Translations under genes and position numbers: made by a program
Part shown: positions 1 to 64,000 of the stretch, piece after piece
How the letters are laid out: every line of letters begins with the position of its first letter
Position numbering within the stretch: position 1 is the first letter of the stretch
Notes under the pieces: generated by a model
The model's input: the letters and a program-made list of their open reading frames with translations, nothing else
Told to the model about the DNA's origin: nothing
The model's database searches: none
Source of the DNA: Eledone cirrhosa
Taxonomy: Eukaryota
Assembly: GCA_964016885.1 (NCBI GenBank)
Contig: OZ024754.1
Span: 9,114,001 to 9,178,000, forward strand
DNA length: 64,000 bases
Direction: 5' to 3'

Positions 1-908
1 TAGCTAAGACAAAGGTGTTGATAAGTAGGAAAGAGGATAAAACTCTGATTCCATCAGGGAAATGGCCATGTTCAATATGTAGGAAAGGAGTTGGCATAAA
101 TTCTATAAAATGTACACAGTGCAGATCTTGGGTACACAAGAGATGTAGTGGGATAGCAGGCAAGCTAACAGGTAGGGAAAACTATATATGCAGTAGATGT
201 ACAGGGAAATTTGACAGTAGAAGTCAGTGATAGAAACATTAAAAAAATGTAGGTAGGATCTATAGAGGTGGTTGATAGCTTCCGATAACTAGATGATCAG
301 ATTAGTAAGGGAGGAGGGTGCTCCGAGGCCATAGTTTCCAGAATAAGGACGGGTTGGAAGAAATTTAGGGAGCTGCTTCCTCTGTTGACAAAGAAGGGTT
401 TCTCCCTACGAACGAAAGGCCAGTTTTATGATGCCTGTGTGAGATGCGCGATGCTGCATGGTAGTGAGACATGGGCAGCAACTGTGGAGGATATGCGATG
501 GCTGGAGAGAAATGAAGCAAGCATGCTCCATTGGATGTGCAATGTCAATGTGCATGAACAACCAAGCATAGACGAGTTGAGAGAGAAACTGTGTATAAGA
601 GGGATAGGCTGTAGTGTGCGGGAGAGAAGACTGCATTGGTATGGGCATGTGATGCGCATGGAGGATGACCGCTGAGTGAATAAGTGATCTGAGGTCTGCC
701 AAGAAATCCCAGTAGAAGGAAGACGCAGTCGAGGAAGACCGTGAAAAACATGGGCAGAGGTGGTAAGAGCAGACCTCAGATCACTGAAGCTCACGGAGGA
801 GATGACGAAGGACCGTGACAAGTGGAGAGATGCCGTGCTGAATAGGACCCGTTCCACCCTTGCAAGCAAGGAAAAGCAGACGTAGAATGATGATGATGAT
901 GATGATGA
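1..908 (+). mobile_element. RTE-clade non-LTR retrotransposon, 3' part (degenerate), family A
   Basis: PHD-like Cys cluster WPCSICRKGVG..CTQCRSWVHKRC..CSRC (15-230), then the RTE C-terminal motifs MLHGSETW, ERRLHWYGHVMRM and RGRP-KTW; ends in a (GAT)n tail at ~887-908; stops and frameshifts present. Confidence 0.9.
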
Positions 909-917
909 TATATATTT

Positions 918-1079
918 AAAATAGAAATGGCTTCTACAGGACTAGAACTGTTTCATTTCAATGAAATCATCAGGAAAGCTCTGTAAACAGTTCTAGTCCT
1001 ATGGAAGCCATTTCTATTTTATATATTTATACTCTGCTATGTATTGAGTACCTTACTTACTGTGGTTACCCCCGATTGA
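918..1079. mobile_element. Fold-back hammerhead-bearing element, family A (Penelope pLTR-like)
   Basis: Inverted arms aaaatagaaatggcttctacaggactagaactgttt / aaacagttctagtcctatggaagccatttctatttt plus a ~60 bp tail shared with 12601, 27197 and (partly) 51557; minus strand reads gctttc-CTGATGA-tttcattgaaat-GAAA-cag-ttctagtc-ctg-TA-gaagc. Confidence 0.75.
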
Positions 1080-1436
1080 TACTGTGATACACATATCTAT
1101 ATATAGATATCTATAGTGTTGCTTCTAAATGCTGATTAAGCACTGAAGAGAAGACAGTAGGAATGTATATGAAGATACATTTTAAAAGTAGTTTGAGGCA
1201 AAAATATCAATATAAGACTGGGATTCAACATCTTATCTTTTTAATTAGTAATTTATTAATTCAGTCATTCAAACTCTTCTCATTAGTCTTAAATTTTTTT
1301 AAACATTCTGTAAATCTGACATTGGGTGGAGTCAGTAAATTTAAAAATAAGCTTACTAACAGCGATGGCAAATCCATTTTTTATTCTTGTAACAATTTCT
1401 CTTCACTTATGCTGCTGCCTTTGGAGAACATGGATA

Positions 1437-1843
1437 TAATGGTTTTTAATTTAGACACAAGGCCAACAATTTTTAGGAGAGGGGAAAGTAAAATAAATCG
1501 ACCCCAGTGCTTTACTGGTACTTTATTTAATTGACCCCATAAGGATGAAAGGCAAAGCTAACCTTAGCAGGATTTAAATTCAGAACACAAAGGGCCGTAG
1601 CTCTATGCCACGAAGCATGTTGTCCAACAATATACCAATATTGCCAATCCATGAAATAATTGTTTCTATTTTAGGCACAAGGTCAGCAATTACCCAGTAC
1701 ATTACTGGTACTTTATTTTATCGACCCCCGTAAGGATGAAAGGCAAAGTTAACCTTGGCAGGATTTGAACTCAGATCGTAAAGGGGCATAACTATGTTGG
1801 AAAGCATGTCCGACCCTCTACCGATACTGCCAATTCACCGCCC
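1437..1843 (-). mobile_element. Two adjacent copies of a tRNA-derived SINE
   Basis: Reverse complement has A-box-like TGGCAGTATCGG, B-box GAGTTCAAATCC, core gcctttcatccttacggggtcgataaaataaagtaccag and tail ggccttgtgcctaaa..gaaacaattatt; >20 copies in the window. Confidence 0.85.
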
Positions 1844-2487
1844 TTCCATGAAATAATGCAACATATATTCCTTTGTACCAGACAAAACTCTTTTACATAA
1901 TATCTAGATGGAAAAAGGTAGTGATCATTTCACCATTATATATTTCTTTTCCTCCAGAGACACCATGGTCAGGTCATTTTAAACTATATACCACCAGACA
2001 CCACTCAGTTCCCATAAAGTCACCACTCCCTCCATTTATTGGCAAGCAACAGATAGTCTACATCTCGTCTACCTCTCTCCTCCCTACTATCACTACCCTC
2101 CAAGCCTGCTGTCAGATGATATAAATGCTCTAGTGTTGAAATATAGTAGTGTTGGTCCTGCCACACATCTCGTAAACAACCAGCATTCCCTTTTCATCAC
2201 AATATATATATATATCTATGTATATATAAATATGTACATAGATTTATTTTTTTAATATCCAGTTGAGTTCTTTCAAACGGTGGTTAGAATTACTAATAGG
2301 GTTCAATGACCTTCGTGTATATTATTTTATGTTTTACGATGACCTCCCTTTCCCATTTGGGGACAGTGTGAAATTTCTTTTTGAAGGACTTCTGGACTTT
2401 CAAACTTAGCGGTCATTCTAGCACTGACAGGGACCATTGCTGAATATTAATATCAATGTAGTTTTTTATATTGATATTACTTGGGCA

Positions 2488-2609
2488 TCCACTGATGAGT
2501 TATAAGAGTCCTCTTGCATGGATATCTATGGATTATATGCAAGCTTCTACATAACTTGGATATTATTTTCCCACCTTGTAGAAAACTTATAATGAAACGA
2601 TCGTATGGA
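2488..2609 (+). ncRNA. Type I hammerhead ribozyme motif with large branched stem II
   Basis: tcca-CTGATGA-gttataag...cttataat-GAAA-cgatcg-TA-tgga: stem I tcca/tgga, stem II 8 bp, palindromic stem III CGATCG, GUA cleavage triplet. Confidence 0.75.
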
Positions 2610-2789
2610 AAAAGAGATTTATTTAATTATGTCTCATATAAAATAATACAGCTGACTATCCACGAAATACAATATAGTTAGCACCCTAAACGCTTAATTG
2701 GGAATATACTCAGGTATATCCTAATGTATGTTGAGTGAGATGGGAGTCGGTCGGATTATCGCTAAAAGCTTTCTCTGTTAATGTATTAA

Positions 2790-2790
2790 G

Positions 2791-2870
<80 letters not shown>

Positions 2871-3072
2871 CATATATATATACATACATATATATATACA
2901 TATGTATGTATACATAAATTATATATATATATTTCAATCTAGCTAACTTGGTCATTTGCAATACAAACACTTAGATACTTGTATTAGTGTTTATCATATA
3001 TTCATTTGTATATATAATATATATACATATACATAAGTTATACATATATATATATATATATATATACATAAG

Positions 3073-3121
<49 letters not shown>

Positions 3122-3145
3122 TATATACATATATATATATACATA
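2790..3145. repeat. (TA)n/(TACA)n microsatellites
   Basis: Dinucleotide runs seen directly. Confidence 0.95.
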
Positions 3146-3146
3146 A

Positions 3147-3495
3147 ATTGGAAGAAGTTTATGGAGCTGCTTCCTCTGTTGACAAAGAAGGGTTTCTCCT
3201 TGCGTACGAAAGGCCGGTTATATGATGTCTGTGTGAGATGCGCGATGCTGCATGGTAGTGGAGACATGGGCAGCGACTGTGGAGGATATGTGACGGCTGG
3301 AGAGAAATGAAGCAAGCATGTTCTATTGGATGTGCAATGTCAATGTCCGTGAACGACCAAGCATAGATGAGTTGAGAGAGAATCCGAGTATATGAGGGAT
3401 AAGTTGTAGTGTGCGGGAGAGAAGACTGCGATGGTATGGACATGTGATGCACATGGAGGATGACAGCTGGGTAAAGAAGTGCCAAGAAATCCTAA
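3147..3495 (+). mobile_element. RTE family A fragment
   Basis: WKKFMELLPLLTKKGFSLRTKGRLYDVCVRCAMLHGS; near copy of 352-710. Confidence 0.9.
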
Positions 3496-3582
3496 GACTC
3501 CAGATATAAGCTGAAAGTGATGTCATATTCCTTCTTAAAGGGTTAAGAAAAGAATGGGTATGCATTTAAAGACGCTGCTTGA

Positions 3583-3623
<41 letters not shown>

Positions 3624-3639
3624 TAAAAGGTGTAATAAT

Positions 3640-5510
3640 GTAATCACAGTAAAAGAATAAATGAGAGAATCATTAAACTCAGGATAGTCCTAAGTAAACA
3701 ACTGTTACTATTATATCTGAATATGCACCACAATCAGGACTACCAAACGAACTAAAAGATGACTTTTACAAATTCTTAATACAAACTATTTCTCTAGTGA
3801 ATAACAAGGAACTCTTAATCATAGCAAGGGACTTTAATAGACATGTTGGTCAACACTGTGATGGCTTCTATGGGATTAATGGTGGGTACGGGTTTGATGA
3901 GAGAAATGAAGAAGGATCCAGGCTCCTGGAATTCTGTGATGCTAATGAACTGACAATCTGTAACACTAACTTTAAAAAAACCTTACACCCACTTAATCAC
4001 CTATAGATCAGGAGCACAGAAACCAAATACATTTCATTCTCACCAGAAAGCAAGATGGAATGATGTTTATAAACATAAAGTCCCTCCCGGGCAAGGAATG
4101 CACATCACAACATAACCTAGTAGCCAGCAATTTGCTAATTAGGGCTAGACAAACTCGGAGATAGATGGCAACTTGGAGGAGAAAGATATGGAAGTAGAAG
4201 ATGCCTTCAGCCTGTAACAAATTTAGGAATAGCTTACTTGATGTTTTTGACAATAAGGGAAAATAAAGAGCGGCATATAATATAGAGGAGCAGTAGGAGG
4301 TCCTGAGAGATAATCTACTGAAGGCTACAAATAAGGTTCAGGGTGTAGGAGAGTAACTTGGTGGTGGAATAGTAGGGTGGATCAAACAATTAAAGCCAAG
4401 AGATTGGTTCTGAAATGAATGGCAAAATGGGAGAAGCAGAGAACTTTACCAAGAGACCAAAACAGAGGCAAGGTGACAAATATACTTTGTAAGGACGGAA
4501 GCAGAAAATGTGAAGTTTATGCATATTATGCAATGTGAGGACCGAAGACATGAGGTGTTCAGGATCGCGAGGCAGCGTGTCAGGGAAAATAGGGATGTTG
4601 TGAGGGAGAAGTGTGTCTGAAATAACAATGGAGCACTTGTATTCACTGAAGCTGAAAAGAAGGCAGCATAGATGTGTAATTATGAGAGACTGATGATTGA
4701 GGAGAATGTGTGGGAAGAAGATAGCCTGCCCCAAGTGGACTCTACATAGGGTCACCAGCAGCATAGTAAGTAAGACAATTAAAGATATGAAGACAGTCAA
4801 AGCAGGGGGATTATCAGGAATAGTTACTGAGATGCTGAAAGCATCTGGGATGGTAGGACACACTATGACTACCGTCAACAACATCATCATCATCATCATC
4901 ATCGTTTAATGTCCATTTTCCATGCTAGCATGAGTTGGGCCCCATATTGTAAACCAAGTAATACAAAATGGTATCAAACCCAATGACTGGTATAGCATCA
5001 TCATCGTTAACTGCTACAAGGGCAAAGGAAACTATCAAGGCCTCAAACTGATAGACCAGGTCATGAAAGTTCCGGAAAGAGTCATTGTACAACTGATTAG
5101 GGATCGAATTAACCTAGATGAGATGCAGTTTAGATTTATGCCACTCCCATGAATGCCACTCTCTTCCTCGTGAGGCAACTACAGAAGAAGTACCTAACTA
5201 AAAGCAATCCCCTCTACTTGGTATTTATTGGCCTGGAGAAAGGTTTTGACAGGGTCCCCCATTCTGTAATCTGGTGGGAACTTAGGAAACTAGAAGTAGA
5301 TGAGGGGATTGTGACGGTGGTACAAGCCATGTACAGATGTGCAGTTAGCAAGGTTAAAACTATTAACGATAATAGTGAGAAATTTAACATGCAAGTTAGG
5401 GTCTACCAGGGCTCCACCCTTAGCTCTCTCCTCTTTATTATCATCCTCCAAGTTATAAAAAAAGAGTTTAAAACAGGATGCTCCTGGGAACTCCAGTATG
5501 CTGATGATCT
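3640..5510 (+). mobile_element. Degenerate RTE LINE, AP-endonuclease through reverse transcriptase
   Basis: Endonuclease motifs YAPQ, DFNRHVG, RNEEGSRLLEFCDANELTICNTNFKK; RT motifs LEKGFDRVPH, VYQGSTLSSLLF, ELQYADDL; many stops. Confidence 0.88.
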
Positions 5511-5534
5511 ATATATGAGTGAAATATTTTTAGT

Positions 5535-6090
5535 AGTAGTGTCATGGGTTCGATTCTTGCACCATGTTGTGTTGACTTCTCAAGCAAAACACTCCATTAC
5601 AGCTGAAAATGAGTTTCAGCAATAGCTGGGAGTGGGGTTAACCCTTTGATTGACTGTCGTCCTGTCCAGGGGAAGTCTTGTACTCTCAGATACTTAACAC
5701 TCCATTTCAACTGAAAATGAGTTTCAGCAATAGCTGGGAGTGGGGTTTAACCCTGTGATTGACTGATGTCCTGTCCAGGGGAAGTCTTGTACTCTCAGAT
5801 ACTTAACACTCCATTACAGCTGAAAATGAGTTTCAGCAATAGCTGGGAGTGGGGTTAACCCTGTGATTGACTGATGTCCTGTCCAGGGGAAGTCTTGTAC
5901 TCTCAGATACTTAACACTCCATTACAACTGAAAATGAGTTTCAGCAATAGCTGGGAGTGGGGTTAACCCTGTGATTGACTGTCGTCCTGTCCTGACGGAG
6001 TCTTGTACTCTCAGATACTTAACACTGCAGAAACCCAGGATAAGCTCTGGCCAGACGAATCTCTAGGGCTTGAGGCAGACTTCTTCGACT
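5535..6090 (+). mobile_element. Second SINE family with an internal 108-bp segment amplified 4x in tandem (5591-6023)
   Basis: B-box-like GGGTTCGATTC at ~5546; units start at 5591, 5699, 5808 and 5916; a single related copy lies on the minus strand at ~38740-38950. Confidence 0.7.
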
Positions 6091-6230
6091 TTGCTTGATC
6101 AGGGTCAGTTTTGGCCTCAACACTAACAACGACCATGACAACAACAACAATAACAACTACAACACATTTCATTTTTGCTCTAAAGGACTTTCGTTATACG
6201 GCAAAGCCTTAGCAACATATTTTCATAAAT

Positions 6231-6560
6231 TTGTGTGTGTGTCTGTATGTATGTGTGTGTGCGTGTGTATGTGTAGGTGTGTATTTGGATGTGTAAGTGA
6301 GTCTGTATATTTGTAGATGTGTGTTTGTGTGTGTATGTGATTCTGCATGCATGCATGTGTATATGTGAGTGTGTTTGTGTGTATGTGTATACATGTGTAT
6401 GTGTGAGAGTGCATTTATATATGTGTGCATATATGCATGTGTATATATGTGTGTATTTGTATATGTGTATGTGTGTGTATATGTATGCATGTGTATATGT
6501 GAGTGTGCGTGTGTGTATATGTGAATGAGTGTATGTGAGTGTGTGCATGTGTGGGTGTGT
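6231..6560. repeat. (TG)n/(TATG)n microsatellite
   Basis: Seen directly. Confidence 0.95.
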
Positions 6561-6692
6561 AAATATTGGTTTTCCTTTATTGGTTATTGGTTATTGGTTA
6601 TTCATGTTAGTAAAAGTAAAAATCAAACAAAAACAAACAAAAGAAACCAACAATCAATAGTTAAATTTTCATAGAATTACCATCTGACATGA

Positions 6693-7135
6693 CATCATCA
6701 TCATCATTATTTAACGTCTATTTATCCACACTAGCATGGGTTTGATGGGTTGTCTTGTTTGAAGCAGGTTGTGTCCAATGACTGTTTTTTGCTCACACAG
6801 AACTGTTTCTGGCTTGGTTTCTACAGCTGGATGCCCTTCCTAATGCCAACCACATTTACAGTGTGGACTGGGTACTTTTTGTCGTGACTCCTGCATGACC
6901 ACTTTACAGTGTGGACTGGGTACTTTTTGTCGTGACACCTACATGACCACTTTACAGTGTGGACTGGGTACTTTTTGTCGTGACACCTACATGACCACTT
7001 TACAGTGTGGACTGGGTACTTTTTGTCGTGACACCTACATGACCACTTTACAGTGTGGACTGGGTACTTTTTGTCATGACACCTACATGACCACTTTACA
7101 GTGTGGACTGGGTACTTTTTGTCGTGACACCTACA
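6693..7135 (-). mobile_element. RTE 3' UTR (minus) with ~6 copies of a 48-bp minisatellite (6856-7135)
   Basis: (CAT)n tail at 6693-6706; the reverse complement matches the RTE 3' UTRs at 12040-12211 and 23290-23565. Confidence 0.85.
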
Positions 7136-7320
7136 GACTTTGTTAGGAATATTCCACTATGGTCATAATGATAATGATGATCTATCATTCTCTCTATCTA
7201 TTTATTTATTCATCTAGCTAGATATCTATCTATCTATATAGCTATTTATCCCTCTAGCCAGCTATTTATCCCTCTAGCCAGCTATTTATCTAGCTATCTA
7301 TCTAGCTATTTATCTATCTA

Positions 7321-7531
7321 GAAAGGAGCACTTGCACAACACGCTCCTTGAGTTGAGGGTTGTTCTATCGACGGGGTATTAAACAACCCATTTGTGGCGC
7401 CTCCCCCCTATTGGGGATTTCGATTGTTGAAATTGTTTGTTTTTATATTTTTTACACGACTGTATGTAAAATCCCCGGCATGTCTTTGTATTGTCCCCTT
7501 TCTTGTTGCGCCCTTGTGGCTAATAAAGAAA
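7321..7531 (+). mobile_element. Probable 3' end of a non-LTR element inserted in a (TATC)n-type repeat
   Basis: Unique 210-bp segment ending gcgcccttgtggctAATAAAgaa, flanked on both sides by the same tatctagc/tatttatccctctag low-complexity repeat. Confidence 0.45.
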
Positions 7532-8175
7532 TCTATCTATCTAGCTATTTATCCCTCTAGCCAGCTATTTATCTATCTATCTATCTAGCTATTTATCCCT
7601 CTATCTAGCTATTTATCTATCTAGCTAGCTATTTTGGAAACCAACTCATGGGAAATGCAATAGAAGAAGATTTGCTTGAATCTTCATCAATCAACTCTCA
7701 GATGATACAAACTTTAGTAAGGAACAGTTGTCAGGAGCAATGGAATATCGTGAATCAGGAGTGTTCAGCTATGCTCACAATGATGATGATGATGATGATG
7801 ATATAAAAGAATTGATGAACAAATTATCCACATTAGTTTTAATTGTTGCTGTTAAACTGTAAAATGGAGATCCATGTAGAACATATAATATTGTTTCTAC
7901 GTTAGGCACAAGGCCAGCAATTACACAGTGCATTACTGGTACTTTATTTTATCGACCCCGTAAGGATGAAAGGCAAAGTTAACCTGTGACACAAACATAT
8001 ATCTAATCTCTAATCTGGCTGAGTTTACACTCGCAAATAAGAAGACCCAGGGCCGCCCCTAGAAGCATTGGGTTTGGTGTATTTCATATTTGTTTCGGTT
8101 ACTGAATACAATCAGGGGTCGCTATTTCTCTTCTAGTTCTTCAATAGTTCTCTTCTAACTCGAGTGCGAGTACCT

Positions 8176-8295
8176 TTCCATTGTCAATTTGCACTGATCA
8201 TCTGCAAAGCCACATTGTTCTCAGAACCACTACACCAGTCTTTTGATGTGTGCAGCTGGAACTACTGCTACACATTGATTTGGCAGGATTTTTTC
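8176..8295. repeat. Unclassified dispersed repeat, second copy at ~52773-52892
   Basis: Shared tgatcatctgcaaagc..cattgttctca.aaccactacaccagtcttt.gatg.gtgcagctg..attgatttggcaggattttt. Confidence 0.75.
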
Positions 8296-8539
8296 TTTTT
8301 TTCTTTAGATGGTTGTTGACTCTTATGAGTTCTTCCGCCTGTTGTCAGGTTTTATTTTTTGTCCTGCAGGGTGTCCAAAATCACCCTCCTCACCAAGTAA
8401 ACTTGGTGAGGTTGCTGGTTTAGTCGCTGATGATCCGACCATGCGACAGGTTGTACTGGATTACATGCTACCAGTAGCACTCGAGAGTGACCAAACATAG
8501 AATCTGTTGAAATTATGGCTATTTCAATTAAAGTTCTTT

Positions 8540-8890
8540 AGGGTAATGACCAAAAGAATACGACAGCAAATACAAGTGGCTGAAATGGGGTTCTTCAAGA
8601 AGGTCTTTGGAGTAATGTTACTCAATAGAGTGCATAGTTTGGAGGGCTGAGAGTAATTCCAGGTAGCACTGTTACGTCTCAGGAATTGAGAGATCATAGC
8701 TCCGATATTATGGACTTATGGACATATGCTCCAGGAAAGAATCACTGGACAGATTTTACGGGTAAAACCAACTGGCAGGAGACCCAGAGGTAGACCCCCC
8801 AAGCAAGATGATCAGATAACATCCATGAGCTTGACTAGTCTCAGTTGGGATCCAGCCGGATCAATTGGAGACGGCTGCTTCTGACAAGAA
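8540..8890 (+). mobile_element. RTE family B C-terminal fragment
   Basis: Encodes IQVAEMGFFKKV.GVMLLNRV and QIL.VKPTGRRPRGRP-like motifs; homologous to 9666-10010 (-), 19292-19880 and 23588-23705. Confidence 0.7.
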
Positions 8891-9232
8891 GTTCTTTAGA
8901 ATTAATTTCAATCCATGTTTTTTACATAAATTTCTCTTGTAATTATAATTTTTTCTACTCTCCCTGATTTTTGTTAAGTTTTGGACCGTTCAAACTCTGC
9001 TTTGTCGAAATTATGGAAAATATAAATCGAAGGGAGACATTTTTATTAACATTTTTATTGTTAGAAATTATAAAAATCTATTTTATTTAAAGAAAAATGC
9101 CGTATTTGAAAGAATTCCTTCCCTTACATGCTATTAACTAAGTCACTTTCTACCAACTCAGAACAGCATACACCGATGTAATCAGTAATCTAAGGGACAT
9201 AACTGCGTAAAAATCTTAGTCAAAATAACGTT

Positions 9233-9662
9233 TTTTTTAAAAAATTCATAATAACTTTATTAATATTTAAAAATGGAAAAGAAGAGAAAAGTAAAGGCTG
9301 TAGGGTCACAGAAGAATGGGAGGGGAGGGGGATGGGCTCCGGGCCTAGGGCGCGGTGGTGTTGGGGCTGCGCCACGCGGACAGTCGCCAGCGACAATCGC
9401 TGCTACAGCCGCCCCACCTCGCGGGACTCCTTCCCCAGACGAGCTGCCGACGTTCCGATCTTGCGGAGGAGCTTGGTAGTACGAGGTCCGAGTACGCTTG
9501 AGGTCTTGACAGTGACCAGTGTGGAGAGGAAGCGGTCGGACAATCCTCGGTATATGTTTGTCTTCCTTTCCTGTGCATTGCGGGCCGCAGTGCCGGGGTT
9601 TTTGGTCGAAGCGACTAAGTTGGAGGCGGAGAAAGTGTCACAACATGTGGCGTCTAGTGGGC
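9233..9662 (-). mobile_element. CRE-like (restriction-like endonuclease) non-LTR element, 3' end
   Basis: Minus strand translates LDATCCDTFSASNLVASTKNPGTAARNAQERKTNIYRGLSDRF..KTSSVLGP, homologous to 30908-31581; AATAAA and an A-rich end near 9233-9262. Confidence 0.75.
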
Positions 9663-9665
9663 TCT

Positions 9666-10010
9666 GTCAGGAACAACTGTCTCCAATTGATCCGGATGGA
9701 TCCCTTCTCAAGCGAGACCGGGCCAAGCTCGTGGATGTTATCCAACAATCTCGCTCGGGGTCTACTCCTGCGTCTTTATGTCGGTTGCTTTCGCCCATAA
9801 AATTTGTCCAGCGATTCTTTCCTGAGACATTCTAATCACATGTCCGTAGTATCAGAACTGTGATCTCTCAATTCGGAGAAGTAGCGGCTCTAGCTGGAGC
9901 AACTCTCTGATCTCCGAGCTACGCACTTTATCGAGTAAAATTACTCCAAAGACCCTTCGGAGCAAACCCATTTCGGCCGCCTATATTTGAGATCGTGTTC
10001 ATTCGGTCAA
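9666..10010 (-). mobile_element. RTE family B fragment
   Basis: Reverse complement aligns to 8540-8890. Confidence 0.7.
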
Positions 10011-10040
10011 TAACCAATCTTGCACACATACTGAAGTGCA

Positions 10041-10390
10041 AAATAATTGTTTCTACTTTTGGCACAAGGCCAGCAATTAAATCAGTGTATTACTGGTACT
10101 TTATTTTATCGATCTTGTAAAGATGAAAGGCAAAGTTAACCTCAACGGGATTTGAACTCAGATCATAAAGGGAGGTAACTCTTTGCTGCAAAGCATGGCG
10201 TCCGACCCGCTATAATAATTGTTTCTACTATAGGCACAAGGCCAGCAATTATTTTGGGGGTGAGGTAGGGTGGGGTGGGGGGCAATGAAATCGATTCTTT
10301 CTTACTGGTACTTTATTTTATCGAGCCTGTAAGGATAAAAAACAAAGCTAACCTCGGCGGGATTTGAACTCAGAACCTAAAGGGCCGTAA
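10041..10390 (-). mobile_element. Two tRNA-derived SINE copies
   Basis: Same core and tail as 1437-1843. Confidence 0.85.
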
Positions 10391-10590
10391 ACGATGTTGA
10401 TTTTAACGTTGATGCTGCTGCTACTGCTGCTGATCAGCAGTTCAAAACGGAAAAAAAAATGTGATCTGGTTCCAAAGACAAAGCTTCTATAGATATATTT
10501 AAATAGTTTAACAAGAGTATTTTCCCTTAATTATAAAAGCATATTATTTTTATTTTTTATTTTGTTTAGCAGTTGATGTGTCAGGATATA

Positions 10591-10751
10591 CCGTATTTCC
10601 CGGTGCCGGAGACGCTTCGTCCTCGAGGACACATCCTAATTTTGACAACAAAAAATTTGAAAAAACAAAAAATGATAAACAACCTACAGCCTCCAGGACG
10701 CATGGTAGATTTTTGAGACTTATTTTAGGGAAAAAGTAGCGTCTTCAACGG
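10591..10751. mobile_element. Tc1/mariner (Tc2/pogo-like) MITE
   Basis: TA-ccgtatttcccggtgccggagacgc ... gcgtcttcaacgg-TA: degenerate terminal inverted repeats with TA on both flanks. Confidence 0.55.
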
Positions 10752-11052
10752 TAGCTAAAATAAGCTGTTCTACGGAAGGTGTAGACAGTGAATTGACAGA
10801 TCGTTAGAATGTAGGATAGAATGCTTTGCAGTATTCGTTCCATCGTTCTGCTCTCTGAGTTCAAATCCCACCAAAGCCGACATTGCCTTTCAGCCATTTA
10901 AAGTCAAGTACTGAGGCCGATTCTTTCTCACTTCCTTTCTTTCACCCTCTCTGTCCTTCTCTGCTACTATATTCAGACCTAGAAAGGAGATGGGCTCCGC
11001 CTGGTTTTAAAATTCCCTAGAAACGCTACATGTCAATATTATCAATATTACA

Positions 11053-11871
11053 TGTCGTGAGACCTACATGACCACTTTACAGTGTGGACTGGGTGCTTTT
11101 TGTCGCGAGTCCTACACGACCACTTTACAGTGTGGACTGGGTGCTTTTTGTCGTGAGACCTACACGACCACTTTACAGTGTGGACTGGGTGCTTTTTGTC
11201 GTGAGAACTACATGACCACTTTACAGTGTGGACTCGGTGCTTTTTGTCGTGAGTCCTACACGACCACTTTACAGTGTGGACTGGGTGCTTTTTGTCGTGA
11301 GACCTACACGACCACTTTACAGTGTGGACTGGGTGCTTTTTGTCGTGAGACCTACATGACCACTTTACAGTGTGGACTGGGTGCTTTTTGTCGTGAGACC
11401 TACATGACCACTTTACAGTGTGGACTCGGTGCTTTTTGTCGTGAGACCTACACGACCACTTTACAGTGTGGACTGGGTGCTTTTTGTCGTGAGACCTACA
11501 CGACCACTTTACAGTGTGGACTGGGTGCTTTTTGTCGTGAGAACTACATGACCACTTTACAGTGTGGGCTGGATGCTTTTTGTCGTGAGACCTACATGAC
11601 CACTTTACAGTGTGGACTCGGTGCTTTTTGTCGTGAGTCCTACACGACCACTTTACAGTGTGGGTTGGATGCTTTTTGTCGTGAGACCTACATGACCACT
11701 TTACAGTGTGGACTCGGTGCTTTTTGTCGTGAGTCCTACACGACCACCTTACAATGTGGACTGGGTGCTTTTTGTCGTGAGACCTACATGACTACTTTAC
11801 GGTGTGGACTGAGTGCTTTATGTCATGAGACCTACACGACCACCTTACAATGTGGACTGGATGTTTTGTGA
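11053..11871. repeat. 48-bp minisatellite, ~17 copies, derived from an RTE 3' UTR (antisense)
   Basis: Unit atgaccactttacagtgtggactgggtgctttttgtcgtgagacctac; its reverse complement matches the repeat inside the RTE 3' UTR at 23290-23390. Confidence 0.92.
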
Positions 11872-11932
11872 TACAAACATATGTGTGTATGAATACTCAC
11901 AGAGATGTGTAATTGAAGTACGATTCCTTTAA

Positions 11933-12212
11933 TACACACGACCGTGACCTCTGGCGTCACGCAGTAATACAGAAGACCCTCTCCTCCACTGGTACAAGCC
12001 GAAGCTGAAGCATATAGACAATATTCCCCCACACCCTCCCACTGCAAAGTGGTCGTGGAGGTGCCACGGCAAAAAGCACCCAGCACTCACTGTAAATGAG
12101 GTTGGTGTTAGGAAGTGCATCCAGCTGTAGAAATCAAGCCAGAATCAGGACAACCCGTCTAACCCATGGTAGCGTGGAAGAACGGACGTAAAACGGTGTT
12201 GATGATGATGAT
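11933..12212 (+). mobile_element. RTE 3' end with (GAT)n tail
   Basis: Matches 23192-23565 and 26190-26608. Confidence 0.85.
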
Positions 12213-12514
12213 ATCACATAAATATGGATTCATCTGAGGAAATCACTCCCATACCAGCAACAAATGCAAATACTACATCTTGGGTTGCATAAGGGTCGCC
12301 ATAGAAATAATTATAATGAATAAATGCTTTATGTAATCACAGCAACTTTCTTAATGTTATTCATATATATATATAACAAAGAGGGTGTGGTAAGATACCA
12401 GGTGGACCATAACGCACCAGAGTACTCAATACTTAGGGTAGTAGAGTGGGTAATAGGAAAAGAGTCAGGACCCTGACGGCTGAGCTCCGGCCATTTCGAC
12501 AGCTAGATCTGAAC

Positions 12515-12581
<67 letters not shown>

Positions 12582-12599
12582 GAGAGATAGATAGATAAG

Positions 12600-12795
12600 T
12601 TTATCCCGGGTTCAATCGGGGGTAACCACAGTAAGTAAGGTACTCAATACATAGCAGAGTATAAATATTTAATATAGAAATGGCTTCTACAGGACTAGAA
12701 CTGTTTCATTCGGGAGAAATCATCAGAGCTTCCTGATGATTTCTCCTGAATGAAACAGTTCTAGTCCTGTAGAAGCCATTTCTATATTAAATATA
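12600..12795. mobile_element. Fold-back hammerhead-bearing element, family A
   Basis: ~60-bp near-perfect inverted arms (12664-12726 / 12733-12795) plus the shared tail; flanked by (CA)n/(TA)n. Confidence 0.8.
12728..12776 (+). ncRNA. Type I hammerhead ribozyme motif
   Basis: gcttc-CTGATGA-t.ttc.tcct.gaa.t-GAAA-cag-ttctagtc-ctg-TA-gaagc: all core nucleotides, stem I 5 bp, stem III 3 bp + A-U, GUA triplet. Confidence 0.75.
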
Positions 12796-13276
12796 TATAT
12801 GTGTGTGTGTGTGGATGTTTGTGTGCATATGTGTGCCAATGTATCTGGGTGTATGTATATGTGGATGTTTGTGTGTGTATGTGCGCCATGTTTGTTTGTA
12901 TATGTATGTATTCATATATATTTATCTATTTGACTATTCATTCTAATCCATATCAACCAACAAACAATGAGTTAAAATCGATTTTATTTTAAAAATCTGC
13001 TCAAAAGCAATATTTATATGACCTTTAATTCCCTATAAATATTACATATTTAACCAACTCCCGAGATAGATTCATTATTAGGAAATAATAAGATAAGTTA
13101 TTATAATAATATAAATGTATTTTTAATGCCTCAAATGACTTTAATAATAATAAAATAAAAGTGAGTCTATCTGTATAATGTATTTTTAATGTCTAAGATA
13201 TTTCTACTTCAGGATATTGTTAAATATGTAATTTTATGGACAAATTAACGAACATTTATTGTTTCTAAGTAACTTT

Positions 13277-13280
<4 letters not shown>

Positions 13281-13362
<82 letters not shown>

Positions 13363-13772
13363 TGTGTGCGTGTGTGTGTGTGCGTGCGCGTGTGTATGTA
13401 TGTGCGTGTGAATGTATGTATGTATACTCACAGAGATGTATAATGGAAGTATGATTCCTTTAATATATACATACATCTTTTAATATATACATACATACAT
13501 ACTTTAATATATACATACATACATCTTTTAATATATACATACATACTTTAATATATACATACATACATACATCCTTTAATATATACATACATACATCCTT
13601 TAATATATACATACATACATCCTTTAATATATACATACATACTTTAATATATACATACATACTTTAATATATACATACATACATCTTTTAATATATACAT
13701 ACATACTTTAATATATACATACATACATACATACATCTTTTAATATATACATACTTCCTTTAATATATACAT
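13281..13772. repeat. (TG)n followed by a (tttaatatatacatacatac)n compound repeat
   Basis: Seen directly. Confidence 0.9.
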
Positions 13773-13819
13773 AGAAATCTTTAAAAACCCATCTAGCCGT
13801 ATATTCGAAAATACAAAAG

Positions 13820-13992
13820 TAAGACGCAGTAGAGGAAGACCACGAAAAACATGGGCGGAGGTGGTGAGAGCTGACCTCAGATCGCTGAAGCTCACGGTGG
13901 AGATGACAAGTGGAGAGATGCTGTGCTGAATAGGACCCGGCCCACCCTTGCAAGCAGGGAAAAGCAGACGTAAAATGATGATGATGATGATG
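13820..13992 (+). mobile_element. RTE family A extreme 3' end
   Basis: Near copy of 720-908 including the (GAT)n tail. Confidence 0.88.
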
Positions 13993-14275
13993 AGAGTAAT
14001 GTAATTGCTAAAGAGTTAAAGGCTTCACAATGTATGTAGTACAGCACATAGTAGTGCTAATTCCTCGATATTGTGTATATAAAGGTTTTTGTGGTTTCGG
14101 TTATGTTTTTTTTTACTTGTTTCTGTTTTTTTTTTAATTCCTTCCCGAGGTACCAGTTGCTATGGTAATTGTTTCTATATTTCAGTTTCTACATTCTAGT
14201 CATCTACATTTCCAGTTCCTTAGATTTGGACCATTTCTCCATTTCTTGTAACGACACATTATTATTTTGGTGGAC

Positions 14276-15624
14276 TGGTAGTATTGGTAGAATGGTGTAT
14301 TGGTAGTATTGGTAGAATGGTGTATTGGTAGTATTGGTAGAATGGTGTATTGGTAGTATTGGTAGAATGGTGTATTAGTAGTATTGGTAGAACGGTGTAT
14401 TGGTAGAATGGTGTATTGGTAGAATGGTGTATTGGTAGAATGGTGTATTGGTATAATGGTGTATTGGTAGAATGGTGTATTAGTAGTATTGGTAGAATGG
14501 TGTATTGGTAGTATTGGTAGAACGGTGTATTGGTAGAATGGTGTATTGGCAGTATTGGTAGAACAGTGTATTGGTAGTATTGGTAGAATTGGTAGAATGG
14601 TGTATTGGTAGTATTGGTAGAATGGTGTATTGGTAGTATTGGTAGAATGGTGTATTGGTAGTATTGGTAGAATGGTGTATTGGTAGTATTGGTAGAATGG
14701 TGTATTAGTAGTATTGGTAGAACGGTGTATTGGTAGTATTGGTAGAACGGTGTATTGGTAGAATGGTGTATTGGTAGAACAGTGTATTGGTAGTATTGGT
14801 AGAACAGTGTATTGGTAGTATTGGTAGAACGGTGTATTGGTAGTATTGGTAGAATGGTGTATTGGTAGAATGGTGTATTGGTAGAATAGTGTATTAGTAG
14901 TATTGGTAGAATGGTGTATTGGTAGAACAGTGTATTGGTAGTATTGGTAGTATTGGTAGAACAGTGTATTGGTAGTATTGGTAGAACGGTGTATTGGTAG
15001 AATGGTGTATTGGTAGAATGGTGTATTGGTAGAATGGTGTATTGGTAGAATAGTGTATTAGTAGTATTGGTAGAATGGTGTATTGGTAGAATGGTGTATT
15101 GGTAGAATGGTGTATTGGTAGAATGGTGTATTGGTAGAATGGTGTATTAGTAGTATTGGTGTATTGGTAGAATGGTGTATTAGTAGTATTGGTAGAATGG
15201 TGTATTGGTAGAATGGTGTATTAGTAGAATGGTGTATTGGTAGAATGGTGTATTAGTAGTATTGGTAGAATGGTGTATTGGTAGTATTGGTAGAACAGTG
15301 TATTGGTAGTATTGGTAGAATTGGTAGAATGGTGTATTGGTAGTATTGGTAGAACAGTGTATTGGTAGTATTGGTAGAATTGGTAGAATGGTGTATTAGT
15401 AGTATTGGTAGTATTGGTAGAATGGCGTATTAGTAGTATTGGTAGAATGGTGTATTAGTAGTATTGGTAGAACGGTGTATTGGTAGTATTGGTAGAATGG
15501 CGTATTAGTAGTATTGGTAGTATTGGTAGAATGGTGTATTGGTAGTATTGGTAGAATGGTGTATTAGTAGTATTGGTAGAATGGTGTATTAGTAGTATTG
15601 GTAGAATGGTGTATTGGTAGTATT
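14276..15624. repeat. 1.35-kb satellite of TATTGGTAG and AATGGTG blocks (16- and 25-bp periods)
   Basis: Seen directly; strongly strand-asymmetric, almost no C on the + strand. Confidence 0.95.
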
Positions 15625-16029
15625 ATATTCCTGGACTTTTAATATTATTAAAAATTTTAACAAATGAAGACATTCACATAATCAAAAGATACGCCTTGTT
15701 ATATATATTTCAAAGGTACTGTTTTTTTTTCCAGTACGTCTGCAAGCCATACACAAGTGAATTATGGTTATTACAGGATAGAGTTGAGTATAACAAGTAT
15801 ATAGACAGGCACCACATATAAAGCAAACTATACACAAGCAAAGAGGGGTTACTGTAAGATACAGCTGAAGCAAAAGCCCCACAATCTTATTTTAGTTACT
15901 GTAAAACACTTGGTAAAGAGTTACTACACGTGTATATTAACCGTATAGGCTACACCGACCGGTTATATATCTCCCGAATGTCTATGGGTTAAATAGAAAT
16001 AGGATTGTCAGTAGATAACAAATCCGTCT

Positions 16030-16222
16030 AAATAATTGTTTCTACTTTAGGCACAAGGCCAGCAAATACCCAGTGCATTACTGGTACTTTATTTTATCGA
16101 CCCCGTAGGGATGAAAGGCAAAGTCAACCTCGGCGGGATTTGAACTCAGGTCGTAAAGGGACGTAACTATGCTGGAAAGCATGGCGTCCGACCCTCTACC
16201 GATACAGCCAACCCACCGCCCT
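16030..16222 (-). mobile_element. tRNA-derived SINE, full length
   Basis: A box, B box, core and tail all present. Confidence 0.9.
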
Positions 16223-16376
16223 CTAAATAATACACCATATGTAGATCGTTCAAAAGTACGAAAGAGTTGGATATAAATTATCATTCAAACATAAGATGAC
16301 GTCCAGTAACAAGTATTACATGCTGGGTTTATACATAAAAAAACTCCCATATGTTTAAGATCCCAGGCCGTATCTC

Positions 16377-16542
16377 ATAATTGTTTCTACTTTTGGCACA
16401 AGGCCAGCAATTACCCAGTGCATTACTGGTACTTTATTTTATCGACCCCGTAAGGATGAAAGGCAAAGTTAACCTCGGCGGGATTTGAACTCAGAATGGC
16501 AAGGGCCGTAACTCCATGCGTCAAAGCATGGCATCCGACCCT
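16377..16542 (-). mobile_element. tRNA-derived SINE
   Basis: Same family; nearly identical to 45920-46085. Confidence 0.9.
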
Positions 16543-16696
16543 AATGTGTTCAAGCTTCAGTTCCAGATTTAAAACAACCAAAGTCCCCACACACAACCCA
16601 GTCACGAACACAATGCCTGGCACCAGCAGCAGCGATCAGAACACGTGGGTAAACAATCTATACAAAACAGAAAAGAAAATAACACAAAGTGCCCAA

Positions 16697-16728
16697 ATAT
16701 ACATACACCCACATATATATATATATAT

Positions 16729-16767
<39 letters not shown>

Positions 16768-17688
16768 TATACACATATATATATATATACATATACACAT
16801 ATATATATATATTTTATATATATATACATATATATATATATACATATACACATATATATATATACATATACACATATATATATATATACATATACACACA
16901 CATATATATATACATATATATATACACATATATATATATACATATATATATACACATATACATATACACATATATATATACATATACACATATATATATA
17001 CACATATATATATATATACATACACACATATATATATACACATATATATATATATACATACACACATATATATATATATATATACATATACACATATATA
17101 TATATATATACATATACACATATACATATACACATATATACATATACACATATACACATATATATATATACACATATATATATAAATATACACATATATA
17201 TATACATATACACATATATATATATACATATACACATATATATATATATACATATACACACATATATATATACATATACACACATATATATATACATATA
17301 CACACATATATATATACATATACACACATATATATATATATACACACATATATATATATACACAAATACACATATATATATACATATACACATATATATA
17401 TATACATATACACATATATATATACACACACATATATATATATATACATACACATATATATATATATATATATATACATATACACATATATACATATACA
17501 CATATATATACATATACACATATATATATATATATACATATACACATATCTACATACATATACACATATATATATTTATACATATATATATATACATATA
17601 TTTATACATATACATATATATAAATATTTATACATATATATATAAATATTTATACGTATATATATATATATATATATATTTATACATA

Positions 17689-17769
<81 letters not shown>

Positions 17770-17811
17770 CATATATATATATGTATATATATTTATACAT
17801 ATATATATGTA
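16697..17811. repeat. 1.1-kb (TA)n/(CA)n compound microsatellite
   Basis: Seen directly. Confidence 0.97.
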
Positions 17812-17896
17812 TTTGGAAGTCTCTTTGGTCTGGAGATAAAGGAAGAAATTAGACAAATAATCAGCTGGGGCTGGTGTTGGTGTCTGTGGTGACGTT

Positions 17897-18577
17897 TGTG
17901 GTGGTGGTGTCAGTGGTGGTGGTGTGGTGTCAGTGGAAGTGGTGGTGGTGGTTGTGGTGGTGGTGGTTGTGGTGGTGGTGGTAGTGGTGGTAGTGGTTGT
18001 GGTGGTTGTGGTAGTGGTTGTGGTGGTTGTGGTTGTGGTGGTTGTGGTTGTGGTGGTTGTGGTTGTGGTTGTGGTGGTAGTGGTTGTGGTGGTTGTGGTT
18101 GTGGTGGTAGTGGTAGTGGTGGTGGTGGTGGTGGTGGTTGTGGTAGTGGTTGTGGTGGTGGTGGTGGTGGTTGTGGTGGTGGTGCTTGTGGTGGTGGTGG
18201 TAGTGGTTGTGGTGGTAGTGGTTGTGGTGGTAGTGGTTGTGGTAGTTGTGGTAGTGGTTGTGGTGGTTGTGGTGGTTGTGGTGGTAGTGGTTTGTAGTGG
18301 TTGTGGTGGTTGTGGTGGTTGTGGTGGTTGTGGTGATAGTGGTTGTGGTTGTTGTGGTAGAGATTGTGGTAGTGGTTGTGGTGGTTGTGGTTGTGGTGGT
18401 TGTGGTTGTAGTAGTGGTGTTGGTGATGGTGTAAGGGAGGGGAAGATAGTTGTAGTACGGTTGTTAGTGGTTGTAGTGGTGGTAGTAGTAGTAGTGGTTG
18501 TGGTGGTGGTGGTAGTAGTAGTAGTAGTAGTGGTGGTTGTGGTGGTAGTAGTAGTAGTGGTGGTTGTGGTGGTAGTG

Positions 18578-18615
<38 letters not shown>

Positions 18616-18775
18616 TGTGTTACTGGTGTTGGTGATGGTGTAAGGGAGGGGAAGATAGTTGCAATGTGGTTGTGGTAGTGCTTGCAGTGGTAGTAGTAGT
18701 GGTGGTAGTAGCTGCCGTGGTAGTAGTAGTTGTGATACTGGTGGTGTCGATTGTGGAAGGGAGGGGAAGATAGTT
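17897..18775. repeat. (GGT/TGT/AGT)n trinucleotide low-complexity tract
   Basis: Seen directly. Confidence 0.93.
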
Positions 18776-19291
18776 GCGGTAGATTGGCGGAATCGGTAGA
18801 GCAGATAAAATGCCCAGCACCATTTAGTTATGGCCCTTTATGTTTCCAGTTCAAATCCTGACTCAGTCAGCTCTGTCAACATCCCTGGGTCAATAAAATA
18901 AAGTACCAGTAATGGACAGGGTCCAGTCTAACCTTCTGGTTGTTACAGGTGCATTATGTCACCAATAGCGTTATCTCTTGTGCCTAATTTATAAAGAGCA
19001 TTATTTAATGGTGGTGGATTGGCAGAGTCGTTAGAGCATCAGACAAATGCTTAACAGCATTTGTTCTGGCAATTTTTATTCTATGTTCAAATCACCTCAG
19101 AGTAAACTCCCCTTAAAACATAATGTAGTGTCAAGGGATGCAATTCATAAAAAATTCTAGCATGCTAAAGGTTAATCTATTTTCTCTTTCCTTTAAATTA
19201 CTGGCTTTGTTTCTAAGTTAGAAACAATTATATGACCTTCCAATATTTGTGCAGCAGCTATGACCAGTTTTTTTGTGATTTTTTTTTCAGA

Positions 19292-19880
19292 GAGTCACTC
19301 CAGGTAGAACTGCTACTTCCCCTGAATCCAGAGATCACGGCTTTAGTACTATGGGTATGGGGTTAGAGTGTCTAAGGAAAGAATTGCTGGTGAGTCACTC
19401 CAGGTAGAGCCTCTTCGTCTACGAATCAAGAGATTGCAGCTTTGATATTATGGGCATATGGTTAGAATGTCTTAGGAAAGAATTGCTGGTGAATCACTCC
19501 AGGTAGAATTGTTACTTCTACGAATCGAGAGATTGCAGCTTTGATATTATGGGCATATGGTTAGAATGTCTCAGGAAAGAATTGCTGGTGAGTCACTCCA
19601 GGTAGAATTGTTACTTCTATGAATCGAGAGATTGCAGCTTTGATACCATGAGCAAGTGGTTAATGTGGTAAGAATGTCTCCAGAAAGAATCGCTGGACAG
19701 ATTTTACAGGCAAAAACCAACTGGCAGGAAACTCAGTGCTGGAAACTGAGTAAGATGGTTGGATAACATCCATAAGCTCGGCTGATCTCGCTTGGAGATA
19801 CAGCTAGATGAATTGGACAAGGTTGCTTCTGACAGGGGGCGCTGGGAGGAATGTTTGAGGACTCCGTCACCCCATGACCC
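19292..19880 (+). mobile_element. RTE family B 3' fragment with a ~99-bp segment repeated 4x
   Basis: Units beginning gagtcactccaggtag at ~19293, 19392, 19491 and 19590; continues into KPTGRK..RWLDNI. Confidence 0.75.
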
Positions 19881-20030
19881 TCCCAAGAATAATTTTAAGA
19901 AGGAGAAGAAGAAGGAGAAGAAGGAGAAAAAGAAGAAGGAGAAAGAGGAGATGGAGGAGATGAAGAAGAAGGAGAAAGAGAAGAAGAACAAGGAGGAGGA
20001 GAAGGAGAAGACAAAGTCTTTTTTCACTCA

Positions 20031-20383
20031 GCTCCACACTCAGCCTTACTGAGATGTCCAGTTCAGCTCCACACTCAGCCTTACTCAGATGTCCAGTTCA
20101 GCTCCACACTCAGCCTTACTGAGATGTCCAGTTCAGCTCCACACTCAGCCTTACTGAGATGTCCAGTTCAGCTCCACACTCAGCCTTACTCAGATGTCCA
20201 GTTCAGCTCCACACTCAGCCTTACTGAGATGTCCAGTTCAGCTCCACACTCAGCCTTACTGAGATGTCCAGTTCAGCTCCACACTCAGCCTTACTCAGAT
20301 GTCCAGTTCAGCTCCACACTCAGCCTTACTGAGATGTCCAGTTCAGCTCCACACTCAGCCTTACTGAGATGTCCAGTTCAGCT
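20031..20383. repeat. 35-bp minisatellite x10
   Basis: Unit gctccacactcagccttact[g/c]agatgtccagttca. Confidence 0.95.
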
Positions 20384-20665
20384 CACCTCTGCCCATTCCT
20401 TACCTTAACAAATGAGAAAACATCTCTCTTTAAATTTCACTTCCATTCCACTTGATTAAGGAATAAGTCTGGTTTGTTTGTTTGTTTTTTGAAAGTTATT
20501 CAAGCAAAAACTCATTAGATAGATGGGTTGGTTGGGAAGAAGGGTGGATGTTGTTGTTGTTGTTGCTATTGTTATTTTAATTAAATCTACTCTTGTACGT
20601 CGTTGTCTAAGATACGTGGCTGTAATTATAAGCATAGTTATTGTTTAGCCTATTAATATGTGGCT

Positions 20666-20756
20666 ATGTATATGTATGTATGTATATATGTGTGTGTATG
20701 TATGTATGTATATATGTGTATGAATGTATGTATGTATGTATATATATATATGTATG

Positions 20757-20844
<88 letters not shown>

Positions 20845-20920
20845 TATATATGTATATACTTGTGTGTGTGTGTATATATATATATATACATATGTATATA
20901 TATGTATATACATGTGTGTA

Positions 20921-20968
<48 letters not shown>

Positions 20969-21145
20969 GTATATATATATATTCGTACATATATATATGT
21001 ATGTATATATATGAACGAATATAAGTATACATATATACATATATATATATATAATGAATATATATATCATATATACATATATATTTATACATACATATAT
21101 ACATATTCATATATTTATATGTATACATATATATAATGAATATAT

Positions 21146-21195
<50 letters not shown>

Positions 21196-21248
21196 ATTTA
21201 TACATATGTGTATTGTGTATATATATATATGTGTGTGTATGTGTGTGA

Positions 21249-21306
<58 letters not shown>

Positions 21307-21590
21307 TTCTCTGTGTGTGCTCATATGGATATTTATATGTGTGTATATATAAACAGACACAAACACACACATATGTCCATACACACAGACACACATATGT
21401 CCATATACACAGACACATATATTCAATAAATAGTAAGGGTCTGTACATCAGATTACAAATATATTTGAGTGAGTGTATACATATGTCTATTTAGAAGTAT
21501 AGTAGTAACAAGTGTGAGTGTACGTCTGTGTATAAACATATAGAAAATGTGTATATATATATACATATATATATATATATGTATATATAT
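20666..21590. repeat. (TA)n/(TG)n/(TATG)n microsatellites
   Basis: Seen directly. Confidence 0.93.
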
Positions 21591-22519
21591 AGTAATGTGT
21601 ACCCATAGTACATATTTCTATAGAGATACATACACAAAAGCTCTATGGCTATATTTCCAATATCTTCAAATGAAGTCTTAATCCCAAGATAGAGAGAAAA
21701 GCTATTATAACTTCTTTTGAACTACATTGAATCTAGTTAAATTTCCACAGTTGCTATGGAGACTAACATTGTCTAGTAGGGGTGACTTGTACCGAGGAGT
21801 AGTAGTCAAATTTGTCCCGGTTTCAATAAGCACTTGTAGTTACTGTTATTGTTGTTGTTGTTGTTGTTGTTATGGTTAACCTCCAAGCAGAGGCATAACT
21901 AGAGAAAATAGCCCCTATGGCAAGCACAAGCAGTAAAACTGTGTCCCTATCCAGCTCTGTATTTTTACCTATGGAGGTCTGATAATTTATATAAATGGTT
22001 TAATGATCCAGCCACCATAGAGTTCTCAGCCATGATAATAATCAGAGACAGATCATACATCTGAGGGAGTTTCTTTCTTTGCTCTCTGACAAGGCTTATT
22101 TGACTTTAATAGAACATGTTCCTAGACCAAATGGAGCCCCCTATGGCATGTTCCATGCTTGCCATACCCTAGTTACACCTCTGCCTCTAAGTCACTTCTG
22201 ATCAAGATGGCCGACAAGCAAAGACTAATCATGACGTTCCTTCTTTTTTTGCATATCAAGGACTATATTGTGAAATATGTCTTTCCTGTTATCATGGCGG
22301 TGATTGTTAATCCACAGATAAACCATAAAGCTAGTAATAGACTTACCTATAACCTAAATAAGTCATAAGTTAGGGCCACACACACTTGGGGTCCCATTTT
22401 AAAATATATATTTTTATTTTAATTTTATCATTAGTTTTTATTCTTTAAGACTAAATCATAAAAAATTATAAATATATATTATGGGTCTCCTGTCTGTTGG
22501 TTTTGCCTGTATATATATA

Positions 22520-22536
22520 TAATCTACAACACTCTG

Positions 22537-22586
<50 letters not shown>

Positions 22587-22603
22587 CAGAGCGCTGTAGA
22601 TTA
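22520..22603. repeat. Inverted repeat centred on (TA)n
   Basis: taatctacaacactctgtta-(TA)n-taacagagcgctgtagatta. Confidence 0.85.
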
Positions 22604-22724
22604 TTGAAGCATTGTTGAATAGGAAACACAAATTAGTTATCTTAGCAATTTTAATTGTCTAGTGCATTGTATGGCTTTCAAAATTATTTAAATTTCTGTT
22701 GTTTCATATATATATATATATATA

Positions 22725-23565
22725 GAAAGTACAATAACTAGGGTAAGAACGGGATGGAAGAAGTTTAAGGAACTACTACCACTGCTAGCTGCAAAAGGCT
22801 TCTCCCTCAGAATGAAAGGCAGACTGTATGATGCGTGTATCCGAACAGCGATGTTGCATGGTAGTGAGACCTGGGCGCTGAAGGTGGAAGACTTACGTAG
22901 ATTAGAGAGAAACGAAGCCTGCATGCTCCGATGGATGTGTAACAGTAATATACGTGAACGACAAAGCATAAATGAATTGAGAGAGAGACTAAGCATAAGA
23001 GGAATCAAATGCTGCGTGCAGGAGAGGCGGTTGCGCTGGTATGGACATGTGATGCGTATGAAGGATGACAGCTGCATAAAAAGGTGCAGAGCACTAGAAG
23101 TTGATGGAAACCGCGGAGTGGGGAGACCCAAGATGACTTGGGATGAGGTGATAAAAGCCGACCTTACCCAACTACACCTCTCAAAGTCAATGACACACGA
23201 CCGTGACTTCTGGCGTCACGCAAGTAATACAGGGTACACGACCTCCCATGGGTACATGCTGAAGCATATAAACAATATGCCCCCCCCCCACCGCAAGGTG
23301 GTCGTGGAGGTGCCACGGCAAAAAAGCACCCAGCCCACACTGTAAAGTGGACGTGTAGGCGCCACGAAAAAGCACCCAGCACTCACTGTAAATGAGGTTG
23401 GTGTTAGGAAGGGCATCCAGCTGTAGAAATCAAGCCAGATCAGTTCCTGTATGACCAAGGCATGGTCAGCCGACCAGACACTGCACACAACAGGACAACC
23501 CGTCTAACCCATGCTAGCGTGGAAGAACGGACGTAAAACGGTGATGATGATGATGATGATGATGA
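22725..23565 (+). mobile_element. 5'-truncated RTE LINE with 3' UTR and (GAT)n tail
   Basis: ORF 22812-23345 with MLHGSETW, ERRLRWYGHVMRM, GVGRPKMTW; (TA)n on both flanks. Confidence 0.92.
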
Positions 23566-23704
23566 TATATATATATATATATATATGGGAAAAACCCAAC
23601 AAACAGGAGATCCAGGTGTAGATCCCGAGCACAATGGTTGGATAACATCCATGAGCTCGGCTGGTCTCGGAGATCCAGTCGGATTGATTGGACACAGTTG
23701 CTTC

Positions 23705-23741
<37 letters not shown>

Positions 23742-23744
<3 letters not shown>

Positions 23745-24008
23745 GATATTAATAAATGGAAACTATATTTATAAAACCATATTTATTTCATTATACATAT
23801 TTCAGGGATACCAAATTAAATTATGGTATGCCTTCATCAGACAAAATACAATATATAACAGTTTTACAAATAAGCTTTGACGTACCCTATTAAAATGCAA
23901 CCATTTATTAATATCGTATATCTACTCCAAATACTTGTCGAGTGCTTTATATCAGTTATAAAAATATTTACTTGTTGTATCCCAACAATTTTAAATAGAA
24001 CTTTTGCA
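23742..24008. mobile_element. Hammerhead-bearing element family B, partial copy
   Basis: Homologous to 27426-27873; minus strand CTGATGA-agg.c.atacca-taatttaatt-tggtat.c.cct-GAAA-tatGTA. Confidence 0.6.
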
Positions 24009-25071
24009 TATATATATATATATATATATATTAAATTCAAAGGGGTATATATATATATAATTAAACATAGTCACAGATACATTTATGAGTTTGGCAACCT
24101 TTCACGGTGTGGCTCAATGAAGAAATAATTAAGCAAATAATCATTAATCAGAGCTATATATAAAATTGCAAGTTTGAAGAACTATTAGATAAAATATATA
24201 CAGTATTTCTTCTCCTAGTCAGTATAAATCAACCACATAAAAAAAATCATTTAGACGAGGCTATAAGTTTAAAATGTAACTATGAAGAAATAATAGACAA
24301 ATGATACAGACTATCTTCTGCGATGTACAGCCATATGACATTTACCTAATTATTTCTTTTAGCCTGTAGAAATTGACTAGACAAATAATTAACTACACGG
24401 CGTTAGGTACAAATTCTATTTTACAATACTTCTCCTTTTTGAAATTTGAACTCAGAACGTAAAAGGCCTTAACTCTATGCCATAAAGCATATTGTCTGAT
24501 GCTCCACCGATATTGTCAATCTACTACTGAGTGAAATTTGAACTCAGATCGTAAAGGTAGGCAATTAATGTTCGTTACTCTACTAAATCTACCAATCTAC
24601 CGTCTTTCACTAATTAACACACAAAGAGAAGTAATATAAAAAGATTGCCATCAAAGTTTGATTGAATTCAGACGATGTGGAAAATTGTGGATTTTCTATT
24701 GAAACGTAAAATGACACGAATAGGTAGCATTGCTATTAATCTGGTGACGGAGGTAGGTTAGACCTAGGTTAGGCTTAGCTTAGGCCTAGATTTCACTTCT
24801 CGCATGACACAATTCGAACTCGAATAGAGTGGTAAATAAGCAAAGACCGTTAGAATTAATAAAATAGATTCCTTACTGTCTTTCTTTTTTCTTCAGCTAT
24901 CTGCGTTTTAAATGTTCGTCCTTAGTTATACACACACACGTATATCGATGAAATACCAATGATCGTTGGCAAATCACTGATGAGGGACTAATTTTATAAT
25001 ATGTAATCCATGTGCAACCATGCAGTATTCTTCTCCCCATGTTTTTCACACACACATATATATATATATAT

Positions 25072-26608
25072 ATCAGGGGAACACGCCAGTCAGATAGATT
25101 ATATTCTTACCAGAAGACGTGATAGAGTGTCTGTTGTAAACACTAAATCCCTCCCCCAGGAAGAATGCACCTCCCAAAATAGACTCATAGTTAGCGACCT
25201 CATAGTCAGGACAAGACGTACTCAACAACAGAGGAGGACTTTCCTCAGGAGAAAAATATGAAAGCTAAAGGACCCCACAGCCAGTAATAAATTTAAAAGC
25301 ATATTACTTGATGCTTTTGACAGTAAAGAAGAGCAATTAGAGTCGTACAATATAGAGGAACAGTGAGAATTCCTGAAAGCTAACCTGCCTATAGGCAGGA
25401 GGAGAGTAACGTGGTGGTGGAACAGTAAGGTGGAGGAGTCAATCAAGGCCAAAAAGCAGGCTTGGAAAGTATGGCGGGATGGGGGAAGTAGAGAAGACTA
25501 TCAAGTGGCCAGGAGGGAAGCTAGTGAAACAAGTGTACTTCGCAAGAAGGGAAGCAGAGGAAAGAAAGTTCAAGCATGTTCTACAACGCGAGGACCAAAC
25601 ACGTGAGGTGTTCAGGATTGCTAAGCAATGTGTCAAAGAAAACCGTGATATTGTCAGGGAGAAGTGTGTCCGTAATGATGATGGTGTACTTGCCATCACT
25701 GACGCTGATAGGAAGGTAGCTTGGAAGTGTCACTACGAAAGGCTACTAAATGAGGAGAATAGAGAGCTTATACCACTATTGGCCGCTAAAGGTTTCTCTC
25801 TAAAAATGAAAAGCAGGCTGTATGATGTCTGCGTATGAACAGCAATGTTACATGGCAGTGAGACTTTGGCATTGTGTGCAGAGGATCTACGCAGGCTGGA
25901 GAGGAACGAAGCTTGCATGCTCCGTTGGATGTGTAATAGTAATATACGTGAACGGCAAAGCATAAATGAACTAAGTGAGAAATTAGGAATAAGAGGGATC
26001 AGATGCTGTTTACTCGAGAGAAGACTACGTTGGTATGGTCATGTGATGCGCATGAAAGACAGCTGTATAAAAAAGTGCAGGGCGATCAAAATAGACGGTA
26101 GCCACGGAGTAGGCAGACCCAGAAAAACCTGGGACAACTTGATAAATTCCGACCTCACACACTTACACCTCTCCAAGACAATGTCACTGGATCGAGATCT
26201 TTGGCGCTACGCAGTAATACAGAAGACCCGCCTTGCCTAAGTGCAAAGCGAAACCTACAGTCAGTAGGCACCTCTTACCAAAATACACCCACGTCCCACC
26301 CCATCCACATCACCCCCTTTCGATGTAAAGTTATGTTGGTACCACAACATCCAATCCTAAATAAATGAGGTCGTGTAGGTGTCACAACAAAGAAACACAC
26401 AGTCCACGCTGTAATGTGGCCGTGTAGGTAACACGGTAAAAACCTCCCAGTCCACACTGTAAATGTGGTTGGTGTTAGGAAGGGCACCCAGCCGTAGAAA
26501 ACCTGCCAGACAGTCCTATACGAGCAAGACAACCACTCTTGCCTCAAGTGGGAAAATTACCTTCCAAACCCATGCTAGCGTGGAACACGGACGTTAAACG
26601 ATGATGAT
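25072..26608 (+). mobile_element. Internally deleted RTE LINE
   Basis: Endonuclease end SQIDYILTR, linker HYERLLNEEN joined directly to the C-terminal RELIPLLAAKG..MLHGSET..RLRWYGHVMRM; 3' UTR and (GAT)n tail. Confidence 0.9.
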
Positions 26609-26651
26609 GTGTGTGTGTGTGTGTTTATCCTAGGTTCATATATATATATAT

Positions 26652-26682
<31 letters not shown>

Positions 26683-26935
26683 CACACACACACATATATA
26701 TATATACACACACACATATATATATACACACACACACATATATATATACACACATATATATATACACACACACACATATATATATATACACACATATATA
26801 TATACACACACATATATATACACACACATATATATATATACATACACATATATATATACACACACACACACCTATATATATACACACACATATACACACA
26901 CACCTATATATATACACACACATATATACACACAC

Positions 26936-26967
<32 letters not shown>

Positions 26968-27023
26968 ATATATATACACACACACACACATATATATATA
27001 CACACACACACACATATATATAT

Positions 27024-27055
<32 letters not shown>

Positions 27056-27121
27056 GCACACACACACATATATATACACACACACACACACCTATATATA
27101 TACACACACACACACACATAT

Positions 27122-27196
<75 letters not shown>
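26609..27196. repeat. (TA)n/(CA)n compound microsatellite
   Basis: Seen directly. Confidence 0.95.
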
Positions 27197-27197
<1 letters not shown>

Positions 27198-27380
27198 TTA
27201 TCCCAGGTTCAATCGGGGGTAACCACAGTAAGTAAGGTACTCAATACATAGCAGAGTATAAAGATTTAATATAGAAATGGCTTCTACAGGACTAGAACTG
27301 TTTCATTCGAAGGAAATCATCAGGGCTTTCCTGATGATTTCCTTCGAATGAAACAGTCCTAGTCCTGTAGAAGCCATTTC

Positions 27381-27386
<6 letters not shown>
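27197..27386. mobile_element. Fold-back hammerhead-bearing element, family A
   Basis: Near-identical to 12600-12795; plus-strand hammerhead ggctttc-CTGATGA..GAAA-cag..ctg-TA-gaagcc at 27324-27375. Confidence 0.8.
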
Positions 27387-27425
<39 letters not shown>

Positions 27426-27873
27426 TACAATATTAAATAAATGGAAAACTATATTTATAAAACCATATTTATTTCATTATATATATTTCGGGGATATCAT
27501 ATTAACAATATGCTATGCCTTCATCAGACAAAATACAATATAAACAGTTTTATAGATAAATATATTCGACATACCGTAATAAACATCAACTTCATTTGAA
27601 GAGGTTTACTCTAGCAGTGAAGTTGATGTTTATTACGGTATGTCGAATATATTTATCTATAAAACTGTTTATATTGTATTTTGTCTGATGAAGGCATAGC
27701 ATATTGTTAATATGATATCCCCGAAATATATATAATGAAATAAATATGGTTTTATAAATATAGTTTTCCATTTATTTAATATTGTAAATATACTCCAAGT
27801 ATTTGTCGAGTGCTTTTATATCAGTTATAAATATTTACTAGTTGTAACCCAACAATTTTAAATATAACTTTAC
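27426..27873. mobile_element. Long fold-back element family B (inverted arms ~27426-27594 / 27618-27786) with a hammerhead-like core
   Basis: ~170-bp essentially perfect inverted repeat with a ~24-bp spacer; each arm holds CTGATGA-long stem II-GAAA. Confidence 0.75.
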
Positions 27874-27897
27874 ATGTATATATAAATATATATATAA

Positions 27898-27941
<44 letters not shown>

Positions 27942-28167
27942 TTTAAAGCGCCTTGTCACTATCTGGAAGATATGGGGTTCGATTTCTTATAGCTGCCGAT
28001 GGCAACTTTTTTTCCGTCTTTTAGGGTCTTCGCCCTATTTTAAACTGGTAAAATCCTGATATCTCCATCTCTGTAATATATATATATATATGAAAAAAAA
28101 GGAAAAGAATGATTTAATATTATAATATTATGAGTTGGTACATCCAATATATATATATTTATATTTA

Positions 28168-28282
<115 letters not shown>

Positions 28283-28283
28283 T

Positions 28284-28354
<71 letters not shown>

Positions 28355-28358
28355 ATAT

Positions 28359-28487
28359 ATATTCATTAGTTAAGCAAAGCAAGACCTCAAAATTCACATG
28401 GAAGACGTTAGTTAAAGCATAGCTATGCTTTAACTAACGTCTTCCATGTGAATTTTTGAGTTCTTGCTTTGCTTAACTAATGAATAT
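28359..28487. repeat. Loop-less ~128-bp palindrome
   Basis: Centre gcatag|ctatgc at 28422/28423; the arms differ by one substitution and one indel. Confidence 0.92.
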
Positions 28488-28665
28488 TTCCAGCTCTGTG
28501 CACCTAATCTCTGCATGAACCCAGTTCTCTAGCTGCCTCCCACTGCATACTGCACATCGAGTACATGCCTTTACGCTTTTGGCTTCTAACACCTTCACCA
28601 ATCTCTCTTCCCCTCTCTTATCTTCTCTCTCTCTTTAAGATTGGTTCACTCTCGAACTGTGTGTG

Positions 28666-28709
<44 letters not shown>

Positions 28710-28795
28710 TTATTAAAATAACAGATTAAAGTTTAAGCAAAGAATCGCTGCTTTACGGTTCTTATATATTTGATATATATTTATCCTTATCGAGC

Positions 28796-28830
28796 CCTCT
28801 TTGGATTTTAGTCTTCAAATTTATTATTAT

Positions 28831-28868
<38 letters not shown>

Positions 28869-28903
28869 ATAATAATAAATTTGAAGACTAAAATCCAAAG
28901 AGG
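28796..28903. repeat. Inverted repeat centred on (TA)n
   Basis: cctctttggattttagtcttcaaatttattattattac-(TA)n-gtaataataataaatttgaagactaaaatccaaagagg. Confidence 0.92.
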
Positions 28904-28904
28904 T

Positions 28905-29859
28905 AACCTTGAACTATTTTACATCTTAAAATCCAAAAATAAATTACTAAATGACAGAATCGAACGATCATTATACTGCAACCACAAACTGAAGGCTAAA
29001 TTCTCTCACTATAAAATAACTTAACATTCGAACCCGGAACTATAACATTGCTTTCTAGCTAACTACTTTCTCTCAATAACAACTTCTTAACTATATCCAC
29101 CACACTACAAGACCCTGCTTATCACTATAAATGGATACTTAATGCAATTTGTAGATTACTACTATGAACTCAATGTACACCCACCCTATAGCTTTCGTCT
29201 GTCCCTTCTCTATCTCTCCATCCCCTCTCTATCTCTCCCTCTCTATCCATTTCCCCCCCCTCTCTCTCTCTCTCTCTCCCTAGGTCCACCTCCCTCCTTC
29301 TCCACATCTATGAACCTGCCCTCTGTGGCAATAAATAATTTCAACCTTGACTATCAACGCATCGCTTAAGGTTGTCGCTTTAAGAGTAACCAGTATAATA
29401 AAACCCCTACCACAACATTTTGATTAAGATATCTACAAACCACTCTCTCCCATTTCTCCAATCCCTGCATATCTCTCTCTCCTCTTCTTTCTCTCTTCCT
29501 TTTCTACTCTATCTTCCCCAATAACCTCACTTAAGGGTATTTACATTGTACATTTTAACCATTCTGCTCTGATGATACAGTGGTCACAGCATTTGATAAT
29601 TGAGTTTTGCAAATAGTTATAAATTTGCACATAGCATAACTAGGCTGTATAACCACCATGGAAACATTTGTAAGCACACAGAATAAATTACCTTTTTATG
29701 ATGTCTACCTGTTATTATTCATTCTTTATCTACACTCCGGAATACAGAAGGATCAGGAACTAAGTTTCTTCAACTATTCTTCCATAACTCGTTGAGTAAC
29801 CTCTCACCGTACGTCAACTCTATCCAGTGTAGTAATTAACCATTACTGCATCCAGGATA

Positions 29860-29860
<1 letters not shown>
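28905..29860 (+). mobile_element. Probable Penelope-like element 3' end: ORF C-terminus, UTR and hammerhead
   Basis: 28905-29024 reads NLELFYILKSKNKLLNDRIERSLYCNHKLKAKFSHYKIT*, resembling the E..I..LLN.R.E...C.H terminus of PLE GIY-YIG endonucleases; a hammerhead lies downstream on the same strand. Confidence 0.5.
29561..29684 (+). ncRNA. Type I hammerhead ribozyme motif with extended stem II
   Basis: tgct-CTGATGA-taca.gtggt.c.acagc...gctgt.ata.accac.catg-GAAA-c.attt.g-TA-agca; also attctg/cagaat. Confidence 0.65.
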
Positions 29861-29899
<39 letters not shown>

Positions 29900-29975
29900 T
29901 AAAAAACAAAAAATAAAAACGAAGAGTGCAGTACAAACAGTGTTGGTATTAGGTTCACGCTTGTGAGTGGGAGTG

Positions 29976-30012
29976 GGGGACGACGTTTCAGGCATAAGCC
30001 CTTCGTCAGCAG
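29976..30012 (-). ncRNA. Minimal hammerhead-like motif (stem I not evident)
   Basis: Minus strand CTGACGA-a-gggc-ttat-gcct-GAAACGTC. Confidence 0.45.
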
Positions 30013-30128
30013 AAAAGTGGGAAGGAAAAGAGTTCCGAGGGTGTGAGGAGGAGTGGTGGAAAGTCATTAAAAGGGATATATACATATATATCCGCCCGTC
30101 TCCTTAATCTATTTTATTTCTCATTCTT

Positions 30129-30164
30129 TCTTCTGGTGAAGGACTAGCGTCCGAAACGTTAAGA
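30129..30164 (+). ncRNA. Minimal hammerhead-like motif with one core substitution
   Basis: tctt-CTGgTGA-a-ggac-tagc-gtcc-GAAA-cg-TT-aaga; palindromic AACGTT suits a dimeric fold. Confidence 0.5.
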
Positions 30165-30272
30165 CCCTCTTCCTGCTATATCAAGCGTTAACCTAATATA
30201 TACCTTCCATATATGGCACCGATTGTGTTGTTATTTCTGTTTACCTTTTACATACATACATACATATATATA

Positions 30273-30485
30273 CTGTATCGGTAGAGCGTCGGACACCATG
30301 CTTTGCAGCATAGATTTACGGCCCTTTACGTCCTGAGTTCAAATCCCGCCGAAGTTAGCATTGCCTTTCCTCCTTACGGAGTCGATAAAATAAAGTACCA
30401 GTAACGCAATGGGGTCGCTTTAATCGACTTTCCCCCTTCCATGCAAATTGCTGGCCTTGCGCCTAAATTAGAAACCATTATTATT
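30273..30485 (+). mobile_element. tRNA-derived SINE
   Basis: B box GAGTTCAAATCC, core and tail. Confidence 0.88.
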
Positions 30486-30907
30486 ATCAGCAGCATCAAC
30501 AATATTCGTAATAGCAGTGACGGTAATGTTAGAATATCTTAGACGAAACACAAACCTATTTAATTAATTTTTCACCAATATAATTTGCTTTTTTTTAATT
30601 AATAGTTTTGTAGCATATTTTTTTAAAAATCTTGTTTTATTTTTTAGTCATTAATCATCAACAACAACGACGATGATGACAATTACTAAATCATGTTTGT
30701 GATTAAAGATAATAAATATCTAAGCTATTTGTAAATATTTGTTAAATAAATAACTCTAACTTTACTACAAAAGCCGATGATATTTTTAGGAAAATGTAGA
30801 TAATCAACTAAAAACAAAAACAACAACAAAAAATAACAAAACAAACAAACCTTTGAATGCTTCAATTCCAACAATCGAGGAAACAAACCAATTTCCAAGT
30901 GCTTACC

Positions 30908-31581
30908 AATGTGTTCAAACATGGAAGAGCCGAACTCCCACTGCCATCGCCTCCATGTCTCTCGTCATCCCCATCTCTCTGTATTATGAGAAAATGGGGT
31001 CCCACGTGCTGGCCACCCCAACAGCTCCGGCGGACAGAATGGAGAAGGCGTTTCCCCCGAGGGAGGGTAAGGGAGATGCGTTGGAAGAGCCATTCCACCT
31101 CGCGAGGCTCACACCTGCGGCTGGTCAGCTGAGCGCCTATGGTGGTGAGTAGGGAGGTAGCCTTAGGGCCAAGGGCACCAGAAGTCTTCACTGCCAAGGG
31201 CACGACCGCAAACCTGTCGGAGAGCGACCGGTACTTGGAGAGTTTGCTCTCCTCAGCCCGAAGTGCAGCAGAACCTAGATTAGTCGCAGACTGCACCCGG
31301 TTGCGGCTGGAGAAAGTGTCGCTGCAAGTGGCATCTCAGACGAGGGGATTGCCACCGCGGAACAGGAAGATGGTGATACCGTCTGGCCTTTTGCCGTTCC
31401 CTCGGTCCAGCCCCACCGGCTCGAGCTGAGAAGGGAAGCCTGCAGCATCTAAGCCATGCTTTATGACCTCGTAGAGGGCAGCATGGCGTGGAAGGCGGCC
31501 GGCACTGTGGCAACAGGAAAGAGGGTGGAGACCGAAAGACTCCACGGTGGATCCGCAGCGACATTTGTGTGGCTCGCAGAT
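30908..31581 (-). mobile_element. CRE-like RLE non-LTR retrotransposon, 3' fragment
   Basis: C-x-CG..H..SC zinc knuckle, RHAAL, KRPDG and KLSKY..VPLAVKTSG..WLFQRIS motifs across ORFs 31336-31584 and 30862-31296. Confidence 0.85.
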
Positions 31582-31794
31582 CAATTAAAGATGGTGAATT
31601 GGCAGAGTTTTTAGAACGCTGGGTGGAATCTTTTGCGATATTCGTTCCAGCTCTTTGCTCTCTGAGTTCAAATATCACTCAGGTTAACTTTACTTTCATC
31701 CTTTCGTTTCGAGGTCGGTAGAAATATACCAGTCCAGTACTGGGATCAATTTTTCCCTCTATATCTCTCCTCTTTGCCGAGAAGAAACCAGCTG

Positions 31795-31973
31795 CAGACC
31801 TGTCAACTCTCCCCGTCCGACGGAAAGACCTCCCCGTTTCGGCCCATTTCTCCCCGTTTTTCTGAAAATGGGTATACTTTCATTATGTAAAATCTCCCCA
31901 TTTTGCCTCATTTCTCTCCATTTTGGGGCACTTTTTTTCATGGTATTCCTCGTTTGAGCGGTTGGCAGGGCTG
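31795..31973. mobile_element. Short DNA-transposon MITE (hAT/P-like termini)
   Basis: cagacctgtcaac ... gttggcagggctg (11/13 inverted match), with cagctg on both flanks and tandem ctccccgt subterminal motifs. Confidence 0.55.
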
Positions 31974-32934
31974 CAGCTGTGTTCAAACCTGGAAAGGGGA
32001 AGGACTTTGTCAGTTTTAAATTGCTCAAGACACATCGTATGCCACTACGGCACCCCTACGAATCCATCAAGAGTTACGGGTACTTACTTAGTCAACTAAA
32101 TCAACGTCAGTACTACTTGACTGGTACTTTGGTTTATCGTTCTCTAAATATAGTGAGTGGAAAAACCTTCAATCAACTGACACTATCCAGCAATTGTAAA
32201 ACTAAAATTTCTTTGTGGAGTTTCAAATACTGAAAAGCACACAAATGAGAGAACCTTTGCAATCAGAGTTGATCTAAATTTTGGGAACATTTTTAGATAA
32301 TGTGGTGCGTGTGGGGCTTGTATGAAAACTATGGACATGTTTCGATTTTGCTAGAAATTCTATTGAACAAGTTTGCTTGACTAGAGTGAAAAACTGATTT
32401 TGAATGTTAGATCTTTCAAATTTAAAAGGTTAACTTTGCCTTTCATCCTTTCGGGGTCGATAAAATAAAGTACCAGTAATGCACTGGAGTAATTGCTGGC
32501 CTTGTGCCAAAAGAAGAAACAATTATATTTCTTGTCGTACATGTTTAAAAACGTGAGAATGAGCTCGTGAGAAGCGTCGAAAAATAGTTCGAGGTTTATG
32601 AAAGTAACAGCACAAAAGAGATATTTCGATTTGAAACCGAGACCTTGTCTTTTACCGGTGAAAAAGTAAATCCAATGATTTTGTTCATGTTAAATGACAT
32701 CTTTTTTTTTTCTCACGGATTTCAATATTTTCACGAGCACTCATACACATATAAATATAGGTAAGTAGATAAACGACCACTAGGGGGGTAATTTATAGGT
32801 AGTGGAACAGAATTCTGACAGAAACCAAAAGAGAATACTGGGCTGTAACATTTGACAGATCCGAAAACTTCGTTATATAGCAAAACAAACAAACTGGGAG
32901 ACGTGGAAATTTCGGGAACAAAGACATTATCACA

Positions 32935-35900
32935 ATGAAAGCAGTAAATATAAATCCTAAGAAATGCTTTAGTGTTAATGTGTACACACTGGATAACACA
33001 TGCTTTGAAATTACAATATTACCTCAAACTAAGGGTCATGAATGTATGAGTTATGTTGCCGACAAACTCGGAATAAAAGACTCGAGATATTTTGGTTTTC
33101 GTCACATAAACAAAGACATGCTACTTGAATGGATCAATTTAAATAAACCGATGGGTAAACAACTCGCTGCTACAAGTCTTAAACGTCCTGTCATATATTT
33201 TGGAGTGATGTGTTATATTACACGTGCTTTTACAATAGAGGATAAAATTGCACGGTATGAATATTTCAAGCAGCTTCACGTTGATTATATATATGATCAA
33301 TATAAATGTTTACCAGAGAGAGCTATCAAGTTAGCTACGTATTACCTGAGGGTAACACAAGGTCCATATAATCGGCAAAAGCACACGTATTTAGCTATTC
33401 GCAGTCTGCAACTATTGCCACGTAGCATAACAAATAATGAAAGAATTGCGGAAAATGTCACAGAAATGATATTTTTGGAATATCAACAAATTAATATGTC
33501 TTCTGAAACGTGTGCAACACTTTATATCATGGAATTTGAACGTGGGACAGATTATGGTATGGAATGCCATTCCGATGCTTTTTACAAAACTGGAGAGGCT
33601 GTGCATCTAATAACATCCCCTAAAGGGATTTTGGTTAAATATTTAACGTCACCTATGGCAATGCTCTTTAAGTGGACAGATATTACTGCTATGAAACGAT
33701 CTGGAAAGACAAGTGTTTTTATCGGAAATAAATCTGGTGCCACACATTTTCGATTGATTGGCAAAAAAAAAGCGGACTATTTTTTCCGAATGGCTGCACT
33801 TTTGTACAGATTTTATGAAGATATACAATTCCGCTGCGAAACATCGGAAGAAAGTGGTGGAATTGATGACAACAAAAGTTACTCATTCTTGTTATCAAGC
33901 AGTCCATCTTACACACTGAGAATTATTATGCGTCTCCAAAGGTCATTGACTGTTATTCCTGACACCATTACCTTTTATCAAGATGATGACACTGGAAAGC
34001 CCTTCCACTTAAAAACATCATTTCAAGAGCTAACGGCTTCCACTACACAGGAGCCAACTGCTTCCCCTCGTTTGACACAAGAGAACGTTAGTTCAGTGCA
34101 GGTTCTCCCTAAAAAAAGCGATATATTAGATATCAAAATAGATTCGCAACACATAGATACCGCTGCTGCTGAGGAGGTTTTTAAGAAAGAGATATTTCAT
34201 GATTCACCAAAGATAAAATATGAACACAGGTTACGTGAAATAAGTACCCAAACATCCTTTCGCTTGAGTTCTATGATTGATGATCGATTCAAAAGCTACA
34301 AGAAGGCTTTTCCGACGAATTTATTTTCTCAAACTATAGGGAATATGATTCAATATCTAGACGACTTTAAACAGGAATCTAAACAACTAGCTGCGGCGGA
34401 ATTTTCTGATATGCCACCAATAAAGGCCCCCGATTTTCATGAGAGTAAACTCCCAACAACTTCACAACAATCAACATATAAAGAACCGATAAGAAAACCC
34501 GATGTTCCTCAGAGTAAACTCCCTACAACTCCACAACAGTCAACATCTAAAGAACCCATAAGAAAACCCGATATTCATGAGAGTAAATTCTCTACAACCC
34601 CACAACAGCCGACATTCCAAGAACCCATAAGAAAACTCGATATTCACGAGAGTAACTTCTTTAGAACTCCACAACGGCCGGTATTCAAAAAACCCATAAG
34701 CAAACCCAATGTTCATGAGAGTAAATTCTCTAGAACTCCACAACAGCCGACATTCCAAGAACCCATAAGAAAACTCGATATTCATGAGAGTAAATTCTCT
34801 ACAACCCCACAACAGCCGGATTTCAAAGCACCTATAAGAAAACTCGATATCCATGAGAGTAAATTCTCTAGAACTCCACAACGGCCGGTATTCAAAGAAC
34901 CCATAAGAAAACACAATCTTCCTCAGAGTAAATTCCCTACAACTCCACAACAACCAACATCTAAAGAACCCATAAGAAAACCCGATGTTCCTGAAAGTAA
35001 ACTCCCTACAACTCCACAACAACCAACATCTAAAGAACCCATAAGAAAACCCGATATTCTTGAAAGTAAACTCCCTACAACTCCACAACAATCAACATCT
35101 AAAGAACCCATAAGAAAACCCGATGTTCCTGAAAGTAAACTCCCTACAACTCCACAACAACCAACATCTAAAGAACCCATAAGAAAACCCGATATTCTTG
35201 AAAGTAAACTCCCTACAACTCCACAACAACCAACATCTAAAGAACCCATAAGAAAACCCGATATTCTTGAAAGTAAACTCCCTACAACTCCACAACAATC
35301 AACATCTAAAGAACCCATAAGAAAACCCGATATTCTTGAAAGTAAACTCCCTACAACTCCACAACAACCAACATCTAAAGAACCCATAAAAAAACCCGAT
35401 ATTCTTGAAAGTAAACTCCCTACAACTCCACAACAACCAACATCTAAAGAACCCATAAGAAAACCCGATGTTCCTGAAAGTAAACTCCCTACAGCTCCAC
35501 AACAATCAACATCTAAAAAACCCATAAGAAAACCCGATGTTCATGGGAGTAAACTCCCTACAACTCCACAACAGTCAAAATCTAAAGAACCCGTTAGTGA
35601 AACGGATACTACTTCAGTTCATTCTAAACCACAGCTGCCCCAAAGTGAATATTCGAAAGGAGCTATTCCCAAATATTGGAAAGGATCAGATGTGCCTACT
35701 GGTGAGACTAACGTGGTGGAACATTCGGAAGCAACAAAAAACAGGCTAAAGAAATATAATTTACAGCTTAGATTACGGGAAGGGTATGTTTACGTAGAGT
35801 TTCAGAGAGTTGGTTTAAAAGGTGTACAAAAGCCTTGTACTGTTGGCTGTCAGTTTGGTAACCTTCGTAGAAACCGCTGTTTAACTGTTATACCTTATGA

Positions 35901-36645
35901 TGAAAATCGTGTAAAACTATCGGAAAGCCTTAGCAATTCTTCTGGTTATATAAATGCATCTCACATAAAATGGAAACGTGATGACATTCAACTAAACTTC
36001 ATTGCAGCTGAAGCACCACTTGAAAATACAGTCGAAGACTTTTGGCAAATGATTGGGGAGCAAAAGGTTTCTCTTATAATTATGTTAAATTCTGTAGATG
36101 GCGAAGATAGAGCTGGTTGTTACCGGTATTGGCCCCGACAGGGGGAACTTGGCCATAAATTTCAGTTTGCATCGCGTAAAATTATTTTTCATACTTCTAG
36201 AAAAACTACCGATTATACTTTAGATGCCCTGTCTATGGATGATAATTCCGGTAAACAACAAATAATAAGTAATCTTTCTTTTACTAAATGGTCTAAAGAC
36301 GACTGTCCGTGTGATATTCCTACTTTTACCAAATTTTTGGAAGCGATTGAATACCTACAAAAGATTTGGGGCAGTAAAACTACTGCTTCGTCTCCAGTTG
36401 TTGTTCTCTGTCACAATGGAGTTGGCCGTACTGGAGTCCTAATAATGTCGTTAATTACGAAGTGTTGTTTGATGCATAACATTGATGTAGATACGGAGGA
36501 TATACTTGCCTTCCTCCGTTCCAATAGGATGCACTTGGTTAGCATCCAACAACACTATAATTCTGTTTATGAAGTATTAATTTGTTATCTGAAAAGTTTA
36601 CATACTTTCACAAAAACCTATGTTATTGGTCCAGTTCAAATCTAA
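32935..36645 (+). CDS. Intronless FERM-domain protein tyrosine phosphatase-like protein, PTPN14/PTPN21 (Pez) family, copy 1 (1236 aa)
   Basis: N-terminal FERM (VYTLDN, YFGFR, EWINLNKP, YFGVMCY, DYGME, FKWTDI); 17x 23-aa repeat; PTP domain (PYDENRVKL, GYINASHI, DFWQMI, RYWP, LCHNGVGRTGVLI, LRSNRM); uninterrupted 3.7-kb ORF. Confidence 0.93.
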   Translation: MKAVNINPKKCFSVNVYTLDNTCFEITILPQTKGHECMSYVADKLGIKDSRYFGFRHINKDMLLEWINLNKPMGKQLAATSLKRPVIYFGVMCYITRAFTIEDKIARYEYFKQLHVDYIYDQYKCLPERAIKLATYYLRVTQGPYNRQKHTYLAIRSLQLLPRSITNNERIAENVTEMIFLEYQQINMSSETCATLYIMEFERGTDYGMECHSDAFYKTGEAVHLITSPKGILVKYLTSPMAMLFKWTDITAMKRSGKTSVFIGNKSGATHFRLIGKKKADYFFRMAALLYRFYEDIQFRCETSEESGGIDDNKSYSFLLSSSPSYTLRIIMRLQRSLTVIPDTITFYQDDDTGKPFHLKTSFQELTASTTQEPTASPRLTQENVSSVQVLPKKSDILDIKIDSQHIDTAAAEEVFKKEIFHDSPKIKYEHRLREISTQTSFRLSSMIDDRFKSYKKAFPTNLFSQTIGNMIQYLDDFKQESKQLAAAEFSDMPPIKAPDFHESKLPTTSQQSTYKEPIRKPDVPQSKLPTTPQQSTSKEPIRKPDIHESKFSTTPQQPTFQEPIRKLDIHESNFFRTPQRPVFKKPISKPNVHESKFSRTPQQPTFQEPIRKLDIHESKFSTTPQQPDFKAPIRKLDIHESKFSRTPQRPVFKEPIRKHNLPQSKFPTTPQQPTSKEPIRKPDVPESKLPTTPQQPTSKEPIRKPDILESKLPTTPQQSTSKEPIRKPDVPESKLPTTPQQPTSKEPIRKPDILESKLPTTPQQPTSKEPIRKPDILESKLPTTPQQSTSKEPIRKPDILESKLPTTPQQPTSKEPIKKPDILESKLPTTPQQPTSKEPIRKPDVPESKLPTAPQQSTSKKPIRKPDVHGSKLPTTPQQSKSKEPVSETDTTSVHSKPQLPQSEYSKGAIPKYWKGSDVPTGETNVVEHSEATKNRLKKYNLQLRLREGYVYVEFQRVGLKGVQKPCTVGCQFGNLRRNRCLTVIPYDENRVKLSESLSNSSGYINASHIKWKRDDIQLNFIAAEAPLENTVEDFWQMIGEQKVSLIIMLNSVDGEDRAGCYRYWPRQGELGHKFQFASRKIIFHTSRKTTDYTLDALSMDDNSGKQQIISNLSFTKWSKDDCPCDIPTFTKFLEAIEYLQKIWGSKTTASSPVVVLCHNGVGRTGVLIMSLITKCCLMHNIDVDTEDILAFLRSNRMHLVSIQQHYNSVYEVLICYLKSLHTFTKTYVIGPVQI
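34429..35601 (+). repeat. Coding minisatellite, 69 bp x17 (PDVPESKLPTTPQQPTSKEPIRK)
   Basis: Counted from the translation. Confidence 0.95.
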
Positions 36646-36721
36646 ATTAGCTTAAATTGTAATGTAATTTCAGACATCACTTTAACATGATTGAATGTTT
36701 TTGAAATATCTTTTTCTTTAT

Positions 36722-36769
36722 ATTAAACATTTTTCGAAATTCGTAATGAAATGGTTTTTATACTAAATC

Positions 36770-36803
<34 letters not shown>

Positions 36804-36818
36804 CTTTTTTTTTTTTTC
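36722..36818 (+). terminator. Candidate polyadenylation region of copy 1
   Basis: ATTAAA at 36722 and AATGAA at 36745, homologous to AATAAA in copies 2 and 3, then a T-rich tract. Confidence 0.45.
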
Positions 36819-38445
36819 TCCTCTTTCCCCCTGGAAGAATGTTAGTCTATTTCTGATGCAGGAGAAATGATATACCTACAAGAAAAGTATGGAATATTGT
36901 ATTAGTGATGACATTCTGTTAAAATATAACCAAATAGAAAATTTTGGCTCAAGCAAGATCCACTTGTGTGTTGCTGACACACTTGACAAAATACAAAATA
37001 AAACCATATAGCTGATTAGCCACACTGATGTCAATGGTTTACTATCGAGCGCCGTCCCTTATTTTAGTATTTTAACGCTAAGATAGGTCATTGAGGGTGA
37101 AGTCGAGACATTTACTCATTTTAGCAGATGTCGTCCCGAATAACTTAAACCTTCTGAAAGTTCTTACAATGTTCCTCGGTAAAACCAAGGAATTAATGCT
37201 TATTCTTGTGAGTATTTGAAACATATGTGGTATTTATAGTCATAGAATAAACATCTATGCACTCATTCGACCTATTAGAAATAGCAGCCAGCAAAATCTC
37301 TTAAATAGGAATTTACTGTTAAATTAGAAAGTACACGAACGAATGCGATCCTGGATACACACTGCCTGAAATGAAATATAGGAAATGTTCAAGGCTTGTT
37401 GTGATACGTTAAATCAGGAGTTACCTAGCTCTAAATAAAGTAGTAGCAATCGAGTTTTCATCTGAAAGGCTTCGCTTGGAGTTGTTTTTTGTTTTTTTTT
37501 ATATAGGTTTTGTTAGGTAAGGAAAGCCATGTTGTTTTCATATATACAATTTAGAAATGGGACACAAATACACAAGAATAGCAAAGAAGCTGTTGTCGGT
37601 TGTTTGGCAGGGAAAAGCTCAAAATTGTGCAATCCTGAACAGATCTCTCTGACAACATCCATCTCCTGCGACACATCATAGAAAATGACATATACCTGGC
37701 GCCGATAAAAATGGATCGATCTGAATATCTTAATAGTGTCATCTGTCCTTACGACAGCCGCTTTCGGTCCTTTAATTGACACTGGTATTTTCTCGTTGGT
37801 CAGAATAAATGGGTATCTTTCGGAATCGTTTCGAATCACGCATTCAGTCTGTGAAGGGTATCTTTCACACCCCTCCAGAAGTTACAAACGGAGCAGCCAA
37901 TGTCGAGTTATGGAAACGCAAAATTGTATCGTCTTGCAGTGGCTTCAATATTTTGTAAACATTATGGTCAATAGAATTATTATCACTGACAACATACTTT
38001 GCGGCCCTCTCTGTTTTACGTTCAAATCTCGTCGAGGTTAGCTTTGTCTTTCATTCTTATGGGATCAGTAAAATAAAGTACCAGTAACGCACAAAGGTAG
38101 ATTTAATTGCTCTTCCTCTCCCCCAAACTTCTTGGCTTTGTGTCTAAATCAGAAACAATTATAAATATCGCTTTCTTATGAACAAAGGAAGCTAATTTGC
38201 AGATTCGTTTGAATCTCGGATATAATACTTTCTGGTACTCAACTTTGACTTTCATCCTTTGGAGGTCGCTGTAACAGTCATGTACTGTGATCAATTCTTC
38301 GTCTATATCTCTTCCTCCCTATCATCCACTCTCCTCCTCTGGGAGAAATCGGTTGAGTTCAGACCTGATGAGGGATTGGCTCGACTAGGTTAGAAAAGCC
38401 CAAGAATTGTCGTATGTCACTGCGGCTCCATCCATACAAACCACG

Positions 38446-39140
38446 TGGATTGGCAGTATCGCGAGAGCGTCGGACAAAATGATTTGCGGTATATCGTTAC
38501 GGTGCTTTACGTTCAAATCTCGCCGAGGTTAGCTCTGCCTTTCATTCTTACGGGGTCAATAAAATAAAACACCAGTAATGCTCTGGGGTCGATTTAATCG
38601 ACTTGCGCCTACCCCAAAAGTTGTTGACCTTGTACCTAAATCAGAAACCATCGACTCCGAATAAAGGGAAGTTAAGTTGATCTCAGTATGAATTGAGCGG
38701 AGGATCAACAAAATATCTAACAGAAGTCTGTCTCAAGTCGATGTTTATCATAGTTTCCATGGCGTGAATTGACAGAGTACAAGGCTCTTAACTGGACGCC
38801 AGTCAATCGAAGGGTTAACCGTTATTCCCCCCCCCCCTCCAAGCTATTACTGGTACCCATTTTCAGCTGAATATACTAGAGCAACTTAAAATGAAGTGTT
38901 TTGTTCAAGAGCACAACACACAACCCAGTCCAAGAATTGAATCCACGTCATTATGATCGTAAGGGCCGTGGAACGTCGGACATCATGCTTTGAAGCATAG
39001 AGTTAAGTCCCTTTACGGTCTGCGTCCAAATCCCACCGAGGTTAACTTTGTCTTTCGTCCTTACTGGGTCGATAAAATAAAGTACCAGTAATAAACTGAG
39101 GGTAATTGCTGGCCTTGTGCCAAGAGAAGAAACAATTATA
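38446..39140. mobile_element. SINE cluster between the duplication units
   Basis: tRNA-SINE at 38446-38650 (+), second-family SINE at ~38740-38950 (-), tRNA-SINE at 38968-39140 (+). Confidence 0.8.
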
Positions 39141-39541
39141 TTTCTTGTCGTACATATTTAAAAACGTGAGAATGAGCTCGTGAGAAGCGTCGAAAAATAG
39201 TTCGAGGTTTATGAAAGTAACAGCACAAAAGAGATACTTCGATTTGAAACCGACACCTTGTCTCTTACCGGTGAAATAAGTAAAAAAGCAAATCCAATGA
39301 TTTTGTTCATGTTAAATGACAAATCTTTTTTTTTTCTCACGGATTTCAATATTTTCACCAGCACTCATACACATATAAATATAGGTAAGTAGATAAACGA
39401 CCACTAGGGGGGTAATTTATAGGTAGTGGAACAGAATTCTGACAGAAACCAAAAGAGAATACTGGGCTGTAACATTTGACAGATCCGAAAACTTCATTAT
39501 ATAGCAAAACAAACAAACTGGGAGACGTGGAAATTATCACA

Positions 39542-42256
39542 ATGAAAGCAGTAAATATAAATCCTAAGAAATGCTTTAGTGTTAATGTGTACACACTGGA
39601 TAACACATGCTTTGAAACTACAATATTACCTCAAACTAAGGGTCACGAATGTATGAGTTATGTTGCCGACAAACTCGGAATAAAAGACTCGAGATATTTT
39701 GGTTTTCGTCACATAAACAAAGACATGCGACTTGAATGGATCAATTTAAATAAACCGATGGGTAAACAACTCGCTGCTACAAGTCTTAAACGTCCTGCAA
39801 TATATTTTGGAGTGATGTGTTATATTACACGTGCTTTTACAATAGAGGATAAAATTGCACGGTATGAATATTTCAAGCAGCTTCACGTTGATTATATATA
39901 TGATCAATATAAATGTTTACCAGAGAGAGCTATCAAGTTAGCTACGTATTACCTGAGGGTAACACAAGGTCCATATAATCGGCAAAAGCACACGTATTTA
40001 GCTATTCGCAGTCTGCAACTATTTCCACGTAGCATAACAAATAATGAAAGAATTGCGGCAAATGTCACAGAAAAGGTATTTTTGGAATATCAACAACTTA
40101 ATATGTCTTCTGAAACGTGTGTAACACTTTATATCATGGAATTTGAACGTGGGACAGATTATGGCATGCAATGCCATTCCGATGCTTTTTACAAAACTGG
40201 AGAGGCTGTGCATCTAATAACGTCCCCTAAAGGGATTTTGGTTAAATATTTAACGTTACCTATGGCAATGCTCTTTAAGTGGACAGATATTACTGCTATG
40301 AAACGATCTGGAAAGACTAGTGTTTTTATCGAAAATAAATCTGGTCCCACACATTTTCAATTAGCCGACAAAAAAAAAGCCGACTATATTTTCCGAATGG
40401 CTGCACTTTTGTACAGATTTTATGAAGATATAAAATTTTGCAGCGAAACATCGGTACAAAGTGGTGGGATTGATGACAAGAAAAGTTACTCATTCTTGTT
40501 ATCAAGCAGTCCATCTTACACACTGAGAATTATTATGCGTCACCAAAGGTCATTGACTGTTGTTCCTGACACTATTACCTTTTATCAAGCCGATGACACT
40601 GGAAAGCCCTTCCACTTAGTAACATCGATTCAAGAGCTAACGGCTTCCAGTACACAGACGCCAACTGCTTACCCTCGTTTGACACAAGAGAACGTTAGTT
40701 CAGTGCAGGTTCTCCCTAAAAAAAGCGATATATTAGATACCAAAATAGATTCGCGACACATAGATACCGCTGCTGCTGAGGAGGTTTTTAAGAAAGAGAT
40801 ATTTCATGATTCACCAAAGATAAATTATGAACACAGGATACGTGAAATAAGTACCCAAACATCCTTTCGCTTGCGTTCTATGATTGATGATCGATTCAAA
40901 AGCTACAGGAAGGCTTATCCGACGAATTTATTTTCTCAGACTATAGGGAATATGATACAATATCTAGACGACCTTAAACAGGAATCTAAACTACCAGCTG
41001 GGGCGGAATTTTCTGATATGCCACCAGTAAAGGCCACCGATTTTCATGAGAGTAAACTCCCAACAACTTCCCAACAGTCGGCATTCAAAGAACCCATAAG
41101 AAAACCCGATGTTCATGAGAGTAAACTCCCTACAACTCCACAACAGTCAACATTTAAAGAACCCGTAAGAAAACTCGATGTTCCTCAGAGTAAACTCCCT
41201 ACAACTCCAAAACCGTTAACATTCAAAGAACCCGTTAGTGAAACGGATACTACTTCAGTTCACTCTAAACCACCGTTGCCCCAAAGTGAATATTCGAAAG
41301 GAGCTATTCCCAAATATTGGAAAAGATCAGATGTGCCTACTGGTAAGGCTTATGCGCTGAAACATGCGGCAACAATAAAAGACAGGAGAAAGAAATATAA
41401 TTTACAGCTTAGATTACGGAAAGGGTATGTTGACGTAGAGTTTCAAAAAGTTGGTTTAAAAGGTGTACAAAAGCCTTGTACTGTTGGCTGTCAGTTTGGT
41501 AACCTTCGTAGAAACCGCTGTTTAACTGTTATACCTTATGATGAAAATCGTGTAAAACTATCGGAAAGCCTTAACAATTCTTCTGGTTATATAAATGCAT
41601 CTCACATAAAATGGAAACTTGATGACTTTCAACTAAACTTCATTGCAGCTGAAGCACCACTTGAAAATACAGTCGAAGACTTTTGGCAAATGATTGGGGA
41701 GCAAAAGGTTTCTCTTATAATTATGTTAAATTCTGTAGATGGCGAAGATAGAGCTGGTTGTTACCGGTATTGGCCCCGACAGGGGGAACTTGGCCATAAA
41801 TTTCAGTTTGCATCGCGTAAAATTATTTTTCATACTTCTAGAAAAACTACCGATTATACTTTAGATGTCCTGTCTATGGATGATAATTCCGGTAACCAAC
41901 AAATAATAAGTAATCTTTCTTTTACTAAATGGTCTAAAGACGACTGTCCGTGTGATATTCCTACTTTTACCAAATTTTTGGAAGCGATTGAATACCTACA
42001 AAAGATTTGGGGCAGTAAAACTACTGCTTCGTCTCCAGTTGTTGTTCTCTGTCACAATGGAGTTGGCCGTACTGGAGTCCTAATAATGTCGTTAATTATG
42101 AAGTTTTGCTTGATGCATAACATTGATGTAGATACGGAGAATATACTTGCCTTCCTCCGTTCCAATAGGATGCACTTGGTTAGCATCCAACAACACTATA
42201 ATTCTGTTTATGAAGTATTAATTTGTTATCTGAAAGGTTTAATTTCTTCCAGTTAA
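39542..42256 (+). CDS. Intronless FERM-PTP (PTPN14/21-like), copy 2 (904 aa)
   Basis: ATG at 39542 is homologous to the copy 1 start (the track start 39476 is TTG); highly similar to copy 1, only 3 linker repeats (41036-41242) and an altered C-terminus. Confidence 0.92.
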   Translation: MKAVNINPKKCFSVNVYTLDNTCFETTILPQTKGHECMSYVADKLGIKDSRYFGFRHINKDMRLEWINLNKPMGKQLAATSLKRPAIYFGVMCYITRAFTIEDKIARYEYFKQLHVDYIYDQYKCLPERAIKLATYYLRVTQGPYNRQKHTYLAIRSLQLFPRSITNNERIAANVTEKVFLEYQQLNMSSETCVTLYIMEFERGTDYGMQCHSDAFYKTGEAVHLITSPKGILVKYLTLPMAMLFKWTDITAMKRSGKTSVFIENKSGPTHFQLADKKKADYIFRMAALLYRFYEDIKFCSETSVQSGGIDDKKSYSFLLSSSPSYTLRIIMRHQRSLTVVPDTITFYQADDTGKPFHLVTSIQELTASSTQTPTAYPRLTQENVSSVQVLPKKSDILDTKIDSRHIDTAAAEEVFKKEIFHDSPKINYEHRIREISTQTSFRLRSMIDDRFKSYRKAYPTNLFSQTIGNMIQYLDDLKQESKLPAGAEFSDMPPVKATDFHESKLPTTSQQSAFKEPIRKPDVHESKLPTTPQQSTFKEPVRKLDVPQSKLPTTPKPLTFKEPVSETDTTSVHSKPPLPQSEYSKGAIPKYWKRSDVPTGKAYALKHAATIKDRRKKYNLQLRLRKGYVDVEFQKVGLKGVQKPCTVGCQFGNLRRNRCLTVIPYDENRVKLSESLNNSSGYINASHIKWKLDDFQLNFIAAEAPLENTVEDFWQMIGEQKVSLIIMLNSVDGEDRAGCYRYWPRQGELGHKFQFASRKIIFHTSRKTTDYTLDVLSMDDNSGNQQIISNLSFTKWSKDDCPCDIPTFTKFLEAIEYLQKIWGSKTTASSPVVVLCHNGVGRTGVLIMSLIMKFCLMHNIDVDTENILAFLRSNRMHLVSIQQHYNSVYEVLICYLKGLISSS

Positions 42257-42333
42257 AACCTAAATTGTCTGAAATTACATTACAATTTAAGCTATCACTT
42301 GATTGATTGTTTCTGAAATATATTTTTCTTTAT

Positions 42334-42400
42334 ATTAAATATTTTCTAAAATTCGTAATAAAATGTTTTTTATACTAAATCTGATTTTTTTTTTTTCTTT
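42334..42400 (+). terminator. Candidate polyadenylation signal of copy 2
   Basis: ATTAAA at 42334, AATAAA at 42357, downstream T-run. Confidence 0.5.
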
Positions 42401-42659
42401 CCCCCTGGAAGAATGTTAGTCTATTTCTGATGCAGGAGAAATGATATACCTACAAGAAAAGTATAGAATATTGTATTAGTGTTAAAATATAACCAAATAG
42501 AAAATTTTGGCTCAAGCAAGATCCACTTGTGTATTGCTGACACACTTGACAAAATACAAAAGAAAACGATATAGTTGATTAGCCACACTGATGTCAATGG
42601 TTTACTATCGAGCGCCGTCCCTTATTTTAGTATTTTAACGCTAAAATAGGTCATTGAGG

Positions 42660-43401
42660 CTCTTCATAATAATTATTTATTTACAATAGTTTATAACTTT
42701 GCCTATTAATCTGTATGGTGAGCAAATGGGGTCCCACGTGCTGGCCTCCCCACAGCCCCGGCGGACAGGATGGAGAGGGCGTTTCCCCGGAGGATGGTAG
42801 GGTAGATGCGCTGGAAGAGCCATTTCAACTCGCGAGGCTCACACCTGCGGCTGGCCAGCTCAGCGCCTATGGAGGTCGCCTTAGGGCCAAGGACACCAGA
42901 AGTCTCCACTGCCAAGGGCACGACCGCGAACCTGTCGGAGAGCGACCGGTACTTGGAGAGTTTGGCCTCCTCAGCCCGACGTGCAGCAGAACCTGGGTTA
43001 GTCGCAGACTGCACCTGGTTGCGGCTGGAGAAAGTGTCGCTGCGAGTGGCATCCCAGACGAGGGGTTTGCCACCGCGGAACGGGAAGATGGTGATACCGT
43101 CTGGCCTTTTGCCAGCCCCACTGGCTCGAACAGGGAGGGGAGGGAAGCCTGCAGCGTCCAAGCCATGCTTAATGACCTCGTTGAGGGCAGCATGGCGTGG
43201 AAGGCGACCGGCACTGTAGGGCAGCATAGCGTGGAAGGCGACCGGCACTGTAGCAACAGGAAAGCGGGTGGAGTCCGAAAGAGTACACGGTGGATCCACA
43301 GCGACATTTATGTGGCTCGCAGATCCGGAGTCCAAGCCTCAAGGAAACGCCTATGCGTAGTCTATCGTTATCCAGCTGCGTGCCAGTGGAGAAGGATAGC
43401 A
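42660..43401 (-). mobile_element. CRE-like RLE element fragment inserted in the copy 2 3' flank
   Basis: RIGVSLRLGLRICEPHKCRCG, RHAALNE, KRPDG, WDAT, KLSKY, WLFQR, RGNA; absent from the homologous site in unit 1 (~37097). Confidence 0.88.
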
Positions 43402-44469
43402 TGAAGTCGAGACATTTACTCATTTTAGCAGATGTCATCCCGAATAACTTAAACCTTCTGAAAGTTCTTACAATAATTACAATTTTCCTTGGTAAAACCA
43501 AGGAATTATTGCTTATTCTTGTGAGTATTTGAAAAATATATGTCATAGAAGAAACATCTATGCACTCATTCGACATATTAGAAATAGCAGCCAGCAAAAT
43601 CTCTTAAATAGGAATCTACTGTTAAATTAGAAAAGACACGAACGAATGCGATCCTGGATACACACTGCCGGAAATGAAAATATAGGGGATGTTCAAGGCT
43701 TGTCGTGATATGTTAAATCAAGAGTTACTTGGCTCTAAATAAAGTAGTAGCAATCGAGTTTTCATCTGAAAGGCTTCGCCTGGAGTTGTTTTATATAGGT
43801 TTTGTTAGGTAAGAAAAGCCATGTTTTCATATACAATTTAGAAATGGGACACAAATACACGAGATTAGCAAAGAAGCTGTTGTCGGTTGTTTGGCAGGGA
43901 AAAGCTCAAACTCCTGAACAGATCTCTCTATGACAACATCCATCTCCTGCGACACATAATAGAGAATGACTAATAAACCTGGCGCCGATGGGCTCAGATA
44001 AAAATGGATCCATCCGAATATTTTAATAGTGTCGTCTGTCCTTACGACAGCCGGTTTCGGTCCCTTTTTGTCAGAGGCTTTAATTGACACTGGTATTTTC
44101 TCGGTGGTCAGAATAAATGGGTATCTTTCGGAATCGTTTCGAATCACGCATTCAGTCCGTGAAGGGTGCCTTTCACATTCCTTCCGAGGTTACAAACAGC
44201 AACCAATGTCATATTGTCATGTAAACACAAAATTGTATTGTCTTGCAGCGTCTTCGATATTATGTAAAACATTATGGTCAATAAAATTATTTTTTATTAT
44301 CACTGACAACATACTTTGCTGCATATATTTTGCGGCCCTTTCTGTTTTGAGTTCAAATTTCGCCGTGGTTAGCTTTGCCTTTCATTCTTACGTGGTCGAT
44401 AAAATAAAACACCAGTAATGCACTGGGGTCGATTTAATCGACATGCCGGTCTCCACTGCATATGTCGTT

Positions 44470-44724
44470 GTACGTACAAGGAGAGTAAGATTTGCTGGCC
44501 ACTACCATCGTGCCACCTATGAGGCTGTGTCCCCATTAGTGCTTTGGAAACCACAAGCAGTCGCTAATAACAGGGGGCGCAAGCTCTCCTGTCCCGATGT
44601 CATCTCCAGCGATTCTGGTATTGAAATCCACGACTTGGCAACGGCAATGAACGACAGACCCACGTGGAAATCAATTGTTGAGTCCATTTCAGCTGAGGCC
44701 GCCTGATGATGATGATGATGATGA
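44470..44724 (+). mobile_element. 3' end of a third RTE-like LINE with (GAT)n tail
   Basis: RRVRFAGHYHR..LVLWKP..RGR..AMNDRPTWKSIV followed by tgatgatgatg. Confidence 0.75.
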
Positions 44725-45248
44725 TTATATATATCATAATACATATTTAAGTCAACGTTTTCCTGGAAGCTTTAGAACTCAGAAATATATGAGGAATGGC
44801 CCTCTTTTGTCACGATTAGCCATGGCTTATGTTCTCATGACTGACAGATCGTGGATGTGGTTCTCCCAGGCACAAGCCCTGGCACGGTATTTTGTGGTAG
44901 ACCAGCAATTACCTATGAATATAAGTCTCTCTTTTTAACGAAGCCATTGTTGTCCAATGGAAAGGCAAATGCTAATACATCTAGGCATTGGGGTCATTGT
45001 AACTAATTTCTTCGACTTGAGTAGAATGGACCAATGTGAAATAAAATGTCTTGTTCAAGAATACAATCCGTTACCAGAACTCACTACCTTACGATTGTCA
45101 GTCGAGTGCCCTAACCACTAAGCCATGGTTAGGTCCGAAATAATGAGACAGAATGTAGATCGTTGTTAAAAGCAACCAAGAGCCTGAGGGTATATTAAAC
45201 ATACCACTCGAATAGCTTCTTGTTTATGATGCAGGGCATTCCAAAATA

Positions 45249-46085
45249 TTGGCAGTATCGGTAGAGGGTCCGACGCTATGCTTTCCAGCATAGAGTTACG
45301 TCCATTTATGGTCTGAGTTCAAATCCCGCTGAGGTTAACGTTGCCTTACATCCTTACGGGGTCGATAAAATAAAGTACCAGTAATGCACTGGGGTAATTG
45401 CTGGCCTTGTGCCAAAAGTAGAAACAATTATTACCTTAAAACACAGCTAGAGTGGTAGATTGCAGAGTGGTAGAGCACCGGGATAATGCTTTTTTGGTCT
45501 TGTCCGCGGGGCACAGCCCCATTATCGTCACGCCCTAGGCCCAGAGCCCATTAAACTTTCCCTTCCTTTTCCGTTTTTATATTTTCTTATTTTACATTCC
45601 ATTCTTTCTTCTCAATCTATTTTTTTCTTTTTTTATTAAATGGTTCCACGTAAGGTCGGTGGATTGGCAGTATCTGTAGAGAGTCGGATACCATGCTTTG
45701 CAGCATAGCATAGAGTTAAGTCCCTTTACGGTCTGAGTTCAAATCCCACCGAGGTTAACTTTGCCTTTCATCCTTACGGGATCAATAAAATAAAGCACCA
45801 GTAACGTACTGGGTCGATCTAATTGACTTTCCCTCCCCCAAATTACTGGCCTTGCGCCTATACTAGAAATCATATTTATAAACCACATAGGGCGGTGGAT
45901 TGACAGTATCGGTAGAGAGTCGGACGCCATGCTTTGACGCATAGAGTTACGGCCCTTGCCATTCTGAGTTCAAATCCCGCCGAGGTTAACTTTGCCTTTC
46001 ATCCTTACGGGGTCGATAAAATAAAGTACCAGTAATGCACTGGGGTAATTGCTGGGCTTGTGCCAAAAGTAGAAATAATTATTAT
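45249..46085 (+). mobile_element. Three tRNA-derived SINEs (45249-45432, 45656-45870, 45889-46085) with a CRE-like 3' UTR piece (~45501-45640)
   Basis: A/B boxes and core in each; 45501-45551 is the reverse-complement homolog of 9332-9381. Confidence 0.85.
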
Positions 46086-46643
46086 AAACCACATAAAATT
46101 GGTGAATTATTTTAATATAATTACCATCAGACGTATCTTACTAGATTATATGGGTAACCTCATTCAAATCAGAGTGAACTTACGAACGACTATGTCGCCA
46201 TCGTTATTTTTTTGACATACACATTTACAAACAGAGATTTATCTGTGTGTATGAGTACCTCGAGGCTTAACCCTCCAGCTGTATCCAGCTAGAATTCTTT
46301 CACCTCTTTCTGTTCAAACCAGCTGTAACTGGCCACTCATACTGATGTTAAGGTATTGTTATCAAAATAAATAATATCAAAATCTCATAGATTCGATATT
46401 ATGTGAGGTAAAGCCTTTACCACCAAAAATACAATAGTATATATAGAGTAATGTAAATGCCAAAGGGTTAAAACAGAGACATTACAAAGAGAGAGACAGA
46501 GATTTGAAACAGAACTTACCATCTTCCAGTGACATAAGTGGAAAATATCCAATGATCTTCTTGTCGTTGTTAAATGGTAAATGTTAATTATTATTTTTTT
46601 TGCACGTAACTCAATAATTTCACGTGCACACGCCCACACACAC

Positions 46644-46697
<54 letters not shown>

Positions 46698-46901
46698 TAA
46701 AGAGGAGGTAATCAGTTTTCCCAGTAAAAGATAAAGACAGACAGATTAATTGGCAACAAGAAGTGGAACGTATCGTTTGATTCTGTAGCAAATGTTTCGT
46801 AAAGAGGTCCTCTAGCTAAAAAGGAAATTGGTAGACATTGAGACACTGAAGACTCGGTACTTCGAAATTACTAACCTTTCACGTGCATTGACATAATCAC
46901 A

Positions 46902-49900
46902 ATGAAAAGAGTGAATATAAATACTAAGGACGGTTTTAATGTTCATGTGTACACACTGGATAACATTTGTTTTGAAACTACAGTATTACCTCACACCAAT
47001 GGCCATGATTGTTTGACTTATGTTGCCCACCAGCTTGGAATAAAAGACGCGAAATATTTTGGTTTTCGTCACATCACCGACGATCTGCGAGTTGAATGGA
47101 TTGATTTAGATAAGCGGTTGGTGAAACAACTCGCTACAAACTCTGAACACCCTACTTTGTATTTTGGTGTGATGTGTTATATTTTCCAGGCTTATAAAAT
47201 AGAGGATAAGAGAGCACGGCATCAGTATTTCAAGCAGCTTCACGTTGATTATATATATGATCAAAATAAATGTTTACCAGAGAGAGCTATCAACTTAGCC
47301 TCATTTCACCTGAATGCAACGCAAGGTCCATATAATTCCCAAAAGCACACGTATTTAGCTGTTCGCCGTCTGAAACTGTTTCCACGTCGCCTAATGGATG
47401 ATGAAAGAGTTGCTGAAGATGTTATAGAAAAAACTCTTCTGAAGTATCAACACCTTGCTATAGGTTGTGAATTTAGTGCAACGCTTTATATAATAGAATT
47501 CGAGCGTGCGGTGTATTATGGAATGGAATGCCATAGTGCTGTTTTTTACAACACAGGGGAGTCGCTGTATCTAATAACTTCACATAACGGAATTCTGATT
47601 AAATATTTAACGTCGATAACAGGATGTCTCTTTAAATGGGCAGATATTATTGCAATAAGACGATCTAGAAAGACTAGGATTACAATTAACGAAAAGATAT
47701 TTGGTTCCGCACAATTTCAATTCGCCAATAAAAAAAGAGCGAAATACTTTTTCCGAATGGCCTGTCTTTTTTACAGATTCTATCAAGATAATAGAATATT
47801 TTGTGGCAAACTATCCAAAGATACGGTTGAGACTGAGGATGACACACCTTACACAATATTGCTATCAAATAGTCCATCAGACACTTTGAGAATTCTTATC
47901 AATTACCAGCAATCGTTTACCCCTGTTCCTGAGGACATTAGCCCAGCTTCTAGTAGCATTTATGAAGCTAGTGACACTACACAGACCCTCCCCATACAAA
48001 CATCGCTTCAAGAGAAAATTGCTTCCTATACACACGAAGCAATTGACACCCTTTGTTCGGTGCCAGAGAATGTTAGTTCTGTGCAAGTTCGGAAAAGAGA
48101 GACATTAGATATCGAAATAGAGCCCCAGCCTATTATAAATATCGTTGCTACTCAAGTATGGTTAAAGAAAGAAATATTTTCGGATGACTCTCTAACAATA
48201 AAACACAAAGCATGGAAACGTAACATGGGCACACAAACACTACCTTGCTTGAAATCTATGATTGAAGATCGATTCAAGAATTATTCTAACACTCATCCAC
48301 TATATTTGCTTTATTGGACTTTAAAAAATATTCTTCAATATCTAGACAGTGTAGAACATTCCGAAAGTCAAACCCCGATTGCTGAAATTGAATCAAAACT
48401 GAAAACTGAGACTGGTTTCTCCTATTTGCAACCGGTCAAATTACCCGATGTTCCTGAGAGTAAACACCCTACAACTCCACAACAGTCAACATTCAAAGAA
48501 CCTGGTGTTCCTGAGAGTAAACACCCTACAACTCCACAACAGTCAACATTCAAAGAACCCGATGTTCCTGAGAGTAAACACCCTACAACTCCACAACAGT
48601 CAACATTCAAAGAACCCGACGTTCCTGAGAGTAAACGCCCTACAACTCCACAACAGTCAACATTCAAAGAACCCGATGTTCCTGAGAGTAAACACCCTAC
48701 AACTCCACAACAGTCAGCATTCAAAGAACCCGATGTTCCTGAGAGTAAATCCCCTACAACTCCACAACAGTCAGCATTCAAAGAACCCGATGTTCCTGAG
48801 AGTAAATCCCCTACAACTCCACAACAGTCAGCATTCAAAGAACCCGATGTTCCTGAGAGTAAACACCCTACAACTCCACAACAGTCGGCATTCAAAGAAC
48901 CCGATGTTCCTGAGAGTAAACAGTCAACATTCAAAGAACCCGATGTTCCTGAGAGTAAACAGTCAACATTCAAAGAACCCGATGTTCCTGAGAGTAAACA
49001 GTCAACATTCAAAGAACCCGATGTTCCTGAGAGTAAACAGTCAACATTCAAAGAACCCGATGTTCCTGAGAGTAAACAGTCAACATTCAAAGAACCCGAT
49101 GTTCCTGAGAGTAAACAGTCAACATTCAAAGAACTCGATGTTCCTGAGAGTAAATCCCCTACAACTCCAAAACAGTCGGCATTTAAAGAACTCGATGTTC
49201 CTGAGAGTAAATCCCCTACAACTCCAAAACAGTCGGCATTTAAAGAACGCGATGTTCCTCAGAGCAAACTCCCTGCAACTCCACAACAGTCAGCATTTAA
49301 AGAACACGATGTTCACGAGAGTAAACTCCCTGCAACTCCACAACAGCCGGCATTTAAAGAACACGATGTTCATGAGAGTAAACTCCCTGCAACTCCACAA
49401 CAGCCGGCATTTAAAGAACCAATTAGTGAAACGGACACTTCATTTAGTTCTAGTTATATTTCCTTCAGGAATGAAGCTGGTGCTGTTTTATCCACTAGCA
49501 CAAAGGAAACAAACTCGTCGAACGTTGTTGAATCACAACCTGACGCACCCATAGATATACAATCAAAAGACCACACAGTCAGTTCTAAACCACAGCTGTC
49601 GCAAAGTGAATATTCGAAAGGAGCTATTCCCAAATATTGGAAAAGAACAATTGTGTCTGAAGAAATTACAAAGAAATGTGCAGATTTACAACTTAAATTA
49701 CGCGAAGGCTATGTTTTCACAGAGTTCCAAGAAGTCGATTTAAAATATACACATATTCCTTGTACGGTTGGCCGTCAGTTGGATAACCTTTCTAGAAACC
49801 GTTCTCCAACTGTTATACCTTATGATGAAAATCGTGTAAAACTATCGGAAAGCCTTAGCAATTCTTCTGGTTATATAAATGCATCTCGCATAAAATGGAA

Positions 49901-50570
49901 ACACGATGACTTTCAATTAAACTTCATTGCAGCTGAAGCACCACTTGAAAATACAGTCGAAGACTTTTGGCAAATGATTTGGGAGCAAAAGGTTTCTCTA
50001 ATAATTATGTTAAATTCTGTAGATGACGAAGATAAAGCTGGTTGTTGCTCGTATTGGCCCCGAGATCGGGAACCTGGCCATAAATTTCAGTTTGCATCGC
50101 GTAAAATTATTTTTCATACTTCTAAAAAAACTACCGATTACACTTTAGACATTCTTTCAATTATTGATAATTCTGGTGACCAACAAATAATAAGTAATCT
50201 TTCTTTTACTAAATGGTCTAAAGACGACTGCCCGTGTGATATTCCTACTTTTATCAACTTAGTGGAAGAGATTGAAATTCAACAGAGGCTTTTGAGTATA
50301 GAAACTTCTGTGGCGTCTCCAGCTGTTGTTCTCTGTCACAATGGAGTTGGCCGTACTGGAGTCCTAATAATGTCGTTAATTATGAAGGTTTGTTTGAAGC
50401 ATAACCTTGATGTAGGTGTGCAGTATTTGCTTTCCTTGCTCCGTGCCAGTAGAATGCACTTGGTTAGAACACAAAAACAATATAATTACGTTTATAAAGC
50501 TCTGATTTGTTATCTGAAAAGTTCACACTCTCAGCAAGTATCCTATGTCTTTGGTCCAGTTAAACTCTAA
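46902..50570 (+). CDS. Intronless FERM-PTP (PTPN14/21-like), copy 3 (1222 aa), more divergent
   Basis: Same architecture and the same atcacaATG start context; FERM clearly diverged, PTP core close to copies 1/2; LCHNGVGRTG. Confidence 0.93.
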   Translation: MKRVNINTKDGFNVHVYTLDNICFETTVLPHTNGHDCLTYVAHQLGIKDAKYFGFRHITDDLRVEWIDLDKRLVKQLATNSEHPTLYFGVMCYIFQAYKIEDKRARHQYFKQLHVDYIYDQNKCLPERAINLASFHLNATQGPYNSQKHTYLAVRRLKLFPRRLMDDERVAEDVIEKTLLKYQHLAIGCEFSATLYIIEFERAVYYGMECHSAVFYNTGESLYLITSHNGILIKYLTSITGCLFKWADIIAIRRSRKTRITINEKIFGSAQFQFANKKRAKYFFRMACLFYRFYQDNRIFCGKLSKDTVETEDDTPYTILLSNSPSDTLRILINYQQSFTPVPEDISPASSSIYEASDTTQTLPIQTSLQEKIASYTHEAIDTLCSVPENVSSVQVRKRETLDIEIEPQPIINIVATQVWLKKEIFSDDSLTIKHKAWKRNMGTQTLPCLKSMIEDRFKNYSNTHPLYLLYWTLKNILQYLDSVEHSESQTPIAEIESKLKTETGFSYLQPVKLPDVPESKHPTTPQQSTFKEPGVPESKHPTTPQQSTFKEPDVPESKHPTTPQQSTFKEPDVPESKRPTTPQQSTFKEPDVPESKHPTTPQQSAFKEPDVPESKSPTTPQQSAFKEPDVPESKSPTTPQQSAFKEPDVPESKHPTTPQQSAFKEPDVPESKQSTFKEPDVPESKQSTFKEPDVPESKQSTFKEPDVPESKQSTFKEPDVPESKQSTFKEPDVPESKQSTFKELDVPESKSPTTPKQSAFKELDVPESKSPTTPKQSAFKERDVPQSKLPATPQQSAFKEHDVHESKLPATPQQPAFKEHDVHESKLPATPQQPAFKEPISETDTSFSSSYISFRNEAGAVLSTSTKETNSSNVVESQPDAPIDIQSKDHTVSSKPQLSQSEYSKGAIPKYWKRTIVSEEITKKCADLQLKLREGYVFTEFQEVDLKYTHIPCTVGRQLDNLSRNRSPTVIPYDENRVKLSESLSNSSGYINASRIKWKHDDFQLNFIAAEAPLENTVEDFWQMIWEQKVSLIIMLNSVDDEDKAGCCSYWPRDREPGHKFQFASRKIIFHTSKKTTDYTLDILSIIDNSGDQQIISNLSFTKWSKDDCPCDIPTFINLVEEIEIQQRLLSIETSVASPAVVLCHNGVGRTGVLIMSLIMKVCLKHNLDVGVQYLLSLLRASRMHLVRTQKQYNYVYKALICYLKSSHSQQVSYVFGPVKL
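48444..49418 (+). repeat. Coding minisatellite: 8x57 bp + 6x39 bp + 5x57 bp
   Basis: PDVPESKHPTTPQQSTFKE and the deletion variant PDVPESKQSTFKE, counted from the translation. Confidence 0.95.
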
Positions 50571-50642
50571 ATAGTTTGAAAATACATTGTTGCACATATC
50601 CCTTTTACATACTTAAATGTTTTGGCATATCTTTTTCTTAGT

Positions 50643-50705
50643 ATTAAAAACTTCTTGAAATTTATATAATAAAATGGATAATGTAGATATTTTCTTTTTT
50701 GTACT
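50643..50705 (+). terminator. Candidate polyadenylation signal of copy 3
   Basis: ATTAAA at 50643, AATAAA at 50668, downstream T-rich tract; positionally conserved with copies 1 and 2. Confidence 0.5.
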
Positions 50706-51556
50706 GAATCTGATTTTCCGCTAAAAATATAAGTAAAAAAAAATTAAACGTTATTGCACCCAGACCATCTCAGTTTTGTTTTGTACTAACACAAACTTCG
50801 ACTGCCGATAAGTAGAAAGCTCTCCAAAGAGAGAGATATTTGTCATATGTTCACAATATTGTTAATTTAAGGGGTTCTAATTCCCTGTAAATAAAATCCT
50901 TAATTAGAAAGTTTCGTTCTCCTTACTCCGCCCACACAATTGTGTAATTTATATTCGAGGTGTACTTCAGATAGAGGAGAAATCGACAAAATAGAACCAT
51001 ATAGCCGATAGTAGACCGACCTCTGGAACATTGCAATCGGGTTTTGCCTTATGTATTTGAACGCTATATTAAAGTCATCTGGAAGGGTTAATTGGGGGAA
51101 AAAAGGAAGATATAAAGTTTTGAATCTTAACATTAATAATTATCCTTTTCATTGTGGTGATTAGTGCGTTTTTTTTTTTAAATTTATAACCAGAAAACAT
51201 CGTTGTCTAAGCATTGATGACTTGGCCCTCTCAGGAATAAGTGGGCGAAGAAGAGGTGTGGTTCAATTTAACTTTGTAGGCAACAGTTTGACTTTCGTTG
51301 TCTCTATTATAAATTTATGTCGCATACATTTGAAGTTTTCTTTAGTTAGTTTAGAAATTCGAATAAGCTACAACATATCTCCTCAGACAGCACAACAGCT
51401 TGTATTAATTTTGATAGTCTTCCTCCTCACCACTTCGGTTCTTTGGGTTATTTAACGTTATTCCTTTTTTACAATCATGTAAAAAAAAATTAAGACGATA
51501 ATAACAGCTGGTTTATGATAGTTCAGGAAGTCTCTCTCTCTTTGTGTGTCTATATA

Positions 51557-51700
51557 ATATAGAAATGGCTTCTACAGGACTAGAACTGTTTCGTTTGAAG
51601 GAAATCACCAGGGGGAAACTTTCCTGATGATTTCTTTCGAATGAAACGGTTCTAGTCCTGTAAAAGCTATTTCTACTCTATGTATTGTGGTTACCCCCCC
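51557..51700. mobile_element. Fold-back hammerhead-bearing element, family A (older copy)
   Basis: Same arms; ctttc-CTGATGA-tttctttcgaat-GAAA-cgg-ttctagtc-ctg-TA-aaag at ~51619-51666. Confidence 0.75.
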
Positions 51701-52027
51701 CCCCCCATACACATCTCTCTCTCTCTCTACAGACAGACAGGGTGTCCCAAAAATGTAAACACTCTGATGAGAATGCTGTTGAAATGTGTGTACATTTTTC
51801 TTGATATTTTCAGTTCATAAAATTCCTGGAGTTAATTTTTTGATAATACCCATTCAGATGTATCTATAAAATGACGCAATCATATGCAAAATAGTATCGA
51901 AACTGGGACCAAGTCCAAGCTACAGCTTATGTGCAGAGCTAAACTCACTTTGAGATGTGTCAATTGATATAGATCATAATTGGTTAATGGGTACACAAAA
52001 ATATCACATGATCCACATGACAGGTGT

Positions 52028-52250
52028 AATGTGTTCGAACTCCCACCGTCATCGCCTCCATCTCTTTGTATTTTAAGCAAATGCCCCCCCCCCCCCGGAG
52101 GATGGTAAGGGAGATGCGCTGAAAGAGCCATGGCGGTTGATTGGCAGAAGCGTCAGAGCATTGGACAAAATGTCTTGTAGCATTTAGCTATGGCCCTTTA
52201 CATTCCCAGTTCAAATCCTGTCGAGGTCAACTTTGCATTTCATCCATCGG
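52028..52250. mobile_element. CRE-like 3' remnant (-) abutting a tRNA-SINE 5' half (+)
   Basis: 52028-52131 matches 30908-31092; SINE head from 52132. Confidence 0.65.
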
Positions 52251-52524
52251 GGAGAGGAGAGGGACGGTCCATATACCCTAGTTTGAGCGATGCCGCAATC
52301 TCAGTTAACGGTAGAATGACCAGAGACACCCGCTGCAGAAGTCACCTCATGGGGCTCCCTTCTCAAGCAGGCCGTCGTCTTTCTGACTTTACGGAGGAAA
52401 ACAGCAGTGCGGGGACCAGGGGTCTCGACGGAGGCCGGTGCTAATATAACTAGTGGTGGTTGGTAGAGCGTCATGATGCAAACTAAAGTATTGATTTAGT
52501 CTTGGGTGATGCGACAATGTTAAT

Positions 52525-53570
52525 TATGATTTCTACTATTGGCACCAGGCCAGTAATTTGGGAGGAGGGGGGGCGGTCGATTAAATCGACTCCAGTGCAT
52601 TACTGGTACTTTATTTAATCGAACCCCTAAGGATGAAAAGCAAAGTTAACCTCGGCGGGATTTGAACTCGGTCCGTAAAGGGAAGTAACTCTTTGCTGCA
52701 AATGAACTCTTTACATGTTGCGACACACGTATTAAATAATTTTCTACTTTTGGCACAAGGCCAGCAATTACCTTTACATTGTCAATTGACATTGATCATC
52801 TGCAAAGCTGCATTGTTCTCAAAACCACTACACCAGTCTTTCGATGCGTGCAGCTGTCACTACAGCCACCTATTGATTTGGCAGGATTTTTTTGATCGGA
52901 ATTTTAATCAACTTTGCCCTTCTATCAAATTTTCTGCCATAGTCTCTAAAATAGAAATCATTATTATTATTATTATTATTATTAGTAGTAGTAGAAGTAG
53001 TAGTTGTAGGGTCATTGCGGTATTTGTCTTGGCTTTTTAAATCCTGACTGTAAATGTCGCCAAGTACAATTTCGTCTTCCATCCTTGCAGGATCGTTAAA
53101 ATAAAGTACCAGTAACGTACTGGTGTCGATTTAATTGACTTGGCTCCTTTGGCCTTGTGCCAAATATAGAAACAATTATCAGTAGTGGTAGTAACAATCT
53201 CAATAGATGGGGATAGTCGTAGTAGTAATGGTAGTGGTGGTGGTAGTAATAGTAGTAGTGGTGGTAGAAGTAATTGAAGTAGTAGTAGTCGTACTAGTTT
53301 AAAAGAAGGTCAATAAAAGGGTGTTCGTTATTTAGAGCGGAACAAGAGTAGTGGATTGGCAGAATCGGTAGAGCGTCGAACACCTTGCTTAGTGGCATAG
53401 AGTTACGGCCCTTTACGTTCTAAGTTCAAATCCCGCCGAGGTTAGTTTTGCCTTTCATCTTAAGGGGTTGATAAATTAAAGTACCAGTAATGCACTAGGG
53501 ATCGATTTAATCGACTTTCCCCTCCCCACCGAAAATTGTTGGCCTTATGCCTAAATCAGGAACCCTTATT
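52525..53570. mobile_element. SINE cluster (52525-52700 -, 53020-53180 +, 53351-53570 +)
   Basis: Family core and tail sequences. Confidence 0.8.
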
Positions 53571-55612
53571 TAGAGTGGAACAGAGGTTAGGGGTGGGTGT
53601 TGGAAGACGCTGATGCTTAGTGAAAACAAAAGTGACATTGAAATACCAGTAATAAACTGAGGTAGGTTAGATCGACCAACCCACTATTCTACCACAAAAA
53701 TATGCTGCGTTTAAAAATGTGTTAGAATTTAATGCAGGAAAGTGAAAATTGATATGAAACACAATAGTGTGTTTGTGTGGAATAGGGGATACATTTTGAT
53801 AAAAAGTTTGCATATTGTGTTTAGTTTTATGTGGTTTTGGGTTAATTCAAAGCCCACCTCGGGTGGTACAAACCCTGGCTACGCCACTTGCTTATACAAA
53901 ATCCCCAAACGGAAATATCTAAAGGGAAAATGATAAGTTGTCACTTTCATGCATTTCACCAAGGGCCATTAGCTACGCATATGAAATGAGATACCTTTAA
54001 CCGAAAATAGAAGCAGTTCTGGGAGTAGGATGGCTGGCTGGCTGGGTGTTCCTAATCAGGGGCTTTAAACGACCCTTAACGTGTCATTGATTCTCTTTGT
54101 CTAGAGACAAGGTCCTATATTTTTAGAGAAGGAGATAGGGAAGTTACAAGGTTGTCTTTCTCAAGAACGTTTGTGGCCTATTTTAAAGCGAACTGGTTCT
54201 AGTTTCTAGCCAGGAATCGAAACCGTGTCACAGAATCGCTTCACTACTTGCTTTAATGATGTTTGCTTTCCCCTTATCAAGATAAGATATAAAACAACAG
54301 AGGCAGCCTTCGGGTAAGAAAACCATACAGTTGTATACGTCCCCTACTCCACATTCATACCCAGGCAATAAGGATGAAATTAGATATAGATACTATGTGT
54401 ACTGTTAGTAGGTTTAGCAAAACACACACACAGACAGACACACACACACACGTACACGCACACACACATATATATATAACTTAGAGACACGGCGATCGTG
54501 TTAGTCAGTTCGTCCGTCCGCCAGTCAGTCGGTTGTGAAGAAACTCAACTGGAGTGTGCCTGCTTTTTAAGCCATACAACTGTACTTTTATAACTGCCGT
54601 CTCCGTTGAAAGCGACAGATACTACCTGATCAACAACTACTTTTACCCATGCATAAATTACAGACGTTCGTACGTAAATATATGCGCGCGGATTAATTAA
54701 TACCAACAACAGCAACAATAATAATTATTAAAAAAAACAAACCATATTTTTATTTGCACCTTTCTTTTAACTTATAAATATATATATACATATATAAACA
54801 AAGAATATTTAAAAGATAGTGTGTTTTTGTTTTATAATCTACATGAAAAAAAGTAGATAATAACAAAAGCAACAACAATAATAACATCCTAAAGGAAGAA
54901 TTTAACTTTCAACGCAAAAACAAATAAACTTACATCAAGGATTTTTCAGGATAATATTTCAAGAAAAAGAAAAGGCCCTCAAAATACAAAAATATACAAG
55001 TAAAAAAAAAAAAAAAAAAAAAAAAATACGATTTTAATTTTTGGAATCTTGTCCAGACTTTCGTTTCAACATCTTGAGAAATTGTCGGTATTTCTGTAAA
55101 ATTTATTATCATTAATTGTTGCTCATGTAATTAATATGATTGTTTCTCACAGAAATTATTATTTTTTCTCAAAATTTATTTATCTCACTTAATCGGAACT
55201 TAATATTTTTCTATAATTTCTTTTTAGCTTTTTTATTGAACATTTATTTATCTTTTGAGTTTGTCAAATTATCCTGTTTTGTTTCGTTAGAAAACATATA
55301 TCCCCTTTACAGTCAGTTGTTTATATAGCACCTTTTCATTTACCTCGAAATCTCTACTAATTTTCATTAAATCATTATTATTGATTTGGTTTGGTACCTT
55401 ATTGTATTACATTCTACCCTGAACAAGACAACCAAATTTACTAGTCAAACAGAACTGTGTCTAATTAAGTAATTAATATTAAGAATATCATTTATAATAT
55501 ATTTTTCTGTGAGGAGATTTAGAAAAACAACAACCACCAAAACATCAAGATTTTATAAAACAAAAAGAAAAAAAAAAAGAATAAAATAAAATAAATAATA
55601 AAAAAAATAGAC

Positions 55613-58018
55613 ATGGATAACGACTTTGGCACCCATGTTAAAGCAAATGTTGCTGAAATTGTTGATGACAAATCAATAACAGACATGGAAAGTCTGAATC
55701 AAGATATTTCAATGAAATCAACCATGTTAACACAATCAAATACGATAGAAGTCAATGGGAATATTTCTACAGAGAGCTGTCATTTGCCTGATTCATTTTA
55801 TATAGCAAGTAACAATAACGTAGCAGACACATCTCCATATACAACTACGTTGTCTAATACTGAATCTAATTCATTGCAATCGACTTTCCCCGAAACAATT
55901 GAACCGCAAAAACATGTCCCTCTTGTAGTTGATATAACCGATGAATTAGTTGATGGAAGCATCAATGATGGGAACCACTTTAAACCAGAACAAGATGTCG
56001 AAGTTATAAGCATGTCTACGACAAACTATGACATAAAAATTGATGGGGTCAATAAAGAAGATGAGAAACAAAATTCTGAAGGGATATATAATAATATTTT
56101 CCCAACAGTAACTAATACAGACACACTTAATTCTCAGGTATTTGACAACATAGAAAATATCAATAACAAAACAGAAACTGACTTGAATTTCACAACTGGC
56201 ATGGACGGCATATCTAATTCACACACTGAGGTAGAAGTGGCTACTCCTTATTTTATGGAAAGTCCATCTCAGGAAATAACGGAACCAATATGTGAAAGTG
56301 TTACAGAGACTGAAGAAAATTTTCAACAATTTTCGCCAACTGTATCGTCTGATTATGAAAATCTCACTAACCAAACAAACACTGATTTGGATTTCAGAAC
56401 TGGTATGGAAAACATATCTGGTTCATACCCCGAGGCAGAAATGGCTACTCCTGATTTCATAGAAGATTCATCTCAGAAAATAACTGAGACTTTTAAAGAA
56501 CCAATAAGTGAAAGAATTGGAGAAAGTGAAGATAATTTACAAAGTATTTCAACATCTGTATCGGAATATGAAGCAGGTAATACTGAGAGTGTCATCCAAG
56601 ACATAATTGATGAACCACTCGACAATTCATCGGAAATTATTGAAGCTAATCCCGAAGTCATCTCTGTAAATACATTTACATTAAAAACTGAAACAATTGG
56701 GGACGACAAAGTATTAGGAGATAGAACAAATGTGGAAGTATCTGAAGAATTAAACGTGCTAACTACAGCAATAGCAGAACACGTAGAAATTGTGGAGAAA
56801 GGAATCGTTGAAATTGATGATAATATTATTGAAAAACACCCCGACAACGATTCCGAGGTTTTATTTGGACAAACTGAAGTACAGATTGAAGAATTCGGAG
56901 TTTCGGTTTCAACCAAACCAATTTTGACTTCTATCGAACAATCTGAAAATCCTAACACGAATATCTCATATGAGATAGAAGAATCGTTTCCAGCCCAAAC
57001 TCTTCCAAGTATGGAAGAGAATGATTTACTTGAAAATGTGAAAGAGGTTTCCATTTTAGAGGAAAACAAAACAGTTGCTTTTGTAAACGAAGAAATAGCT
57101 TTGCTGAAGGATGAAGACGATAATGTTATTGATATAGCAGTAAAACAAGAAATACTTTTAGAAACTATTGAGAATGAACCAGCTGAAGACATTTCTGGGG
57201 AACCAATGTTAAGTTCTAACCTCTTCGTAGAATCTTTAATAGCCAAGGAAGAAAATGAAGTGAAAATTACAAACTTAGAATTTGAAGAAAACCATCTCCC
57301 ACCGAAGGCATTACAAGTCGAAGAAATAAAAGCCTTCTCTGCAACAGTTATCGAAGCTGAAGTTTCTTCAAACGAAAACATGGAGGCATTTTCAGTGAAA
57401 CTAAACGAACCTACGAAAGCCAATGTTCTAGAAATGGAACAAATTATCATAACCAGAGATGATGACAGGCTAGAACGAGAAGAAAACGATGTAATCCCAA
57501 GAGAACAAAAACAAACTCCATCAGTAATGACAGAACATAATCATATCAAGGAACCTGATTCTTTACCATTGACGAAAGGAAAGAGGAAAAACAAGATGAA
57601 AACGAAATCGGGACAACTGGCCTTTGATAAGGCCACAGAAATATTGGAAAGTATTAAAAACAAACCGAATACATATGAAAATGGTTTATATGTTCATCCC
57701 AAACATCAAGCCTATGCCACCGAGATAAAAGACGGTAATATAAATCTATTGAAATTTATCAGGTCTAGTAATGGTCAACTATCAGCTGATTCTGATCATT
57801 ACGAGTATTTGAAGTCATTCAGAAGGGAGAACGGTAATGACTATATCAACATGAAAATCAATGGCAGGAAACGGCGTAAAATGGTTGGTCGATTCATCTA
57901 CGAATGCTGTAACAAAATTACTTTATGGGAAAATATCAACATCATTTTCAACGATGGCAATAAACAAAATCAAAACCCTTCAAACTTATCGATTCAGCTG
58001 CAAGGAAATCACTCATAA
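55613..58018 (+). CDS. 801-aa acidic, probably disordered protein of unknown family (single-exon gene or large first coding exon)
   Basis: 2.4-kb non-repetitive ORF in AT-rich DNA with ATG start; E/D/T/S/N-rich; internal 68-aa duplication; basic clusters KGKRKNKMK and RKRRK. Confidence 0.75.
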   Translation: MDNDFGTHVKANVAEIVDDKSITDMESLNQDISMKSTMLTQSNTIEVNGNISTESCHLPDSFYIASNNNVADTSPYTTTLSNTESNSLQSTFPETIEPQKHVPLVVDITDELVDGSINDGNHFKPEQDVEVISMSTTNYDIKIDGVNKEDEKQNSEGIYNNIFPTVTNTDTLNSQVFDNIENINNKTETDLNFTTGMDGISNSHTEVEVATPYFMESPSQEITEPICESVTETEENFQQFSPTVSSDYENLTNQTNTDLDFRTGMENISGSYPEAEMATPDFIEDSSQKITETFKEPISERIGESEDNLQSISTSVSEYEAGNTESVIQDIIDEPLDNSSEIIEANPEVISVNTFTLKTETIGDDKVLGDRTNVEVSEELNVLTTAIAEHVEIVEKGIVEIDDNIIEKHPDNDSEVLFGQTEVQIEEFGVSVSTKPILTSIEQSENPNTNISYEIEESFPAQTLPSMEENDLLENVKEVSILEENKTVAFVNEEIALLKDEDDNVIDIAVKQEILLETIENEPAEDISGEPMLSSNLFVESLIAKEENEVKITNLEFEENHLPPKALQVEEIKAFSATVIEAEVSSNENMEAFSVKLNEPTKANVLEMEQIIITRDDDRLEREENDVIPREQKQTPSVMTEHNHIKEPDSLPLTKGKRKNKMKTKSGQLAFDKATEILESIKNKPNTYENGLYVHPKHQAYATEIKDGNINLLKFIRSSNGQLSADSDHYEYLKSFRRENGNDYINMKINGRKRRKMVGRFIYECCNKITLWENINIIFNDGNKQNQNPSNLSIQLQGNHS

Positions 58019-58342
58019 GTTTATATATATATATATATATATTTTATTTTTGCCATACCAAAATAAATAGCAGCAAATCGAAATGGTAATGTGATCGTCG
58101 TCGTCGTCGACGGCGGCGGCAGTGGTGGAGGTGGTGGTGGTGGTAATCATTGTGCACATAGTAAAGGTGAGATCGATTTATCTTTTAATGCGGATTAGTC
58201 GTCAAGTCAGGTGCCTTACCATTTTTTTTTCCAGTTCAACCAAATCGACTTTGTCTCTCTCATCGAACATCCCGTCCGATTCCAGTTAATAAGTATCGGT
58301 GGTATTATTGCTGATCACTTCCATCAACAAAAGAGCTTCCCT

Positions 58343-58478
58343 AACACCACCACCACCATCACTAGCATCACTACCATTACTACCACCACCACCAACAACA
58401 ACACCAGCAGTACCACCACCACCACCACCAACAACAACCACCACTAACACCACCACCAACAACACCACCAGCAGTACC

Positions 58479-58509
<31 letters not shown>

Positions 58510-58895
58510 CCACCAACCACCACCACTACAACCACCAACCACCACCACTACAACCACCACCAACAACAACAGCAGTACCACCACCACCACTACCACCAAC
58601 AACAATAATAACAATAAGAACACCAGCAGTACCACCACCACTGCCACTACTACCACCTACTACAACCACCACCACCGGTACTACTACCACCATCTACTAC
58701 AATACCACCACCACCACCACCACCACTGCCACTACTACTACTACCACCACCACCACTGCCACTACTACCACCTACTACAACAACCACCACCACTACCACC
58801 ACATACTACAACACCACCACCGGTACTACTACCACCATCTACTACACCACCACCACCACCACCACTGCTGCCACTACTACTACTACCATTACACC
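58343..58895. repeat. (ACC/ACT/ACA)n trinucleotide tract
   Basis: Seen directly. Confidence 0.93.
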
Positions 58896-59199
58896 AAATC
58901 AAAAGAAAAGCTACCATCTTCACCATTATCATCCCCATCAGTATTTCCTCCATCAGAGATGATAAATCTGTGTTGACTTCTTTCTCAAACTTTGTTTTAA
59001 CCGTTTCAATCTGTGACAAACAACAAATTCCTGATCCTAATGCTAATCCAATATGTCTTCCTAGACAAACGATCATTTCCTCGTCTCATCCTACGAACTG
59101 TTCACATGAAACGACTACACGACACAGAATTAACAGAAATACTACAGGAATCTTTATTTGAATTTTTTTTTATTATGTAAACAACGTTATATTCTTAAT

Positions 59200-59527
59200 C
59201 ACACACACACATTCACTCACACACAAACACATTCACACAAACACATTCACACACACAACATACAAACACATTCCCACACACACACAAATACACCCCCCAC
59301 ACACATACAAACACATTCCCCCCCCACACACAAATACACACATACAAACACATTGCCCCACACACACAAACACATTCCCACACACATACAAACACATTCC
59401 ACACACAAACACACAGACATCCGCCACACACACATACAAACACATTCCCACACACACACAAACACACACATACAAACACATTCCCACACAAACACACACA
59501 CACAAACACATTCCCCCACACACAAAC
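59200..59527. repeat. CA-rich repeat (acacatacaaacacattccc)n
   Basis: Seen directly. Confidence 0.9.
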
Positions 59528-59740
59528 CCCTATACGTGTTAGTATATAGACGTCATACAAGATGTCTGTTCTGGCTCTTTGTCTTCTGAGTTCTTGAGTA
59601 GCAGATATAATCTCTCCTTTGGTTTAGCACAACCACATAGGTATTGTGTACCTTTATTGGGTCAACACTCCGGTTTGTGGATAACTTTCTCCCTTCTTCA
59701 ACCCAGGACCGAACTTTCACTTGCTGAGGTTCTAAGTTTT

Positions 59741-59923
59741 GAGGCCCCTAATTTTTGGTTGTAAATCTGAGGCCCCTAATTTTTGGTTCTAAATTCGAGG
59801 CCCCTAATTTTTGGTTGTAAATCTGAGGCCCCTAATTTTTGGTTCTAAATCTGAGGCCACTAATTTTTGGTTCTAAATCTGAGGCCACTAATTTTTGGTT
59901 CTAAATCTGAGGCTCTTAATTTT
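59741..59923. repeat. 28-bp tandem repeat, ~6.5 copies
   Basis: Unit gaggcccctaatttttggtt[g/c]taaatct. Confidence 0.92.
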
Positions 59924-60026
59924 TGATGATTTAGTGTTAAAGAATAAATACTAATGATAAAATAAAAAAATATATTTAAAAACGTGGCCCCCGAGGGTGT
60001 GTGGCCCTAAACTATAGTTTATTTAG

Positions 60027-60249
60027 CTTATAGGTAAGTCTAGCACTGCTTCTACCCTTATAGGTAAGTCTAGCACTGCTTCTAGCACTGCTTCTAGCAC
60101 TGCTTCTACCCTTATAGGTAAGTCTAGCACTGCTTCTAGCACTGCTTCTACCCTTATAGATAAGTCTAGCACTGCTTCTAGCACTGCTTCTACCCTTATA
60201 GGTAAGTCTAGCACTGCTTCTACCCTTATAGGTAAGTCTAGCACTGCTT
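60027..60249. repeat. 30-bp tandem repeat with 12-bp internal reiterations
   Basis: cccttataggtaagtctagcactgcttcta with extra gcactgcttcta units. Confidence 0.9.
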
Positions 60250-60490
60250 TCAAATAAATGGTCTTGGCCACTGCCCCTCTCTCCCTAACTAGACAGTAAA
60301 AACAAACAAACAAAAATTAATAATGTGTATTAGATTCTCCAACAAAGTCAACATAATAAAGGTTTTTATGTCTGCTAAATGGTTAATTAAAAAATGTGGT
60401 CCATTTATCATCTCGGCACATTTTCCTAACCTCACAATCCTTCGGGACTCCTTTGGAAAACAACATTTTCCAGATATCAGACTAAAAATA

Positions 60491-60526
60491 AACAGACATA
60501 CACATACACACATGTAGACAGAGACA

Positions 60527-60606
<80 letters not shown>

Positions 60607-60633
60607 CACACACACGCACACATGTAGACAGAG

Positions 60634-60664
<31 letters not shown>

Positions 60665-61328
60665 CATACATACACACGCACACATGTAGACAGAGACACA
60701 TACGCACATATATACATACATATATATATATATACACACGCACACATGTAGACAGAGACACATATATATATATATACATACATATATACACACGCACACA
60801 CACACACACATATATATATACACATACATACACACACACGCACACATGTAGACAGACACACACACACATATATATATACATACACACGCACACATGTAGA
60901 CAGAGACACATACATACGAACACACATACATACACATGAACACACGTAGACACACACACACATATATAATAGACATAAACACGAACACATGTAGACACAG
61001 ACACGCACACATACATACATACACGCACATACACAGACACAGACACACATACACACACATATATACATATACATACATACACAGATTAGGTCGTGAAGAT
61101 TATGTGTAGGAAGGCGATTCATTTAATAATCTAACAGTCAATGATAGACTTTCTTGGACATTAGTGGACGGCCATCATATGTGTGTATATATGTGTATAT
61201 ATGTGTATATATGTGTATAAGTATATACATATCTACACACGTACACACACGTGCACACACACGCACACACATGTATTCGTACATTGCTTAAGTGTTTCAT
61301 TCTTGCTACAATGTAGATGTGTTTCAGC

Positions 61329-61366
<38 letters not shown>

Positions 61367-61430
61367 GTATATATATGTAATTATATATATGTGTGTGTGT
61401 GTGTGTGAGTATGTGTGTGTGCATGTGTGT
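60491..61430. repeat. (CA)n/(TA)n compound microsatellites with a recurring catgtagacagagac unit
   Basis: Seen directly. Confidence 0.9.
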
Positions 61431-62071
61431 AAGAGAGATATAGAAAAGGCGGTGTTGATGGAGAGAGATATCCTTTGAGCTATTTCAGTAAAGTACATAT
61501 CACCTCTTAGGAACAGAAGCAGTAAGGAAAGTGTTTGTGATACAAGTTTTACAAGATGAGAGTTCCAGTCATACATGCTTTATATAGTTTATTTTTTATT
61601 GTTTTTCAATAGAGAGAATTTCTTAATTTTCATTATTCTATAAGGTTTTGTCCAAGAGTTTTCACCTTTGCGCTATAAGATATCCAAGTACGTCAATAGT
61701 TTATTTAATTTTATTTTCATTTTAGTTAAATAATCTTATATACAACCCCCCCCCCCCCTCCTCTCCCCACACACGCACCTCCATCCCTGAATCACAGTGA
61801 CCTTAAACTCTGGATTAATTAAGTTTTCACGATCAGCCGATAGCAAAAATTGCCTCACACACACACACAAAAGAGAAAAAGAAAAAAAAAATATATATTT
61901 TCAAATAAATGCTGATTGTGCAAAAGCAAAACCAGAGCAGAAGATTTTGAAAGCTGTCCTTGTTCTTAGCGAAAAAAAAATGGACGACTTGAAATATTTA
62001 TATTTCTCTGGTAATTTATTTACTTGTTTCATTCTGGTAGGGTTCGATTTGGCTTTAAACTAAAATAAACA

Positions 62072-62144
<73 letters not shown>

Positions 62145-64000
62145 TATTGAAGTTTCCGTTGAAAACAGAAAAAGTCATAGGAGTGAAGAGTGCTCTATGT
62201 AAGTACCAGAGCAAAATTTAATGTTTAAAAAACAACAATACAATATAATTACCTCATTACCAGAGGTTTCCCGAATAAGGCGAATATATATATATATATA
62301 TATATATTGGCTCATAAATGACTTACACTACTTAAACATTTTTTTTTATCAATTATTTATTTTGATTTATTATTTCACATTTTGAAAACATTTGTTTATT
62401 TATTTCAAAATGTGATATAAAAAGTAAAATAAATTCATGGTAAAAAATATCATTAATTTTTTTAATGCTAAAAATCAATTATGGGTCACCCTGTAAATTG
62501 TTCAACACACCCAACTTCTCTAATACGATTGGGGACACGTGTAAACGTCACGATTTTCCAACTGCTCTTTCCTTAAATGTAAGGGCCTTTGTGTAAACGG
62601 AACGGTGTACAGCGACGGTTACTTACCTTTAAAATTGTTCCGTTGTTGCGAAGAATTGGTTTTTTTTATTTCCAATAGGGTTAAAATAGCAATGGGGCGG
62701 GTGGATTTGAAAGAATGTTAGAGTGTGGGACAAAATGCCTTGTGGTATCTATGTACGCCTCTTTATGTCTTGATTTCGAATCCTATTAAGGTCAACTTCG
62801 CCTATTATCTTTCCGAGAAAAACAAATAACTACGAGTCAGGAACCGAAACGACCTTCATTGTTTAAAACCTCCCACCAAAATGTTGAAAATTGATATGAT
62901 TAAAATAGCGAGTGTTGTGGAGGGTGAGATCAAGTGTACAAAGTGCCGTGAAGGATTAAAAATTCGTAATCGAAGCCATTTCACTTCAATTACGTTGGTA
63001 ATATTTTGGGGGAAAGAGCAGTTAGCAGTTTGTGTCTAATCAATTGGGGTTAATATAACTACAACCAGTTCGATTATATTGATTCCTTAACTAGACACAG
63101 GGCCAATTTTTAAAATAGCTACCAGTATATTACTGCTACCTATTTTAAAAATTGGCCTTATTAATGAGGAGAGAAAAGGGAAATGTAATGGTATGTCTTT
63201 CTGTAACATCATCAGTGATGTAAACAGATTGAAGCCACAGTCGTCATTGTTCTCTATAACCCCAGGTCAACCATGACGAAGCAGAGTTGAAGACCTGAAG
63301 CATTCTAGAAGCCACTTACCCGTCATTTTCATTTTTTTTTAGGGATATCTAGGATTAAAATATCTAATGTTTCTTTTTTTCCTTTGTCAGACGGTTGCTT
63401 GTAATTTGAGAAGGATTTTGATGCTATTTCTAGCAGATCGAGAGACCACATTAGTGGCTCGCCTCGTTGTCTCGGCTTATTGCAACCCCAACTCCCCTTG
63501 TCGAAGATAGCTTTCACCCCATCTTCAGACAGAATACATTAAGAATCTCTTAAATACAAAAGGCTGAATCAAGCATAAAGACGTTCTAAGTTGAAAGATA
63601 ATTTTGAAGACATATCCAAGAATAAAATGACCTTAGAGTGCAAGAAGCGAAAAACCAATTCCAAGTTATTTTCTCTCTTCTATTCTTTTAGAGACTGGAC
63701 AGCATTTTAATTAACACAGAAATTTCATTTAGATTTTCGTTGAATTCACCTAAGAGGTATCAATAGAGTTTTTGAAGTATAACACAAACGTAAAAACAAA
63801 ATAAATAAATACACAAACAAAACTACAAAAACAAACATAAAAATAAATTATAAAGGCATAAACACATAAGCCATCGAGAGAGTGCTGTTGACACTGAAAT
63901 AAAAACTGGCTACATGCCACAACAACTTAAAAATAAGTCTGATTCACGTGTAACAGTGAGGAAAGTATCTAGTAATAAATGTGAAGGTTGTAATTTAATA

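What the first reader, a model, noticed from the sequence alone, without database searches (positions are those of the whole stretch)
35860..36600. Catalytic machinery rewired in all three copies: candidate pseudophosphatases or substrate traps
Seen: P-loop HCSAGxGRTG reads LCHNGVGRTG (Cys and Arg kept); WPD loop reads WSKDDCP (general-acid Asp replaced by Lys, with Asp at +1/+2); Q-loop VQTxxQY reads VSIQQHY in copies 1/2 and VRTQKQY in copy 3; IATQGP reads IAAEAP; KNRY reads RNRC/RNRS. Known: loss of the WPD Asp and Q-loop Gln in classical PTPs gives substrate-trapping or dead enzymes, though PTPN14/21 already deviate at the pTyr loop. Inference: pTyr-binding decoys, or enzymes with altered substrate use that rely on the shifted Asp.
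Basis: partly seen in the sequence, partly recalled or inferred. Interest (0 to 1): 0.72.

Follow-up and report, generated by a model that had tools for sequence, protein, structure and literature searches.

The report
Octopus-lineage dead tyrosine phosphatase trio
Three neighbouring genes are altered copies of the signalling enzyme Pez (PTPN14/21) that lost the residues normally needed to cut and grip phosphotyrosine while the genome keeps a normal Pez gene elsewhere, so they likely act as inactive scaffold proteins, a form shared with Octopus species.

Summary
In detail: all motif readings are in the three tandem, single-frame FERM-PTP genes. A canonical Pez/PTPN14/21 gene lies on another contig (WPDHGCP, HCSAGVGRTG, VQTFGQY), so the changes are derived, except IATQGP to IATQAP and KNRY to KNRF, which the parent shares. 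The three copies are not independent evidence. Orthologues in Octopus sinensis, O. vulgaris and O. bimaculoides (53-54% identical in the domain) read WS[G/Q]DDCP and LCHDGVGRTG, so this is an older lineage-specific paralogue. Across it the catalytic positions vary freely (general acid K/G/Q; first Q-loop Gln S/R/T), and the P-loop +2 Ala is Asp/Asn, the same two lesion sites that inactivate IA-2. The fold is predicted intact (pLDDT 91.5, closest to PTPN21/14) and the core is conserved. Best reading: a likely dead pseudophosphatase scaffold. A phosphotyrosine trap is unlikely, because the binding pocket is altered too. A new enzyme using the shifted Asp pair is not excluded. Selection on the phosphatase domain of the window's copies looks relaxed. 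No expression or activity data were obtained.

The parts
32935..36645 (+). Copy 1: single-frame FERM - linker - 23-aa repeat - degenerate PTP gene, 1236 aa
39542..42256 (+). Copy 2: 904 aa, about 94% identical to copy 1; short repeat array; C-terminal tail lost through a deletion that shifts the frame
46902..50570 (+). Copy 3: 1222 aa, older duplicate (72% identical to copy 1 in the PTP domain, 62% in FERM)
32935..33819 (+). FERM domain of copy 1 (residues 1-295), under moderate purifying selection against copy 3
34270..34371 (+). Conserved derived linker segment (SMI.[DE]RF...QYLD), shared with the Octopus orthologues and not alignable to Pez; candidate interaction element (inferred)
34429..35592 (+). 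69-bp (23-aa) Pro/Lys/Ser/Thr-rich repeat, 16.9 copies; 2.9 copies in copy 2; 57-bp unit with 17.2 copies in copy 3
35860..36582 (+). Degenerate PTP domain of copy 1 (Pfam PF00102, residues 976-1216)
35869..35889 (+). pTyr-recognition loop RNRCLTV (parent KNRFSDV): aromatic and Asp lost
36289..36309 (+). WPD loop WSKDDCP (parent WPDHGCP; Octopus WSGDDCP, WSQDDCP)
36406..36435 (+). P-loop LCHNGVGRTG (parent HCSAGVGRTG; Octopus LCHDGVGRTG): Cys and Arg kept, His before Cys lost, +1 His, +2 Asn
36538..36558 (+). Q-loop VSIQQHY (parent VQTFGQY; copy 3 VRTQKQY; Octopus VTSLKQY)
36595..36645 (+). Derived C-terminal tail ending Y-[VL]-x-G-P-hydrophobic-x-hydrophobic, kept in copies 1 and 3 and in Octopus, absent from Pez and copy 2
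41501..42223 (+). Degenerate PTP domain of copy 2
49785..50507 (+). Degenerate PTP domain of copy 3

Best explanation
The three genes are tandem copies of a Pez/PTPN14/21-derived paralogue, also found in Octopus species, whose phosphatase domain lost its general acid and first Q-loop glutamine and is likely a catalytically dead, still folded protein-binding module. Shown: the canonical parent on another contig, the shared derived clade, free variation at catalytic positions, conservation of the structural core, open frames. Inferred mechanism: after duplication the parent kept catalysis and the WW-binding PPxY/LPxY motifs, and the copy lost both. The FERM domain would place it at the cell cortex, and the dead PTP domain, a new conserved linker segment and a new C-terminal tail would bind partners without using the pTyr pocket. 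The kept Cys and Arg are likely structural or redox-sensitive leftovers, as in receptor D2 domains. In this genome the gene was triplicated, and selection on the PTP domain appears relaxed, most in copies 1 and 2.
For: Parent with canonical motifs at G000:C22:17640731-17644171. Orthologues named in Octopus sinensis, O. vulgaris and O. bimaculoides. The five paralogue rows in the tree form one clade (100/100) on a 1.7-substitution stem among spiralian Pez proteins. Catalytic columns in c1,c2,c3,O.sin,O.bim: general acid KKKGQ, first Q-loop Gln SSRTT, second HHQQQ, P-loop +2 NNNDD, the pTyr-loop Asp TTTSS, the MLT..E Glu GGDDN, the K before CY GGGLG. The 62 other rows have D in 51, Q in 57, Q in 62 and A in 60. 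IA-2 is inactive through loss of the WPD Asp and Asp at Cys+2, and HD-PTP through Ser at Cys+2 (passages). Fold predicted intact, mean pLDDT 91.5, TM 0.93-0.96 to PTPN21/14. Differences avoid the universal core (c3 vs O. bimaculoides 21% vs 57%, p=2e-8; c1 vs c3 16% vs 32%, p=0.006). In a related organism's contig, copy-3 residues 1142-1162 around the P-loop carry 6 synonymous and no replacement changes. PPxY and LPxY are absent from all three window copies. Retention of the Cys in inactive domains is described for D2 domains and PTPRU (passages).
Against: No activity or binding assay, and no expression data. CX5R and the whole GVGRTG are invariant in all 5 paralogue rows, and PTPN21, long thought dead, has weak activity (passages). 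Six loop positions chosen after the fact are more fixed than background (5 of 6, p=0.016), which may mark a new function at the old active site. The PTP domain of c1/c2 against c3 cannot be told from neutral at the DNA level (dN/dS 0.71-0.74, interval up to 1.17; K0/K4 about 1.1). No partner was identified. O. bimaculoides has one PPKY in an unrelated position. The model's coordinates could not be inspected, so pocket geometry is argued from alignment only.
Confidence: 0.68

Rival explanations
1. The domain is a slow enzyme with new specificity (a lipid or non-tyrosine phosphate), using one of the two fixed Asp residues after the old general-acid position, or the P-loop Asp of the Octopus proteins, as acid.
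For: WS-x-DD-CP and LCH[DN]GVGRTG are kept in 5 of 5 rows at about 53% identity; neither Asp occurs in any of 62 other rows. Only synonymous changes in the P-loop of a related organism. Lipid phosphatase activity is reported for a PTP with an altered WPD loop (PTPRQ; passage).
Against: Over all 14 derived active-site positions fixation equals background (5 of 14, p=0.50). The P-loop Asp is Asn in the window's copies. The His before the Cys (62 of 62 elsewhere), the Glu of MLT..E and both water-binding Gln (copies 1, 2) are gone; Gln-to-Ala changes at these Q-loop positions greatly cut PTPN21 turnover (passage).
Confidence: 0.1
2. The domain is a phosphotyrosine-binding decoy (substrate trap) that shields Pez targets.
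For: General acid and Q-loop Gln are lost while Cys, Arg and the glycine-rich loop are kept, as in engineered D181A/Q262A traps (PDB titles). The Octopus orthologues have the canonical Tyr in RNRY.
Against: The window's copies have Cys/Ser in place of the aromatic, Thr for the Asp, His/Asn in the P-loop and two Asp beside the pocket. A polar residue at Cys+2 is modelled to disfavour pTyr binding in HD-PTP (passage).
Confidence: 0.08
3. The ancestral paralogue had a role, but the window's extra copies (above all copies 1 and 2) are redundant and drifting towards pseudogenes; the motif changes are plain decay.
For: PTP dN/dS near neutral; core losses only in c1/c2 (W to G in FWQMIW, second Q-loop Gln to His); tail lost in c2.
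Against: All three frames are open over 904-1236 codons. In neutral substitution simulations no stop arose in only 22 of 2000 (PTP, distance 0.15) and 4 of 2000 (FERM, distance 0.3) runs. FERM dN/dS is 0.51-0.54, interval below 0.75. A related organism holds two related contigs whose listed indels keep or quickly restore the frame. The main motif changes predate these copies.
Confidence: 0.14

Closest known systems
PTPN14/PTPN21 (Pez, PTPD1/2) FERM-PTP family
   Same: FERM plus C-terminal PTP; best single-domain PDB matches and best fold matches; the CP after the WPD loop; nested among spiralian Pez in the tree. Loss of the WPD Asp recurs in this family: 11 of 62 other rows.
   Different: Many lesions at once (WPD loop, P-loop -1/+1/+2, Q-loop, pTyr-loop Asp), no PPxY in the window copies, a new linker segment, repeats and tail; about 37-42% identity to cephalopod Pez in the PTP domain.
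IA-2/ICA512 (PTPRN) and HD-PTP (PTPN23) pseudophosphatases
   Same: Cys and Arg kept; general acid lost or changed; Ala at Cys+2 replaced (Asp in IA-2 and in the Octopus orthologues, Asn here, Ser in HD-PTP) (passages).
   Different: Not orthologous; different architecture; convergent. IA-2 needs two back-mutations for activity, while this protein has many more changes.
Receptor PTP D2 domains (CD45 D2) and PTPRU
   Same: CD45 D2 reads WSVEQLP and HCRDG, the same W-S and C-x-D-G pattern (alignment); Cys retained in dead domains (passages).
   Different: Here the dead domain is the only PTP domain of a cytoplasmic FERM protein.
Octopus 'PTPN14-like' gene models XP_029641943.1, CAI9728038.1, XP_052826362.1
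   Same: Orthologous clade, same derived motifs, linker segment and tail.
   Different: One protein cluster per species was found, no repeat array, Tyr in RNRY, Asp at Cys+2; annotated only by automatic name.

Membership tests
PTPN14/21 (Pez) lineage by descent | N-terminal FERM plus single C-terminal classical PTP domain | tested here: met
PTPN14/21 (Pez) lineage by descent | PTP domain groups with Pez proteins in tree and fold search | tested here: met
   inside an 18-row spiralian group at 90/91 support; exact sister unresolved (long branch; test_one_clade not run)
PTPN14/21 (Pez) functional orthologue | PPxY/LPxY motifs in the linker (role in WW binding recalled) | tested here: not met
   none in c1-c3; present in the parent
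Active classical PTP | CX5R P-loop | tested here: met
   C-H-N-G-V-G-R
Active classical PTP | WPD general acid | tested here: not met
   Lys; Gly/Gln in orthologues
Active classical PTP | Ala at Cys+2 and His before Cys | tested here: not met
   Asn and Leu
Active classical PTP | Q-loop glutamines | tested here: not met
   first Gln S/S/R; second His in c1 and c2
Pseudophosphatase | PTP fold kept with catalytic motifs degenerate | tested here: met
   (fold is a prediction)
Pseudophosphatase | No measurable catalysis | not testable with these tools
   needs assays
Substrate-trapping PTP | Intact pTyr-binding pocket beside the lost general acid | tested here: not met
   by alignment only
Substrate-trapping PTP | Stable pTyr-dependent binding | not testable with these tools
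   needs binding assays

The most novel reading that the evidence does not exclude
Octopods rebuilt the Pez active site into a new functional pocket: the fixed Ser, Asp-Asp, Leu-Cys-His-[Asp/Asn] set, kept with Cys and Arg across lineages that differ at almost half their residues, acts on or reads a ligand other than phosphotyrosine (a phosphoinositide or a basic or redox partner) without the canonical general acid.
Probability: 0.12. Interest if true: 0.7.

Novelty: new variant of a known kind. Interest (0 to 1): 0.36.

Why it matters
It is an apparently undescribed cephalopod-lineage pseudophosphatase subfamily with its active parent in the same genome and orthologues at graded distances. 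That gives a natural series for asking how a PTP turns into a scaffold and why the catalytic Cys is kept. It converged on the IA-2 and CD45-D2 lesions. Pseudophosphatases and Pez proteins without the general acid are already known, so the surprise is moderate.

Tried and rejected
Expression: no RNA holder listed; this says nothing either way. Supplements of two octopus gonad transcriptome papers had no matching names (PMC11202624, 1 file; PMC6341066, 6 files). Literature: no paper held octopus + PTPN14 + tyrosine phosphatase; none held the five accessions; the ten listed hits of octopus/cephalopod/pseudophosphatase had no occurrence of the last term; subscription journals are not searched. Earlier findings of this scan: none. 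Retrogene origin could not be shown: the parent's coding region is itself one frame, the T-run after copy 1 is on the wrong strand for a poly(A) tail, and copies 1 and 2 share flanks, which points to DNA duplication. Other genome hits (C10, C11, C17, C5) look like exons of other PTPs, not further copies; these searches give lower bounds. The weak Tc-R-P and DSPc Pfam hits are below their cut-offs and reflect the P-loop. The Atlas search gave only PTP-family leads under 0.9. Enrichment of fixed residues at the active site was rejected once all 14 derived positions were counted. FERM-PTP complex prediction was not run, since a pass would follow from likeness to the solved PTPN21 complex. The WSKD and Q-loop letters of the related organism were not resolved: 3 of 36 differences were unlisted.

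Full report
Observation. The region 35860-36600 is the PTP domain of a 1236-aa single-frame gene (32935-36645). Two more copies follow (39542-42256, 46902-50570). All have FERM_N, FERM_M and Y_phosphatase. PTP1B-style labels used in my scripts (Y46, D48, E115, K120, D181, H214, A217, Q262, Q266) were assigned by motif and partly recalled; I did not align residue by residue to PTP1B.

Parent. Searches of the own genome found the three copies and one more full-length relative on contig C22 (lower bounds). It is a 1147-aa single-frame Pez/PTPN14/21 orthologue, 67% identical to a protein whose cluster holds a cuttlefish PTPN14_21 record. It reads KNRFSDV, IATQAP, WPDHGCP, HCSAGVGRTG and VQTFGQY. 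The WPD, P-loop and Q-loop changes are therefore derived. The GP-to-AP and Y-to-F deviations are family traits.

Orthologues. The representative search gave one close protein, O. sinensis XP_029641943.1 (55%); its cluster holds O. vulgaris CAI9728038.1. A profile search added O. bimaculoides; the search of longer proteins found no further member among 43 hits. They read RNRYQS, IAAQAP, WS[G/Q]DDCP, LCHDGVGRTG and VTSLKQY. In a tree of 25 PTP domains (O. vulgaris left out as nearly identical to O. sinensis) the five paralogues form one clade (100/100) on a stem of 1.7 changes per column, inside an unresolved spiralian Pez group. The window's organism is thus likely an octopod (inferred). The rewiring happened once, before these copies arose.

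Pattern of conservation. Of 151 columns conserved in at least 11 of 12 spiralian Pez rows, 69 are kept by all paralogues, 23 are fixed at a new residue and the rest vary. The catalytic columns are among those that vary: general acid KKKGQ, first Q-loop Gln SSRTT, second HHQQQ, pTyr aromatic CCSYY, following Asp TTTSS, the MLT..E Glu GGDDN. Fixed new residues include WPD-loop Ser and Asp-Asp, Leu before the Cys and His after it. Six hand-picked loop positions look enriched (5 of 6, p=0.016), but all 14 derived active-site positions do not (5 of 14; background 46 of 141; p=0.50). Structural core columns are significantly conserved. AlphaFold2 with 67 rows gives an intact PTP fold (pLDDT 91.5, pTM 0.92), closest to PTPN21 and PTPN14 (TM 0.93-0.96).

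Selection. Copies 1/2 against copy 3: FERM dN/dS 0.51-0.54 (interval 0.37-0.73), PTP 0.71-0.74 (0.46-1.17). By site degeneracy, K0/K4 is 0.5 for FERM (p=0.01) and about 1.1 for PTP. Synonymous divergence is lower in PTP (0.19) than in FERM (0.45) and patchy, which suggests gene conversion. In keeping with this, at 6 of 34 mapped sites copies 1 and 3 agree while both contigs of a related organism share another letter (only 40 of 235 rows were shown). One of those contigs spans copy 3's WPD-to-Q-loop stretch: of 33 listed differences (36 in all), 12 are synonymous and 21 lie in changed codons (pS 0.22, pN at most 0.115), with six synonymous and no replacement changes over residues 1142-1162. Open frames are unlikely under neutrality. 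The protein is maintained, but constraint on the PTP domain of copies 1 and 2 is weak.

Mechanism. Passages read: ICA512/IA-2 is inactive because the WPD Asp is Ala and Cys+2 is Asp (PMC2174349). HD-PTP is inactive through Ser at Cys+2, and a polar residue there is modelled to disfavour pTyr (PMC2661844). PTPRU and D2 domains keep the Cys while dead (10.1101/805119). PTPN21 with WPE is weakly active and needs its Q-loop Gln (PMC10901363). PTPN14 and PTPN21 are listed as pseudophosphatases in a review (PMC9464862). A simulation study names the pTyr-contact residues of PTP1B (PMC4035576). This protein has both IA-2 lesion sites plus Q-loop and pocket changes, so catalysis is likely lost (inferred). 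Trapping needs the pocket, which is altered too. Outside the site, the clade lost the parent's PPxY/LPxY motifs and gained a conserved linker segment and a conserved C-terminal tail. I commit to a FERM-targeted, non-catalytic scaffold (0.68); partners and tissue are unknown.

Against and open. CX5R is invariant, no assay exists, no RNA run was listed, and pocket geometry was not measured. Loss of the general acid also occurs in 11 of 62 other family rows, among them frog, vole, pike and echinoderm proteins, which lowers the novelty of that single change.

Novelty. The searches listed no paper on this gene; subscription literature and preprint supplements were not covered. Verdict: a new lineage-specific variant of a known kind (pseudophosphatase from the Pez family); interest 0.36.

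Noticed in passing
G000:C22:17640731-17644171 (L007:3732-7175): The canonical Pez/PTPN14/21 gene is coded in one uninterrupted frame of 1147 codons; vertebrate orthologues are multi-exon (recalled), so an old retroposition may have replaced the gene in this lineage.
   Followed up: partly
window:34429-35592, 41037-41235, 48436-49420: In-frame Pro/Lys/Ser/Thr-rich repeats with different unit lengths (69, 57, 39 bp) and copy numbers, absent from the O. bimaculoides orthologue.
   Followed up: partly
window:32427-38107 vs 39039-44438: Copies 1 and 2 share upstream and downstream flanks (84-94% identity): a tandem DNA duplication unit of about 5.5-6.6 kb.
   Followed up: partly
window:42230-42256: A short deletion shifts the frame of copy 2 and removes the conserved C-terminal tail.
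   Followed up: partly
window:55613-58018 +: An 801-aa acidic, low-complexity open frame with no Pfam match lies 5 kb downstream of copy 3.
   Followed up: no
L008 (G000:C10:12086700-12090000, minus strand): A receptor-type PTP with unusually long exons; its second domain reads HCKDGATNSG, the same Cys-x-Asp-Gly pattern as the Octopus orthologues.
   Followed up: partly
alignment A3, rows P0031, P0041, P0089, P0141, P0161, P0243, P0308: Several PTPN14/21-family proteins of frogs, vole, pike, echinoderms and a jellyfish lack the WPD Asp (WPG, WPH, WPL, WPN, WPV), so general-acid loss recurs in this family.
   Followed up: partly
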